Sequence record: AP019418.1 | DNA: 64,000 bases | Strand: one strand, 5' to 3' | Shown here: one piece after another, positions 1-64,000 of the stretch | Layout: the number at the start of each line of letters is the position of its first letter | How positions within the stretch are numbered: position 1 is the stretch's first letter | Position numbers and translations under genes: made by a program | Notes under the pieces: generated by a model | Database searches by the model: none | What the model was told of the DNA's origin: nothing | Seen by the model: the letters and a program-made list of their open reading frames with translations, nothing else

Positions 1-1334
<1,334 letters not shown>

Positions 1335-1509
1335 TTAATCCTCATAATTAGAGCGCGATGGGTTTCCATCTATAAAATCAGTCTGTTCTAGTTGTGTTAA
1401 AATAAAAAGTCTGGTATTATGAGCTTTACGTAATACCCTTGTAACAGTCTATTGATAGAAATGCCAATACTGGCTTTTATGGGTAGGCATAGTACTAACA
1501 GAGGTCATC

Positions 1510-1800
1510 ATGCTCGGTTTGACTATTAAAGCCTTGCTCTTCGTTTGGCCATTCCTTAAGAGGGCTATCTTTGGTGATAGAACAATTAAGGAAGTGTTGC
1601 TGGAAAACAAACATGTCACGGCAATGTTAATCCTAGTTGTAATATTACTAGGTACCTTATTCATAGTGACTAGTGAGTTGAAGTCAGTTAAAGCAAGCAA
1701 CTGGGCCGTTAAAGCCGAAATGGATCGACTCAAGAAAATGACGCCTGAGAAGGCTGAAATGCTTGAGCGCCGCCGTCGTTTAAATGACTTGCTAAAGTAA
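1510..1800 (+). CDS. Small inner-membrane protein with TM helix and basic coiled-coil tail (i-spanin-like or holin-like)
   Basis: Hydrophobic AMLILVVILLGTLFIVT followed by a helical charged tail. GAGG RBS upstream. Confidence 0.7.
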   Translation: MLGLTIKALLFVWPFLKRAIFGDRTIKEVLLENKHVTAMLILVVILLGTLFIVTSELKSVKASNWAVKAEMDRLKKMTPEKAEMLERRRRLNDLLK

Positions 1801-1820
1801 GTACCAAATTGGTGGATCAC

Positions 1821-2222
1821 ATGTCAAGAAAGTTCTTTCTAATACTCCTACCACTTATCAGTGGCTGTGTTTATACGCCACATGAGTACCACACGCACAA
1901 CACGACTGTGGTCCAATATGAGCACTCCTCTTCTACAGATGATCATACATCTGTTGTTACAACTAAAGAAGAGGTAATACAAAAAGTTCTGCCTACACCT
2001 AAAAAATATAGTAAGGATACTAGTAAGAAGTGTATGGTTTTCGAACTACCAAGAAAGAAACCGGTACCGCCAACACCGATTATTACAGAGTTTATAGAAA
2101 CTCCGGAACAAATCGATATCTTGTTGACTGACTATATAAAAGAATTAAAGTCACATATTGTATCTGAGCGCGCTAAAATTGAGCAAGCATATGAAGAATG
2201 GCGTGCAAAGTGTGATGAGTAA
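1821..2222 (+). CDS. Putative lipoprotein (o-spanin-like)
   Basis: Likely start is ATG 1821: MSRKFFLILLPLISG|C, a signal peptide with lipobox. Pro-rich LPRKKPVPPTP and a helical C-terminus. Confidence 0.7.
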   Translation: MSRKFFLILLPLISGCVYTPHEYHTHNTTVVQYEHSSSTDDHTSVVTTKEEVIQKVLPTPKKYSKDTSKKCMVFELPRKKPVPPTPIITEFIETPEQIDILLTDYIKELKSHIVSERAKIEQAYEEWRAKCDE

Positions 2223-2277
2223 TTTACTTGCTAGAATTATTATCTAGTTTAGTAATCGATCACATGAGGAAACAATA

Positions 2278-3726
2278 ATGTCAGACGGTATGGTTTTATA
2301 CACTGACGGATCATTCCGACAGGGTAAAGCTGGTTGGGGTATTCATGGTTATACCTATGAAAATGTTGCAATGAAATCTAAAGCAGCCACCAAACAGCAA
2401 CCAACAGCTAAGGGATACTTAGATGTAGGTGCAGATGAGACATGCACTGTTTTAAATTATATTGATGCATTTGGTAGTGTAACTAATAACCCTACTAATA
2501 ATACAGGTGAGCTAACCGCTGCAATTGAGGCTTTCAAAATAGCTCATGAAGCAGATGCTCCTAGACTAACGATGCTCATGGATAGTGAATACGTTAGAAA
2601 AGGTATGACCGCATATTTACCCAAATGGATTAAGTCTAATTGGATTAAATCAGACGGCACGCCGGTAGCAAACCAGGACCTATGGAAACAGATGGTCGAA
2701 CTAAAAGCTAAATGGGAAGAAACTAATAAACCATTAAGCATCCAATGGGTCCGTGGACATAACGGAGACATTGGTAATGAAAAAGCTGATGCTAACGCTA
2801 AGCTTGGTTCGGGACAGAATAATGATAAGCCAGTGATGGTTTCGGTTAAAGGCGAGGAAATTAACAAACTTAAAAAACAAGTTGTTAATCCACTTATCCT
2901 CGAAAGTAGGTTACTCTTCGCCATTAACTCTGGAGAAGAACCAGATGGGTTCTATTACACCTATAACTTAGGTCGTATGCATAACTATGGTCATAAACCA
3001 AAAGACACTGCTAAAGATAAATTAGCTAAAGCTGATTTAATTTTAGGGCGTCGTATCTCTGAAGCAACCTTCAGTGTATATAAGGCAAATGAACCAGATG
3101 AGTATCTCCAGTTACTAATTAATATGCATACAGAAGCACTGGGTACTGAAAATCCAGAACTGGGTATCATCAATTTGGCAAACGCATATCGTGCAACCAT
3201 TCGACAGAAAATTGAATCCATGGGGCTACCTGCTCTAGTCGTATGGAAAGATATCAATGTTTTGTCGACGCCAACAGATGAACTCATTAGTCGGACTCTT
3301 AATCCACCACGTATGGCAAATGATGCTGTAGCTACATTTAATGTTATGCGCAGTCGTCTTGAAGATTACTTGGCTGGTAAACTTGGAGAGTCGGTTGGTA
3401 TTATTGATATTACCGAGCACTTCTTCGAGGAAGTCGCAAAGGGTAAGAAAGTTGGCTATCAACTACTTAAGACGATTACATCTAATACAGGCTTTGTAGA
3501 AGTTCCGATCACATTTAAAGATCGTAAGATAAAATTAAAGCTTGTATTAAATATCGATATTCCAAGTAGAAACCAATTAGCTCGTATTGGAGCTAATAAA
3601 GTTAAAATGGAAATTCTTGTAGTAGCTGAAGGCCCATATTCTTATTCATATTCAATTGTGTTCGTGACTGATGATGGTTCAGCTATTTATCAATCACCCT
3701 ATACACAATTTATTCTCCCAAAATAG
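2278..3726 (+). CDS. rnhA: Ribonuclease HI with long C-terminal extension (phiKZ gp155-like)
   Basis: RNase H motifs LYTDGS, NNTGELTA, MDSEYV and WVRGH..GNEKAD lie in the first ~190 aa. About 290 further residues are of unknown function. Confidence 0.9.
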   Translation: MSDGMVLYTDGSFRQGKAGWGIHGYTYENVAMKSKAATKQQPTAKGYLDVGADETCTVLNYIDAFGSVTNNPTNNTGELTAAIEAFKIAHEADAPRLTMLMDSEYVRKGMTAYLPKWIKSNWIKSDGTPVANQDLWKQMVELKAKWEETNKPLSIQWVRGHNGDIGNEKADANAKLGSGQNNDKPVMVSVKGEEINKLKKQVVNPLILESRLLFAINSGEEPDGFYYTYNLGRMHNYGHKPKDTAKDKLAKADLILGRRISEATFSVYKANEPDEYLQLLINMHTEALGTENPELGIINLANAYRATIRQKIESMGLPALVVWKDINVLSTPTDELISRTLNPPRMANDAVATFNVMRSRLEDYLAGKLGESVGIIDITEHFFEEVAKGKKVGYQLLKTITSNTGFVEVPITFKDRKIKLKLVLNIDIPSRNQLARIGANKVKMEILVVAEGPYSYSYSIVFVTDDGSAIYQSPYTQFILPK

Positions 3727-3736
3727 TGGGTATTCC

Positions 3737-4156
3737 ATGAACCTTATTAGCAGATTCAAAAAGTCGGTTAAGAATGGTTTCAGGGCAATTTGGATTAAGC
3801 TCTGGGACTATGCTGATCCCGAACTAAAGCGGATGTGCGTCATGGCGTCACTGTACTCCGTTATAGTACAGTGTAAGACAAATGAGTGTGAAAAGATCTC
3901 TCATTTGAATTCTAACATGAAACTAGTACGCGATGAAGCTGCCTTACGACTCCCTATTCATTATGGGCCGTACGTATGGAAAGGCGTGATAGCAATCGAT
4001 AAGATTGATAAAGCAGATCTAACCACTGATCAATTTTTCATGAGGCTTATTCGTAAGACTCCGTGTTGGATGAAATATGCTGATGATGCAACTTTTTTAA
4101 AGGATTTAAAAACCCTCTTTAAATTAAGTTTACATGAGAAGTGTATTCCAAATTGA
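3737..4156 (+). CDS. Hypothetical protein (gp154-like)
   Basis: Open frame after the RNase H stop. Likely start is ATG 3737 (MNLISRF); the track start at 3671 overlaps the upstream gene. Confidence 0.7.
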   Translation: MNLISRFKKSVKNGFRAIWIKLWDYADPELKRMCVMASLYSVIVQCKTNECEKISHLNSNMKLVRDEAALRLPIHYGPYVWKGVIAIDKIDKADLTTDQFFMRLIRKTPCWMKYADDATFLKDLKTLFKLSLHEKCIPN

Positions 4157-4165
4157 TTGGTACGA

Positions 4166-4199
4166 CATAATGCCCTCTCCTTTGGGAGAGGGCTTATGC
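4166..4199. terminator. Bidirectional intrinsic terminator
   Basis: GCCCTCTCC-TTTG-GGAGAGGGC between convergent genes, flanked by CATAA and TTATG. Confidence 0.85.
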
Positions 4200-4201
4200 T
4201 G

Positions 4202-5116
4202 TTATCCAATGATTTCACGAAGAATATCTTCAGTGGCTTTCATTGTGTTTGCAGTCTCAACAATCTTGGTAAAGAGTGTTGAATAACGTTCAACATGGTC
4301 TGCTGCCCATGTAACCCCTTCAATTAATGTCTGTAATAGCTCTGGAGAGGTGTCAGAGTTACTATCCTTAACATCCTCCATAAAGCTATCAATTAATTGA
4401 CTAAGCGCTTCTGAAGCACGTTTTACATCATTTGGACGAACCCGTGATAAAATGCTACGAATATCGTTCATTTTCTTTGTTGCGTCAACAAATGAATTTA
4501 ATGATGGGTAAAGCTTACCAAACTCAGCTGTACTTGACCGGTTGTCACTGTCATAGAAAGAAGCATCTTTAGCAAGATCATTGATCGATGCCATTGCAAA
4601 TGAATTAGCAAAGCCACGCTTATCCATTCGATCAGCACGCTGTTGTAGATAATATCCAAGTTGTGCTTTAACCGGGTCTAATACCGCTGGAATAATAGTG
4701 GCCATTTCCTTAGCTTCTGTTAATAGATAATCAACATAGTCTGGAATCTCACCATTAAAACCAACTGGTTGTGGCACGATTGTATTTGCTACTTCTAAAT
4801 AATCAATGTGTGAAACTAAATGGCGCATCTGCGCTGGATGGAACTCAGGAATAATTTGATTACTCCAGTTAGTCATCGACGTAAATGCATTACGAGCAGC
4901 GATAGCAAAATTAGCACCGCGTTTATTGATAATGTTAATAGCGTTTGTTGCGAAATTAGCTTCTTGAGAAATAGTCTCAGTAATATCTACAAGCTGTTGT
5001 TTTGGATCAACTTGTACTAAACTAATATCATCATTAACAATATTGTCAGATTCAATTAGATCCTGACAATCATTTTCTAGTGAAATACTTTTAGCGTATT
5101 TATGGATGTTAAACAT
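4202..5116 (-). CDS. Processed inner-head protein (phiKZ gp153-like)
   Basis: 304 aa. N-terminus MFNIHKYAKSISLE|N and ISQE|A match the S/A/G-x-E prohead-protease consensus. Confidence 0.7.
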   Translation of the reverse strand: MFNIHKYAKSISLENDCQDLIESDNIVNDDISLVQVDPKQQLVDITETISQEANFATNAINIINKRGANFAIAARNAFTSMTNWSNQIIPEFHPAQMRHLVSHIDYLEVANTIVPQPVGFNGEIPDYVDYLLTEAKEMATIIPAVLDPVKAQLGYYLQQRADRMDKRGFANSFAMASINDLAKDASFYDSDNRSSTAEFGKLYPSLNSFVDATKKMNDIRSILSRVRPNDVKRASEALSQLIDSFMEDVKDSNSDTSPELLQTLIEGVTWAADHVERYSTLFTKIVETANTMKATEDILREIIG

Positions 5117-5158
5117 GTCTTAATTTCCTTGCGCAAGGATTGTTGAATATGTAGACAT

Positions 5159-5166
5159 AAAATTAC
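5159..5166 (+). promoter_or_regulatory. Candidate middle-promoter element AAAATTAC upstream of uvsX
   Basis: The same octamer lies upstream of dnaB (44811-44818) and fits the reported phiKZ middle-promoter AAanntTAC pattern. Confidence 0.5.
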
Positions 5167-5213
5167 TCTCCAAATCAATTAATTGACTGTTTAACTTAAA
5201 AAATGGAGTCAAC

Positions 5214-6653
5214 ATGTTTGGTAAACATTTCGAACGTCCAGCTTTCCGACCGGCTCTTAACATCGGATGCCTTATGGACATTTCAACTGGTAAGTATGAA
5301 CAAGGTAAGCATGGTGAAATGATTCTAAATGGTGGTATGGGATCACTAACTGGTATTGCTTCACGACCTAACAATTTTAAAACTGCATTAGGTATCTACC
5401 TCATGGCAATGATGCGCCGTGCTTTCCCCGGTGCACATGCAATGACTTACGATACAGAAGGTACATTAAACCCAGGTGCTCGATTTACATCTTTAGCACA
5501 AGCTTATCCTGAGCTAGCTGCTATCGATTGGGAAAATGATGAGCAATACATGTTTACTGACTTATCTCGTTATACTGGGGATGAGTGGTTCAAAATCTTC
5601 CGCGATGCATTATCTGAAAAAGAAAAGGCTGAAAAAGATTATCTACGTACTACCCCATTTCTTGATGTGAATGGTAATAATAAGAAAGCACTGTACCCAA
5701 CTGGTGGATTCATTGATAGTTTCTCAAAGTTCATTGTCTCAGCTGTGTCTGAAATGTATGCTAAAAATGCTATCGGTGATTCTAAAGTAAACACTGATGC
5801 GATGACTAATGGTAAAGCCAAGAATCAGTTATTTAACCAACTGCCGCAGATCTGTGCTAAAACCAGTACATACATGATTCTCACTGCACACGTTGGAGAT
5901 ATTATTCAAATTGAGATGTACCCTACTGATAAACGTAATCTATCGCATATGAAGAAGGATACGGTTCTTAAAGGGGTATCAGGTGGTTTCTACTCTCTGC
6001 CGAATAATGTGTTTTCTATTGAATCTAATAAACCGTTAGTCAATAAAGAAAAAATGCCTTTATATCCAATTGACAATTCAACTGCTATTGAAGGCGATAC
6101 AGATCTACGTATTCTAGAAGTTATTAACTTACGTGGTAAAGGTGGAATTACTGGTCTACCATTCCATCTCATTGTTTCACAGACTGAAGGTATTCTTCCA
6201 TCACTATCGGAATTCCATTATTGCCGTGAAAATGATTGGGGGATTGGTGGTAATAACATTAACTACTTCGTTGAGCTATGTCCTGATATCAAACTAAGCC
6301 GAACCACTGTTCGTAAGAAATTGATGGATAACCCTGCTCTACAACGAGCTGTTGAAATCCAATCTGAAATGCTACAATTAATTCAATTCCAACGTTGGAA
6401 TCTTGGAGATTATGTAGTAACTCCAGCCGAACTATATGCTGATCTTAAAGTAATGGGTTATGATTGGAATATTATTCTTAATAATACCCGTGGCTATTGG
6501 ATGTTCGAAGAAGACGAACAATTTAGTGATAAAAAATTCCTATCCACGTATGACCTACTACGCATGCGTAAAAGTGAATATAAACCATACTGGATGACTG
6601 ACGAAGAAAAAGCTAAAATTGTACCTCTTGAACTAGCTAAAGCAAAAGCTTAA
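5214..6653 (+). CDS. uvsX: UvsX/RecA-like recombinase (phiKZ gp152)
   Basis: 479 aa. P-loop-like ASRPNNFKT, Walker B GGFIDSFS, ILTAH and LRGK; gene order matches phiKZ. Confidence 0.85.
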   Translation: MFGKHFERPAFRPALNIGCLMDISTGKYEQGKHGEMILNGGMGSLTGIASRPNNFKTALGIYLMAMMRRAFPGAHAMTYDTEGTLNPGARFTSLAQAYPELAAIDWENDEQYMFTDLSRYTGDEWFKIFRDALSEKEKAEKDYLRTTPFLDVNGNNKKALYPTGGFIDSFSKFIVSAVSEMYAKNAIGDSKVNTDAMTNGKAKNQLFNQLPQICAKTSTYMILTAHVGDIIQIEMYPTDKRNLSHMKKDTVLKGVSGGFYSLPNNVFSIESNKPLVNKEKMPLYPIDNSTAIEGDTDLRILEVINLRGKGGITGLPFHLIVSQTEGILPSLSEFHYCRENDWGIGGNNINYFVELCPDIKLSRTTVRKKLMDNPALQRAVEIQSEMLQLIQFQRWNLGDYVVTPAELYADLKVMGYDWNIILNNTRGYWMFEEDEQFSDKKFLSTYDLLRMRKSEYKPYWMTDEEKAKIVPLELAKAKA

Positions 6654-6684
6654 TGTTAGTATAGATGTTATCGCCAGTTTTAAA

Positions 6685-6715
6685 ATAACTAGGGGTCAAT
6701 AAGATCCCTAGTTAT
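6685..6715. terminator. Intrinsic terminator
   Basis: ATAACTAGGGGTC-AATAA-GATCCCTAGTTAT hairpin after uvsX. Confidence 0.7.
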
Positions 6716-6729
6716 GTCAGGTTTGGTAT

Positions 6730-7080
6730 ATGAATGTTTACACTTATCAGATAGCTAAATATAAGTTAGTTATAGAGAAAGGAATAAAACCGCTAGACAT
6801 AACTGTTAAATCAGGTGCATATCAACTCGCACCTACGTGGTTAATGGTTATGGGACATAAGAAAGGAATTATATCAAGTGATGAATACACTGAAGCATAT
6901 CTCAGTATGTTAGAGCAATCATTGATTGATAATCCAGAATTCTTTAAATGGTTCTTCCAATTAGAGGAAGTAGCATTAGGTTGTTATTGTCGCGCTGGTA
7001 ATTTCTGTCACCGGCATTTATTAGTAGAATGGCTTGAAACAAAAACAGAGGTCATTTACTGTGGTGAGATATCAAAGTAA
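6730..7080 (+). CDS. DUF488-like protein
   Basis: LAPTW...EY...YL...LGCYC...FCHRHLL pattern, as I recall for DUF488-type proteins. Confidence 0.6.
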   Translation: MNVYTYQIAKYKLVIEKGIKPLDITVKSGAYQLAPTWLMVMGHKKGIISSDEYTEAYLSMLEQSLIDNPEFFKWFFQLEEVALGCYCRAGNFCHRHLLVEWLETKTEVIYCGEISK

Positions 7081-7103
7081 AATAAAGACCCTAAGGAACT
7101 ATA

Positions 7104-7424
7104 ATGAAAACTACAGAAGATTATCGTTTAACACTTTGTCAACGTCTACGAATGTTTGATGTTGAACTATCAGAAGATCTATTACGTCGATTACCAGTGT
7201 GTACAGACGTACCCACTTTATCAGCTTGCTTTCAGCAACTATTAGCTCAATACCCTAGTCAGACATTGACAGCTAGAACCACCATTGATGATTCAGTCAC
7301 CTTTGAAGTATGGTATGCTAATTTTCTAGCCAACATATTACCAATTCTTAAGAGGCACAGGTTACCTCCATGTACTGACCAGAATTCAATACCTGTCTAT
7401 CAAGGGGTATCTCGCTCAAGCTAA
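7104..7424 (+). CDS. Hypothetical protein
   Basis: 106 aa, AAGGA RBS, part of the operon. Confidence 0.75.
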   Translation: MKTTEDYRLTLCQRLRMFDVELSEDLLRRLPVCTDVPTLSACFQQLLAQYPSQTLTARTTIDDSVTFEVWYANFLANILPILKRHRLPPCTDQNSIPVYQGVSRSS

Positions 7425-7456
7425 TGGTATGTTAAACAACCTTAAAGGAAATTACC

Positions 7457-8131
7457 ATGACTAAACGAGAATTGGTAGAAAAAGAATGCCTATGGATTAT
7501 TGACATGTTTCTACCTGGTAGTAGTAATGTTGATATCTATAAAGAAATGTTTGCACGAATGAATGATGAGGAATTTGAGGAGTGGATTAATAAGTTAGAT
7601 TCTGGTGAAGAGATGTTGGCATTATATGCTCCTAACTTATGCACTAAGCCTAAATTAACTATTAAGCAAAATTATAAAGTTGCTAAAGCGATTGGTCATA
7701 ATTTATTCCAACACATCATTTTAACTGATCCAGGTACTGGCCAGGTATATCGAACTGCTAATAAACATTTAGTTGGTTTAATACCAATCCGTCGTCAAGT
7801 ACAAATGCTTGAGAAAAAGAAAAGTATTCCAGGTTCTAGTCACGTGATTGACCAGAGGTCAGGGCAGGTAACTGGTGATTCTAAAGGATCCCGTATGTCT
7901 GCACCAGAGATTCAAGTTAACGCTTCAAAAGGTCTCCGTTATTCCATGATCGAATTCATGAAACTGCGTGGTGGCGACCAGAAGGCGTATAATGCAATGA
8001 ACCGCTCTATTATCGAAACTGGTAGTGCTTCTGTTGATTCCATCATGTCCACTTATGATACTACTGTGCAATCTAATAAAACATTTGCATGTTATCTAAA
8101 AGGCATGATGCTACAAAATAACTTGGTGTAA
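7457..8131 (+). CDS. gp149: Virion RNA polymerase subunit, beta C-terminal fragment (phiKZ gp149)
   Basis: 224 aa. GDSKGSRMSAPEIQVNASKG aligns by eye with the beta-subunit GGQRFGEME..AL..YG region; synteny with phiKZ. Confidence 0.8.
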   Translation: MTKRELVEKECLWIIDMFLPGSSNVDIYKEMFARMNDEEFEEWINKLDSGEEMLALYAPNLCTKPKLTIKQNYKVAKAIGHNLFQHIILTDPGTGQVYRTANKHLVGLIPIRRQVQMLEKKKSIPGSSHVIDQRSGQVTGDSKGSRMSAPEIQVNASKGLRYSMIEFMKLRGGDQKAYNAMNRSIIETGSASVDSIMSTYDTTVQSNKTFACYLKGMMLQNNLV

Positions 8132-8133
8132 TT

Positions 8134-8640
8134 ATGAATAATCGCCAGATTTATGAAGATATGTGCGAAGCTTTAATTGTATCTAATACTGAGTTAGTAA
8201 ATGGATACAGTGCTGAAATCATTGCGGATATTTTGGATTTACTAAATAACTGGAGTACCAATACTCATTGGTATCACATTGCTGATAAAACAGTTATTAG
8301 GGATATCTGGAATTTATTCCGTAATAAAGGTAATCGTCTTCAACCTATCTTAAGTTTAGTTAGTCGATTTAAGATGGCTGTTAATGATTGGGATGGTGTG
8401 GTGAAATTACTAGCTGATTCTATTTATCCTTATCAGCCTAATTCAACTATTGTTGACCAAGAAATGTTAGCGCGATTAATTCCACGAAAAGAATTAACTG
8501 ACATTTTATACCAAAATGATTGGTTAGTTTGGATTATTTGCCAATGTTTAAATATCCGTTATATTACTAATATGGTTGAATCTATCCCAGTTCAAGCTAA
8601 GCCATCTAAAAAGAAGGCGGTAAATAATAATGTTTCGTAA
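8134..8640 (+). CDS. Hypothetical protein (gp148-like)
   Basis: 168 aa, tightly coupled to both neighbours. Confidence 0.75.
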   Translation: MNNRQIYEDMCEALIVSNTELVNGYSAEIIADILDLLNNWSTNTHWYHIADKTVIRDIWNLFRNKGNRLQPILSLVSRFKMAVNDWDGVVKLLADSIYPYQPNSTIVDQEMLARLIPRKELTDILYQNDWLVWIICQCLNIRYITNMVESIPVQAKPSKKKAVNNNVS

Positions 8641-9346
8641 AATCTTAATTGATCTTGACTCACTATTAGATACACGGTTAGGAACCATTAGGTTACTAAA
8701 TAAAGATGCAGCTAATAAGCTTGTTACCAATGGTCAAATTTACTGGCATAGGGAAATGGATGATTGGACTAAACTAACAGATGGTTTAGTAACTAATGAA
8801 CAATTTGTCGAAGCTTATTCTAAACGTGGTGGTGAAAATACTGCTGACACTATCAATAGTTCTATATTCACTGGTATCATTCCATTTATTATTCAATTAA
8901 TAGCCCAATCAGATTTGAATAGATTAGATGGTATAGTTAATGCTAATTTTGAAACATGTCTTGAAGTCAATATCTGGCCATATGAATTGACACCAGATGC
9001 TCAAGATGAATTACTATACTGCTTACATAAGTACATTGGTGATCATATTCAGATCACCCTGATTAATACTCCATTAACAGACCTTACTTGTTCTAGATTA
9101 AACTCTATCTATTCAATGGCGATTATGTATAATTTTGGAGAATGGTGTAAAACCCATGTTCTTGAATTAGGACAAGTGTTGATGCCTGACTTTACTATTA
9201 TTGGTCCAAAGCTATTTGAGAAAGATGTAAGTGAATTAGCTGTTGAAGATAAACAGTTTATTATCATGGATTTCCAGTTAAAGCATAAACTTAATATCGA
9301 CTTTGATTTCATCGATGCTGAATACTTTTCCATGTTTAAGCCATGA
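8630..9346 (+). CDS. Hypothetical protein, possible HAD-fold phosphatase
   Basis: N-terminal ILIDLDSLLDT resembles HAD motif I (DxD). The other HAD motifs were not identified. Confidence 0.6.
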   Translation: MFRKILIDLDSLLDTRLGTIRLLNKDAANKLVTNGQIYWHREMDDWTKLTDGLVTNEQFVEAYSKRGGENTADTINSSIFTGIIPFIIQLIAQSDLNRLDGIVNANFETCLEVNIWPYELTPDAQDELLYCLHKYIGDHIQITLINTPLTDLTCSRLNSIYSMAIMYNFGEWCKTHVLELGQVLMPDFTIIGPKLFEKDVSELAVEDKQFIIMDFQLKHKLNIDFDFIDAEYFSMFKP

Positions 9347-9352
9347 TACCCA

Positions 9353-9379
9353 ATAGAAAGCCCTATTAGGGCTTTCTAT
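9353..9379 (+). terminator. Intrinsic terminator
   Basis: ATAGAAAGCCC-TATTA-GGGCTTTCTAT immediately after the stop codon. Confidence 0.8.
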
Positions 9380-9444
9380 GCTTTTTTTAGATATAACTGG
9401 TATGACGGCATGGTTAACAATGAATCAACCTTAAAAGACAAAAT

Positions 9445-9472
9445 AAAGCCCTCCCCGAAGGGAGGGCAATAT
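9445..9472 (-). terminator. Intrinsic terminator of the fibre operon
   Basis: GCCCTCCC-CGAA-GGGAGGGC with an A-run on its left side. Confidence 0.85.
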
Positions 9473-9478
9473 GTCGTT

Positions 9479-12400
9479 TTAAATAACAGCACCTTTGGAA
9501 ACTATCCAGTTAGTACCATCCCATAAGAGGGTAAGAACTGTTTTAGTATCACCTAGGTCATCTACTATTACTGGAGTACCATTGTTCCATTGTAACACTG
9601 CACTAGAAAGTGTTGGCATAGCTACCTTACCAAGCAATACAAGAACAGCTGTGATCATACGATCAACAGGTCCATTCTCTAGTGTAATGGTTTGGTTAGC
9701 AGCAGTTTGAACCCTATAGCACTGTTGGTTAGCTGGTGTTAGAGTTAAAGCTGTACCAGTGAATGTACTTGATTTTAGGCTATATGCATCGAATGATTTA
9801 TCTAGCTTCTTCCAAGTAATATTAGTACCAGTACGGCTACGTAGCCAATCACCATCAGCGGTTACATCATTATTCGGCCCTTGGAATAGAGTCCATGATT
9901 TAGCCGCAGCATTACGTAGGAATAGTTGTCCACTAGTAGCATCAGCTTGATCAACTATAATAGTTACAGGTGTCCATTTAGAACCACTAGCTGTTTTCTC
10001 ACGTACATAGTTAGTGCCATTAGCACCTTCACTAGGTACTTCACCAATAACTGCGGCTGGTACAGCTACCCATTCACCATTTTGCATACCCATTAGAGTA
10101 TCATCGGTTTGCAGAGGTGCTACATCAACCCAGTTACCAGCTACACGACCTTGAGGCTTAGTAGCTTGTGCAGTATCGCGTACTACATCTGAAGGAATTT
10201 CTGGGAATGTAATGGTAGCCCATTCAGTTTCACCCCCTGCAATACCTTTACGAACGTATTGTGCATTAACAACTGGACTAGGTACAGCATCAATGGCAGG
10301 TGTTGGTAATTCAATAGCAGTCCATTCAACAGCCCCGTCAGCGGTTGCTTTACGGCGACCATAGAAGACACCTACTTCAGCATCTACCACCTCATCAACA
10401 GGTAGTTCAGTCCAACCGAGTTTGTACCGAACCATTTTCTTATCGACATCTTCTGGATCGACTTCACTAACTGGAACTGACATTAATTTGTAGAATACAA
10501 CCCAGTTAGCATCTTTATACCAAACGGTACCAGTTTTGTCGATACACCAGTCACCACGATTACCATCGATAGAAGTGGGTGCAGTTTGACCTTCAGGTAG
10601 AATTACCCAAGAGGATCCACGTTCACCTTTCTGACCGGTTTTACCAGGGATACCTGGAACACCTTGTTTGCCCTCAGGACCTTCAGGACCCTGCGGACCC
10701 ATGGCTAAGACACCTAGGCTTTCCCAAGTAAATGTACCTTCAGTATCGATACTTACAAATACTTCTACTTGTCCTTCAGTATTGGTGCGAATGGCAATAC
10801 CTTTACCTACGTTATCAGCAGATGCTACTGGTTTACCAGCATCATCACCAACATAGATAATTAATAGACCACCACCTTGTTTACCTTCAGGACCTTGTGG
10901 GCCTTCGACACCCTGGATACCCTGCTCACCATTTAGATTAATTGGGCCGATATAGCCATCAATTTCCTGACCTTGGTAAGTATAGAGCATTGTACCTTCG
11001 TTAGTTTCAACCCAGTATGAATCACCAGTTACTAAGTCAGGATCAGTGTCTTTCTTTGGTAGTTGTGAAGCATCGGTTAAAACACCTTTAATGTTTAAAC
11101 CTTCACCCGGTTTACCTTGCGGACCTGCCATAATACCAATGCTAGTCCAGCGACTACCGTCCATGTTAACAAATACTTCGCCCGTGGACTTAACAGTATA
11201 TGCTTTCCATTGGTTATCGGCAAGTGCTTCTGGTGGGGTATCTTCAGGAGTGTCAATCGCTGCGATGATCTGGATAGGTTCACCAGCGGGACCTTGTGGG
11301 CCTTCTGGTCCCTCGGGTCCTTCTGGTCCCTGATCACCGTCTTTACCAGGTGCGCCATCTTCACCTTTAGGACCTCGATGTGTACCACTATTTACCCAAT
11401 TACCATCTATCTTAACAAATAAGGTAGATGTGTCTTGTGTGAAGTACGCTGCCTGATCAGGAGCATCTGCCGGCAGGGCTGCCTCATTGGCAACAGCACC
11501 AGTAATAACTACGTTCTTACCATGTAGACTGATTAACCATTCACCCTCAGTACCAGTGAAGCCATTGTCCAATGCTACTTGGAAAGCCGATTTACCTTGT
11601 GCCCCTGGTTCACCAGGTAGACCTTGTTCGCCATCTTCACCTTGCGGACCTTCAGGGCCCTGCGGGCCACGGAATGAACCCATGGCTGTCCATGAGATAT
11701 CAACAGTCGGATCTTGGCCAGTCAGTACATAAACCGTATTGGTGGAACGTACTGAAACACCTTGGTATTGTTCTACACCAGTGGTGGTTAATAGATCATC
11801 AGCAGTTTCAACTGCTTTAACTACTTCTAAGTTACGACCTTGTGGACCAGGTTCACCTTGTTTACCATCGGGACCCGGATCACCTGTATTACCTGGTTTA
11901 CCTTGTGGGCCCTCAGGGCCTTGGAAAGTACCTAGGTCTGACCATGCCCCTTTTACAAAGATGAATAGATGTTCTGGTTTACCAGCTTCCATAGTAACTA
12001 AGTATGCTTCTGATTCTTTAGCTACAGATGGATCAGGTAAATCAGCTGGTGATGGTAGTGAATCCTTAATGGTAAACGGCATTGCTGGTTCACCCTGAGG
12101 ACCTTCAGGACCAATTTCACCATCTTTACCTTGCGGACCCTCAGGGCCCTCAGGTCCACGTTCACCCTGTGGTGTAACTGGGAACCAATCATAGTCATCA
12201 ATAGTTGGATTCTCTGGCGGATTATTACCTGAGATAAGCATCCACGCCCAGAGTTGATTATTCCATGAATAAGCATCTCCAGGTTTATTACTTTCAGTCT
12301 TAGGTAATTCTAAGTTATTAGGCCAACGACCACGGATAACTAGACCAGTACCATCTGGACCACGAAGTGAACCTGTTTCAACCCAACGACCTTTTACAGG

Positions 12401-12760
12401 GGGGTCTTCATTACCTAGCGGTGATTCCCACACCCATAGCCGATCTTCAACGAACCAAGCATCACCGACATTATGCGTATCTAATGGTTTAATATCTTGT
12501 TCGAATGTTGCTAGATCAACATTAGCGATAATGTTAATAGCCGGACCAACTGGGCCAGGAGGGCCTTGTTCGCCATCTTTACCCGGCTGACCATCTTCAC
12601 CCTTTAATCCAGGTATAGTAACAGGATCAACGAAAGTAGTATTAAGACCCACCCCGGTAGAAACCGGGATGTGTCCATTAACTACAGAAGTGGGCTCATC
12701 AATTGATGATACCCGTTTGGGGAGTTCCCCGTTTACATAATCTTCAAATGCAGAAGCCAT
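9479..12760 (-). CDS. gp146: Collagen-like fibre protein (phiKZ gp146)
   Basis: 1093 aa. Several (G-x-y)n blocks alternate with globular repeats, followed by tandem foldon-like C-terminal repeats. Confidence 0.85.
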   Translation of the reverse strand: MASAFEDYVNGELPKRVSSIDEPTSVVNGHIPVSTGVGLNTTFVDPVTIPGLKGEDGQPGKDGEQGPPGPVGPAINIIANVDLATFEQDIKPLDTHNVGDAWFVEDRLWVWESPLGNEDPPVKGRWVETGSLRGPDGTGLVIRGRWPNNLELPKTESNKPGDAYSWNNQLWAWMLISGNNPPENPTIDDYDWFPVTPQGERGPEGPEGPQGKDGEIGPEGPQGEPAMPFTIKDSLPSPADLPDPSVAKESEAYLVTMEAGKPEHLFIFVKGAWSDLGTFQGPEGPQGKPGNTGDPGPDGKQGEPGPQGRNLEVVKAVETADDLLTTTGVEQYQGVSVRSTNTVYVLTGQDPTVDISWTAMGSFRGPQGPEGPQGEDGEQGLPGEPGAQGKSAFQVALDNGFTGTEGEWLISLHGKNVVITGAVANEAALPADAPDQAAYFTQDTSTLFVKIDGNWVNSGTHRGPKGEDGAPGKDGDQGPEGPEGPEGPQGPAGEPIQIIAAIDTPEDTPPEALADNQWKAYTVKSTGEVFVNMDGSRWTSIGIMAGPQGKPGEGLNIKGVLTDASQLPKKDTDPDLVTGDSYWVETNEGTMLYTYQGQEIDGYIGPINLNGEQGIQGVEGPQGPEGKQGGGLLIIYVGDDAGKPVASADNVGKGIAIRTNTEGQVEVFVSIDTEGTFTWESLGVLAMGPQGPEGPEGKQGVPGIPGKTGQKGERGSSWVILPEGQTAPTSIDGNRGDWCIDKTGTVWYKDANWVVFYKLMSVPVSEVDPEDVDKKMVRYKLGWTELPVDEVVDAEVGVFYGRRKATADGAVEWTAIELPTPAIDAVPSPVVNAQYVRKGIAGGETEWATITFPEIPSDVVRDTAQATKPQGRVAGNWVDVAPLQTDDTLMGMQNGEWVAVPAAVIGEVPSEGANGTNYVREKTASGSKWTPVTIIVDQADATSGQLFLRNAAAKSWTLFQGPNNDVTADGDWLRSRTGTNITWKKLDKSFDAYSLKSSTFTGTALTLTPANQQCYRVQTAANQTITLENGPVDRMITAVLVLLGKVAMPTLSSAVLQWNNGTPVIVDDLGDTKTVLTLLWDGTNWIVSKGAVI

Positions 12761-15129
12761 TATACTACTTCCTCAAGTTCGATTTTCATCAGTCCAGTGG
12801 TGTTGGACACAGCGTTTGCTGAGTCACAGTTATACCACTTATTGCCATCCTTGATGGTGTAGGTGTCAACTTGATTTGCATCATCCGCCTTATAAGTGAA
12901 GTTTAAGCTACCAGTAGAACCTTTAGATAGGTTACTGCAACGTAGTTTACCAGTATTGGTTACTTCAGTACCAATATCAGTTTCACGGTTCGGCCAAGCA
13001 GCCACACTTAGAGTGCGGAATACAAATCCACCTAGTACATAAGTACCACCATTTACACTATTAGCTTCAACACCAGCTAAACCTTTTAGAACCACACTGT
13101 TAAAATCGTAGGTTCCTTTAGGATCATCGTCATGTACTAGTAATGCACGTGTCCATACCTTACCAGTGGCATCAGATTTCCAATCCTCAGTAGCCCACTT
13201 ACCGCCAGGCGCATTCATGGCCGGAGCTGCACTTAGTTTCTGAGTAGAGGTTAAAGTAATGACATGACTTTGTACTTGGGTTCCAAAGTTACCACCTGAA
13301 CGAAGGCGAGCAGCAGGGTAGGTAACCGTCGCAGTAGGTGCCGCATTTGCAATAGCCACAACAGCAGTAGCTGTAGCTACACTACCATTAGCTGCACGTT
13401 TAGCAGTAATTAATAGGTTATTAGTGCTGTCGTTATAAGTACCTGACTTATAAGTAACTACCTTAGCAATTTCTGCTTCATTTGCACTGGTTATAGTAAG
13501 CTGATCATTTGGTGAGGAATAAACCACACTATCAGCATTAGATACCGTATTGGCTACAGTAGCAGTTTCACCTACTTTAATAGCACTTTGACCAGACGGA
13601 TAAGTTACTTGACCAATATTAACAACTGGGCGAAGATCGTTTAACTGCATAGTGTTAATTTTATCTTCGGAACCAGCATCACTGGAAGTAAACCATTCTG
13701 ACCATGATCCAGTTGATTTCTGAACACGTACACGGAAACCATATGCCTTAGTAGTATTACCACGATCAGCTACGTAAAGACCAGTAACCTCTAGTTCTTT
13801 AGTAGGTGCAACAGTACCACTACTTTCTTTCAGTGCACCAAAGTCAGCAATTTCGTATGCTACTATATTTTCATCAGTAACAACTTTAATTGCAACAAGG
13901 TCATCTTCTTTAAGTTCTGTTTGACCTAACGGATAACCGCCAGTAAATACAGCACTAGTAATATTAGCGGGAGTATCGGCTAATACCTTAGTAGTGAATT
14001 TAGCCCCATCGGCGTGTTCTACAACAATATCAGCATAACCTTCAGTAGTAGGTGCACCAAGATCAATATCGGCGGTAGCAATCCACATAGGTGGATTAAC
14101 GCCAGGAGTTACAACTGCATCTACGTTATTGATTTTAACACTAGGTACATAACTAGAATGTCCAGTTATTGCATCAACGATAACCCGAACATTACTAGTA
14201 GTCGATAGGCATGACTGTACGCTGTGCCCATCGGGGGTACGCACAATACTACCTACGTTCTGACTGGGGTCAGTTGCTTGTACATCTTTGACGAATACAC
14301 CGCCACTAATACCTTCATTTTTAGGAAGGTTCTTAAGATCAACGGTCGTTTCATCAACGCCTTCAACAATACGGATATTACCGTCATTCTTGAATGCAAT
14401 GTAATCAGTTAAACTACCAATCTGGAATTCACCATTGTCATAAATACGAATTTCAGACTCAGGTAATTCGGGTAATGCACCTTGCGTAGTGGGCGCAGAA
14501 GCGTTCTTTAGATAAGAATAACCTTCTGCTTCCATACGACCTTGTTCCATCATACGCTGAGGTATTTTATCACCAGCAGTTAAGTCGTCTTGATTTAGAC
14601 GCTTATCAAACAGGAAAGCAAAGTTATGGAAAGCAGCGTTGGATGATAATCCACCATTCTTGCCAGTTACACGCAGTACATCTTTAACTGTGTAACCTTG
14701 TTGATTTAAGAGCGACTGGAGTAGTTCAGCAGTCATGGTTGCATGCAGTGATGTTAACCATTCCTGTTCAGTACCTTGGAAACCGTTTTCCACAGCTACT
14801 TCATATGCACTCTTACCAGCATCACCTTTAAGGGATGCTATAAACTCTTCTTCAGTACCAACGAAACCTAGATCGACTGCGATTTGATAAGAAGATTTAC
14901 CTTTAAGCGAATCAAGCCATTCGGTTTCAGTTCCCTGGAAACCATTTTTAACGGCAATCTCGTACGCACTAAGACCGGGTGCTCCAGTCTGTAGTTTTGA
15001 CAGCAGAAACTTATAGTTATCGACTTGACCAGCTGCATCGGTATGAATTAATTCAATATACTCGCTATCGTTAAGAGTAGCTAGATCCGGCAGTTGACTG
15101 ATCTTGCCTTTGTCTGTAGCATTTGCCAT
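12760..15129 (-). CDS. gp145: Fibre/structural protein (phiKZ gp145-like)
   Basis: 789 aa. N-terminal KISQLP, three G(L/K)S(A/S)Y(E/Q)(I/V)AV..GF.GTE.E repeats, beta-rich T/V/A body; TAATG coupling to gp146. Confidence 0.8.
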   Translation of the reverse strand: MANATDKGKISQLPDLATLNDSEYIELIHTDAAGQVDNYKFLLSKLQTGAPGLSAYEIAVKNGFQGTETEWLDSLKGKSSYQIAVDLGFVGTEEEFIASLKGDAGKSAYEVAVENGFQGTEQEWLTSLHATMTAELLQSLLNQQGYTVKDVLRVTGKNGGLSSNAAFHNFAFLFDKRLNQDDLTAGDKIPQRMMEQGRMEAEGYSYLKNASAPTTQGALPELPESEIRIYDNGEFQIGSLTDYIAFKNDGNIRIVEGVDETTVDLKNLPKNEGISGGVFVKDVQATDPSQNVGSIVRTPDGHSVQSCLSTTSNVRVIVDAITGHSSYVPSVKINNVDAVVTPGVNPPMWIATADIDLGAPTTEGYADIVVEHADGAKFTTKVLADTPANITSAVFTGGYPLGQTELKEDDLVAIKVVTDENIVAYEIADFGALKESSGTVAPTKELEVTGLYVADRGNTTKAYGFRVRVQKSTGSWSEWFTSSDAGSEDKINTMQLNDLRPVVNIGQVTYPSGQSAIKVGETATVANTVSNADSVVYSSPNDQLTITSANEAEIAKVVTYKSGTYNDSTNNLLITAKRAANGSVATATAVVAIANAAPTATVTYPAARLRSGGNFGTQVQSHVITLTSTQKLSAAPAMNAPGGKWATEDWKSDATGKVWTRALLVHDDDPKGTYDFNSVVLKGLAGVEANSVNGGTYVLGGFVFRTLSVAAWPNRETDIGTEVTNTGKLRCSNLSKGSTGSLNFTYKADDANQVDTYTIKDGNKWYNCDSANAVSNTTGLMKIELEEVV

Positions 15130-15230
15130 TTTTATTTCCTTGCTGTATAAGAAACACTAACATGTTAGTCTTTCGAAGAAGACTCATACAGTAATGTACT
15201 ATTGCTAATGAGTAATATTTTAACAACATA

Positions 15231-15251
15231 AGAGAGTCCCGAAGGACTCTC
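15231..15251. terminator. Intrinsic terminator after the endolysin gene
   Basis: GAGAGTCC-CGAA-GGACTCTC hairpin. Confidence 0.75.
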
Positions 15252-15334
15252 AAAAAGTTACATTGACACAAGATGTGGTTTATCATGAGGGGAAGTTTCA
15301 CATGATACCATAGACTCCATTCTATTGCTACATC

Positions 15335-16156
<822 letters not shown>

Positions 16157-16178
16157 TTAGGTTCATTGAGGGTATTAC

Positions 16179-16712
16179 TTAACTTTCTAGATAACGGATT
16201 TGACCATTTTCTAGATAACGTGCTGCACCATTCTCTAATAGTCGGATAGTATCTGACGTATCATCAATACGTTGGATTAGTATATTACATTCACCATAGT
16301 AAGCATAGCTACTCGACATAGCTACTATCGTGTATGGAACAACATCCGTAGTTGCATTGATTGGTGTTGTATCAAATGAAACATCATCTGGACCAAGCTT
16401 CCAACCTCGTGAACGGTTAATTTCTTCAGCAATTGCTTTAGGTGTTAAAGTACCAACTATCTTAAGGATAGATCCTTCACCAATAGCACGTGGATCAGCA
16501 AAATCTAACCGACGGTAAGTTAACATGTACTTAATGTCAGTAGTGATGTCGATCATTTCAATAAATGTACGTCCAGGCTCAATCGTGGTTGGACTAAAAA
16601 ACATATCTTCAAATGTAACTGTTTCTGGTTTGAAGTTTATTTTTAAATCATCCCGCGCAAGTTTTACTAGCGCATTCCTCGATGCCATGTCATACGGAAA
16701 GATATCCTGCAT
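16179..16712 (-). CDS. Probable virion structural protein with YRRLDF domain and C-terminal RxLENG repeats
   Basis: 177 aa. Ends IRLLENGAARYLENGQIRYLES; domain resembles the ORFs at 34256 and 35137. Confidence 0.75.
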   Translation of the reverse strand: MQDIFPYDMASRNALVKLARDDLKINFKPETVTFEDMFFSPTTIEPGRTFIEMIDITTDIKYMLTYRRLDFADPRAIGEGSILKIVGTLTPKAIAEEINRSRGWKLGPDDVSFDTTPINATTDVVPYTIVAMSSSYAYYGECNILIQRIDDTSDTIRLLENGAARYLENGQIRYLES

Positions 16713-16757
16713 GTCAAACCTCTATAGTGGTAAAATGTTTAATCCACATAGCATTAT

Positions 16758-16785
16758 AAAGCCTTCCTCTTGAAGAGGAAGGCTA
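16758..16785. terminator. Intrinsic terminator
   Basis: AGCCTTCCTCT-TGA-AGAGGAAGGCT hairpin. Confidence 0.8.
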
Positions 16786-16794
16786 TTATAGTTT

Positions 16795-17190
16795 TTATTG
16801 CATAAGCATCTTTATTAATTCAAAGGTACCTTGCACAATAGTCTTTAACACATTGGCACTTTCTTCTGACATAGGTGCACCAGATAAAACTACCATAGTA
16901 GATACTGATGCCCCAATAAGAGTAACGCCACCAGCTAATACCAATACCGCATTACGGTAAGAATCTTTAGCCTTCACTTCAGCAATTTCCCGGCTGAGAA
17001 TTTTATATTGAAGATCTGAATCGGTAATAGCATAAATTAGACTAAGTACTTCCTCACCAGTTATACTTAGATTTATACGTTGTTCCTTTTCCAATACACT
17101 ATTCAAATAGGTACGTATCTTCTTTCCATAGTCTTTAGAAGAAGATAAAGGATTACCATCGATCTCAATCAGAACGTCCTCTAGGGTCAT
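16795..17190 (-). CDS. Membrane protein, holin/antiholin candidate
   Basis: Likely start is ATG 17190 with a GGAG RBS. Hydrophobic AVLVLAGGVTLIGASVSTMVVL; follows the spanin pair. Confidence 0.55.
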   Translation of the reverse strand: MTLEDVLIEIDGNPLSSSKDYGKKIRTYLNSVLEKEQRINLSITGEEVLSLIYAITDSDLQYKILSREIAEVKAKDSYRNAVLVLAGGVTLIGASVSTMVVLSGAPMSEESANVLKTIVQGTFELIKMLMQ

Positions 17191-17527
17191 GACTATTCTC
17201 CAAATTACGTTGACGTTCGTTCCATTCACGCAATTTGTCTACTTGGATATTACATAGTCCAAGTGCATCAGTTTGTAAAAGCCAATGTTCGGTCATAAGT
17301 AAGAAACGTGCTTCATTCTCATCAGTAACCCCAACAGCTTTATATCTATCTAATGCATTGATGATCTCATTAGCTGTAGGTGGGGCTTCCACATCGCAAG
17401 GGAGAAGTAAACTACTTGGGATTGCAACTGGTATTTTCACGGGAGGCGGCACAGTAGTGCTCGTACATCCGTTTAGCAATAGCATTAATAGACTTATTAA
17501 TGTTATCTTTTTTTGTGTCAGTTTCAT
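17165..17527 (-). CDS. o-spanin (Rz1-like lipoprotein)
   Basis: Start 17527: MKLTQKKITLISLLMLLLNG|C lipobox, then Pro-rich VPPPVKIPVAIPSSLLLPC. Overlaps the 3' end of the upstream TM gene. Confidence 0.8.
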   Translation of the reverse strand: MKLTQKKITLISLLMLLLNGCTSTTVPPPVKIPVAIPSSLLLPCDVEAPPTANEIINALDRYKAVGVTDENEARFLLMTEHWLLQTDALGLCNIQVDKLREWNERQRNLENSHDPRGRSD

Positions 17528-17918
17528 GTTTAATCTCAGTAGTGGTGCTTTCCCCATTAGTTGTTTTAGCTTTAACCTCAGGCCATACAGGTGGAGTATA
17601 TCCACGACCTGATAAACTAATGTACTCATCAATCACCTCAGTGCGTGATTGCGCCTGCTCTTTTTGTATCTCTTTCTTTTTAGTAATTAGTTCAGCTTGA
17701 ATTTTATCGGAGATACGATCTGATTCAATCCTAACCTTTTCTGCCGCTTCATAAGATTTAATTTTTCCAATTAAATCTGTAGAGCGAACAAGTTCCGTCT
17801 CATAACTATTTTTGTAATATATGATACCAATTAAGGCACCTATCAGAATAACTAATAGTAACCATATATGCAATGGCACGCTACCAATTATTTTTCGTAT
17901 ACCTGCTAATAGGAACAT
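17412..17918 (-). CDS. i-spanin (Rz-like)
   Basis: N-terminal TM WLLLVILIGALIGIIYY, long coiled coil and C-terminal Cys residues; overlapped by the lipoprotein gene. Confidence 0.8.
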   Translation of the reverse strand: MFLLAGIRKIIGSVPLHIWLLLVILIGALIGIIYYKNSYETELVRSTDLIGKIKSYEAAEKVRIESDRISDKIQAELITKKKEIQKEQAQSRTEVIDEYISLSGRGYTPPVWPEVKAKTTNGESTTTEIKHETDTKKDNINKSINAIAKRMYEHYCAASRENTSCNPK

Positions 17919-17933
17919 TGTTACCTCGAATTG

Positions 17934-18497
17934 TTAAACAATCCTAGTAAGGTAGTAGTAAGCTATCGCACAAGCATCCATAGAGTGGTCATCTAGACTA
18001 TCTATATCGATGTTCCATGTGATGTCAGTACGAGAACGCATTGCTTCTTTAACATCATCTTTAGTAGTACCCTTTACTTTTTTCATACCCGCATTGATTT
18101 TAACTGTAGTAGGATCAATCATGTATAAAGGTATAAATCTATCATACTCGTATAATGCTCTATGTACATAGGTCACACATTCTACAAGTACAGCGAAGCT
18201 TTGGGCAAACTTACCAAGATAGTTAGACTCTACAATAACTGCATGTGGTTTTTCAGTATGTAGTATATTTAGTACCACATCACTCATTTGCTGCATTCTA
18301 GTAAATCTACTACCATGAACCTCGGAGATGGCAGCATATGCCGGATTTGTATCTTTAAGGTGGCAGGTAAATGCATTACGTACCACCTTATTACTTCCAT
18401 CCAACTTATCTTCCAGAATAGCTATGCCGAGGTTTTGTGAACCAGGGTCTAATGCTAGTACCCGAAATGGCTCATCACTCGCTGGAAGCTTAAGCAT
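17934..18497 (-). CDS. ruvC: RuvC-like Holliday junction resolvase
   Basis: VLALDPGSQNLG, VIVES and DDHSMDACAIA give the acidic catalytic pattern of RuvC. Confidence 0.8.
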   Translation of the reverse strand: MLKLPASDEPFRVLALDPGSQNLGIAILEDKLDGSNKVVRNAFTCHLKDTNPAYAAISEVHGSRFTRMQQMSDVVLNILHTEKPHAVIVESNYLGKFAQSFAVLVECVTYVHRALYEYDRFIPLYMIDPTTVKINAGMKKVKGTTKDDVKEAMRSRTDITWNIDIDSLDDHSMDACAIAYYYLTRIV

Positions 18498-18499
18498 AT

Positions 18500-19426
<927 letters not shown>

Positions 19427-19462
19427 TTAGTACACTGTACTATTGAGTAAATTTGTAAGAGT

Positions 19463-19482
19463 TCCCCTCCACATGGAGGGGA
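19463..19482. terminator. Intrinsic terminator
   Basis: TCCCCTCC-ACAT-GGAGGGGA hairpin. Confidence 0.75.
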
Positions 19483-19491
19483 TTTATGCTG

Positions 19492-19980
19492 TTAAGCAAA
19501 TTTTTCAGGAGCACCACGTACCATTACACAGATCCATGATTGTCCATTATGGGAACGTTTTACTTCATGTAATTGGGATAGATGGAATACTAATCCTTCA
19601 CCTTTTCCAATTAATAGTTCCTCACCATCTAAAATGAACTTAGCATCAGGTCCAATATTCCAAGCAAGAATAGTACCGGACTCGGGTTTATCTACCCAAT
19701 AATTCATCTCATCTAGAAATCCATCTATTTTGGGGAAATCTAAAAACCATACTTGCAGTGCTTTGTTAAATAGTTCTTCGCCTAAAATTGGCTTAATTTC
19801 TTTACGCTGTTTAGCAGTCCAATTAAACCATTTTGAAGTATTATAAACACTACATGCTTTAAGGCCATTAGTGCCAACTCGCATACGGTGGCCATATGAG
19901 TCTCTAAATGAAACTTCGCCTTTAAGCTTTGTTAATGTTTTTAGTTCTGCCTTAGATAGAGTCTTAAGTTTAATTGCCAT
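19492..19980 (-). CDS. Cupin/2OG-Fe(II) oxygenase-like protein with degenerate metal site
   Basis: DSBH-like C-terminus (GEGLVFHLSQLHEVK); LDEM stands where HxD is expected. Confidence 0.5.
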   Translation of the reverse strand: MAIKLKTLSKAELKTLTKLKGEVSFRDSYGHRMRVGTNGLKACSVYNTSKWFNWTAKQRKEIKPILGEELFNKALQVWFLDFPKIDGFLDEMNYWVDKPESGTILAWNIGPDAKFILDGEELLIGKGEGLVFHLSQLHEVKRSHNGQSWICVMVRGAPEKFA

Positions 19981-19988
19981 GTTGTACC

Positions 19989-20471
19989 CTACTCGTAGAG
20001 ATATATAAGGACGTATCTTTTATTTTTAACTGGAGGGACTTCATGTGGCTCTGAACGGATTGGAAAAATAGTAGCCCTACCTGGTACATCCTGATAAAAC
20101 TCACCATTGATCGTTATACCATCGCCATTGTCATTTAATGCAATAACCATGTTGTAACGATAAACAGCTTGGTCGATGTGTTCAGGCATACCTGTACCAA
20201 TTTCATATCGGTTGATTAGAACTTCGCCTAACCAAGCACCTTCTACCTTAGGTGCAATATGAAATAGTAATTCCCGTAATTCCACTGGCATTTGGTTATG
20301 ACCTAAAAACCAATAATCACATTCAGTGATACCTTTGGTTGGGATACTATTAATTTTTTTCCGATTAAACCACCAGGAATCACCCAGTGTATCCAGATAA
20401 GATACAAGGTCAGCTGCAAATTCAGCTGAAAACACGTCCCTGGTCGATCTTTCGTGGGCCGATAAGCTCAT
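19989..20471 (-). CDS. 2OG-Fe(II) dioxygenase
   Basis: Likely start 20471 (MSLSAH). INRY..G..MPEHID (HxD), EPHEV (distal His) and KRY (2OG-binding Arg). Confidence 0.75.
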   Translation of the reverse strand: MSLSAHERSTRDVFSAEFAADLVSYLDTLGDSWWFNRKKINSIPTKGITECDYWFLGHNQMPVELRELLFHIAPKVEGAWLGEVLINRYEIGTGMPEHIDQAVYRYNMVIALNDNGDGITINGEFYQDVPGRATIFPIRSEPHEVPPVKNKRYVLIYLYE

Positions 20472-21024
20472 GCAGGCCACCTGCATATCGATGTGCTTTC
20501 TCAGCGTCGAGATCTTCCCTGGATTTATAGATAACGTCTGGGCTCTCAATTAGGGCCTCCTTATGCGCGCGATTAGTTCGTTTAACAAGATCAATATAAT
20601 CAAGCATTTCTTCTAGTTCATCTAACTCTTGACCATATTTTTCAGCTAGCTGTTTAATTGCACGTGCAAGGATATTAATTTGCTCAGCCACTGGATAGCG
20701 TTCAGTAATTTTGTAGGCCACTTTACTATTTAAGTGATCTTCAGTAATCACTTGTGGCGCTTCTTCTTTAGGAACAATCTTCCAATCAGAAAGGGTAGGT
20801 TGTTTACCAGGTGTATTACTTACGACTACATCATAAGTACCCATTTCTGCTTCAACAAAAATGGTGTGCTCACGTGACTTAGCATCAAATGCATCTAAAG
20901 GTAGATAGCCCACGCTTTGTAGGAATACCTCAGAAGTACGGTTAAACATTAATAGTACTTTTACTTTATCTTCAGTAGGTGCAGTAGCTAAAGATAGTTC
21001 TTGGAGTGATAACGGATTATTCAT
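20422..21024 (-). CDS. Hypothetical protein, possible tail-fibre assembly chaperone
   Basis: Start 21024 by TAATG coupling to the last fibre gene. Helical C-terminus ITERYPVAEQINIL. Confidence 0.6.
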   Translation of the reverse strand: MNNPLSLQELSLATAPTEDKVKVLLMFNRTSEVFLQSVGYLPLDAFDAKSREHTIFVEAEMGTYDVVVSNTPGKQPTLSDWKIVPKEEAPQVITEDHLNSKVAYKITERYPVAEQINILARAIKQLAEKYGQELDELEEMLDYIDLVKRTNRAHKEALIESPDVIYKSREDLDAEKAHRYAGGLHELIGPRKIDQGRVFS

Positions 21025-22415
21025 TATACAAGTGCTCCAGCTCGAATCATCCAACGCCATGTACCATTATTTCTAACTGCTACATATTGCTGGTAATAAT
21101 AGGCTTCAAAGGGGGTATTAGTTCTAACACCTACAACAGCGTAAGTGCCTTCAGGATATTTGGTATTATCTGTAAACATCGTATTTAACGTGTTTAATGC
21201 TTCTGCTTCACTATTTACCTGACCTAAGGTAATGGCTTTAATCTTATCTTTGTTCCACTCTTTAAAAGCTTCAACCCAGTCTTGCCAAGTACCATCGCTC
21301 GCTAGATAATATCTCTCAGGGTCATTTAATATTGATGCATTACCTTTACCTAATGCATTCCATTTAAATACGCCACTAGTTACTTCTTCAGCTGGAATAT
21401 CTTTTCGAACATCATTCCAGAAATTCTGATATACCTTACCTGTTCCAGTAACTGGATAACCCTGACTATTAGTAGTAGCACCAATAGTGGTCGCATTAGC
21501 AGCTTGTTCATTAATACCTAATAATGGAGTTATTTTAGAATCCATCACTGGTTTGGTATATGATCCAACTTGGTCAGCTGTGACAGCATGTGGGTTATTA
21601 AAGTTTTTAATATGTGCTGCAAGTTTAGCCAACGTATCAATATTAAGAATACGATAAATACCACCAATTGGCATGTATTTATTATTTACGTTTCTATTAA
21701 CTGACTCAGCTTCAGTAGCAAAACCCCAGTTGGATATCTTATCAAGCGGTGGAATTAACTTGAATCGATCATCAGCATGCGGATTATTATAATCAGTTAA
21801 GTGTGCTGTAACTCGATCTCTATAATCGTCCACAGCGGTTTTTGCATCAGTGAGATAAACTTTATAATAATCATCGGCAGCATTATCCATGGCACTTCTA
21901 CCGACCCGATAAGCGTGTGCTATTCGGTTTAATTCAGTTACCATTGTATCTGTGCCATAAATCTGCCAATATTCATGGCCGTGAGGTGCAGGCGGATATG
22001 CATCGGGTTTACCAATAATATCATCCCAAGTGAAACTTAATTCATCTAATTCAAGTTTATCAAAAACAGCTTTAAGTTCTAATGCTGAAATACTAAAGAA
22101 ACCACCAACTGCTCTATATGTAACTTGGACATTAGGACTAACATTAGGATCAGTTACTACAACAATACCCATTACTTCTAAGCCAGTCATTTCAGATAAC
22201 TGTGAATAAAGATAGGTTGTTTTATATTGATCTTTGTTTAAAGATAAACCAGTCTTCTTATCACGTAGATTAAAGTCCTTAGTATAAAAACCACCATGTG
22301 TACACATAAGTACGCGATGTGTTTTATTATTGACTTGAATAAGTGTGTGATCCTCATCTACAATGTAATTAGATGCTAATTTAGCTTTTAGATCTAATGG
22401 TAAAAAAGTAATCAT
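21024..22415 (-). CDS. gp135: Tail fibre-like protein (gp135-like)
   Basis: 463 aa. Paralog of the neighbouring genes with H..NPH repeats and a shared C-terminal motif. Confidence 0.75.
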   Translation of the reverse strand: MITFLPLDLKAKLASNYIVDEDHTLIQVNNKTHRVLMCTHGGFYTKDFNLRDKKTGLSLNKDQYKTTYLYSQLSEMTGLEVMGIVVVTDPNVSPNVQVTYRAVGGFFSISALELKAVFDKLELDELSFTWDDIIGKPDAYPPAPHGHEYWQIYGTDTMVTELNRIAHAYRVGRSAMDNAADDYYKVYLTDAKTAVDDYRDRVTAHLTDYNNPHADDRFKLIPPLDKISNWGFATEAESVNRNVNNKYMPIGGIYRILNIDTLAKLAAHIKNFNNPHAVTADQVGSYTKPVMDSKITPLLGINEQAANATTIGATTNSQGYPVTGTGKVYQNFWNDVRKDIPAEEVTSGVFKWNALGKGNASILNDPERYYLASDGTWQDWVEAFKEWNKDKIKAITLGQVNSEAEALNTLNTMFTDNTKYPEGTYAVVGVRTNTPFEAYYYQQYVAVRNNGTWRWMIRAGALV

Positions 22416-23788
22416 TATGCCGGTTCCCCTATATTAGTCCACGTTGATCCAACTTTACGTAGGAATAGAGTATTCCTATAGGAAGTAGCTGTTGTACCAT
22501 TGCCATGTCCAATAACGAATTCTTGATCGTAATGGCAAATAGCTAACGAACCAGGCCACCATTGTTCAGGATCTGAGAAGTATGTGTTATGGAAAGCAAT
22601 TGCTTCTTGAATAGACTTAAAGTTGGTGTTATTCCAGTGGACCATCGTTCCTGTTTTTTGGAAGCGATTAAATATAAAACCGAAATGAGTCCATTGACCA
22701 TTAGGCATCAATGTCCAATCACGGCCTGGCCAGGTAGCTGAATTACCAATCCTACCAGGTGCTAGTCGACCAGTCGTCAATACACTTAAAGGCATTTTAG
22801 CACGTACTGTTTCACCCATGCTATAAACATCTTGACCAAATAAAAGTTTAGACGTATTGGCTGTTTTACCTTTATCTAATTTTTGATTTAGTAAAATATT
22901 AGCTTGAGTAACAGTATACGTATTTAATTGTTCAGCCGTTACCCTGTGTGGGTTAGTGGTGACATCATTAACGTGTGCCAGATATTGAACTGTATAATTG
23001 GTATCAACTGATAACTTCATTGACCATGGCGTAGCATAGACATTCATGATAGCGCCATTTGGCTGTTTGGCTTGTGTTTCAGTTGCAATGCCAGCATTAT
23101 AAACATTACCTAATGCCACTTGCCCTTTACGTGTCTGGTGTGGGTTAGTGGTGGTATCATTGATGTGTGTAGTAAGTCGTGCTTCAATTGTATTAAGATC
23201 AGCTTCTATTAGACTTAACTGATATTTAAACTCATCTAAAATGGAGTCATATGAGTCTGATGAGCTTTTCTTTAATAAGTCAGTTATTTCTTTTAACTTA
23301 ACAACTCTAGGCGTAAAACCATAAAGTTCCCAATAGGCATGCATATGTCCATTAGGTTTAAATTGGTCAGGAATATCTAAAATATTAGACCAATGTGGTT
23401 TACGGGTATTATTTAAAAGAGCGTTAGCATGCTCAGATATGGAAGGGGCAAGGTTACAGTATATACCACCGCACATCTGAGCATCAATGTAAATATCCTC
23501 GTGGACATCTTGTTTTGTAATAACAATTACTGAACACGCTTCAAGTCCAGTCTTCTCGATTACTTCTGGATTAATACCAGTACACTGATAATCCATTTCT
23601 GGATTTAACTCATTCTGCCTACCATCTCTGATAACCATTCCTTTAGTGTAAAAGTAACCCTTATCCATCACGATGATGCGATAGGGGAATCCTTTCTGTT
23701 TTGCTAGTGAATGGTATTCACCCTTTGTTCGGTTACTATAACTCTCTCCAGTTTCATCAAATGGAAGAGGTAAAAGTAATGGATTCAT
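22415..23788 (-). CDS. gp134: Tail fibre-like protein (gp134-like)
   Basis: 457 aa. LP.PFD.TG N-terminus and HI.D.TTNPH repeats. Confidence 0.75.
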   Translation of the reverse strand: MNPLLLPLPFDETGESYSNRTKGEYHSLAKQKGFPYRIIVMDKGYFYTKGMVIRDGRQNELNPEMDYQCTGINPEVIEKTGLEACSVIVITKQDVHEDIYIDAQMCGGIYCNLAPSISEHANALLNNTRKPHWSNILDIPDQFKPNGHMHAYWELYGFTPRVVKLKEITDLLKKSSSDSYDSILDEFKYQLSLIEADLNTIEARLTTHINDTTTNPHQTRKGQVALGNVYNAGIATETQAKQPNGAIMNVYATPWSMKLSVDTNYTVQYLAHVNDVTTNPHRVTAEQLNTYTVTQANILLNQKLDKGKTANTSKLLFGQDVYSMGETVRAKMPLSVLTTGRLAPGRIGNSATWPGRDWTLMPNGQWTHFGFIFNRFQKTGTMVHWNNTNFKSIQEAIAFHNTYFSDPEQWWPGSLAICHYDQEFVIGHGNGTTATSYRNTLFLRKVGSTWTNIGEPA

Positions 23789-23799
23789 CTAAACTATCC

Positions 23800-25188
23800 T
23801 TATGGAATTACCCAGCCACCTTGTGAACGGAAACACACGTAGTTAGGAGTATAATCAACGAAAATCAATCCGTTACCAGCTGCCTGGATTTTCTGTTCTT
23901 TAATAGTGAAGAATACAGTAGATCCAATAGGCCATGCATCTGGATTAGTGAAGTTAGTTCTACAGAAATCTAATGCTGCTTGCACGGATGGTTGTAATCC
24001 TAGTGCATAAAACTTTAACTTAACCGGATATGAATACTCTGTGGCTAATTGATCAAAGTGTGTAAAAATACCATTCCCACGGAGTGGTGCTTTCCATTGT
24101 CCCATTGCCCCGGAACCAATCCGATTTATATTGATGACATTACTCTGGCCATCGCCAGCTGTAAAGTTCACGTCTGTGTCAAAGTTCTTACGCATCCACC
24201 AAATAAGATCGCTATAACCCATTAAAGTAGCAGTTGGTTGCCCTTTAGGTTTATAATAAACCATATTAGTATTAGCTACTGTATCAGTCTTTAAATATTT
24301 ACCAGTAATTCGTGAATCAAAATCACTTTTCAAATACGACTGTACATGCGTATTTTTGACTTTATGTGGATTATCACGGCGAGCTATGTGGGCATTAAGT
24401 GGTTTTATAGCTATTTCATCTAATACGCCATATGCTAACTGCGGTGTTAGATAATGTGCATTAGATTGACCTAGTTGAGCAATGGCTGGAGTAGCCAATG
24501 GAAAGTTATTAACTAAACCTAGTTCAACATTAGTTGGGGTAATCTTGTGTGGATTAGCTTTATCTTGAATATGTTTTTCTAGGCGATCATTAAATTTCTT
24601 TAAGAACTCATCATAAATCTCTTTAACTTTACTACGGTATTCATCTTCACCGCTTGTATCACCAGCCATGAGTGCCTGTGTTATCCACTCCATCTCGTTA
24701 TTATAAGGCTGATACGTATCAAGATGCCATCGTTCGCCAACTAACTCACCGTCTTTCCAATATGGTTCGTTACCAGTGTAGTCGAGATCTTTTGGCTTTG
24801 GCTTACCATTTGTTTTCCACCAGTTAATATAATCGTCGATAACTGTGAAACTAAACGCTAGATCACCGCCTACCATGTGAGCTGAAGTATACACTATTGG
24901 TGTACTAGGTGTTTTTAAGAAAACAATTGCTGAACATATTTCTTGACCGACATACGCACTAGCATCTTTGTGATAATAAGTAACAATATAATCAATATCT
25001 TTAACTAAACGATTATATTTACCATCATAAACTTCTAACCCTTTTGTATAGAATCCACCATGATATAACTTGATGATTCTATAGTCGAATCCCTGATACT
25101 GAACTAGAGTATGAGGCTCGCTACCAATGAAACAATCTGGATTTGTACCTAATGGATCAAATGGTAATTGTAAAATAGGATTATACAT
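23800..25188 (-). CDS. gp133: Tail fibre-like protein (gp133-like)
   Basis: 462 aa. LPFDPLG N-terminus and HIQDKANPH repeats. Confidence 0.75.
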   Translation of the reverse strand: MYNPILQLPFDPLGTNPDCFIGSEPHTLVQYQGFDYRIIKLYHGGFYTKGLEVYDGKYNRLVKDIDYIVTYYHKDASAYVGQEICSAIVFLKTPSTPIVYTSAHMVGGDLAFSFTVIDDYINWWKTNGKPKPKDLDYTGNEPYWKDGELVGERWHLDTYQPYNNEMEWITQALMAGDTSGEDEYRSKVKEIYDEFLKKFNDRLEKHIQDKANPHKITPTNVELGLVNNFPLATPAIAQLGQSNAHYLTPQLAYGVLDEIAIKPLNAHIARRDNPHKVKNTHVQSYLKSDFDSRITGKYLKTDTVANTNMVYYKPKGQPTATLMGYSDLIWWMRKNFDTDVNFTAGDGQSNVININRIGSGAMGQWKAPLRGNGIFTHFDQLATEYSYPVKLKFYALGLQPSVQAALDFCRTNFTNPDAWPIGSTVFFTIKEQKIQAAGNGLIFVDYTPNYVCFRSQGGWVIP

Positions 25189-25217
25189 AAGAAATACCTT
25201 TTAACTGAAACAGCAAA

Positions 25218-25246
25218 AAGAGACACAGCTTTTGGCTGTGTCTCTT
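25218..25246. terminator. Intrinsic terminator
   Basis: AAGAGACACAGC-TTTTG-GCTGTGTCTCTT hairpin. Confidence 0.8.
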
Positions 25247-25262
25247 ATGCCGGGTCAGATGT

Positions 25263-25595
25263 TTATAGACGGTCTGCTGCGTCATTAAATAATTTCGCAA
25301 GTGGACCGTATATGTGCACTCGATTATAATCATCTGTCCGTTTAGGAGTCATGTACGTAGTGTTATTGAAACCTTCTTGTGCACGCTTCTTAGTAGCTGG
25401 ACGATAGTTAGCCACATTACCAAGACCAATATCCGATGGTTGCAGATTATGTGGGTTACCTCTAGCTGCAATATGCCCATTGATCCTATTAATAACGGCT
25501 ATGAATTTATTAAGGACTGCCTTAGTAAATAAGCCTTGATTACTAATAGAAGCATTTATTTGAGCATCCATCTCTTGACGTGTAACTTCTGCCAT
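25263..25595 (-). CDS. Short fibre-repeat protein (gp132-like)
   Basis: 110 aa with a single HIAARGNPH..QPSDIGLGNVANY repeat. Confidence 0.75.
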   Translation of the reverse strand: MAEVTRQEMDAQINASISNQGLFTKAVLNKFIAVINRINGHIAARGNPHNLQPSDIGLGNVANYRPATKKRAQEGFNNTTYMTPKRTDDYNRVHIYGPLAKLFNDAADRL

Positions 25596-25607
25596 TTTTA
25601 AATCCTC

Positions 25608-27923
25608 TTATGGACCAGTGGGTGGAGTTGGTTCAATATGTTTCACACGTGTACCCCTGCCATTCCATAATAAGGAGTTATCAGGTGAATCTCCCCAGAA
25701 CATGACTTGATTCAAAGTATTTACTGTCACAGTGAAATTATGCCCTGCTGCCAATTGAATATATGGTCCAGCATGGTCATCTACGTCACATTGTCCATTA
25801 TCGTTATTTCCGAAGAAAGCGATTTGGCCATCACCATACATCACTGTGTAATGTGTGTACAATCCTGATACACCACCAATTGGGTTACTATTTACATTAG
25901 CAGTTACATCGTTACCACGTCCATCAAACCATAATGGCGAGATAACCATAAAGGATGTATCATTACCATTGCGGATGATTTCCATGACATGTACTTTACT
26001 AGATTCAGATGTATAATCTTCAGGAGCAACTAATGGATCTATTGAATGCATGATGATGTGGGTGCAACCAATTGACATTGAATCAATAACATGATTCAAT
26101 GGTTTAATTGTGTTGTTAACAAAATCATTAAAAGCACTAATGAAGCTTGGGATACCATAAGCTGTATATACATAGTCAGCACTGCTAGCTGGACCTATGT
26201 TTACAACAACTGTCATTTCACCAGGATAGGTGTCTTCAGTATTGGTAAATATAGCCCATGGTTTATTAGCAGCAGGTACTAATAGTTCAGATGTACCACC
26301 TTTAACACAACGATAAAGATCTTGGTGCTCAAAGATTGCTGATTCACCTGTTGAACTAAAGATGAACTTACCTGTTAACATATACAGAGATGTTTTATTC
26401 GCCCAGATACTTGAAGGAATATTTCCATCTATAGGTGCAGTCCATTCTACTGGAATTGGTATCATCTCATCGACTTTAGTTTCATCGATACATGCTGACT
26501 TGGCTACACCATTCTCTACCCAATACTGACCATATCGGTGAGATACCCAGGATTCCTGAGCATATCCTAAACGCTCTGGTATAACAGCATAAGGGTTAGC
26601 TGGCGATTTAGGATGAACTACACAGTCATCTCTGACAATTGTACAATCCCACCAACTATTAAATCCAGCATAAGCATGGAAACCTGCCGTGACACCTTGA
26701 ATTAATTCCATTCGGTCATATTCACTAGTATCATCCACAATAACTGGTAATGTATCTATCTTTAATTGTACATCATCCCAGTTAGCGTTATAGCCGGCTG
26801 CCATCCTTTCAATATCACCGAATGATGGGAATTCATCTTTCCATTGCTCAGGTGTTAATCCACCAAAGGTAGAAGCATCACCACCACCTAGTCCTGCCAG
26901 TAGTTGATCAACTTGTGTTTTAGTATATGCATTAACCTGGTCGGCAGTTACAACGTGTGGGTTATTTTCATTACTAATATGTTGATTAAGTTTCTCTTCT
27001 AGTTCATTAATTCTAGAAGCATCACCAATCTGACTATAGAGAATAGATGCAGTATAAGGTGTTAATAATACCGAATCATTAGTTACGTCTACCGCAGTAG
27101 TTGGTGTTGCAGCTGGGTAGTTAGGAACATTACCTAAATTAATATCAGCTGCTGTTAGACCGTGTACGTTACCCCTAGCCGCTATGTGGGTATTAAGCGG
27201 ATTTACGGCAAACTTATTAACTAATGCTAATGTACCACGTGGGTTCGTAAATAGATCATTACGATTAGCATCTAAATGCTGTTGATCACTTGCCATTGCA
27301 TAGTTTGGAACTAGTGACAAGCCAACTTGTGCTTTAGTTACCCTGTGTGGGTTATTATAATCATGAATATGTTGGTCAGTTGTACCGGCAGCGGCAGCAC
27401 GGATAGCTTCTATAATCCCTTCGATACCTTCAAGAATCTCTTTACTACCTACTAATGAATCAATAGGTTGATTGTGTTCTAAAGGTGGGAAAGAAGCAGG
27501 TAATGGACCAATTGCACCCCATGACCGAATCAAGGGGTTATACTGTTTGCGTGCAAGCTCAGCCAGGATCTGCTGATTACTAAATCCCCATTGCCCACCT
27601 ATTGTACGATAATCCATACCAATCATAGCGTTTATCGAACGCTTCATGATACGTATAGATCCAGCGATAGGTCTACCTATCGATTCCATAGCTTCAATAA
27701 ACCAATGCCCAATAAGGTAATCAACACCTTCTACATAAGTCTGATTGGTCAGTGGGTTAAATAGTCGTAATGAATCTACAAAGAAAGGTGCAGCAAATGG
27801 TATAATGAAATAATAATCATCACCATCTGGTACCTGGAGAGTTTGGCGCTCACCTTTAATAAAGTTCTGGGGATTTGTTCCATTGGGGTCGAATGGATAT
27901 AACCCAGTTTCACCGTGGGCCAT
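25608..27923 (-). CDS. gp131: Tail fibre/baseplate protein (phiKZ gp131)
   Basis: 771 aa. NPH.VT..QVGL repeats and a C-terminal propeller-like region (AAGHNFTV), consistent with the gp131C structure as I recall it. Confidence 0.85.
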   Translation of the reverse strand: MAHGETGLYPFDPNGTNPQNFIKGERQTLQVPDGDDYYFIIPFAAPFFVDSLRLFNPLTNQTYVEGVDYLIGHWFIEAMESIGRPIAGSIRIMKRSINAMIGMDYRTIGGQWGFSNQQILAELARKQYNPLIRSWGAIGPLPASFPPLEHNQPIDSLVGSKEILEGIEGIIEAIRAAAAGTTDQHIHDYNNPHRVTKAQVGLSLVPNYAMASDQQHLDANRNDLFTNPRGTLALVNKFAVNPLNTHIAARGNVHGLTAADINLGNVPNYPAATPTTAVDVTNDSVLLTPYTASILYSQIGDASRINELEEKLNQHISNENNPHVVTADQVNAYTKTQVDQLLAGLGGGDASTFGGLTPEQWKDEFPSFGDIERMAAGYNANWDDVQLKIDTLPVIVDDTSEYDRMELIQGVTAGFHAYAGFNSWWDCTIVRDDCVVHPKSPANPYAVIPERLGYAQESWVSHRYGQYWVENGVAKSACIDETKVDEMIPIPVEWTAPIDGNIPSSIWANKTSLYMLTGKFIFSSTGESAIFEHQDLYRCVKGGTSELLVPAANKPWAIFTNTEDTYPGEMTVVVNIGPASSADYVYTAYGIPSFISAFNDFVNNTIKPLNHVIDSMSIGCTHIIMHSIDPLVAPEDYTSESSKVHVMEIIRNGNDTSFMVISPLWFDGRGNDVTANVNSNPIGGVSGLYTHYTVMYGDGQIAFFGNNDNGQCDVDDHAGPYIQLAAGHNFTVTVNTLNQVMFWGDSPDNSLLWNGRGTRVKHIEPTPPTGP

Positions 27924-28017
27924 GGTTGCCCTCCTTTAATAAAACGCTATTGCGCAATTTGTTAGCGTAATGATGTGAAATTCACATAGGATTGTCCAAT
28001 CATTCCATGGAGACTAA

Positions 28018-29304
<1,287 letters not shown>

Positions 29305-29307
29305 CGT

Positions 29308-29339
29308 CATAAGCCCTCCCGTAATGGGAGGGCATTATG
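29308..29339. terminator. Bidirectional terminator
   Basis: GCCCTCCC-GTAAT-GGGAGGGC between convergent genes, with CATAA and TTATG flanks. Confidence 0.85.
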
Positions 29340-29350
29340 TTGTTTAGAAA

Positions 29351-32044
<2,694 letters not shown>

Positions 32045-32064
32045 CTAAATTTTAAAGTGAGTAA

Positions 32065-34245
<2,181 letters not shown>

Positions 34246-34252
34246 GGAGCGA

Positions 34253-35128
<876 letters not shown>

Positions 35129-35136
35129 GGTGTGTA

Positions 35137-35580
35137 ATGGCTGATACAAGAGCTGAATTAGTAGCTGCTTGGAATGTGGCTAATAAACCTAAAGATAATA
35201 ATGGTAAGCCTAGGGATTTAACTGTTGATGATGTTGAATTTATAGGGACTGATACATTCTTAGCAACTGGTACAAATGCCAAAACAACAATGAGAGCGAA
35301 GACCAGTTCACTTTATTTTAAAGGTGAGACAGTTATTTACTTTAATAGACGCTCTTTACCAGAGTACTGTCTTGGTATAAAAGTACCGGGTAAACCAACT
35401 GACTATACTGATAATTTAGAAGTAGCTGAAAAATTAAGAGATGTTTACGGTATTCCATTTATTATAGATGAGATACAACCGCAACCTATTACTGGGAATA
35501 CGGTTACGATACATCCATACTTTAATAACTTGTCGTGGATACCAACAATACCAGTAACTCTTGAATTTGAAAGCAGTTAA
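35137..35580 (+). CDS. Virion structural protein (gp126-like)
   Basis: 147 aa; YFNRRSL motif of the same family. Confidence 0.7.
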   Translation: MADTRAELVAAWNVANKPKDNNGKPRDLTVDDVEFIGTDTFLATGTNAKTTMRAKTSSLYFKGETVIYFNRRSLPEYCLGIKVPGKPTDYTDNLEVAEKLRDVYGIPFIIDEIQPQPITGNTVTIHPYFNNLSWIPTIPVTLEFESS

Positions 35581-35600
35581 ATAAAAAAAAATAAAGACAT

Positions 35601-35627
35601 AGCCCCTCTCCATGCGGAGAGGGGTTT
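35601..35627. terminator. Bidirectional terminator
   Basis: CCCCTCTCC-ATGC-GGAGAGGGG between convergent genes. Confidence 0.85.
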
Positions 35628-35644
35628 ATGCCATTACTTAATTA

Positions 35645-36277
35645 TTACCATTCAACCTTAAATTCACCGCATTTAAATGACAGTTTATTAGATCGATGAT
35701 CTCGCCCAAACCAACATCCTTCCTTGGTAACTGCATCTGCGATTTGTGGTTTAACCATATTGTTTTTGTATGATTCACGAAGTGCAGTATATAGGGCTTT
35801 ATGACATGTTTCGAAGAATACCTTATTAATAGGATTCTTATCATTAACTCGTGCTAGTGAATGTTTATCAAGAAGAGTGTGCATTCCAATTGAATACTTC
35901 TGGATAGTTTCTAGATCTTTCTTAAGCGCCCAGATACCATAAGTTACTTTTAGAGAAGTATTAGCTTTGGTTGATGGAATAAATGCTGATGGGTCATCAA
36001 TCATTGGTGCTAATTGCTCAGTGGAATATGGATTATAAGAAAGATATTGTTGGCCATCCCAAATATACATATCCATTGTATCTTGAACGATATATAGAAC
36101 TAGAACTTTACCATTTGCCGGTAGATCACATTTTGTATTTACTTCTACAGTGTCATTAAAATCTGGTTTATAGTTACTATAACTATTCATCAATACCACA
36201 TCATCGAATAGTCCTGCCATATTCACCGTATTTTTGTTTAGTAATTCTTTAAAGAATTTATTCATTTTAGCTAGCAT
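35645..36277 (-). CDS. Hypothetical protein (gp125-like)
   Basis: 210 aa; AGGAG RBS. Confidence 0.75.
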   Translation of the reverse strand: MLAKMNKFFKELLNKNTVNMAGLFDDVVLMNSYSNYKPDFNDTVEVNTKCDLPANGKVLVLYIVQDTMDMYIWDGQQYLSYNPYSTEQLAPMIDDPSAFIPSTKANTSLKVTYGIWALKKDLETIQKYSIGMHTLLDKHSLARVNDKNPINKVFFETCHKALYTALRESYKNNMVKPQIADAVTKEGCWFGRDHRSNKLSFKCGEFKVEW

Positions 36278-36329
36278 TGTATTACTCCTTTTTTACAATA
36301 TTTGATTAAACTATACATTACTCATAAAT

Positions 36330-36352
36330 AAGCCCCTCCGAAGAGGGGCTTT
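36330..36352. terminator. Intrinsic terminator
   Basis: AAGCCCCTC-CGAA-GAGGGGCTT hairpin. Confidence 0.8.
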
Positions 36353-36357
36353 CATGC

Positions 36358-38523
36358 TTATTTGATAAGCTTAAGTAGAACAGCATTATCAACAAGAGCG
36401 CCACGAATAACTTGTAGATAAGATCCATCAGCAGTGATAATGTACATTTTGTGGGTACGTGCATCATCTGAATCTTTAGAGCTATTTAGACGCTTTGCCA
36501 TTCCCATGATTACTTGAGTAATCTTAGGTTCAGTAAGTTTACTGATAAGCACTGCTTTCTCGGTATAAATATTTAGGCAGGATAGTTCCTCAAGGCGCCA
36601 GCCAGTTTGGAAACGCACTGATAGATCTAGAATAGAATTACCTTCTTCTGGATCAATATTAACACACATACTCCGTCCAACAATAAACGGAATACTAGCG
36701 GTAAATTTATCAGCTACTGACTTACCCTTCTTACCGATCAGATATGCGATAAGGTCACCGATATCTTCACAGAAGTCATCAATGGTTACCTTCTGACTCA
36801 TTGAATCAGCCAGGAACTCATTAACTGCACTGGTGAGCCTTTCAACTAGGAACCGATAGTAGCGTTGAGCCAGCTTACCATCTAGCATTAGTTGCTTAAG
36901 GCGCTTTGCAATTAGATGCGGATCGGGTTCTTTTCGAATATCCTCGATCTCATACATGACTTCAGTTGAAGCATCAAATGGATGGGATGATGCTGCGCGA
37001 TACTCATGTGCTGGAACTACATCATCTTCGCTTAGCTCAAGTGCTTCACGAACTGCATTGAGTGCACCAGCTTCTGCTTCAAGATTATTTGCACAAGCAA
37101 TATAACCTTCTAGGATAACTGGATCATGTTCACGATTATCAGTTAACCCAGCATCATTTGGTGAAAACTCTTCGGCTACTTCTTTAACCGGTTTGGCATC
37201 ACCCATAATGGTAGATAGCTTATAACTGGTTGCAGTACGCGCACCACCACCACGATGTGCTTGACGACGGAGATCATCTTGAAGCTCATGCTTTAGATAA
37301 TCCATTTCCATGTGATTCTCCCACTTACGATATACTTCATGTACAGTGTTATCAGGCCATTTAGCAAGGAAGCGACAATATACTGCCGGATCCATTAGGA
37401 TGCTGTATGGATTAGCTGAACTAGCAGTACGTACCCAATCAGGTTTATCTGCAACTAGATGAGCAGGTCGGATTTCAATGCCACCTGGATTATAGATAAC
37501 ATCCATCGGACGATCTTTATTAATTACAAATCCATTGGGTACATAATAGTTCGGATCGAATACGAGTTCTTTCACATCTTGAGGGATGGGTAGATCCGTA
37601 TTATCATTAGTTACAGTATTTGCATTTTGTTGTAGTTCAGGTAGAATCATTACATCACCTCCACCAGGGATTGTATCATAACTACTATTTGGAGATACTT
37701 CAACAGTGGCACCCCAAGAGTCTTTAGGTTGCATGACTGGTTTGTTTTCCAGGAAAGGAGAAGAACCAGGTACGTCATATGCAGCATTTGCAATTGATGG
37801 ACCAGTGTCATGATTAGTTGTTGGTGTATATGCCCCTGGAATGTTCAGCTGCGGATTAGCCATGGTAGCCGGTTGACCATAGGTCTGTTGGATACCTGCG
37901 TTAATTGGAGGTAGTTGTGAACTCATGCCAGGACGACCCATTGCTGCACCCATCCCAGGGAAACTTCCAGGCTGTACACCAGGTTGTTGATATCCACCCT
38001 GCATCATGGTGTTACCACCCATACGCATCTTTTGGATATCTGATTCAATCTGCCCGATTACACCAAGTGCCTGTTGGATATTCGGCATTAGATGTTGAAC
38101 TAGACTTTGTAGCTGCGGGAAGGTTTGAGCACATTTACCAACAAAACCAGACCATACTAGAGATGCAGCTTGCTGCATTGCCTGCTGTGGGTTATTCACC
38201 ATTTGACGATGAATAAATAGAAACTCTAGAAAGTCAATAACTTTCTGAGCCCACTGCTGATAATAGTTATTCTGAAAACCATTACTAGATAGCAGATTAT
38301 ACGCAAATGCATGAAGCTGGGTGGTAGTAGCAGCATTTTGAGCATTCAGCCGGAACAGCCCAATTACACCATTGAAATATGGTTGTAGTTGAGGATGTTG
38401 TTGATGTGGTGATAACTGTAGCGGTAGGCTAAACAGATAATTCCCATTAGGTAGGTTAGGATCGAAAGTACTGGTATCTACACTCTCAAAATCGACAGGT
38501 AGATTGTACTGTGCATAGTTCAT
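36358..38523 (-). CDS. Hypothetical protein (gp124-like) with a Q/G/P/M low-complexity segment
   Basis: 721 aa, directly downstream of the gp123 gene. Confidence 0.8.
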   Translation of the reverse strand: MNYAQYNLPVDFESVDTSTFDPNLPNGNYLFSLPLQLSPHQQHPQLQPYFNGVIGLFRLNAQNAATTTQLHAFAYNLLSSNGFQNNYYQQWAQKVIDFLEFLFIHRQMVNNPQQAMQQAASLVWSGFVGKCAQTFPQLQSLVQHLMPNIQQALGVIGQIESDIQKMRMGGNTMMQGGYQQPGVQPGSFPGMGAAMGRPGMSSQLPPINAGIQQTYGQPATMANPQLNIPGAYTPTTNHDTGPSIANAAYDVPGSSPFLENKPVMQPKDSWGATVEVSPNSSYDTIPGGGDVMILPELQQNANTVTNDNTDLPIPQDVKELVFDPNYYVPNGFVINKDRPMDVIYNPGGIEIRPAHLVADKPDWVRTASSANPYSILMDPAVYCRFLAKWPDNTVHEVYRKWENHMEMDYLKHELQDDLRRQAHRGGGARTATSYKLSTIMGDAKPVKEVAEEFSPNDAGLTDNREHDPVILEGYIACANNLEAEAGALNAVREALELSEDDVVPAHEYRAASSHPFDASTEVMYEIEDIRKEPDPHLIAKRLKQLMLDGKLAQRYYRFLVERLTSAVNEFLADSMSQKVTIDDFCEDIGDLIAYLIGKKGKSVADKFTASIPFIVGRSMCVNIDPEEGNSILDLSVRFQTGWRLEELSCLNIYTEKAVLISKLTEPKITQVIMGMAKRLNSSKDSDDARTHKMYIITADGSYLQVIRGALVDNAVLLKLIK

Positions 38524-38558
38524 GTGAATAATACCTATTAAGTAGTTAAAGATTTAAT

Positions 38559-40190
38559 TTATTTTGCACGGAACATTAATTGAGCGTTGTCAATTATTTC
38601 ACGCACTTCTTCACGACGTTCAACTAGTCCAGTTGGACCCACTTTGGTATACATATTAAGCCTACCTCGACCATCCGGGTTGTTCTTAGGTTGGTTTTTA
38701 TATTGACCTACCTCAGCAATAGATGCGTGAATAATCCTAGATGAGTCATTGATTAGAGACTTATTATGAGCCTTAGCTGTTTTAGCGCGATCCTGTGTAA
38801 CTAGGATAGATGTCCCTTTAATCAACATACTGGAGTTTGGATTACTCATTGTATCGAGTTCACCATGGTCCACTGTTAATCGTTTAATAGCTGTCTGTAG
38901 TTTAAAAGAACGTTTTAAACCTTCGTTTAGCTCTTGTACAGTCCATTCACGATCACGCCTAGACTGGAACATATAACCAAACATACTTACAGCATAGTTA
39001 AACTCTGACATCAAGTAATGCAGTACTGTTAACCTTTTACCATACATACTAGTTTCATCAATATCAGTAGCATAAAGATGATGAGCCAAACTAGTCATGA
39101 TCTCGTAAAGAAGTTCCCAAATAGTACTTACATTGACACCAACTGTTTTAAGTTCTTCAATAGTCATTTCGTCTAGTGAATTACAGAAACTGTGTAGGTG
39201 TGAATCAATGTTTTCCTCTACTTTACCTTGGTGCTCAAAATCACCAAACACCATGTGACCTAGGATAACACGCCATAAGTTGGTACTATCTACATATTCA
39301 GGTCGAGTAAACCGCATTGGAAATGCATCGACCACATACCAGAAACCAGCGATAAGTCGTGTGGCAAAAATAGATTCTTGATGACGAGGTATAACAAGAA
39401 TCATTTCACCGGTGGGATGTTTGCCTTTTAATGTTGCACTGGAATAAATATTCCACTTTTCACGTGGATATTCTTCTTCAGGAAAATCAGACAGCAGTCC
39501 ACACTTAACATCTACATTAGCCCATTGTTTGAAAGTTTGAGTTACTCCAAACTGACAGAAGAAATAATGAGCTAAACATGACTCAATATGTGGTCGATTA
39601 TCCAGATCTCGTTTAGTACGCTTAGCCATTTCATTGTGAATCTGTGACCAGATCACATACATGATTTTACGCTGACCATTGCACATGTAATGGTGGTCAG
39701 TTTGTTTAAAGGTTAGCTTAGTACGACGAAACGGGATGAAGATGCTATCATTAAGTACAGAGAACCCAACATCAGTTAATACTGGTGAACCGATATATTT
39801 CGCACCATTGATAGTTACCATATTGCCTCTCTTAAAAGCTGGTAACAACATTGGACGAGGATAAAGCATTTCCCCTTTATAACTAAACATTAGGTCAATC
39901 ATGTACATGTCAGTTGGAGCAATATTGGCAATACGCTTAGCATTATATTCCCGAGTAATCTCTTCAAAATGCTTAAGCGGTGTACATGCACGATTGCCTT
40001 CATATTTGAAGCCATCGGGAAATAGAACTGAACTGATATCAAATAAAGAATCAATATAACGCCTGGTCATATTAACACCAGTATTTGGATCACGAGTCAT
40101 GGTGTGTTCGACTGTGATACCATTTGCTAGTGTTGGATTCATGCAAGGCGTATTTTCACGAATCTTTTCAATTAGAAATGGATCCGGCAT
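38559..40190 (-). CDS. gp123: Non-virion RNA polymerase subunit, beta N-terminal part (phiKZ gp123)
   Basis: 543 aa. INGAKY motif resembles the beta-subunit IING.ER region; size and synteny match phiKZ gp123. Confidence 0.85.
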   Translation of the reverse strand: MPDPFLIEKIRENTPCMNPTLANGITVEHTMTRDPNTGVNMTRRYIDSLFDISSVLFPDGFKYEGNRACTPLKHFEEITREYNAKRIANIAPTDMYMIDLMFSYKGEMLYPRPMLLPAFKRGNMVTINGAKYIGSPVLTDVGFSVLNDSIFIPFRRTKLTFKQTDHHYMCNGQRKIMYVIWSQIHNEMAKRTKRDLDNRPHIESCLAHYFFCQFGVTQTFKQWANVDVKCGLLSDFPEEEYPREKWNIYSSATLKGKHPTGEMILVIPRHQESIFATRLIAGFWYVVDAFPMRFTRPEYVDSTNLWRVILGHMVFGDFEHQGKVEENIDSHLHSFCNSLDEMTIEELKTVGVNVSTIWELLYEIMTSLAHHLYATDIDETSMYGKRLTVLHYLMSEFNYAVSMFGYMFQSRRDREWTVQELNEGLKRSFKLQTAIKRLTVDHGELDTMSNPNSSMLIKGTSILVTQDRAKTAKAHNKSLINDSSRIIHASIAEVGQYKNQPKNNPDGRGRLNMYTKVGPTGLVERREEVREIIDNAQLMFRAK

Positions 40191-40199
40191 TATAAACTC

Positions 40200-41282
40200 C
40201 TAAACTTTTGGCAAAATTAAATCCATCAGTGAACCTACAATTTTAATGGATGATACTAGATCAGAGGCAATGGAGTTTAGATCACCCCATTTTAGACCAT
40301 GAATCAATACAACATCTTTTGGTTTGAATTCTTTATCAAACGTACCAGCTGCTTTTTCCTGGGCTTCCCTTTCCTTAATATCAGCCGCTGTTAAGAGTGC
40401 AGTCTTAAGACGTTCAATAACTTTCTTATCTTTAATTCCAACCATTGCAGCAGCTTCTTCATGTGTTCTAAAGAAACCATTTTCATGGAACTGTTCAGGA
40501 GGTATTACATATCTCTTTTCGCCATTATGACTAATACATCCATGCTTACCACGGATATTAACAATAAGACCAGGATCTAATGATGGATTGTAGATTGACT
40601 CAATGGCCATAATTCTGCCAGCCATTACATAAAACAATTTATCTGGTTTATTGATGTCAGTATTATACGTTAAAGAATATGTTTCATTCCATACTTGATT
40701 AGAAAGTGCTTCTTCTTCTGGACTAAGTCCGCTGTAACCAGGAGGACTAATATTTCTATTTGGATAAAATTCAAAATACTGACTATACTCAGTTTTAAAT
40801 ACTTGGATACCTAAACTCTGAATCCAACCACCATGATACTGATCTACTAGTTTTGATAAGTCAATTGAATACCAAATAGTAATCTCAGATAGCTGGTTAT
40901 TAAACTGATCGAATGTCTGTCGACTAAATGACTGAATATATTCTAACATTTCCTCAGGTGTAAAACCTGGAATAGATTTAGCCATAACTTCATAGTTAAA
41001 ACTATCATCACCACTCCATCGGTAAATGACCTTAACTACTAGTCTATTAGACATTACATACTTACGGGATGTCCCAATATTGATAGCGTGACCAGATGAA
41101 TCGACTACAGTAATACGATGAAATGATTCATTCCGATACTCAACAAAACGTGAGACAGGGAGATTCCAATTAGCGTATGGATCACCCTTAGTGTATGCAG
41201 TTCCCGATTTCTTATCATACGGGTGATCGATAGTAGGCTTAACTGATACTTGAGTAAGCCCCGCAATTTTTAGTGTTACCAT
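40200..41282 (-). CDS. Hypothetical protein (gp122-like)
   Basis: 360 aa; AAGG RBS. Confidence 0.75.
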   Translation of the reverse strand: MVTLKIAGLTQVSVKPTIDHPYDKKSGTAYTKGDPYANWNLPVSRFVEYRNESFHRITVVDSSGHAINIGTSRKYVMSNRLVVKVIYRWSGDDSFNYEVMAKSIPGFTPEEMLEYIQSFSRQTFDQFNNQLSEITIWYSIDLSKLVDQYHGGWIQSLGIQVFKTEYSQYFEFYPNRNISPPGYSGLSPEEEALSNQVWNETYSLTYNTDINKPDKLFYVMAGRIMAIESIYNPSLDPGLIVNIRGKHGCISHNGEKRYVIPPEQFHENGFFRTHEEAAAMVGIKDKKVIERLKTALLTAADIKEREAQEKAAGTFDKEFKPKDVVLIHGLKWGDLNSIASDLVSSIKIVGSLMDLILPKV

Positions 41283-41691
41283 TGAAATCTACCTTAATCA
41301 CAACGGCCTCCAAATCTACAATGTTGGGGAGCCTCTTTTTAGTTTGATGTACGGACCTTCCCTTAAAGGATTCACTCTTTTCCTTATTACTTGATTTCTG
41401 CCATTTATGCGGGTCACTCGAACAATATAACTTTTCGGTGGCCCGCTTAAACTGTTTTTCTTGAAGGATCTCCTCAATGTTTTTCTTGGCATAATCAGTA
41501 ATAAAGTCCTCTAGCCCTTTGGGCATAAAGGCATCCTGAACAGGATGGAATTCTTCAAAGAAAGTATTAATGTATTTATCATCATCTACGGTAGACATCT
41601 TATTATCTACCATGGTATTTTTTTCTATAAGAGATACCCTTAGGGCATCTTGCCATCTTTCGATGACTTCTGGAAATAATTGAACGTTCAT
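41239..41691 (-). CDS. Hypothetical early protein (gp121-like), start uncertain
   Basis: Open frame directly downstream of an early promoter; overlaps the next gene. Confidence 0.55.
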   Translation of the reverse strand: MNVQLFPEVIERWQDALRVSLIEKNTMVDNKMSTVDDDKYINTFFEEFHPVQDAFMPKGLEDFITDYAKKNIEEILQEKQFKRATEKLYCSSDPHKWQKSSNKEKSESFKGRSVHQTKKRLPNIVDLEAVVIKVDFNGNTKNCGAYSSIS

Positions 41692-41734
41692 TTGGATTAA
41701 CCTATTTTTAAATTAGAAGATCATGATCATTACT

Positions 41735-41751
41735 GTAATATAGATCTTAAA
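41735..41751 (-). promoter_or_regulatory. Early (virion RNAP) promoter
   Basis: Minus strand reads TTTAAGATC-TATATTAC; TATATTAC is the reported phiKZ early-promoter core. Confidence 0.75.
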
Positions 41752-41771
41752 CTTTTTTTAATGTAATACAA

Positions 41772-41802
41772 CATAAAGCCCTCCCCGAAGGGAGGGCCTA
41801 TG
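41772..41802 (-). terminator. Terminator of the major capsid transcript
   Basis: GCCCTCCC-CGAA-GGGAGGGC located just after the TAA of the in-frame extension, about 90 nt past the UGA. Confidence 0.85.
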
Positions 41803-41806
41803 TCTG

Positions 41807-41887
41807 TTACTCTTCTAACTTCCGGGCATTACCGTCTTCCAAATAACGGATAGTCCCATTTTCTAGATAACGGTAACCCTTTCCAGC
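41807..41887 (-). other. Putative readthrough extension of the major capsid protein (26 aa)
   Basis: In frame after TGA (41888-41890): AGKGYRYLENGTIRYLEDGNARKLEE-TAA. No start codon; contains a 21-bp hairpin. Confidence 0.7.
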
Positions 41888-44131
41888 TCACGGCTTAAGA
41901 TCAGCAAGCTTACCGTTGAACTGAGTTTCGCCCATGACTTTCTGGAAGCCAGTGATCTTGAACTCTAGCGCGAACGGAATGTTGTTGACGTGTAGGTTGA
42001 ACGGAATGGCCGCGATTTCGCGAGTAACCTGGTGACCACCACGAGTGATCGGTAGGTCAGCGATAACAGTAGATACGTAGAAGAACTGGCCCCAGGAGAG
42101 GATGTCGTTTTCTTGTTGTACTGCGCGGGTCGGAATTACAACTAGCTTACCATCAAATAGCTGGTTGTTGGTGGAAACGATATCGTACTTGAGATAAGCA
42201 CCTAGAGTACGGTCGTCACCTTTAGTCATTAGATAGTTAGCAATCTCTTTGTCGGAGCAGAAGAGATACATCGGAGTTTCATCCTGGTTACCGGAGATAA
42301 CACGGAAGGCAGCTTCAATGTTGGAATCACGGTGAGCCGGGAATAGCTCAGCTTTAACACAGTTTAGGATCGCAGCGCAAACGTCGTCCCAACGATCTTT
42401 AGACTTGATGGTGTCGATGACTTTCTCAAGATCTAGTTCTTTGTAACGATAGGTCGGACGCATTACAGCGGATAGTGCACCTTCGATGATACCAAACTTC
42501 GGACGGTTGTAACCATTGTGTACAACTTCACGTAGTTGAGCAAGGTAGTTAAGCATGCGCTTAACAGCGTTGTTGCTGTTACGGATGTTGGTGTTAACAG
42601 TTAGAGCTTTAACAACCTCACCCGGACCTTCATCGGTCATGGTGTCCATCGGTAGAGTTACAGGAGCGTGCATCGGGATCGGATGACGGAACTGTAGTGC
42701 ACGGGTCTGTAGTAGGTGACCACGCTGACGACGGTTAGTGTTGGTGAAGCGAGTATCTAGTTCGAAACCGATAACAGCTAGGTCAGTTAGCTGATCTAGA
42801 ATAGCTTTAACAGCCGGGTCAGCATTATCCATTACCTGGCCATCTTCGTTTAGAACTTTATCGACGTAAGTGTCGGTAGCACCAAACTTAGAATCGCCTT
42901 TGGATAGGCTGATAGTACCACCAAAACCAACGCTTAGACGTAGGCTTAGTTTAGCAGTCTTAAGGTCGTTAATAACGCCATCAGCTGAACCGTCGATGAA
43001 AGTGGTATCGCCACTAACAACAAGGTCATCGCTATCGAAACGGATAACTGCGTTCCGGGTATCACCAACTAGATCGGGCTGGAACACAGCGCGAGGTAGA
43101 CGGTCAACCTTGAACTTAACAACTTTACCGCCGAGTAGAACGAATAGGTTCTTTAGACGACCAGCCGGATCAATGGTGTCAGAAACTTCAAGCATGCCAC
43201 GCTGAATGAGTAGGTTAGCATTGGAGTTACCCATTAGATCAAGACGTACGTTCGCTTTTAGCGGAGCAGTAGTGATAGTTAGGTTCTGCTCGTTCTTGAT
43301 GGTGTACGGAGGAACAAGAGCCGGGTCTACGAAGAAGTCAGCATTGGAACCAGCCGGATCTAGGGCAGGAATTAGTGCAATGCTTTCGTCGTCGAGGATG
43401 GAAGGATCACGATAGGCTTCTACCATGTTCACTTCTTCGTTATCCATCTTAACGCCGGATACTTCGTGGTAAACGTCTTTCATTACAGCGATGTAAGGAA
43501 GAACCTGAACAACACCACCTTCAATCGGGTTGATAACGGTGGTCGGATAGATACGCTCAGCGAATTCATCCTGACGGCTAGCAGCTAGGTTATAACCAAT
43601 AGTTACAACACGGAAATCACGCTGTGACTTCTCGTTATAGTTCTCTAGGCCAACACCATTTTCGAATACTTGAATGCCACCAGCAGGGCCATTGAACTGA
43701 TGCTGTACAACCTTAACATGATCTTCATTAGAAGCTTTAGCTTTGGTAATACCACGTAGTGCACGGATATATTTAGTTTCATCAGCACAGGCGATAGCAG
43801 CCATGGTAGCAGCAGTGATTTGGTTCTCACGGACACGTTCTTCACGAGCACGTACTTGAGGATCACTGGAACTTACTCGTTCGAAACCATAGTCGTTAAC
43901 GAGCATTTGCATTTTGTTATAAATTGCAGCGGCATCTTGAATGTCGGTAGCTTGCACGGTACCGAAGTTTTCATGTGAAATGCTGCTAATAAGGGAACGA
44001 CCTTGACTAACAACGCTGTCATTTAGACCAATTTCACTTTCTAGGCGGCCAATGAAATCTTCCATTGAGAAGACTTCGTAATTCTTTTCGCCTTTGTGTT
44101 TAAACAGTTCTCTTAGGGCATGTACGCTCAT
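41888..44131 (-). CDS. gp120: Major capsid protein (phiKZ gp120)
   Basis: 747 aa. GVGLE163|NYNEK matches the known maturation site; strong high-expression codon bias; AGGA RBS. Confidence 0.95.
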   Translation of the reverse strand: MSVHALRELFKHKGEKNYEVFSMEDFIGRLESEIGLNDSVVSQGRSLISSISHENFGTVQATDIQDAAAIYNKMQMLVNDYGFERVSSSDPQVRAREERVRENQITAATMAAIACADETKYIRALRGITKAKASNEDHVKVVQHQFNGPAGGIQVFENGVGLENYNEKSQRDFRVVTIGYNLAASRQDEFAERIYPTTVINPIEGGVVQVLPYIAVMKDVYHEVSGVKMDNEEVNMVEAYRDPSILDDESIALIPALDPAGSNADFFVDPALVPPYTIKNEQNLTITTAPLKANVRLDLMGNSNANLLIQRGMLEVSDTIDPAGRLKNLFVLLGGKVVKFKVDRLPRAVFQPDLVGDTRNAVIRFDSDDLVVSGDTTFIDGSADGVINDLKTAKLSLRLSVGFGGTISLSKGDSKFGATDTYVDKVLNEDGQVMDNADPAVKAILDQLTDLAVIGFELDTRFTNTNRRQRGHLLQTRALQFRHPIPMHAPVTLPMDTMTDEGPGEVVKALTVNTNIRNSNNAVKRMLNYLAQLREVVHNGYNRPKFGIIEGALSAVMRPTYRYKELDLEKVIDTIKSKDRWDDVCAAILNCVKAELFPAHRDSNIEAAFRVISGNQDETPMYLFCSDKEIANYLMTKGDDRTLGAYLKYDIVSTNNQLFDGKLVVIPTRAVQQENDILSWGQFFYVSTVIADLPITRGGHQVTREIAAIPFNLHVNNIPFALEFKITGFQKVMGETQFNGKLADLKP

Positions 44132-44203
44132 TTTTTATTCCTACGTAGGATGAGTTTTTGGTTTAAAAATTTGGGTCTACTAAGCATCTTTTCCGGAATC
44201 AAC

Positions 44204-44737
44204 CTAGCAGCTCTCCAAATAATAGGTAAAAATTTGTGTTGACGCCACGGATTCACGTGGGCGGGTGTTCAACATTTCATTTATCATACTATCAAAGAAA
44301 GTATGGTTAAGTTGAATTGAGACACGTCTAGGATCGCTACTTGCAATGTGCGCACTCTGCTGCACCGCAACCCACAGATTCTCATCTACAGGATATAGGT
44401 AATAATCGTACACTAAATTACGGTTACCTGCATCCCTAAGTTCATTAGTCGCTAGGCGGCTCTCTAAACGATTGTGTAAATCCTTCATCTTAAATTGTTC
44501 AGGACCGTCTATTTCACCTAACTCAGCAACTTTGATTATCGGGCTTACTGCTAACTTAATATCTAGTTTTTCTGGTAATAGAAAGGGGAAAGCAGTTAAA
44601 GCCTGATGTATCTCCGCAAGATCATTTACGGAGGTTTCGGAAACTATATAGTTGGTGTCTAACAATTTGTTAAATTGTACACCTGCTGTTTTATATGATT
44701 CAAAAACAGCTTTTGGCATAACCAGAACTTGGGTCAT
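44204..44737 (-). CDS. gp119: Capsid-associated protein (gp119-like)
   Basis: 177 aa, immediately upstream of the major capsid gene; identity from synteny. Confidence 0.7.
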   Translation of the reverse strand: MTQVLVMPKAVFESYKTAGVQFNKLLDTNYIVSETSVNDLAEIHQALTAFPFLLPEKLDIKLAVSPIIKVAELGEIDGPEQFKMKDLHNRLESRLATNELRDAGNRNLVYDYYLYPVDENLWVAVQQSAHIASSDPRRVSIQLNHTFFDSMINEMLNTRPRESVASTQIFTYYLESC

Positions 44738-44810
44738 TGTGAAAGTACCTATATTGTAACTTTAGGCTTTTGGGAACTGTCTACATAGCAATATAGCAAA
44801 TACATTCACT

Positions 44811-44818
44811 AAAATTAC
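44811..44818 (+). promoter_or_regulatory. Candidate middle-promoter element AAAATTAC upstream of dnaB
   Basis: Identical to the octamer upstream of uvsX. Confidence 0.5.
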
Positions 44819-44876
44819 TAGCTATCTAAATGATACACTGTACATCTCTTAATTTCACAATTGGAAATCTATAAAA

Positions 44877-46424
44877 ATGTCAAGTCCAAAACAATTACTC
44901 GTTTCATGTATCACTCTATTATGTTTAGAAAATCGAGAAGATTCTCCAGTGGAACCATCCAATGAATTGGTTACTGAGATTCTTGATACTCTAAATGATA
45001 AGGGTGGTACATTAGATGTAGATCATGGTCGACAAACATTTTTAGATCTTCGTAATCTACTAGTGGATCTAAATAAGAAACAGAAAGCATATTTCCCAGC
45101 TACCCAACAGGTATTACAATCACTACAAGTATGTTGTCGTGAAGAAAGTTATCTATACGATGCTGTTAAAAATGCAGTAGAAGAAGAATTTCCAAATGGC
45201 ATGGCATTAGCCATGCGTGTAACTTCATATCGTCGTGATCTAAATAGCTACTTAGCTGATGAGAAGGTAAAAGCTATTGTAAAAGAATGTTCATCAAAAA
45301 TTCTTTTCAATAGAGGCTCTGCTGATATTCCGGCAATCATTAATGAAATGGCAACCAGAGCTGACCCATATATTCGCGCGCGTGCTGAAGAGAAACACCC
45401 AGCTGAAATGGGTGCACTTGATTTTGGTAATTTAGATTCTATTGAAGGCTTCTTTGAGGAAGCTAAAACTATTCTTTCCCCAAATGGTGCTTTCCGTACT
45501 GGATGGAAAGGTTTTAACAGGATGCTTGGTGATCTGGGTGCATTAAAACGTGGTGAATTTATTATCGGTGGTGGCCTACAACATCAATATAAATCTGGCG
45601 TTTCTATGAGTCTATTTTGCCATGTGTGTCTATTTAATAAACCATACATGCGTGATATCAATAAGAAACCATTAGTAATGTTTATTACTCTTGAGAATGA
45701 GATTCCGGATAACCTTATTTTCATTTATGAGTATATTTACGAAAATGAAACAGGTATCAAGGTAGATCGTAGTTCTATTAGTAAAGCTGAAGCAGCTGAA
45801 TATGTATCAGCTCGTCTCCGTGAAAATGGTTTTGAACCAGTAATGTATCGTTTTGACCCAACTGAATTTACGATTGCTGGTTTAGTTAACTACCTAGATA
45901 CATATCAAGCACGTGGTTATGAACTACAATATCTCTGCGTAGATTATCTAAACATGTTGCCTAAAACTGGATTAGTGACCAGTGTAGCAGGTGATGACGT
46001 TCGTCTCCTATTTAGGCGAATGCGTAACTATACTGCACCACGTGGTATCACATTCTTTAGTCCGCATCAGTTAAGTTCTCAGGCATTAGAACTAATCAGG
46101 GATAATATCCCACCAGAAGACTTTGTTAAACAAGTTGCTAACAAAGGTTACTATGACGGTTGTCGCCGACTTGGACAAGAACCTGATCTGGAATTCTTCT
46201 TCCACATTGTTAAAGTAAGTGGTAAGTATTATCTAACCGTACAACGTGGTAAACACCGTAACGTTGTAAGTGATAGTAAGCATCACTATTTTGTTATGCC
46301 GTTTGATCCAGACCGTATTGGTGGTATTAGATGGGATATCGATAAAGAAGAAAACAATTACATGGACTTTGTACCAAGTCTTAGCAATATGCAAGCCACT
46401 GGTGGAGATGACTGGGGATATTAA
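44877..46424 (+). CDS. dnaB: DnaB-like replicative helicase (phiKZ gp118)
   Basis: 515 aa. LKRGEFII...QHQYKSG P-loop, FITLEN, Walker B LCVDYLNML, SPHQLS and QRGKHR. Confidence 0.9.
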   Translation: MSSPKQLLVSCITLLCLENREDSPVEPSNELVTEILDTLNDKGGTLDVDHGRQTFLDLRNLLVDLNKKQKAYFPATQQVLQSLQVCCREESYLYDAVKNAVEEEFPNGMALAMRVTSYRRDLNSYLADEKVKAIVKECSSKILFNRGSADIPAIINEMATRADPYIRARAEEKHPAEMGALDFGNLDSIEGFFEEAKTILSPNGAFRTGWKGFNRMLGDLGALKRGEFIIGGGLQHQYKSGVSMSLFCHVCLFNKPYMRDINKKPLVMFITLENEIPDNLIFIYEYIYENETGIKVDRSSISKAEAAEYVSARLRENGFEPVMYRFDPTEFTIAGLVNYLDTYQARGYELQYLCVDYLNMLPKTGLVTSVAGDDVRLLFRRMRNYTAPRGITFFSPHQLSSQALELIRDNIPPEDFVKQVANKGYYDGCRRLGQEPDLEFFFHIVKVSGKYYLTVQRGKHRNVVSDSKHHYFVMPFDPDRIGGIRWDIDKEENNYMDFVPSLSNMQATGGDDWGY

Positions 46425-46432
46425 CAACATAA

Positions 46433-46453
46433 AGCTCTCCCTTCGGGGAGAGC
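46433..46453. terminator. Intrinsic terminator
   Basis: GCTCTCCC-TTCG-GGGAGAGC with a UUCG loop, after dnaB. Confidence 0.8.
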
Positions 46454-46478
46454 ACTATAATTTTAATAGGTAATCTAA

Positions 46479-46847
46479 ATGAGTGCAATTGATAATTTAG
46501 TAAATACTTTAAGAAAAAATATTAGTGAATGTAGAAAGTTTAATCGCCCTCTATTTGCACGTGTATATGCCGCATCACAAAATTACGATAAAATCCGTTA
46601 TGCTGTAGCAGAAGAAGCCCATTATTTTAAATATGGGAAATATGCAGAGGGTAATAATTTAAACATTGATGAACTCATCAGTGATCTTTATTTATATTAC
46701 ACTATTTACGTTGATATTATCCGTAAACCATTACCCGATCCTAATGGGGATTTTATCAGTATCGTAAACCAAGATCACTATACACACATCTACTGGGATT
46801 TAGATCGGTGTGAATCTATTCCAGATGATGTAAAGGAGTTAATGTAA
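46479..46847 (+). CDS. Hypothetical protein
   Basis: 122 aa; AGGT RBS. Confidence 0.7.
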   Translation: MSAIDNLVNTLRKNISECRKFNRPLFARVYAASQNYDKIRYAVAEEAHYFKYGKYAEGNNLNIDELISDLYLYYTIYVDIIRKPLPDPNGDFISIVNQDHYTHIYWDLDRCESIPDDVKELM

Positions 46848-46848
46848 T

Positions 46849-47085
46849 ATGTACTATGGTAATGTTTATATTATCTTTATTGGTGGTTTATTAATATTTA
46901 TCCTAGGATTGGTATTTGGAGGAATACTGGGAGAAGAGAACAATAACGTATATAAACTCAAATCCCAACAATTTGAATACTGCGTTAAAAATAAACAATC
47001 AAAAAATAATGACAGTGAAAATATCCAAGTTATTAAAGTATGCGCAGAGTCTATTGTACTCCTATATCCAACTAATGAAAAATAA
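46849..47085 (+). CDS. Small membrane protein
   Basis: 78 aa; N-terminal TM VYIIFIGGLLIFILGLVFGGIL. Confidence 0.65.
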   Translation: MYYGNVYIIFIGGLLIFILGLVFGGILGEENNNVYKLKSQQFEYCVKNKQSKNNDSENIQVIKVCAESIVLLYPTNEK

Positions 47086-47093
47086 AGCATTTT

Positions 47094-47114
47094 AGCCCTC
47101 TTAGGAGGGCTTTT
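47094..47114 (+). terminator. Intrinsic terminator
   Basis: AGCCCTC-TTAG-GAGGGCT followed by TTTATG. Confidence 0.8.
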
Positions 47115-47349
47115 ATGTCGTATGGCTAATATGCTAGTGAATAATGAATAAAATCGATTATAGAGCAAATTAGAAGGTATTAAAGGCATAAAGAAAGTCT
47201 ATCTCTAGACTTATTATTTTTAATTAAAAAAATATAATCTATACTGTGTCTCCTTTTAGGGAGACAGTATGTTTTAGCTAACGCTATTAGAATAATGCTA
47301 ATATTATTTATTATTAGAATAAGGATATACCTTCGGTATAGTTTATTAT

Positions 47350-47690
47350 GAAATAAAAGCCCCTACGGGGCGATCCGATTCCTCAGTTCCACATTAGGTA
47401 ATATTCATGAGTAATATTTAATTACCAGTATCATTGAGTAATACTGGTAATAATATACTAGATTATTAACAATATGTATTGATCATTCTGATTAAGTCAA
47501 ATTAGCTAATAAACAAATCAATTATCAACGAGTGATAACTGGTATTGATTACTAGCTAAAGAGATTAATTAGGATATCTACATGAGGAGTCGCTACCCCA
47601 TGTATTCTGGAGTTTCTCTTTAGCGGGAGACTTAACTCCACTTGGGAGCCGCTTTAGCGGGCGGCTCTCACTTAAACAAAAAAAAGAATT
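47350..47690. ncRNA. Candidate structured non-coding element (ncRNA or origin)
   Basis: No ORF of 60 aa or more wholly inside; at least 6 hairpins with recurring loop sequences; bounded by terminator-like hairpins at 47357-47371 and 47698-47721. Confidence 0.35.
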
Positions 47691-47697
47691 CAGATAA

Positions 47698-47721
47698 GTC
47701 CCTCTCCTTTAGGAGAGGGGT
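47698..47721 (-). terminator. Intrinsic terminator
   Basis: CCCCTCTCC-TTTA-GGAGAGGGG with an A-run on its left side. Confidence 0.8.
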
Positions 47722-47727
47722 TGTTTA

Positions 47728-48033
47728 TCATAGGCTTCTCCTTTCGGTTACATAGAACTTCTTCTGATCCATGTCAGTGTATGTTACTATGAAATTGTCG
47801 AAGGGGTTGATGGATACGGCTAAACCTGCGTTGTTGACGTATCCTATTGTAGGGCCAGCCCAATAACCAATGAAGTTACCTCTACGATCTCGACATTGGA
47901 TAACATTATCGGCTTGCGTTTTCGCAACCGACATGCTATGGGTTGATCCATCGGGTCTCTTGAAAAAGAAACCTACTTCCTGCATTCTGTGCAGGTCAGG
48001 GCTAACATTGTTAGCGGTAACTGGAATTAACAT
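47728..48033 (-). CDS. Hypothetical protein in a terminator-insulated single-gene unit
   Basis: 101 aa; AGAGG RBS. Confidence 0.75.
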   Translation of the reverse strand: MLIPVTANNVSPDLHRMQEVGFFFKRPDGSTHSMSVAKTQADNVIQCRDRRGNFIGYWAGPTIGYVNNAGLAVSINPFDNFIVTYTDMDQKKFYVTERRSL

Positions 48034-48101
48034 GATTGTTCCTCTTGTTAATCCAAGCCCACTTGGGCGAAAATGTTGAGTATTTTTTACTCAACGGCAT
48101 A

Positions 48102-48129
48102 TAGCCCTACTGTTACAGCAGTAGGGCTA
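48102..48129. terminator. Terminator-like hairpin
   Basis: TAGCCCTACTG-TTACAG-CAGTAGGGCTA, an 11-bp stem. Confidence 0.65.
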
Positions 48130-48160
48130 ATTCTTTTATTCTTAAAAGTTTAACTGAATA

Positions 48161-48190
48161 AATGCCCTCTCCCGAAGGAGAGGGCTTATG
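48161..48190 (-). terminator. Intrinsic terminator
   Basis: GCCCTCTCC-CGAA-GGAGAGGGC hairpin. Confidence 0.85.
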
Positions 48191-48198
48191 TCGTTAAT

Positions 48199-48474
48199 TT
48201 ATTTAACCAGCGATGTTTCCCTAACACGAGAGATGCATAAATAATTACTGTAATCGCTGGGGTCGTACTCATCATACCCTAGACAACTTGTATGAATATA
48301 TTCAGTACTGATATTAATCATATCAAGAGTAATACCATCACCCCATTTCTTAGTTGCCATCTCGATAATATCGGCGATAGTATTGGCTACATAACAATCA
48401 CCCAAGATATAAAAGGTATCTTCGGTATCATCCGGACGAAAATGACGAATACCATTCTGTGTATATTCACCCAT
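48199..48474 (-). CDS. Hypothetical early protein
   Basis: 91 aa; GAGG RBS. Confidence 0.75.
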   Translation of the reverse strand: MGEYTQNGIRHFRPDDTEDTFYILGDCYVANTIADIIEMATKKWGDGITLDMINISTEYIHTSCLGYDEYDPSDYSNYLCISRVRETSLVK

Positions 48475-48475
48475 G

Positions 48476-48619
48476 TTAATTATCCTCTTTTCCTTCTTGA
48501 GTATGATGAGTGGGCTCTACCCAGTAAAAATCAATAAACAGATCAACTGGTTTACAGCCAACCATCTCGCTGTCATCGGCCCATTTACTTTCATCTACGA
48601 TAATTTCTTCATTAGTCAT
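48476..48619 (-). CDS. Small acidic protein (47 aa, below the track cut-off)
   Basis: Hand translation MTNEEIIVDESKWADDSEMVGCKPVDLFIDFYWVEPTHHTQEGKEDN*. AAGGAG RBS; fills the gap exactly. Confidence 0.65.
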   Translation of the reverse strand: MTNEEIIVDESKWADDSEMVGCKPVDLFIDFYWVEPTHHTQEGKEDN

Positions 48620-48658
48620 TTGTATTTCTCCTTATTTACTATAGTAAATATTGTTTAG

Positions 48659-48871
48659 TTACATAGTCCAATTAGTGGCTTCATCAACCATATCAGCTGC
48701 TTCTTTATCAGAAGCATTCCAGAGTTTATCAGCCCATTCTTTATCCATTTCATTTTGGATATTTTCAAGACGCATGTAATTATGCCATGCCTGACCCAGT
48801 CGAAGATTCTTATTATTTTTGTAATAAATTCCAAACTCACCACGAACTGATGCAGGAATTGAAATAGTCAC
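48659..48871 (-). CDS. Hypothetical early protein
   Basis: 70 aa; GTG start with AAGGAG RBS, coupled to the upstream stop. Confidence 0.7.
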   Translation of the reverse strand: MTISIPASVRGEFGIYYKNNKNLRLGQAWHNYMRLENIQNEMDKEWADKLWNASDKEAADMVDEATNWTM

Positions 48872-49029
48872 TTTATAATCTCCTTAGTTACTATCTGACG
48901 TGCTTCTTTATAAGAAATATTCGGATTATCATTGATGTATTTAAGAACTTTCTGATGTATAATGTTCTCTCGCTCAGTTAGTTCTTTTACTACTCTTTTA
49001 AAATAACCTGGTGATCGTTTCATAGTCAT
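48868..49029 (-). CDS. Small basic protein (53 aa, below the track cut-off)
   Basis: Hand translation MTMKRSPGYFKRVVKELTERENIIHQKVLKYINDNPNISYKEARQIVTKEIIK*. Coupled to both neighbours by 4-nt overlaps. Confidence 0.65.
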   Translation of the reverse strand: MTMKRSPGYFKRVVKELTERENIIHQKVLKYINDNPNISYKEARQIVTKEIIK

Positions 49030-49313
49030 GGTTCTTCGATTAACAAGTTATTTGCCTCGAAAAAGAATGGGGCTGACCAGCTATAATCTGGTTCATTTAC
49101 CAGTTTTACACTGTTCTTGGTTTTGATAATCTTGCGATCATACCGCCAGTTTTGTGGTCCATGTTTAGGAATAGTGTAGTATTCACCATCGGGTAGATTA
49201 GTGGCTTTTTCCCATCCGAGTTCTTTAATACTAAACTTTTTATCAGTTGTCATTTTCTTTATTTCCTTGCTGTCATGAAACCACCCGGTGGCCGTATCAA
49301 GCTGCGTCCCCAT
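49026..49313 (-). CDS. Hypothetical protein, paralog of 49609..49872
   Basis: Shares NLP.G.Y.T.P.HG......DR. The true start may be the internal MTTDKK. Confidence 0.7.
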   Translation of the reverse strand: MGTQLDTATGWFHDSKEIKKMTTDKKFSIKELGWEKATNLPDGEYYTIPKHGPQNWRYDRKIIKTKNSVKLVNEPDYSWSAPFFFEANNLLIEEP

Positions 49314-49316
49314 GGT

Positions 49317-49601
49317 TTATACTGCACGTGGGATCACTGATATCTCAAGAGTCAGATCAGCCGCGTCCAGTAGGTTTACCAGGGCGTCCAGAGAGAACTT
49401 GTCAATCTTGCCTTTGAGAAGATCATTCAATCTCGGTTGCGTAACATGTAGGCGAGCAGCAGCGTCTTTTTGCGGAAGATCCCAGCCCTTTATAGTACGG
49501 GTGAGAGCCCGCATGAGTTGGGAACGGATACGTAGGTTTTCAGTTTCTTTTGTCGAGTCAACTAGTGTATCCCAGACACCGGGAGTGCATTCGTTTGCCA
49601 T
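49317..49601 (-). CDS. XRE-family HTH protein (HigA-antitoxin-like)
   Basis: LRIRSQLM...QKDAAARLHVTQPRLNDLLKGKIDKFSLDALVNL is a typical XRE/HTH_37 pattern. Confidence 0.85.
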   Translation of the reverse strand: MANECTPGVWDTLVDSTKETENLRIRSQLMRALTRTIKGWDLPQKDAAARLHVTQPRLNDLLKGKIDKFSLDALVNLLDAADLTLEISVIPRAV

Positions 49602-49608
49602 TTATTTA

Positions 49609-49872
49609 TTACCTCTTGAGGTAAATGCTCGGATAATAAACTACATTATATTTAAAGAAATCACTTACCTTGAATTTTATGTTCGGTGCAGTGATTAGAT
49701 AACAATAATCACCATCAACCATAACGCGTCGATCATGGCTATATACCCTAGAACCATGTAACGGAGAAGTTACATAAATCCCATTGGGAAGATTCCGTAA
49801 ATCGTCTTTATTCAGAAACTTACCATTAGGATTTATAGTTAATGGATAACAACCAGGATTAAGTTTATGCAT
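49609..49872 (-). CDS. Hypothetical protein, paralog of 49026..49313
   Basis: 87 aa; GAGGTG RBS. Confidence 0.7.
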   Translation of the reverse strand: MHKLNPGCYPLTINPNGKFLNKDDLRNLPNGIYVTSPLHGSRVYSHDRRVMVDGDYCYLITAPNIKFKVSDFFKYNVVYYPSIYLKR

Positions 49873-49887
49873 ATTTCACCTCTTTTA

Positions 49888-49919
49888 TAAACCACCCTTA
49901 TATAGGGTGGTTTTTTTTT
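49888..49919. terminator. Intrinsic terminator
   Basis: AAACCACCCT-TATAT-AGGGTGGTTT followed by a T-run. Confidence 0.8.
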
Positions 49920-50195
49920 CTATTGACCAATATACGTGCTGGTGTATAATTCAATGGTTGGTTTATGAATGGTCAGATTATATTTCTTAGCTAAATCATC
50001 AATATCCCTGGAACAATCAATGAATTTGCCAGTCTCTCGGTAGCGCATCACCCATGAACCCCGAAATGGTGCATCATCTAATGGATTAATACCATATTCA
50101 CGACATACCACAATTGCTTCATGTCGTGGAGTAGCACCAGTAGTGACAAAGTGATTTTCATAAACTGGGATCATTGATACATCTTTATTGCTCAT
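49920..50195 (-). CDS. Hypothetical protein, paralog of 51189..51440
   Basis: Likely start 50195 (GAGAGG RBS); contains REYGINP. Confidence 0.7.
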   Translation of the reverse strand: MSNKDVSMIPVYENHFVTTGATPRHEAIVVCREYGINPLDDAPFRGSWVMRYRETGKFIDCSRDIDDLAKKYNLTIHKPTIELYTSTYIGQ

Positions 50196-50236
50196 AATAA
50201 CCTCTCTAAAATTACCTGAAGGGATATGCATGATAT

Positions 50237-50734
50237 TTATTTTTGTTTTTGACTGATCATGGAGGCATTGGTGAAGTAATATAACGCATGTTTCCAATCT
50301 TGAGGGTCATATGTGCACTTATGAGCAACCACATAATCACCATCAATTTTTTTGAACAAGTTTACCATGATCACCTCATCCATATCAGTCCCGTTATGCA
50401 CAGTTTGATAATTCAGTCTCACCAACATGTCATCTACATTGGTTTTCAACTGGAGACCATCTTTGAAGAAATCACGAACACCATCCATGATTTGTTCATT
50501 GCGAGACAGGATGTTTTCAGAGATCTGTTCGAACATACCCCTTGCACCGATCAAACGTAATTGATCGTAATTGGGTTCACCCATGCAGATGGCCTCATCA
50601 TCACGATTACACATCTTCTCCAGCAGAACGATAGGGTTATAATCCCAAGCAACCCCACCAGTTACAACAGAGGTCAAATAGCCATAGAGACTGAGTTCAC
50701 TGTCACGCTCATTTGCAGGAATCATGCGGTTCAT
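50237..50734 (-). CDS. Hypothetical protein
   Basis: Likely start 50734 (GAGG RBS, MNRMIPA). Confidence 0.75.
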   Translation of the reverse strand: MNRMIPANERDSELSLYGYLTSVVTGGVAWDYNPIVLLEKMCNRDDEAICMGEPNYDQLRLIGARGMFEQISENILSRNEQIMDGVRDFFKDGLQLKTNVDDMLVRLNYQTVHNGTDMDEVIMVNLFKKIDGDYVVAHKCTYDPQDWKHALYYFTNASMISQKQK

Positions 50735-50769
50735 AATTAACGATCCTCGTATTGGTGTTGCAGCATAGC

Positions 50770-51153
50770 TCAGCAAGTCTCTTGAGCTTTCTCAAAACTA
50801 GCCATCGAGCGGGTGCGCGCACGCTGTAGAATAGACAAGCCGTATTTTTTGAACTTCTTCTTGTGGATGAAACCAAGGCGTTCGTAGATGAAGTCTTTAC
50901 GGTCGGCGCGAGGTTTACCATCAGCTACGATACCACGGTCGAAAAGAGCCCAGAACAGAGCGCTTTCATCATGCAGGTAGTTGGCCATTTCCTGAGGCCA
51001 CTGAACTGCGCATAGAGCAACGATTTGTTCAAGTAAACCACTATCTGAGATGGCATAGTACTCACGACCCTGAACATAGTTCATTTTGTCGAAGTTGCAC
51101 ATAGCCAGTCTGCCAGTACCCTGGTTGATTTTCTTTTGAATGTGTTCGTTCAT
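50770..51153 (-). CDS. Hypothetical protein
   Basis: 127 aa; visibly more GC-rich than its neighbours. Confidence 0.75.
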   Translation of the reverse strand: MNEHIQKKINQGTGRLAMCNFDKMNYVQGREYYAISDSGLLEQIVALCAVQWPQEMANYLHDESALFWALFDRGIVADGKPRADRKDFIYERLGFIHKKKFKKYGLSILQRARTRSMASFEKAQETC

Positions 51154-51188
51154 GGTTTGACCTATTTTCAGATTTGGATTAATTATAG

Positions 51189-51440
51189 CTAGACGAAGGT
51201 ATTGCGTTCGAATTGGATGGAATTACGTTCAACAATATCGTTGAGGTATTTATCATTGTCGATAAATTCCCCAGTGAGCATGTTACGCAGAACCCAGTTC
51301 CCCCGAAGTGGTATACCGCTGTTAGGGTTGATCCCGTATTCACGCATCAAAATCCGACGATTGTGGTCAACACCTGGCTCCATGTAAGATTCACTGATAA
51401 AACATTCCACCATGTTGATAACTTCTTTAGATTCGCTCAT
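51189..51440 (-). CDS. Hypothetical protein, paralog of 49920..50195
   Basis: 83 aa; REYGINP....P.RG.WV.R motif. Confidence 0.75.
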   Translation of the reverse strand: MSESKEVINMVECFISESYMEPGVDHNRRILMREYGINPNSGIPLRGNWVLRNMLTGEFIDNDKYLNDIVERNSIQFERNTFV

Positions 51441-51511
51441 TGACTTATTCCTTCTTTTGCAGGTATTATGTAATACGATAATGGATTATGGCTTTAACCA
51501 TCAGATCCTTT

Positions 51512-51934
51512 TCACGCAGTTGGTTTGAATGGATTTGCACTACGACTACGTTTTTGATATGAAATTAGTGCACCCCATACATTATCGGCTGATACATATT
51601 CAGGCATAGCTTTTTCATCATTGTAACTGACACGGTATGCCTTAGCCACACCTGTGCTATCTACAATGTGAACTTTTTCAATGACAAATGCTTTTCCAGA
51701 AGGCCCAGGGATATGTAATCCTCTTTTAAAAAGTTCTTCAAGAATGCGTTCTAATGCAATTTTAGCATTAGAGTAATCATTATCAAGTGACTTAATACCA
51801 CCTTTAATTTTATTATCTAGGTCACTGAGTGCCTTTTTAAAAACACTAACATCATGATCAAAACATTCGAGAGTGTGATCGAAGTTTTGCATGAGCGCTA
51901 TTAGTAGACCATTAGGAAATACTACTTTTGACAT
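51512..51934 (-). CDS. Hypothetical protein
   Basis: 140 aa; AGGTG RBS. Confidence 0.75.
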   Translation of the reverse strand: MSKVVFPNGLLIALMQNFDHTLECFDHDVSVFKKALSDLDNKIKGGIKSLDNDYSNAKIALERILEELFKRGLHIPGPSGKAFVIEKVHIVDSTGVAKAYRVSYNDEKAMPEYVSADNVWGALISYQKRSRSANPFKPTA

Positions 51935-51944
51935 ATATCACCTA

Positions 51945-52301
51945 TTAGTAAACAGTTGGGAACGTTTGTAGGAACCAATCATTAATACGTGTATTAACAC
52001 TAGCCCCGTGTTCAGGCACTACTTTAAAACCAGCGACGATGTCCTGTAACTCTTCAGTGAGTTTGTTGTGTACTTTACCTTCACAATCGATAAAGTCTTC
52101 TGCGGTTGGCATAACCTCAGCGCGAATAACAGAGGCACGCTTAGAAAGCATTGTAAGAATTTCATTAGACACTGAAGCAGCATTACGCAACTTATTGATT
52201 TTTACATCAATAACAGTTTTATGATAGATTTTACCAACTGCACACATTGTAACTGAACCAACAAAAATACCAAGACAGAGTGATACTTTATCAATATTCA
52301 T
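51945..52301 (-). CDS. N-terminally membrane-anchored protein
   Basis: 118 aa; LCLGIFVGSVTMCAVG hydrophobic segment. Confidence 0.7.
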   Translation of the reverse strand: MNIDKVSLCLGIFVGSVTMCAVGKIYHKTVIDVKINKLRNAASVSNEILTMLSKRASVIRAEVMPTAEDFIDCEGKVHNKLTEELQDIVAGFKVVPEHGASVNTRINDWFLQTFPTVY

Positions 52302-52360
52302 TTTGTATACCTATTTACGTTTATTGAAGTGATTAAAAAATAATACGATGTAGAAAATAA

Positions 52361-52380
52361 AAGGGAGTCCGAAGACTCCC
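52361..52380 (-). terminator. Intrinsic terminator
   Basis: GGGAGTC-CGAA-GACTCCC with an A-run on its left side. Confidence 0.75.
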
Positions 52381-52388
52381 ATTATCAG

Positions 52389-52829
52389 TTACACATCTGA
52401 CACATCATCGAACAGATCAAGTTGTTTCCGATTACGTCGTTCTTCTTCTTCGATACGACGATTCTCTTCTTCAATCTCTTTCTGCCGTTTGACAAGCCTC
52501 CTGTGCAGACTCATTTGCCATGCAGTATCATAACGGCATCGCACTGATTCAATATATTTAAGCCCTACTTCATTAATGCTCTCAAGAAGATCCAGTGACA
52601 CAAGTGTCTCCTTGGATGCATTAATGCTAGCCTTAAGATAATGGGCCATTGCTGTTGCTGGATGGAACGGTAGTTTATCGACATCCATGGTCTTTTGATA
52701 AGCTTTCAGTTTATGGATAATAATTCGTCCATAATAGAATTCATAGAGTTTTTCTCTAGAATCCCAAGCAAGCTTACCGAGTACGGCTCCACTTACCATC
52801 CCTAATGTAAGAGATAGCTTAGAGTTCAT
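52389..52829 (-). CDS. Membrane-anchored coiled-coil protein
   Basis: Likely start 52829 (AAGGA RBS, MNSKLSLTLGMVSGAVLG); charged EEENRRIEEEERR tail. Confidence 0.7.
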   Translation of the reverse strand: MNSKLSLTLGMVSGAVLGKLAWDSREKLYEFYYGRIIIHKLKAYQKTMDVDKLPFHPATAMAHYLKASINASKETLVSLDLLESINEVGLKYIESVRCRYDTAWQMSLHRRLVKRQKEIEEENRRIEEEERRNRKQLDLFDDVSDV

Positions 52830-53136
52830 TGTTAATTGCATCCTTAATCCAGTTACGGATTTTTGATTTAATTCGATGTTTATCACTGATGGTGTTAAAC
52901 ATATCCAATCCATCATTAATAACGTATATAAGCTCTACTTCAATAAAGTCCGTCATTACTTCCACGGTGGTATTATCTGAATTAGATTTGATATAATCGG
53001 AATAGCCCTTTACTTTTTCACGGATATTCTTTTCTAATTTAATCTCATTATAAACAGTCACACTGACTTCGAACACATAGATGGTACCAGCCAGCATGAG
53101 ACCAGTTTTTACAACATTACCGATAATGGAAAGCAT
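52819..53136 (-). CDS. Membrane-anchored protein
   Basis: 105 aa; GLMLAGTIYVFEVSVTVY segment. Confidence 0.7.
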   Translation of the reverse strand: MLSIIGNVVKTGLMLAGTIYVFEVSVTVYNEIKLEKNIREKVKGYSDYIKSNSDNTTVEVMTDFIEVELIYVINDGLDMFNTISDKHRIKSKIRNWIKDAINNEL

Positions 53137-53181
53137 GATAATATCCTATTAGTTAATGAATGTAGATTTATTTTGATTATA

Positions 53182-53343
53182 TTAAAACTTGATATTTAGA
53201 ACACGTTTAGCTATTATAATACCAACATATACTCCTAGTGCTATCTCCGCATATTTGGTGATGACGTTTTTAATCTTCTTATGTTTAGGTGCCTCGGGCA
53301 CATCCGCGATAAGTTTTTGAAGTTTAACTTTATCAATATTCAT
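53182..53343 (-). CDS. Small membrane protein
   Basis: Likely start 53343 (MNIDKV); C-terminal TM IALGVYVGIIIA. Confidence 0.65.
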   Translation of the reverse strand: MNIDKVKLQKLIADVPEAPKHKKIKNVITKYAEIALGVYVGIIIAKRVLNIKF

Positions 53344-53385
53344 TTGTATTTTCCTTTTTACGATTAATTGAAGGTTTAACAAACT

Positions 53386-53425
53386 CATTCAAATATAATT
53401 TTATTATCGTAATTATATTTGAATG
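53386..53425. repeat. Perfect 15-bp inverted repeat with 10-bp spacer
   Basis: CATTCAAATATAATT-TTATTATCGT-AATTATATTTGAATG. Confidence 0.85.
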
Positions 53426-53444
53426 GGGCCTCAGTGAGGCCCTA
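53426..53444. terminator. Terminator-like hairpin
   Basis: GGGCCTC-AGT-GAGGCCC hairpin. Confidence 0.65.
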
Positions 53445-53451
53445 TCCATTT

Positions 53452-53790
53452 TTACATCTTACGAACTGTATCGAATACTTGATTCGTATAGTCATCGCCA
53501 TAAATGATCGACAGCTTATTACGAATTACATCCAGTCGATGTTTTTCAATATTGCTCTCAGCAACAGCACTATCCATTGTCTCAGTCATTGCAGCATTGA
53601 CGAACATCATGAACTCATCTGATTCACCATACTCTTTTGAAATACTTTTAAACTGATCCCTGAAACCCATGAGTTTGTCAAAGTTGGCTTTAGTCTCTTT
53701 AGCCTTCTTGTAGATAACATACCCAGTTCCAGCCAGTGATGCAGTGGCCAGAAGAAAAGATACACCTTTTGCAATCGTATTGAATTTCAT
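53452..53790 (-). CDS. Membrane-anchored protein
   Basis: 112 aa; GVSFLLATASLAGTGYVIYKK. Confidence 0.75.
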   Translation of the reverse strand: MKFNTIAKGVSFLLATASLAGTGYVIYKKAKETKANFDKLMGFRDQFKSISKEYGESDEFMMFVNAAMTETMDSAVAESNIEKHRLDVIRNKLSIIYGDDYTNQVFDTVRKM

Positions 53791-53824
53791 AATAAATATT
53801 CCTATTTACTAATATTAAAACTAT

Positions 53825-54271
53825 TTAATAGTTTCTGAAATGTTCACAAGTCGTTACTTCTTTCAGTCGTTTGATGATGTAATCTCGACTTTTATTGAAT
53901 TGAAGTTTCTTTGCGTCATCCAGTTCATCCCATTGTGTAATTCTGGCCAGTTCAGGAACATTGTCATATTTTGCTTTGTTAAGTTTTTTAATCATGTCCC
54001 ATACATAGCAACCTTCGATAAACCACAAAAGACTCGTGTATGTATCCTTGTCAATTAAATTTACTCCATAAAGACTAAGGTCAACCTTGGCTTCTTCTGC
54101 CATTTTAATGGTTTTCTTATAATTATCAAATACATTGTGGAGGTTATGCTCTTCGCCACTGCTATCACAGTTTTCAATAGCTTTCATCAACTCCGGAAAT
54201 GTATCACTATAGAACTTGATCAATTTACGAGTAATCGCCTCTTGCACTTTCTGCTTTTTAGTCTTTGCCAT
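53825..54271 (-). CDS. Hypothetical early protein
   Basis: 148 aa; first gene after the early promoter at 54330. Confidence 0.75.
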   Translation of the reverse strand: MAKTKKQKVQEAITRKLIKFYSDTFPELMKAIENCDSSGEEHNLHNVFDNYKKTIKMAEEAKVDLSLYGVNLIDKDTYTSLLWFIEGCYVWDMIKKLNKAKYDNVPELARITQWDELDDAKKLQFNKSRDYIIKRLKEVTTCEHFRNY

Positions 54272-54329
54272 TTTATTTCCACCTATTTACATTAAGTTGT
54301 ATGATAATGTTTACAGTATTGTCACAAAT

Positions 54330-54347
54330 GTAATATACTGTTTAAAA
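54330..54347 (-). promoter_or_regulatory. Early (virion RNAP) promoter
   Basis: Minus strand reads TTTAAAACAG-TATATTAC. Confidence 0.8.
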
Positions 54348-54367
54348 TGGTTTGAATATACGACATA

Positions 54368-54391
54368 AAGCCTTCCCCTGAGGGAAGGCCA
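54368..54391 (-). terminator. Intrinsic terminator
   Basis: GCCTTCCC-CTGA-GGGAAGGC preceded by ACATAAA. Confidence 0.8.
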
Positions 54392-54394
54392 ATG

Positions 54395-54883
54395 TTAAAC
54401 CGATGAATCTATCCACGGTGGATAAACAACCACAATCTGGTTAGGCATGTGATTAGACCAATCTTCAATGATAGTTCTAACATCAGAGAAATCTAATCCA
54501 CCATTAGCACACCCTAGAGGTGGTATGATAATTTTCCAATCTGGATGAATACAGTCTTCTTCATTTTCCGCAGAATCCGATACGTTCTCCATCATCCACT
54601 CTAGACCACGTTCAATGAAACTAATTTGAGATGGGTTCCGCCAGTTATCCTTAGTAGGAAACATCATGAAACGTTTACCATCGGATGCTTTGTAAATAAC
54701 CGGATTACCAATAGTAATAATTCTCTTTTTGCAATCGTGTTTGTATCTTTCAAAAAGTTCAGGATACTTTTCTTTAAACGATTTGGCTAAACCAGCGCCC
54801 ATGACGCCAACAACATTAACAGTGATTAGATAAAGATCACCAGGTACATTGAATATATCTTTACCTATAATAAATTCAGCCAT
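54395..54883 (-). CDS. Macrodomain ADP-ribosyl hydrolase, DarG-like
   Basis: ITVNVVGVMGAGLAKSFK, FPTKDNWRNPS and IPPLGCANGGL motifs. Confidence 0.85.
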   Translation of the reverse strand: MAEFIIGKDIFNVPGDLYLITVNVVGVMGAGLAKSFKEKYPELFERYKHDCKKRIITIGNPVIYKASDGKRFMMFPTKDNWRNPSQISFIERGLEWMMENVSDSAENEEDCIHPDWKIIIPPLGCANGGLDFSDVRTIIEDWSNHMPNQIVVVYPPWIDSSV

Positions 54884-54963
54884 GATAATGGCTCCTTCTA
54901 CAAGAGTACTAATGAGAAGATCAAAACATAGACCTTCTCATTAGATTGGGTGCATTTCCAGGC

Positions 54964-55356
54964 TTATTGGATTTCTGGATTAGCGTTGTAGAAGCCAATA
55001 TAAGCCTTATTAAATTTCAAGTAATAATTATACTCTGAAGGCTCACCAGTTATTTCCCTAAATACCTTAGCAGTTATAACTTCGAACTTAGAACGCCGTA
55101 GCATTGGGAATAATTTCTTACTGCGCGATAGCTCACACAATCTAATCGAGATAGCTTGATCTTTAAATAAACCTGATTTAGTAAAGAAAGCACCTTCATG
55201 AAGCCATTGAATTACTTCATTGAAGTCTGCGCGCCATTTCTTATGCTCATTTAAAGTTTTACCATTTATAAGATACCATAAAGCTCTAACTTTAGATCCA
55301 ATAGTAAAAATACCTATTACCATTACTGCTAGACATATAGCAATTATAAATGACAT
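54964..55356 (-). CDS. Membrane-anchored protein
   Basis: Likely start 55356 (GGAGG RBS, MSFIIAICLAVMVIGIF). Confidence 0.7.
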   Translation of the reverse strand: MSFIIAICLAVMVIGIFTIGSKVRALWYLINGKTLNEHKKWRADFNEVIQWLHEGAFFTKSGLFKDQAISIRLCELSRSKKLFPMLRRSKFEVITAKVFREITGEPSEYNYYLKFNKAYIGFYNANPEIQ

Positions 55357-55517
55357 ATGTCCTCCTAAATACCATTGAAGATTAAAGTTCCTATTAGTGA
55401 GAGAATGAATAACACGACCACATGATGAAGTTTTATCCATGTTTCAGGTACTACCGGTTGTTTAGGTTTATTTAAAGGGATGTTTTCCATGTATATACTC
55501 CACATTAGTTCATATGT

Positions 55518-55534
55518 GTAATATACTGTTTAAG
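55518..55534 (-). promoter_or_regulatory. Early (virion RNAP) promoter
   Basis: Minus strand reads CTTAAACAG-TATATTAC. Confidence 0.75.
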
Positions 55535-55976
55535 ATCTTTCAAATACACCTTTCCAATTAGTAGGTCTTGGATAGGACCTAGGTAGTGATTCAGAATGTA
55601 TAATGAATCCCTCGATATCCCCTTCTTTTGTTTTAACAGCAACTATATCTTTGATAATACCTTTTATTTGTAATAAGCTATTCATAATCTCACGATAGAG
55701 TTGATCAAATCTATTTGCAATGATATTAGGATTTATTGGATAACCACAAATTGATTTATAGAAACTACACATTACATCATTGTATCTATCTGGAACACAT
55801 GTCCAAAAGAAATTATGTCGTTCTTTAATATAAAGAATGATCAAGTAGTTAAGATCATCTTCATCTTTTGCGGTATAATTAAAGTATTGTTTTAATTCAG
55901 AAAAGAATTGTTGTGACCACCTCACATCAACTCGTATAAATAGTTGTTCCATAATACACCTAAATAAACCCTCCAC
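55530..55976 (-). CDS. Hypothetical protein
   Basis: 148 aa, coupled to the upstream structural gene; the start may be the internal MEQLF. Confidence 0.7.
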   Translation of the reverse strand: MEGLFRCIMEQLFIRVDVRWSQQFFSELKQYFNYTAKDEDDLNYLIILYIKERHNFFWTCVPDRYNDVMCSFYKSICGYPINPNIIANRFDQLYREIMNSLLQIKGIIKDIVAVKTKEGDIEGFIIHSESLPRSYPRPTNWKGVFERS

Positions 55977-57942
<1,966 letters not shown>

Positions 57943-57946
57943 GGTA

Positions 57947-61002
<3,056 letters not shown>

Positions 61003-61034
61003 TTAAGATCATAAGATCATGGTCTAACAGCATA

Positions 61035-61062
61035 AAAGGGAGCCATGAAGGCTCCCCGTTAT
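61035..61062. terminator. Intrinsic terminator
   Basis: GGGAGCC-ATGAA-GGCTCCC with CATAA and TTATG flanks. Confidence 0.8.
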
Positions 61063-61067
61063 GTTTG

Positions 61068-63518
61068 TTACTTAATGGCACGATTCACAGCAGTGTTAAT
61101 TGCATTGGTAAGAGCTACAATGTAATCAACTAGAGCGGTGTGGTTTTCAGCCGATTGGCCAACAACTTCCCATACTGCACTAGCTAGTTGCCGGACTTTC
61201 TTTTTACCGGCTTTACTATCCATGCTAGCCACTTTAGAGATATCACGGTTAGCTTGGTCAAGACGACGTACACCGCGGTTACCGCTAACTTTTAGAGAGG
61301 CATTACCAAGACCAATTAGAACTTTAGAAAGTTTCATTAGTTCAGTAACGTCCTTACGGCTAACTTTAGCAGTAGCAGTACCGGTAGCACCCCATTCACC
61401 AGTTGGAAGTGCAATAGCAGCTAATCGTTCAATATCTTTACTAGTGCGACCAGTTACATCACGGCCAGACTTCTCGAAGGTAAAACTACCTTCTAGTTTT
61501 CCACTGATAAATGAACTCTCAGGATATTTCTTAACAGGTACTTCTAATTTAGTTGCTTCTTCTAGAGCCTTATCAATAGCTTCTTCACTATCAGCTTCAA
61601 TAGCAGTTGATAGGTGACCAACTAAACGTTCGATGTATTCACCATCGATTTTGAAGCATTTGTTAATAATATCGCTAATACGACGAACTTCTCCAGCAAC
61701 ACCGCGTACTAGATTATCATCACCTTTTAGAATACCATTAATTTTGATTTCTTTATTTTCAAAATTATCAGTATCTTTAAGCTTAACTAGAAGTTGGTCA
61801 GCTTTAGTATTAGCTGCGGCTAGTTCTTTTTGGTTAGCTTTAACATGGATGGATGCATTTGCACCTTCAGCAATGTTGTCGATAATATTTCGAACAAACT
61901 TACCAATAGTGTTATTAAATGATTCTAGTGAAGTAACCATCGCCTTATAGTAATCTTCTAGATTACCATAACCATAATCTTCCATTGCTGGAATACCAGG
62001 TGAATAGATATCAAAGGCATTGTGTAGACGTTCTAAGCAGCTATTAGCATGAACGATGAACTGAGGGCTATACTGTTTATGCTCTAGTCCATAATGCAGA
62101 ATCTCAAGCATTGATTCATTTGATGCCTGCTCTTCAAGTAATTGACCAATGGTCTTCTTACTGTCCTCAACTTCATCTTCAAGATCATCAGCTTCAGCAA
62201 CTGCCTCATCAGCAGCTTCATCTGCTTCTTCAACATCATCTTCAGTTACTTCTACATCGACATCTGGAATATCAATTTCACCTTCAGCTAACTTTTCTTC
62301 GATGTCATCTTCTGAAACATCATCATCAGCTTCAGCGACAATTGTTTCACTATCATCTTCAACTGCACCTTCTTCAATTGTTGGTTCAGCAATAGTAGAT
62401 GCTGTTTCAGTTTCAGCAACTGTTTCTTCAGTTTCAGCTTCATTAATTAATACATCAGTAGAATCACTGTCATCATTAGTTAATTCTTCTTCAGCTTCAT
62501 CCCGAACTTCTTCCAATTCGCTTAAGCCTTCTTCAGCTACTTCTGCTGTTTCGGCAGCTTCTTCTACAATTGGATCAGTTACAGCTACTTCTTCATCAAC
62601 TGCTACGATTTCATCTGGTTCAGCTTCAGCAGGAACACTTTCAGATTCCGCCTCTACTACTTCAGCTACTTCACTATCAGTTGTATCCGGCGTATCTTCT
62701 ACGGTTTCAACAACTTCTGTTTCAGCATCAGCTACAGCTGGTTCAGTAATTTCGACTTCTTCTGTTTCAGTGATCTCTGTCTCAGGTTCATCATTGGAAC
62801 TTTCATCAGCAGTTGTTTGCTCAGCACCGGCTTCTTCAGGAGTTACATCGTCATCAATACCAGGGACTGCTTCACTTACAACTTCACCAGCATCTAACAC
62901 TTCATCTGGTAGTGTATCCATGGTTGATGAAACAGGTTTATCACCAGCTGGAAGTTCCTCAGATAGTGGTGCAGGCGGTGGAGTTTCGTCACCAAGTGGG
63001 GTTTCTTCAGTGGGGGTTAATTCCACTGCTGTTTCACCAGGTGCTTCTGCAACAGGTACTAGTTCAGTATCATCAGCCGCATCTTGTGCAGCTTCAATAA
63101 TTTCAGTGGTTGAATCTAAAACCTCTTTACCGCCTTCAGAAATTGTACCGATTTCTTCAGCGATTTCAGCTTCAGCAACTTTAACTGCTTCTTCGCCTTC
63201 TTCGACACTAGTGGTAGCTAGCGGTTCAGGAATACTTTCCTCAACAACAGTTTCTTCTGGTACAACTTCTTCAACAATTACTGCTGACTTATCAGCAGCA
63301 TGTGCTGTTTCTTCATGTTCTTCAGCAGAGATAATATCAGTATCTGTTTTAACAGTTTCATTCTCAATAGTTGCAGATGCATCATTATCTTTCTTTAAAT
63401 CTTGAACTAGTTCATGATCATCTTTAACAGATGTCTCGACTTTGGATACATCCTGTTCCACAGCCGTACCATCTTGGTTCTCAAGGCTGGCTACATATTT
63501 GTGAATATTTACCATCAT
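61068..63518 (-). CDS. gp97: Inner-body/head protein with very long acidic propeptide (phiKZ gp97-like)
   Basis: 816 aa. About 450 residues are E/D/A/T/V-rich; VASLE|, PAME| and TSLE| are protease-type sites before a helical domain. Confidence 0.8.
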   Translation of the reverse strand: MMVNIHKYVASLENQDGTAVEQDVSKVETSVKDDHELVQDLKKDNDASATIENETVKTDTDIISAEEHEETAHAADKSAVIVEEVVPEETVVEESIPEPLATTSVEEGEEAVKVAEAEIAEEIGTISEGGKEVLDSTTEIIEAAQDAADDTELVPVAEAPGETAVELTPTEETPLGDETPPPAPLSEELPAGDKPVSSTMDTLPDEVLDAGEVVSEAVPGIDDDVTPEEAGAEQTTADESSNDEPETEITETEEVEITEPAVADAETEVVETVEDTPDTTDSEVAEVVEAESESVPAEAEPDEIVAVDEEVAVTDPIVEEAAETAEVAEEGLSELEEVRDEAEEELTNDDSDSTDVLINEAETEETVAETETASTIAEPTIEEGAVEDDSETIVAEADDDVSEDDIEEKLAEGEIDIPDVDVEVTEDDVEEADEAADEAVAEADDLEDEVEDSKKTIGQLLEEQASNESMLEILHYGLEHKQYSPQFIVHANSCLERLHNAFDIYSPGIPAMEDYGYGNLEDYYKAMVTSLESFNNTIGKFVRNIIDNIAEGANASIHVKANQKELAAANTKADQLLVKLKDTDNFENKEIKINGILKGDDNLVRGVAGEVRRISDIINKCFKIDGEYIERLVGHLSTAIEADSEEAIDKALEEATKLEVPVKKYPESSFISGKLEGSFTFEKSGRDVTGRTSKDIERLAAIALPTGEWGATGTATAKVSRKDVTELMKLSKVLIGLGNASLKVSGNRGVRRLDQANRDISKVASMDSKAGKKKVRQLASAVWEVVGQSAENHTALVDYIVALTNAINTAVNRAIK

Positions 63519-63617
63519 GTTAATATACCTTCTGTACAGAGTTTATGAGTTATGCTATTCGTCTTAGTCATAACTCCAAGCGACGAACGTTAACATTCAA
63601 AATATTGCGCTGGAATC

Positions 63618-64000
63618 TTACTTTAGATTTTCATCGCATACATTGAGTATGGCAGTCAAATTACGACATGTTAATTTAAATAGGTCGTGATAAGGAATAG
63701 CCAACCAATCAACATATGTTTCTACCAATGAAACAAGTTCTTGTATTTCTCTATCAGGTCGCCCTTCATTACGAGCACGTGTTAGTTCATCTCTAAACCT
63801 GATTAATGCACCTTTAAGAGTCCTTAACCGTTCATTTCGACGAGTACGCATTGATGCAGCATTTGCACGATTGATCTTATCAACTACCTTAACAACTCGA
63901 TCAATAATACTTTCAGTAACTTGATGGTTGAAATGTTCAAATTCTATTTCGACTGGTAGTGGTCTAGGGGTTTCTTCAGATGGAACTAACCGTGAAGAAA
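63618..64000 (-). CDS. 3' part of a head-region gene (gp96-like), 5' end outside the window
   Basis: The track ORF 63618..63851 frame is open at the window edge by hand translation (SSRLVPSEETPRPLPVEIEFEHF). Confidence 0.7.
   Translation of the reverse strand, partial: SSRLVPSEETPRPLPVEIEFEHFNHQVTESIIDRVVKVVDKINRANAASMRTRRNERLRTLKGALIRFRDELTRARNEGRPDREIQELVSLVETYVDWLAIPYHDLFKLTCRNLTAILNVCDENLK

Follow-up and report, generated by a model that had tools for sequence, protein, structure and literature searches.

Recoding yields minor capsid forms in which a fraction of the subunits is extended C-terminally, as in Q-beta A1 (UGA readthrough) and T7 10B (frameshift). Short N-terminal fiber anchors are likewise well established, namely the adenovirus fiber tail, which docks on the penton base, and the N-terminus of T7 gp17, which docks on gp11/gp12; anchor domains are also found in the branched receptor-binding proteins of Klebsiella phages.

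For the DUF7941 proteins of jumbo phages, a 2026 preprint on phage Goslar shows filaments of Goslar gp22 and predicts tail-to-domain docking for this protein and for gp23; head-to-tail oligomerization through a tail or linker is predicted there for other DUF7941 members, not for gp143 of phiKZ. A 2026 structural atlas of phiKZ places gp127 in the star lobe of the baseplate and describes six copies of the endolysin gp144 as structural wedges in the neck of the virion, and gp143, gp126, gp145, and gp146 are not located in the published maps. The product of gene 143 has been described as a holin-specific lysis regulator (PMC12894885, published in 2026), which in plasmid systems brings gp142 triggering forward by 10-15 min and which blocks a truncated holin. 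That study places the modeled contact on gp143's first globular domain and discusses the holin regulators T4 RI, RIII, and P1 LydB, whereas the C-terminal repeat, the DUF7941 domain, and the virion association of gp143 go unmentioned.

The present analysis concerns a window of 64,000 nucleotides (record AP019418.1), which is 100% identical to Pseudomonas phage phiKZ and whose minus strand corresponds to the plus strand of the phiKZ RefSeq record. We consider it rather probable that gp143 is an adaptor, in which a DUF7941 anchor domain would be joined to a docking tag for the fiber-like protein gp145, and that a copy of this tag behind the major capsid gene would offer the same socket.

Results

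Genomic context and DUF7941 domain of gp143

The 177-residue gp143 (PHIKZ143; positions 16179..16712, minus strand), a short-form DUF7941 protein with a C-terminal tag that is annotated as a virion structural protein, is encoded on the same strand as its neighbors, which follow in the order: spanin genes gp141 and gp141.1 (17165..17918), holin gp142 (16795..17190), gp143, endolysin gp144 (KZ144; 15335..16117), gp145 (12760..15129), and gp146 (9479..12760). The placement of gp143 between the spanin/holin genes and the endolysin gene in the initial annotation is thus correct, with gp142 on one side and gp144 on the other, and the order spanin, holin, gp143, endolysin is kept in phiKZ and in 18 relatives. 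Because gp144 is also a neck component, the "lysis cassette" is interleaved with virion genes; the RefSeq notes, moreover, describe gp143 as a "structural protein" and both gp145 and gp146 as a "structural head protein." At gp143, the coordinate offset between the window and NC_004629 is 6 nt different from that at gp120, which indicates a 6-nt indel in the window relative to NC_004629 between positions 16712 and 41888.

A domain layout shared by gp143 and two further proteins had been noticed by eye. These proteins are gp127 (34256..35128, plus strand), a long-form DUF7941 protein of 290 residues that comprises an N-terminal domain, a linker, and a C-terminal domain, and gp126 (35137..35580, plus strand), which at 147 residues consists of the DUF7941 N-terminal domain only, with no linker; both lack the tag. 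Profile comparison bore the shared layout out, since phrog_2935, phrog_1037, and Pfam DUF7941 each match all three proteins. The phrog_2935 profile matches gp143 with an E-value of 4.6e-46 (residues 1-177), gp126 with 2.5e-35, and gp127 with 8.8e-15; the phrog_1037 profile gives 1.2e-4, 5.4e-10, and 6.4e-65, respectively; and Pfam DUF7941 (PF25613) gives 18.3 bits for gp143 (E 0.0017), which is below its cut-off of 27 bits, 38.9 bits for gp126 (E 9e-10), and 98.2 bits for gp127 (E 7.3e-28). Pairwise BLASTP between gp143 and gp126 was not significant (E 5.7). The hhalign comparison of gp143 with gp127 (E 0.0017) pairs YRRLD of gp143 with YQRLD of gp127, and AEEINRSRG..GPDD with its gp127 counterpart, which are the motifs that had been noticed by eye.

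The AlphaFold2 model of gp143 has a mean pLDDT of 89.9, with values of about 95 across residues 10-150, and its sole significant Foldseek match in the PDB is the N-terminal domain of gp127 from the phiKZ outer baseplate (9xqd_0; E 6.6e-7, target-normalized TM-score 0.68). This assigns residues 1-150 (16263..16712, minus strand) to a globular DUF7941 N-terminal domain. The profile matches, the hhalign alignment, and the fold match together indicate that the homology of gp143, gp126, and gp127 is real. This membership is not new, as the Goslar preprint already names the three as the DUF7941 proteins of phiKZ. In the four IMG/VR genomes of relatives that were examined for this purpose, the gp127-type and the gp126-type gene are each present once, and a single gp143-type gene occurs in all 18 of the 18 phiKZ-like relatives searched; among the three types, the gp143 type alone bears a tail in the relatives. 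Two related phages differ in their DUF7941 complement: PhiEaH1 encodes an octad-tagged short protein (1486-2034, plus strand) as well as a differently tailed one, and PCH45 encodes a long-form protein (1471-2322, plus strand) with a degenerate tag, in which Ile or Val stands in place of Arg.

The C-terminal octad tag

The initial annotation had ascribed three R-x-L-E-x-G repeats to gp143 alone among the three proteins. The restriction to gp143 holds, but the count has to be amended: the protein ends in IRLLENGA-ARYLENGQ-IRYLES, that is, in two full R-x-x-E-N-G-x-x units followed by R-Y-L-E-S, a truncated third unit that lacks the Gly. All carriers have the tag in this form, two octads plus a truncated third. 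We therefore define the tag as two octads of the form x-R-x-x-E-(D/N)-G-x followed by R-x-x-E, with 0-3 residues between its end and the stop; in gp143 it spans residues 156-177 (16182..16247, minus strand), and this stretch is a putative fiber-docking peptide. Across 37 gp143 orthologs (33-53% identity), Arg157, Glu160, Arg165, Glu168, and Arg173 are invariant, which places them with the most highly conserved residues of gp143, and an alignment of 38 tags shows an invariant succession of R, E, G, R, E, G, and R. In the gp143 model, the tag has pLDDT values of 68-81 and forms periodic β bridges.

A scan of the whole 280-kb phiKZ genome with a strict DNA pattern for two octads returned two sites only, namely the end of gp143 and record positions 120527-120586, behind gp120; a reversed two-octad pattern, used as a control, had no match in five genomes. 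A protein search by word index, run with the C-terminal 40 residues of a gp143 ortholog, yielded 22 candidates, all of them orthologs, and so tells nothing about further carriers; a search of the ESM Atlas with the tag gave no usable match; and a tag profile had no match among PDB sequences at E-values up to 10, so that the solved structures are without the tag. Our literature searches found no description of the tag, of the plug motif introduced below, or of the capsid extension, and searches with the motif strings gave noise only.

Tag carriers in other phages and the adjacent gene

An exact scan of IMG/VR with a DNA pattern for two octads and the next Arg returned 114 stretches with 119 in-frame matches. 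In 84 of these 119, the motif starts at most 26 residues before the stop, mostly at 20-22 and in 83 matches at 19-24, a distance that exactly matches three units placed at the extreme C-terminus. Most stretches lie on contigs of 5-60 kb, and the octad tag is not special to jumbo phages. The carriers are unrelated to one another, and they include (i) J-like tail-tip proteins (phrog_1101, Pfam Phage-tail_3); (ii) the major tail-tube protein (Pfam Phage_tail_2); and (iii) proteins of phrog_6305, phrog_376, phrog_8917, and phrog_23052, as well as small ORFs. The earlier proposal of a portable RxLENG module, placed constitutively on one virion protein and by recoding on another, is thus borne out for its portability and for the constitutive copy on gp143; the capsid copy would be expressed by recoding (see below).

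The ORF that starts between -30 and +34 nt from the stop of the carrier usually begins with M..KKISxLxxAxxLxGxELxExxQ, a motif that we call the plug. A strict plug pattern (K-I-S-x-L...E..E..Q) occurs in 36 of 73 such downstream ORFs, compared with 12 of 2817 other ORFs at the same loci (Fisher p 6e-52), and the bodies of the plug-bearing downstream ORFs are of the fiber type, with matches to collagen, YadA head, and tail-fiber PHROGs.

Adjacency can also reflect ordinary tail-gene order. As a control, we sorted 80 relatives of one J-like carrier family by their type of tail. Where the J-like protein has an octad tail, the next gene has a plug start (four of four loci); where the octad tail is degenerate (LRTETGDE LVSEAGDY LLIE), the next gene starts with KLSQLP (five of five); a GWG-type or GLGF-type tail is followed by a different, equally conserved N-terminus; and carriers without a tail are followed by none of these starts. 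The strict plug pattern is absent from the loci of this family other than those with octad tails. The type of tail and the N-terminus of the next protein thus co-vary as a pair, and this within-family control, which covers few independent lineages, lessens the concern about gene order. A second matched pair was seen at 51 J-like loci, where the carriers have GWG-type or GLGFRLGEELGG-type tails and the genes after them start with a PNLGL / GPNTGLL...GEGHY motif; the GWG-type tail and the PNLGL-type N-terminus may form an alternative docking pair.

gp145 as the candidate partner in phiKZ

In phiKZ, a fiber gene with a plug likewise lies near the carrier, with the endolysin gene inserted between the two. 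A plug profile that had been trained only on plug N-termini of non-jumbo phages, with chimalliviruses left out, was run against the 141 ORFs of the window, and its sole match was gp145, a fiber-like protein of 789 residues, at residues 8-28 (GKISQLPDLATLNDSEYIELI; E 5.3e-5), within the N-terminal plug region (residues 1-42; 15004..15129, minus strand). A plug regular expression matches the N-terminus of gp145 as well, and the same profile matches the gp145 orthologs of the relatives.

The order gp143-type gene, endolysin gene, gp145-type gene is found in 18 relatives, and in G019, G022, and PhiEaH1 the fiber gene directly follows the tagged gp143-type gene. In PCH45, the plug-type gene is divergent and adjoins the DUF7941 gene with the degenerate tag. 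In Goslar, the DUF7941 tails and the capsid extension that were examined lack an octad tag, and the first 50 kb gave no plug match.

The suggestion that the tag binds gp145 or gp146 is therefore favored for gp145 by comparative genomics, namely by its plug start, by the co-variation of tag and plug, and by its being the only profile match, but not for gp146, a collagen-like fiber protein, which has no match to the plug profile among the window ORFs. Nor is there evidence of this kind for gp119. These comparisons support the view that the tag is a portable module and that gp145 is its best candidate partner, and from them we infer that the tag may bind the plug of gp145. In RefSeq, gp145 has the product name "tail sheath," which goes with phrog_15433. 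This name looks wrong, since gp29 is the sheath protein of phiKZ and gp145 has fiber-type repeats.

The putative capsid extension

The second copy of the tag, which the initial annotation had recognized as the same element, lies at 41807..41887 on the minus strand, in frame directly after the TGA stop (41888-41890) of gp120, the major capsid protein gene (41888..44131, minus strand). It consists of 26 codons and a TAA stop, encodes the tag YRYLENGT IRYLEDGN ARKLEE, and is followed on its 3' side by a terminator hairpin. In all 14 of the 14 relatives with at least 63% identity in the major capsid protein, as well as in G011 and Noxifer, the capsid gene likewise has a TGA stop, behind which 24-30 in-frame codons encode these three units, whereas relatives with a TAA capsid stop have no conserved extension, yet keep a tagged gp143 ortholog.

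A chance or nucleic-acid-level origin of the capsid copy was considered and rejected, because the amino acids are kept while the codons differ among relatives. A conserved stop and a conserved in-frame peptide are thus found together in phiKZ and its relatives, and from this conservation we infer that the gp120 TGA is leaky and that the extension may be translated. The gp120 C-terminal arm has been modeled to residue 747 in the capsid paper, where it lies at the hexamer center and contacts the outer protein gp244 at pentons; given this position and this contact, the extension is plausibly exposed. The tags of gp143 and of the capsid extension have only the core R/E/G pattern in common, which argues against recent gene conversion between the two copies, and within the octad class there was no fine co-variation between them (permutation p 0.88).

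The extension is not always an octad tag. The capsid gene of Goslar also ends in TGA, and its in-frame extension (43319-43438, minus strand) copies the tail of the phage's own gp23, a short DUF7941 protein (16862-17404, plus strand) whose tail is unrelated to the octads. In RP31 and PhiEaH1, the capsid extension likewise copies a non-octad short-DUF7941 tail of the same genome; all three copied tails are of the L..N.ADGF type. When the extensions were scored against the tails, the own-genome tail ranked first of 18 each time, which indicates that capsid extensions track the tail of the same genome. Separately, on IMG/VR contig 3300043122_000192, the capsid TGA is followed by more than 60 in-frame codons that resemble a bacterial Ig-like (Big_2-type) domain, which suggests that readthrough may append other modules to the capsid protein.

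This tracking of the DUF7941 tail also fits a second explanation of the tag, which we regard as unlikely overall: that it is a head-to-tail docking peptide for another DUF7941 N-terminal domain (that of gp143, gp126, or gp127), so that the capsid extension would anchor chains of DUF7941 proteins rather than gp145. The tag does take the place that the linker after the N-terminal domain has in DUF7941 proteins of the long form, and the predicted tail-to-domain docking of Goslar gp22 and gp23, together with the gp22 filaments, accords with such chains. However, small phages commonly bear the octad tag on tail proteins from families other than DUF7941, and the tag and the N-terminus of the next fiber gene vary together; the non-octad tails of the Goslar type are of a different sequence class.

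Discussion

Since the tag ends virion proteins that are encoded right before fiber genes with a matching start, it is most likely a socket for gp145-type fibers. In the adaptor model that we favor for gp143, the globular domain (residues of about 10-150), with its gp127-like fold, would presumably anchor the protein to the virion, where its position is a presumed one, and the portable tag in the last 22 residues would bind the N-terminal K-I-S-x-L-P plug of gp145. The three units of the tag would match a trimeric fiber. Readthrough of a leaky capsid TGA would further allow a minority of gp120 subunits to display the same socket at the capsomer centers. The globular domain of gp143 would then affect holin timing as a separate or additional activity. 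Gene 143 carried five insertions in a TnSeq study and is thus dispensable, whereas no insertions were recovered in gp145 and gp146, which means that gp143 cannot be the sole anchor of an essential fiber.

Not every carrier has a plug gene beside it. The tail-tube proteins (Pfam Phage_tail_2; about 160 residues), found with a tag at 11 loci, are followed by a gene for a 146-residue protein without the plug motif, so their partner, if any, is encoded elsewhere. These carriers lend themselves to the reading that the tag has no dedicated protein partner and is a surface element that would self-associate, cap chains, or bind cell-surface sugars or ions weakly. Consistent with that reading, the tag is always on surface-exposed virion proteins, and AlphaFold2 gives the tag by itself a semi-ordered, periodic β structure; we nevertheless judge it quite improbable, because it leaves unexplained both the tight, co-varying link between the tag and the plug of the next gene and the constant number of units found at the very C-terminus. 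A role of the tag in lysis control, with gp143 oligomerizing on or binding the cytoplasmic domain of the holin gp142 and the capsid copy coupling capsid production to lysis timing, would suit the reported advance of holin triggering by 10-15 min, the block of the truncated holin (PMC12894885), and the location of the gp143-type gene in the lysis cassette of 18 relatives, but it is very improbable, since the published model puts the contact on the first globular domain and not on the tail, unrelated phages have this tag at the end of tail-tip and tail-tube proteins whose genes lie far from lysis genes, and the fiber gene directly follows the gp143-type gene in G019, G022, and PhiEaH1.

The proposal of a docking tag for gp145 assigns a concrete function to the best conserved stretch of gp143, which is discussed neither in the lysis-cassette paper (PMC12894885) nor in the DUF7941 preprint, and it suggests an attachment site for the unlocated fibers gp145 and gp146 in a heavily studied model phage. 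It would also account for the capsid gene's keeping a leaky stop and a conserved peptide. Beyond phiKZ, it points to a general modular rule of fiber fastening in many phage groups, which would aid the annotation of fiber and carrier genes. More tentatively, and with some doubt on our part, tailed phages might hang their fibers by a few interchangeable pairs of tag and plug (octad with KISxLP; GWG-type with PNLGL-type), nucleus-forming jumbo phages might set the number of head sockets by capsid readthrough, and gp143 might link fiber or virion assembly to holin timing.

The described systems share some of these features and lack others. With the DUF7941 proteins gp127 and gp126 of phiKZ and gp22 and gp23 of Goslar, gp143 shares the N-terminal fold, the YxRLD and helix-G..DD motifs, and virion association, and like Goslar gp23 it is a short form with a C-terminal tail. 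It differs from the other members in that its tail is the octad tag, which is also found outside the family, in that its gene adjoins lysis genes, and in that it scores below the Pfam cut-off; gp127, for its part, continues into a linker and a C-terminal domain, and gp126 is tailless. As for holin regulators, gp143 resembles T4 RI and RIII and P1 LydB in shifting the time of holin triggering and in its location in the lysis cassette, but it is a DUF7941 virion protein, has a tag in common with tail proteins, and is dispensable in TnSeq.

The putative capsid readthrough resembles Q-beta A1 and T7 10B in combining a conserved recoding site (here a TGA) with a conserved in-frame peptide, but the phiKZ extension is only about 26 residues long and copies a tag that is hard-coded on another virion protein. 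Finally, the proposed pairing of tag and plug resembles the adenovirus, T7, and Klebsiella-phage anchors in the conserved N-terminus of the fiber, in its variable distal parts, and in docking on a virion protein, which is what we propose here; it differs in that the proposed socket would be a repeat peptide of roughly 22 residues, which forms the very C-terminal end of many mutually unrelated carriers and is exchangeable with other types of tail.

Follow-up and report, generated by a model that had tools for sequence, protein, structure and literature searches.

Introduction

The major coat gene of the ssRNA coliphage Q-beta ends in a leaky UGA that is decoded by a host near-cognate tRNA, and the extended product, A1, is a minority isoform in the virion. 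In luteoviruses and poleroviruses, readthrough of the coat gene gives the CP-RTD protein, which is a minor part of the capsid, stands out from the shell and serves in interactions. Among tailed phages, the known capsid extensions rely on frameshifting: T7 (10A/10B), T3, Lactobacillus phage A2 and Listeria phages A118, A500 and PSA all make capsid isoforms in this manner, and the minor frameshift form carries a C-terminal surface extension, which is Ig-like in T3 and A2 (PMC5009743).

Among nucleus-forming jumbo phages, the giant Pseudomonas phage phiKZ serves as the reference; the structure of its capsid is known at 3.5 A and its proteome has been mapped repeatedly, and a second capsid isoform appears to have been overlooked. 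Its major capsid gene, gp120, is like the Q-beta coat gene in ending with UGA followed by an in-frame extension, and a minority isoform is proposed here for phiKZ. The arrangement resembles the T7 10B type in that two isoforms would come from one gene by recoding, whereas the frameshift capsids use a -1 or +1 slippery site to enter another frame and the phiKZ extension lies in frame 0 behind the stop, so that no frameshift is needed. A frameshift-derived extension was ruled out, as the conserved peptide follows the stop directly in frame 0 and both shifted frames (-1 and +1) are closed. Stop-codon readthrough of a coat gene is also the point of likeness to the luteoviruses and poleroviruses, which differ from phiKZ in being RNA viruses of eukaryotes (plants) whose leaky stop is UAG, whose stimulators are long-range RNA elements and whose readthrough domain is large. 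With T4 Hoc and Ig-like displays, phiKZ would share an accessory module at the hexamer centre, and one relative (L024) has a Big_2 domain where the tag sits; Hoc, however, is encoded by a gene of its own and binds once the capsid is assembled, and the phiKZ tag, 21 residues long, is a repeat peptide with no Ig fold.

We found no literature joining phiKZ or jumbo phages with translational readthrough (the occurrences of "readthrough" that were examined refer to transcription), no ribosome-profiling study of phiKZ, and no searchable paper reporting tryptic peptides of the extension. Recoding of the capsid gene has probably not been described before for this well-studied phage. The TnSeq supplement gives per-gene counts only and is uninformative on the extension.

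Results

The capsid gene of phiKZ and its extension

The window, that is, the whole 64,000-nucleotide stretch of DNA analysed (sequence record AP019418.1), is the reverse complement of phiKZ (AF399011/NC_004629). The features at the end of the capsid gene are as follows.

41888..44131, minus strand: gp120 major capsid protein CDS, TGA included, 747 aa, identical to PDB 8y6v
41888..41890, minus strand: candidate leaky stop UGA, in the context CCG UGA G (last residue Pro, +4 G); TGA is invariant in tag-bearing relatives
41810..41887, minus strand: proposed in-frame readthrough extension of 26 codons, AGKGYRYLENGTIRYLEDGNARKLEE; conserved, with purifying selection in frame 0
41810..41872, minus strand: tag proper, RYLENGTI-RYLEDGNA-RKLEE = (RxxExGxx)2-RxxE, at the C-terminal end
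41807..41809, minus strand: second stop TAA, end of the proposed extended isoform; varies in relatives (TAA, TGA, TAG)
41824..41879, minus strand: predicted RNA hairpin within the extension, beginning 11 nt past the UGA; shuffle z -4.5, no more stable than synonymous recodings
41776..41799, minus strand: intrinsic terminator, a GC-rich hairpin of 10 bp followed by a T-rich tail, 3' of the second stop and not of the UGA; stem covariation in relatives

Read on the minus strand, gp120 runs ...GKLADLKP up to the TGA at 41890-41888 and continues in frame through 26 codons (GCT GGA AAG GGT TAC CGT TAT CTA GAA AAT GGG ACT ATC CGT TAT TTG GAA GAC GGT AAT GCC CGG AAG TTA GAA GAG) to the TAA at 41809-41807, as the original prediction had described, and the terminator hairpin (41799-41776) likewise lies beyond the second stop, where it had been placed. 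TGA is a minority stop in the window, with TAA, TGA and TAG ending 43, 9 and 7 of the 59 long ORFs, respectively. The extension had also been said to contain no start codon; this holds for ATG and GTG in frame 0 and does not hold for TTG, which is codon 16 (with no Shine-Dalgarno, and not kept in relatives), and an out-of-frame GTG ORF of 20 aa (41829..41891) overlaps the gp120 TGA.

Stop codon and tag in related phages

For comparison, a set of 41 capsid-gene loci was drawn from related phages and from metagenomes. In all searches, the capsid protein and its extension served as separate queries. The 24 unique tag-bearing loci of the set include phiPA3, 201phi2-1, Phabio, Psa21, Noxifer, HPP-Temi, Viktualia and metagenomic relatives, and the arrangement spans Phikzvirus, Phabiovirus, Noxifervirus and Pawinskivirus (HPP-Temi) together with the lineages of phiPA3, 201phi2-1 and Psa21. 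Wherever the in-frame tag was present, the capsid stop was TGA (24/24 unique loci), and the tag-less capsid genes of the same group all stopped with TAA, tag state and stop identity agreeing in 41/41 loci. On the 41-taxon capsid tree, the tag state changed 6 times and the stop codon 6 times, about six of these changes being joint; the independent contrasts, few in number (5 to 6), were all concordant, with sign-test p values of 0.06 (5 well-supported pairs) and 0.03 (6 pairs). The tag was lost independently at least four times (L048, L050/L082, L081, L083), and is therefore dispensable in some lineages; in L048, a 60-nt deletion removed the tag and the TGA was changed to TAA as well. Across 21 tag-bearing lineages of the tree, the first stop underwent 0 changes and the second at least 7.

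The extension is open in frame 0 in all 24 unique loci, with a length of 24-30 codons, and in nearly all loci the shifted frames are interrupted by stops. In all relatives the terminator is placed 3' of the second stop, and its stem shows covariation. A UGA followed by an open, selected frame is kept across a clade whose capsid proteins go down to about 56% identity. The alignment of the 3' regions of relatives' capsid genes, suggested with the original prediction, thus recovered a conserved UGA and a frame under purifying selection; stops and frame-breaking indels were absent from the segment, and in no relative was the UGA replaced by a sense codon, as would befit a recent nonsense mutation. 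Moreover, in none of 119 capsid protein clusters was the tag fused to the capsid via a sense codon.

In L024, the capsid TGA is followed by 203 aa in frame with a Pfam Big_2 Ig-like domain; this extension has no proper Shine-Dalgarno, the terminator comes only past it, and an ATG stands 6 nt after the TGA. Among distant jumbo-phage capsid genes, 7/8 stop with TAA; the capsid gene of FLC9, a distant jumbo phage, has TGA followed by an unrelated 18-codon open frame.

The tag module in gp143

A likeness of the extension to the C-terminus of a 177-aa ORF, the lysis regulator gp143, had been remarked upon from phiKZ DNA; it is real and deeper than first noted, since both carry the same 2.5-repeat module at the same terminal position.

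16179..16712, minus strand: gp143, lysis regulator, 177 aa, with the same C-terminal module
16182..16244, minus strand: gp143 C-terminal tag RLLENGAA-RYLENGQI-RYLES, collinear with the capsid extension

The C-terminus of gp143 is IRLLENGAARYLENGQIRYLES. In gp143 and the capsid extension alike, the pattern is (RxxExGxx)2-RxxE with invariant R, E and G positions, and the stop follows 1-2 residues past the last RxxE; the same pattern is present in 23 relatives. The DNA match between the two copies proved to be an identity of 17 nt, CGTTATCTAGAAAATGG, at 16204-16220 (gp143) and 41856-41872 (capsid extension), and a search for it with up to 3 mismatches gave 3 matches in total against 0.15 expected, a number that no shuffle reached.

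In 32 gp143 homologues, R157, E160, R165, E168 and R173 were invariant, and conservation in the family is highest in the module, whose 2.5 repeats stand at the extreme C-terminus. The AlphaFold model of gp143 shows the module as three short strands centred on the three arginines. The fold search with gp143 matched gp127 (a gp127-like fold), a sequence search of the PDB with gp143 gave no match, and the 26-aa extension matched nothing in Pfam; gp139 was ruled out as a paralogue of gp143, being an unrelated DUF7208 protein. Unlike the capsid tag, the module in gp143 belongs constitutively to its protein, which is cytoplasmic and 177 aa long. The gp143 orthologues carry the module even in phages with a tag-less capsid, and the capsid tag is therefore not an obligatory partner of gp143.

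Selection on the extension

Omega was 0.35 in frame 0, whereas the two shifted frames gave 0.84 and 2.3, and fixing it at 1 in frame 0 cost 27.6 lnL units (2dlnL 55; p about 1e-13, an estimate). The indels are whole codons, arginine is preserved through CGN/AGR switches, and synonymous sites diverge freely. These substitution patterns strongly support the extension as protein-coding sequence, under purifying selection in frame 0 only.

Such a sequence might be a separate small gene, started by termination-reinitiation or from a non-canonical codon, in frame 0 or in the GTG frame, and giving a free peptide of 20-26 aa. In phiKZ the GTG that opens the 20-aa ORF overlaps the TGA itself (ccGTGAgc), TTGA or ATGA occupies the same spot in many relatives, automatic annotation of HPP-Temi and Viktualia places small ORFs here, and L024 has its ATG close behind the stop. 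We nevertheless regard a small gene as very unlikely, because in most relatives the overlapping frame runs into a stop after a few codons and the shifted frames show the omega values given above, while frame 0 across relatives has neither a conserved in-frame ATG, GTG or TTG nor a Shine-Dalgarno. Further, a small gene gives no reason for TGA specifically as the upstream stop, yet TGA and tag co-vary in every locus of the set.

A second alternative, that the segment is an untranslated 3' UTR kept as an RNA or DNA element (for mRNA stability, as a terminator accessory or as a recombination target) in which the open frame and the motif are incidental, would account for the stable predicted fold and for the position next to the conserved terminator and a conserved CTTTATG that lies near it, downstream of the extension. 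It is highly improbable in view of the preservation of amino acids, arginines included, over diverging synonymous sites, of an omega significantly below 1 in frame 0 only, and of a frame that stays open in every tag-bearing locus despite varying length; nor would it explain the occurrence of the same peptide module in a bona fide protein family, gp143, or the TGA/TAA co-variation.

Stop codon context, RNA folding and tRNAs

At the tag-bearing loci, the +4 base after the capsid TGA is A in 16, G in 7, C in 1 and never U, and the last residue before the TGA is P, A, G or V, a context that may suit weak termination. A hairpin is predicted to begin 9-12 nt past the UGA in every extension, and against dinucleotide shuffles 19/19 z-scores were negative. 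When compared with synonymous recodings of the same peptide, however, the hairpin had no extra stability (mean z -0.44), and a selected RNA structure in the extension was rejected, as the shuffle signal vanished under this synonymous-codon randomisation. The predicted hairpin is a possible stimulator of readthrough, and largely a by-product of the R..EDG codons. Folding of the alignment conserved only one 5-bp CCGUC/GACGG helix and the terminator, the apical loops of the hairpin were not conserved between relatives, and no Rfam family reached any threshold in the region.

The seven tRNAs of phiKZ are Thr-UGU, Asn-GUU (two), Asp-GUC, Met-CAU, Pro-UGG and Leu-UAA, and none of them has the anticodon UCA; there is no tRNA gene within the window. 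A phage suppressor tRNA as decoder of the UGA was ruled out, all seven being ordinary sense tRNAs.

If the hairpin were SECIS-like, it would recruit host SelB and tRNA-Sec, and the UGA would be read as selenocysteine at the junction. Pseudomonas hosts have Sec machinery, and the position of the predicted hairpin 9-12 nt past the UGA and its uniformly negative z-scores would suit this reading. We give it very little credence, as the region lacks an Rfam match, the apical loops are unconserved around a shared helix of 5 bp, and the folding is accounted for by the peptide's own codons. Moreover, no relative has Cys at the UGA position, unlike the usual selenoprotein families, the tag-less relatives stop with TAA, and the linker position has no obvious need for Sec.

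Discussion

Low-level programmed readthrough of the gp120 UGA, giving a minority capsid isoform, is in our judgement very probable; the co-variation of UGA and tag, the selection in frame 0 and the conservation of the UGA, all read from sequence comparison, speak for it as the original prediction had proposed. A decaying, now functionless remnant of a former C-terminal domain severed by a nonsense mutation would agree with several tag losses that did not cost the phage lineage, but is scarcely conceivable for a segment under purifying selection that all tag-bearing lineages, deeply diverged as they are, keep behind a TGA, for which the 119 capsid clusters show no ancestor or relative with a sense codon, and whose decay in L048 took the form of a deletion together with a change of the stop to TAA.

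With programmed readthrough, most ribosomes would stop at the UGA and release the 747-aa gp120, and a minority would decode it by a host near-cognate tRNA, most likely tRNA-Trp to judge from bacteria in general, and go on for 26 codons to the TAA, giving an isoform about 3 kDa larger that would accumulate as a minor capsid form. The C-terminal arm of gp120 (residues 728-747) forms the central six-helix bundle of hexamers and, at pentons, touches gp244, an outer protein (PMC11297242). Residue 747 is the last one in the 3.5 A capsid model. Since the arms meet at the hexamer centre and contact gp244 at pentons, one would expect the tag to emerge at the centres of capsomers, probably on the outside and substoichiometrically, where it may present the same binding module as gp143 to some partner.

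Further, the capsid tag and the gp143 tag could both be copies of a single docking signal for a shared partner, so that growing numbers of tag-displaying capsids would compete with or recruit gp143 and couple the timing of holin triggering to how far head assembly has progressed, the gp143 module being the older one and copied behind a leaky stop by the phiKZ clade so that few subunits carry it. We offer this as a speculation that is unlikely to hold.

If confirmed, gp120 would offer a clear example, from a tailed phage with dsDNA, of programmed readthrough at a UGA, and annotation pipelines, proteomic databases and capsid models should take in the extended form. The tag site would be a natural, evolution-tested spot for low-copy display on the capsid of a therapeutic-candidate phage, comparable to T7 10B. 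The shared tag would tie the capsid and a lysis regulator to a common putative partner, which can now be searched for.

Structure of the capsid gene 3' end in phiKZ

The window corresponds to Pseudomonas phage phiKZ in reverse orientation: a 901-nt query spanning the site was 100% identical to AF399011/NC_004629 119899-120799, and 47 phiKZ-like genomes matched it at >=99% identity. The features of the site are:

41888..44131, minus strand: gp120 major capsid CDS, 747 aa, identical to the PDB 8y6v chain
41890-41888, minus strand: gp120 UGA stop, C-terminus ...GKLADLKP-TGA (window sequence)
41809-41807, minus strand: second stop, TAA (window sequence)
41799-41776, minus strand: terminator, 10-bp GC-rich hairpin and T-rich tail, 3' of the second stop

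Past the gp120 TGA, frame 0 of the window sequence encodes AGKGYRYLENGTIRYLEDGNARKLEE and then TAA, which confirmed the open in-frame segment of the original prediction (41890-41807; the extension), and its final 21 residues form (RxxExGxx)2-RxxE directly before the stop (the tag). The terminator was likewise found past the TAA, so that the transcript ends after the second stop and not after the UGA. The segment had been said to hold no start codon; this stands for ATG and GTG, neither of which occurs in frame in the phiKZ extension, but not for TTG, found once, at codon 16, and lacking a Shine-Dalgarno sequence. The gp120 stop is also overlapped by a GTG ORF of 20 aa in another frame. The motif is shared with the C-terminus of the 177-aa ORF of gp143 (lysis regulator; 16179..16712, minus strand), as predicted, including an exact 17-nt identity, and the 17-mer, when up to 3 mismatches are allowed, has 3 matches in the window vs 0.15 expected by chance.

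TGA is a minority stop in phiKZ (9/59 long ORFs of the window), and two other long ORFs ending in TGA, 8630-9346(+) and 3671-4156(+), stay open in frame for 59 and 41 codons beyond. Just past the terminator hairpin lies CTTTATG (window 41772-41778, minus strand), kept in nearly all relatives (loci L009-L042); the hairpin stem covaries among relatives, unlike the adjoining CTTTATG, which may be part of the terminator tail or of a start signal belonging to gp121, the gene that follows.

Tag and stop codon among relatives

Capsid-gene 3' ends were drawn from IMG/VR, JGI metagenomes, GenBank phages and the contigs encoding capsid homologues found in a large protein collection. Wherever a related in-frame peptide followed the capsid gene, the stop was TGA (24 unique loci, including phiPA3, 201phi2-1, Phabio, Psa21, Noxifer, HPP-Temi and Viktualia, capsid proteins 56-69% identical to gp120), while the capsid genes without the peptide in the same group all ended in TAA. 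The extensions were 24-30 codons long, with the consensus x-G-K-G-x-x-R-[YR]-[LY]-E-[DN]-G-T-x-R-Y-x-E-[DS]-G-x-x-R-R-(Y)-L-E. On the 41-taxon capsid tree we found 6 changes of tag state and 6 of stop codon, always joint, and the two characters agreed in 41/41 loci. All independent contrasts were concordant, 5 of them well supported and 6 over all branches, although the few events limit the power of the sign test (p = 0.06 and 0.03, respectively). As an internal control, stop-codon changes were counted over the 21 tag-bearing lineages of the same tree: the first stop had none, the second at least 7 among TAA, TGA and TAG. In one contig nested among tag-bearing phages, the tag is lost through a 60-nt deletion and TAA stands in place of TGA (L048:3700-3780); judged by its sequence, it is a natural knockout of the capsid tag. 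At least 4 losses of the tag were counted, so that in some settings it is dispensable.

Distant jumbo-phage capsid genes ended in TAA in 7/8 cases; that of Burkholderia phage FLC9 has TGA, behind which an open frame of 18 codons, unrelated to the tag, extends (L069:1251-1310). Sister-clade capsids (proteins P0113, P0121, P0128, P0129, P0161-P0166) carry constitutive Thr/Gly/Asp-rich low-complexity C-terminal tails of 15-35 residues in the place of the readthrough tag. The capsid homologues P0094-P0096 and P0098 belong to PF25620 PhiKZ_MCP, and their JGI name, 'virulence-associated protein VapD', looks like a misannotation.

One metagenomic sister-clade locus, L024, has a capsid TGA followed by 203 aa in frame with a Pfam Big_2 Ig-like domain (E 4e-9, L024:4754-5370), recalling the Ig-like extensions that other phages add to their capsids by frameshift (PMC5009743); its nearest relatives have TAA and nothing downstream. 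Reinitiation at an ATG 6 nt past the stop is a possible source of this extension, which has no proper Shine-Dalgarno sequence and a terminator only at its 3' side.

Probable translation of the extension and decoding of the UGA

Frame 0 of the extension was open in all loci, the other two frames had stops in nearly all, and indels were whole codons without exception; the frame-breaking indels and stops that would have spoken against the original prediction were thus not found in the relatives' segment. No start codon was conserved among the loci, and the invariant Arg was retained across CGN/AGR codon-family switches. The predicted purifying selection was borne out by the codon model, with an omega of 0.35 in frame 0 vs 0.84 and 2.3 when that alignment is read in the shifted frames (lnL -1365.1 with free omega vs -1392.7 at omega = 1; 2dlnL = 55, 1 df). 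Taken together, these comparative results are hard to explain without UGA readthrough and selection on the peptide that would result. The GenBank records of HPP-Temi (L041:1454-1597) and Viktualia (L042:1478-1576) list small ORFs, labelled 'hypothetical protein', that span the extension in a non-conserved frame and are spurious.

The 7 phiKZ tRNAs (Thr-UGU, Asn-GUU x2, Asp-GUC, Met-CAU, Pro-UGG, Leu-UAA) include no opal suppressor, so UGA decoding must use a host tRNA; we infer its identity, tRNA-Trp being the default misreader of UGA in bacteria. One of the two tRNA-Asn(GUU) genes is unusually long for its kind, at 87-89 nt (L061:39224-39310; phiKZ 269557-269645). In E. coli, termination at UGA is less efficient after a C-terminal Pro and when the +4 base is other than U. 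The base after the UGA was A in 16 loci, G in 7, C in 1 and U in none, and the last capsid residue was Pro in 10, Ala in 10, Gly in 3 and Val in 1, a context compatible with weak termination. A hairpin was predicted in each extension, beginning 9-12 nt 3' of the UGA (z-scores against dinucleotide shuffles negative in 19/19), and may help readthrough. The R..E-D-G codons (CGU...GAC GG), however, are self-complementary; when the same peptides were recoded with synonymous codons, the folds were about as stable as the native ones (mean z -0.44), and only one 5-bp helix is conserved in the extension RNA.

Decoding of the UGA as selenocysteine is unlikely, because no Rfam match, SECIS included, was found in the region and the apical loops of the predicted hairpins differ between relatives. 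A recent nonsense mutation is rejected, since a sense codon in place of the UGA, named beforehand as the refuting sign, fused the tag in 0/119 capsid protein clusters of the 5.8-billion-protein collection, which also means that the tag is never constitutive.

Relation to known systems

Among the closest known systems to the proposed UGA readthrough, the Q-beta A1 protein shares its mechanism but belongs to an ssRNA phage, the capsid isoforms of T7, T3, A2, A118 and PSA arrive at an equivalent result through another mechanism (frameshift), and plant viruses have coat readthrough domains. The searchable literature yielded no description of readthrough in phiKZ, as originally supposed for gp120, nor in its relatives or any jumbo phage, and the GenBank and RefSeq records carry no annotation of it. 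As a variant on these systems, we propose for dsDNA jumbo phages a programmed UGA readthrough of the major capsid gene, which would add a short repeat tag common to capsid and lysis regulator.

Probable position and origin of the tag

In the published structure, residues 728-747 of gp120, its C-terminal arm, build a six-helix bundle with a 9-A pore in the middle of each hexamer, and at pentons the arm shifts outward and binds the outer protein gp244 (PMC11297242), so that a readthrough tag would come out in the middle of capsomers, probably at the capsid exterior. We infer the location of the tag, as we do its function, the decoding tRNA and the readthrough efficiency.

The gp143 family has the same (RxxExGxx)2-RxxE architecture at its very C-terminal end, where the protein is most conserved, with R157, E160, R165, E168 and R173 invariant in 32 homologues of identity down to 33%. 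gp143 is a non-essential cytoplasmic lysis regulator acting on holin gp142 (PMC12894885; TnSeq preprint), and for the orthologues of gp143 in Phabio, Noxifer and PA1C the annotation is virion structural protein. In its AlphaFold2 model (pLDDT 90) the tag forms three 3-residue strands, each Arg-centred, and the body resembles gp127, a baseplate protein at the outer periphery (PDB 9xqd, 9xqd_0; Foldseek E 9e-7). A weak profile match to the 'Triplex 2' protein of a phage (9gb2) was also observed, and more distant members of the family hit Pfam DUF7941. Two contigs, L026 and L031, carry both a tagged gp143 orthologue and a tag-less capsid gene ending in TAA, which indicates that the module is older in gp143; in the phiKZ clade a copy of it seems to have been put behind the capsid stop.
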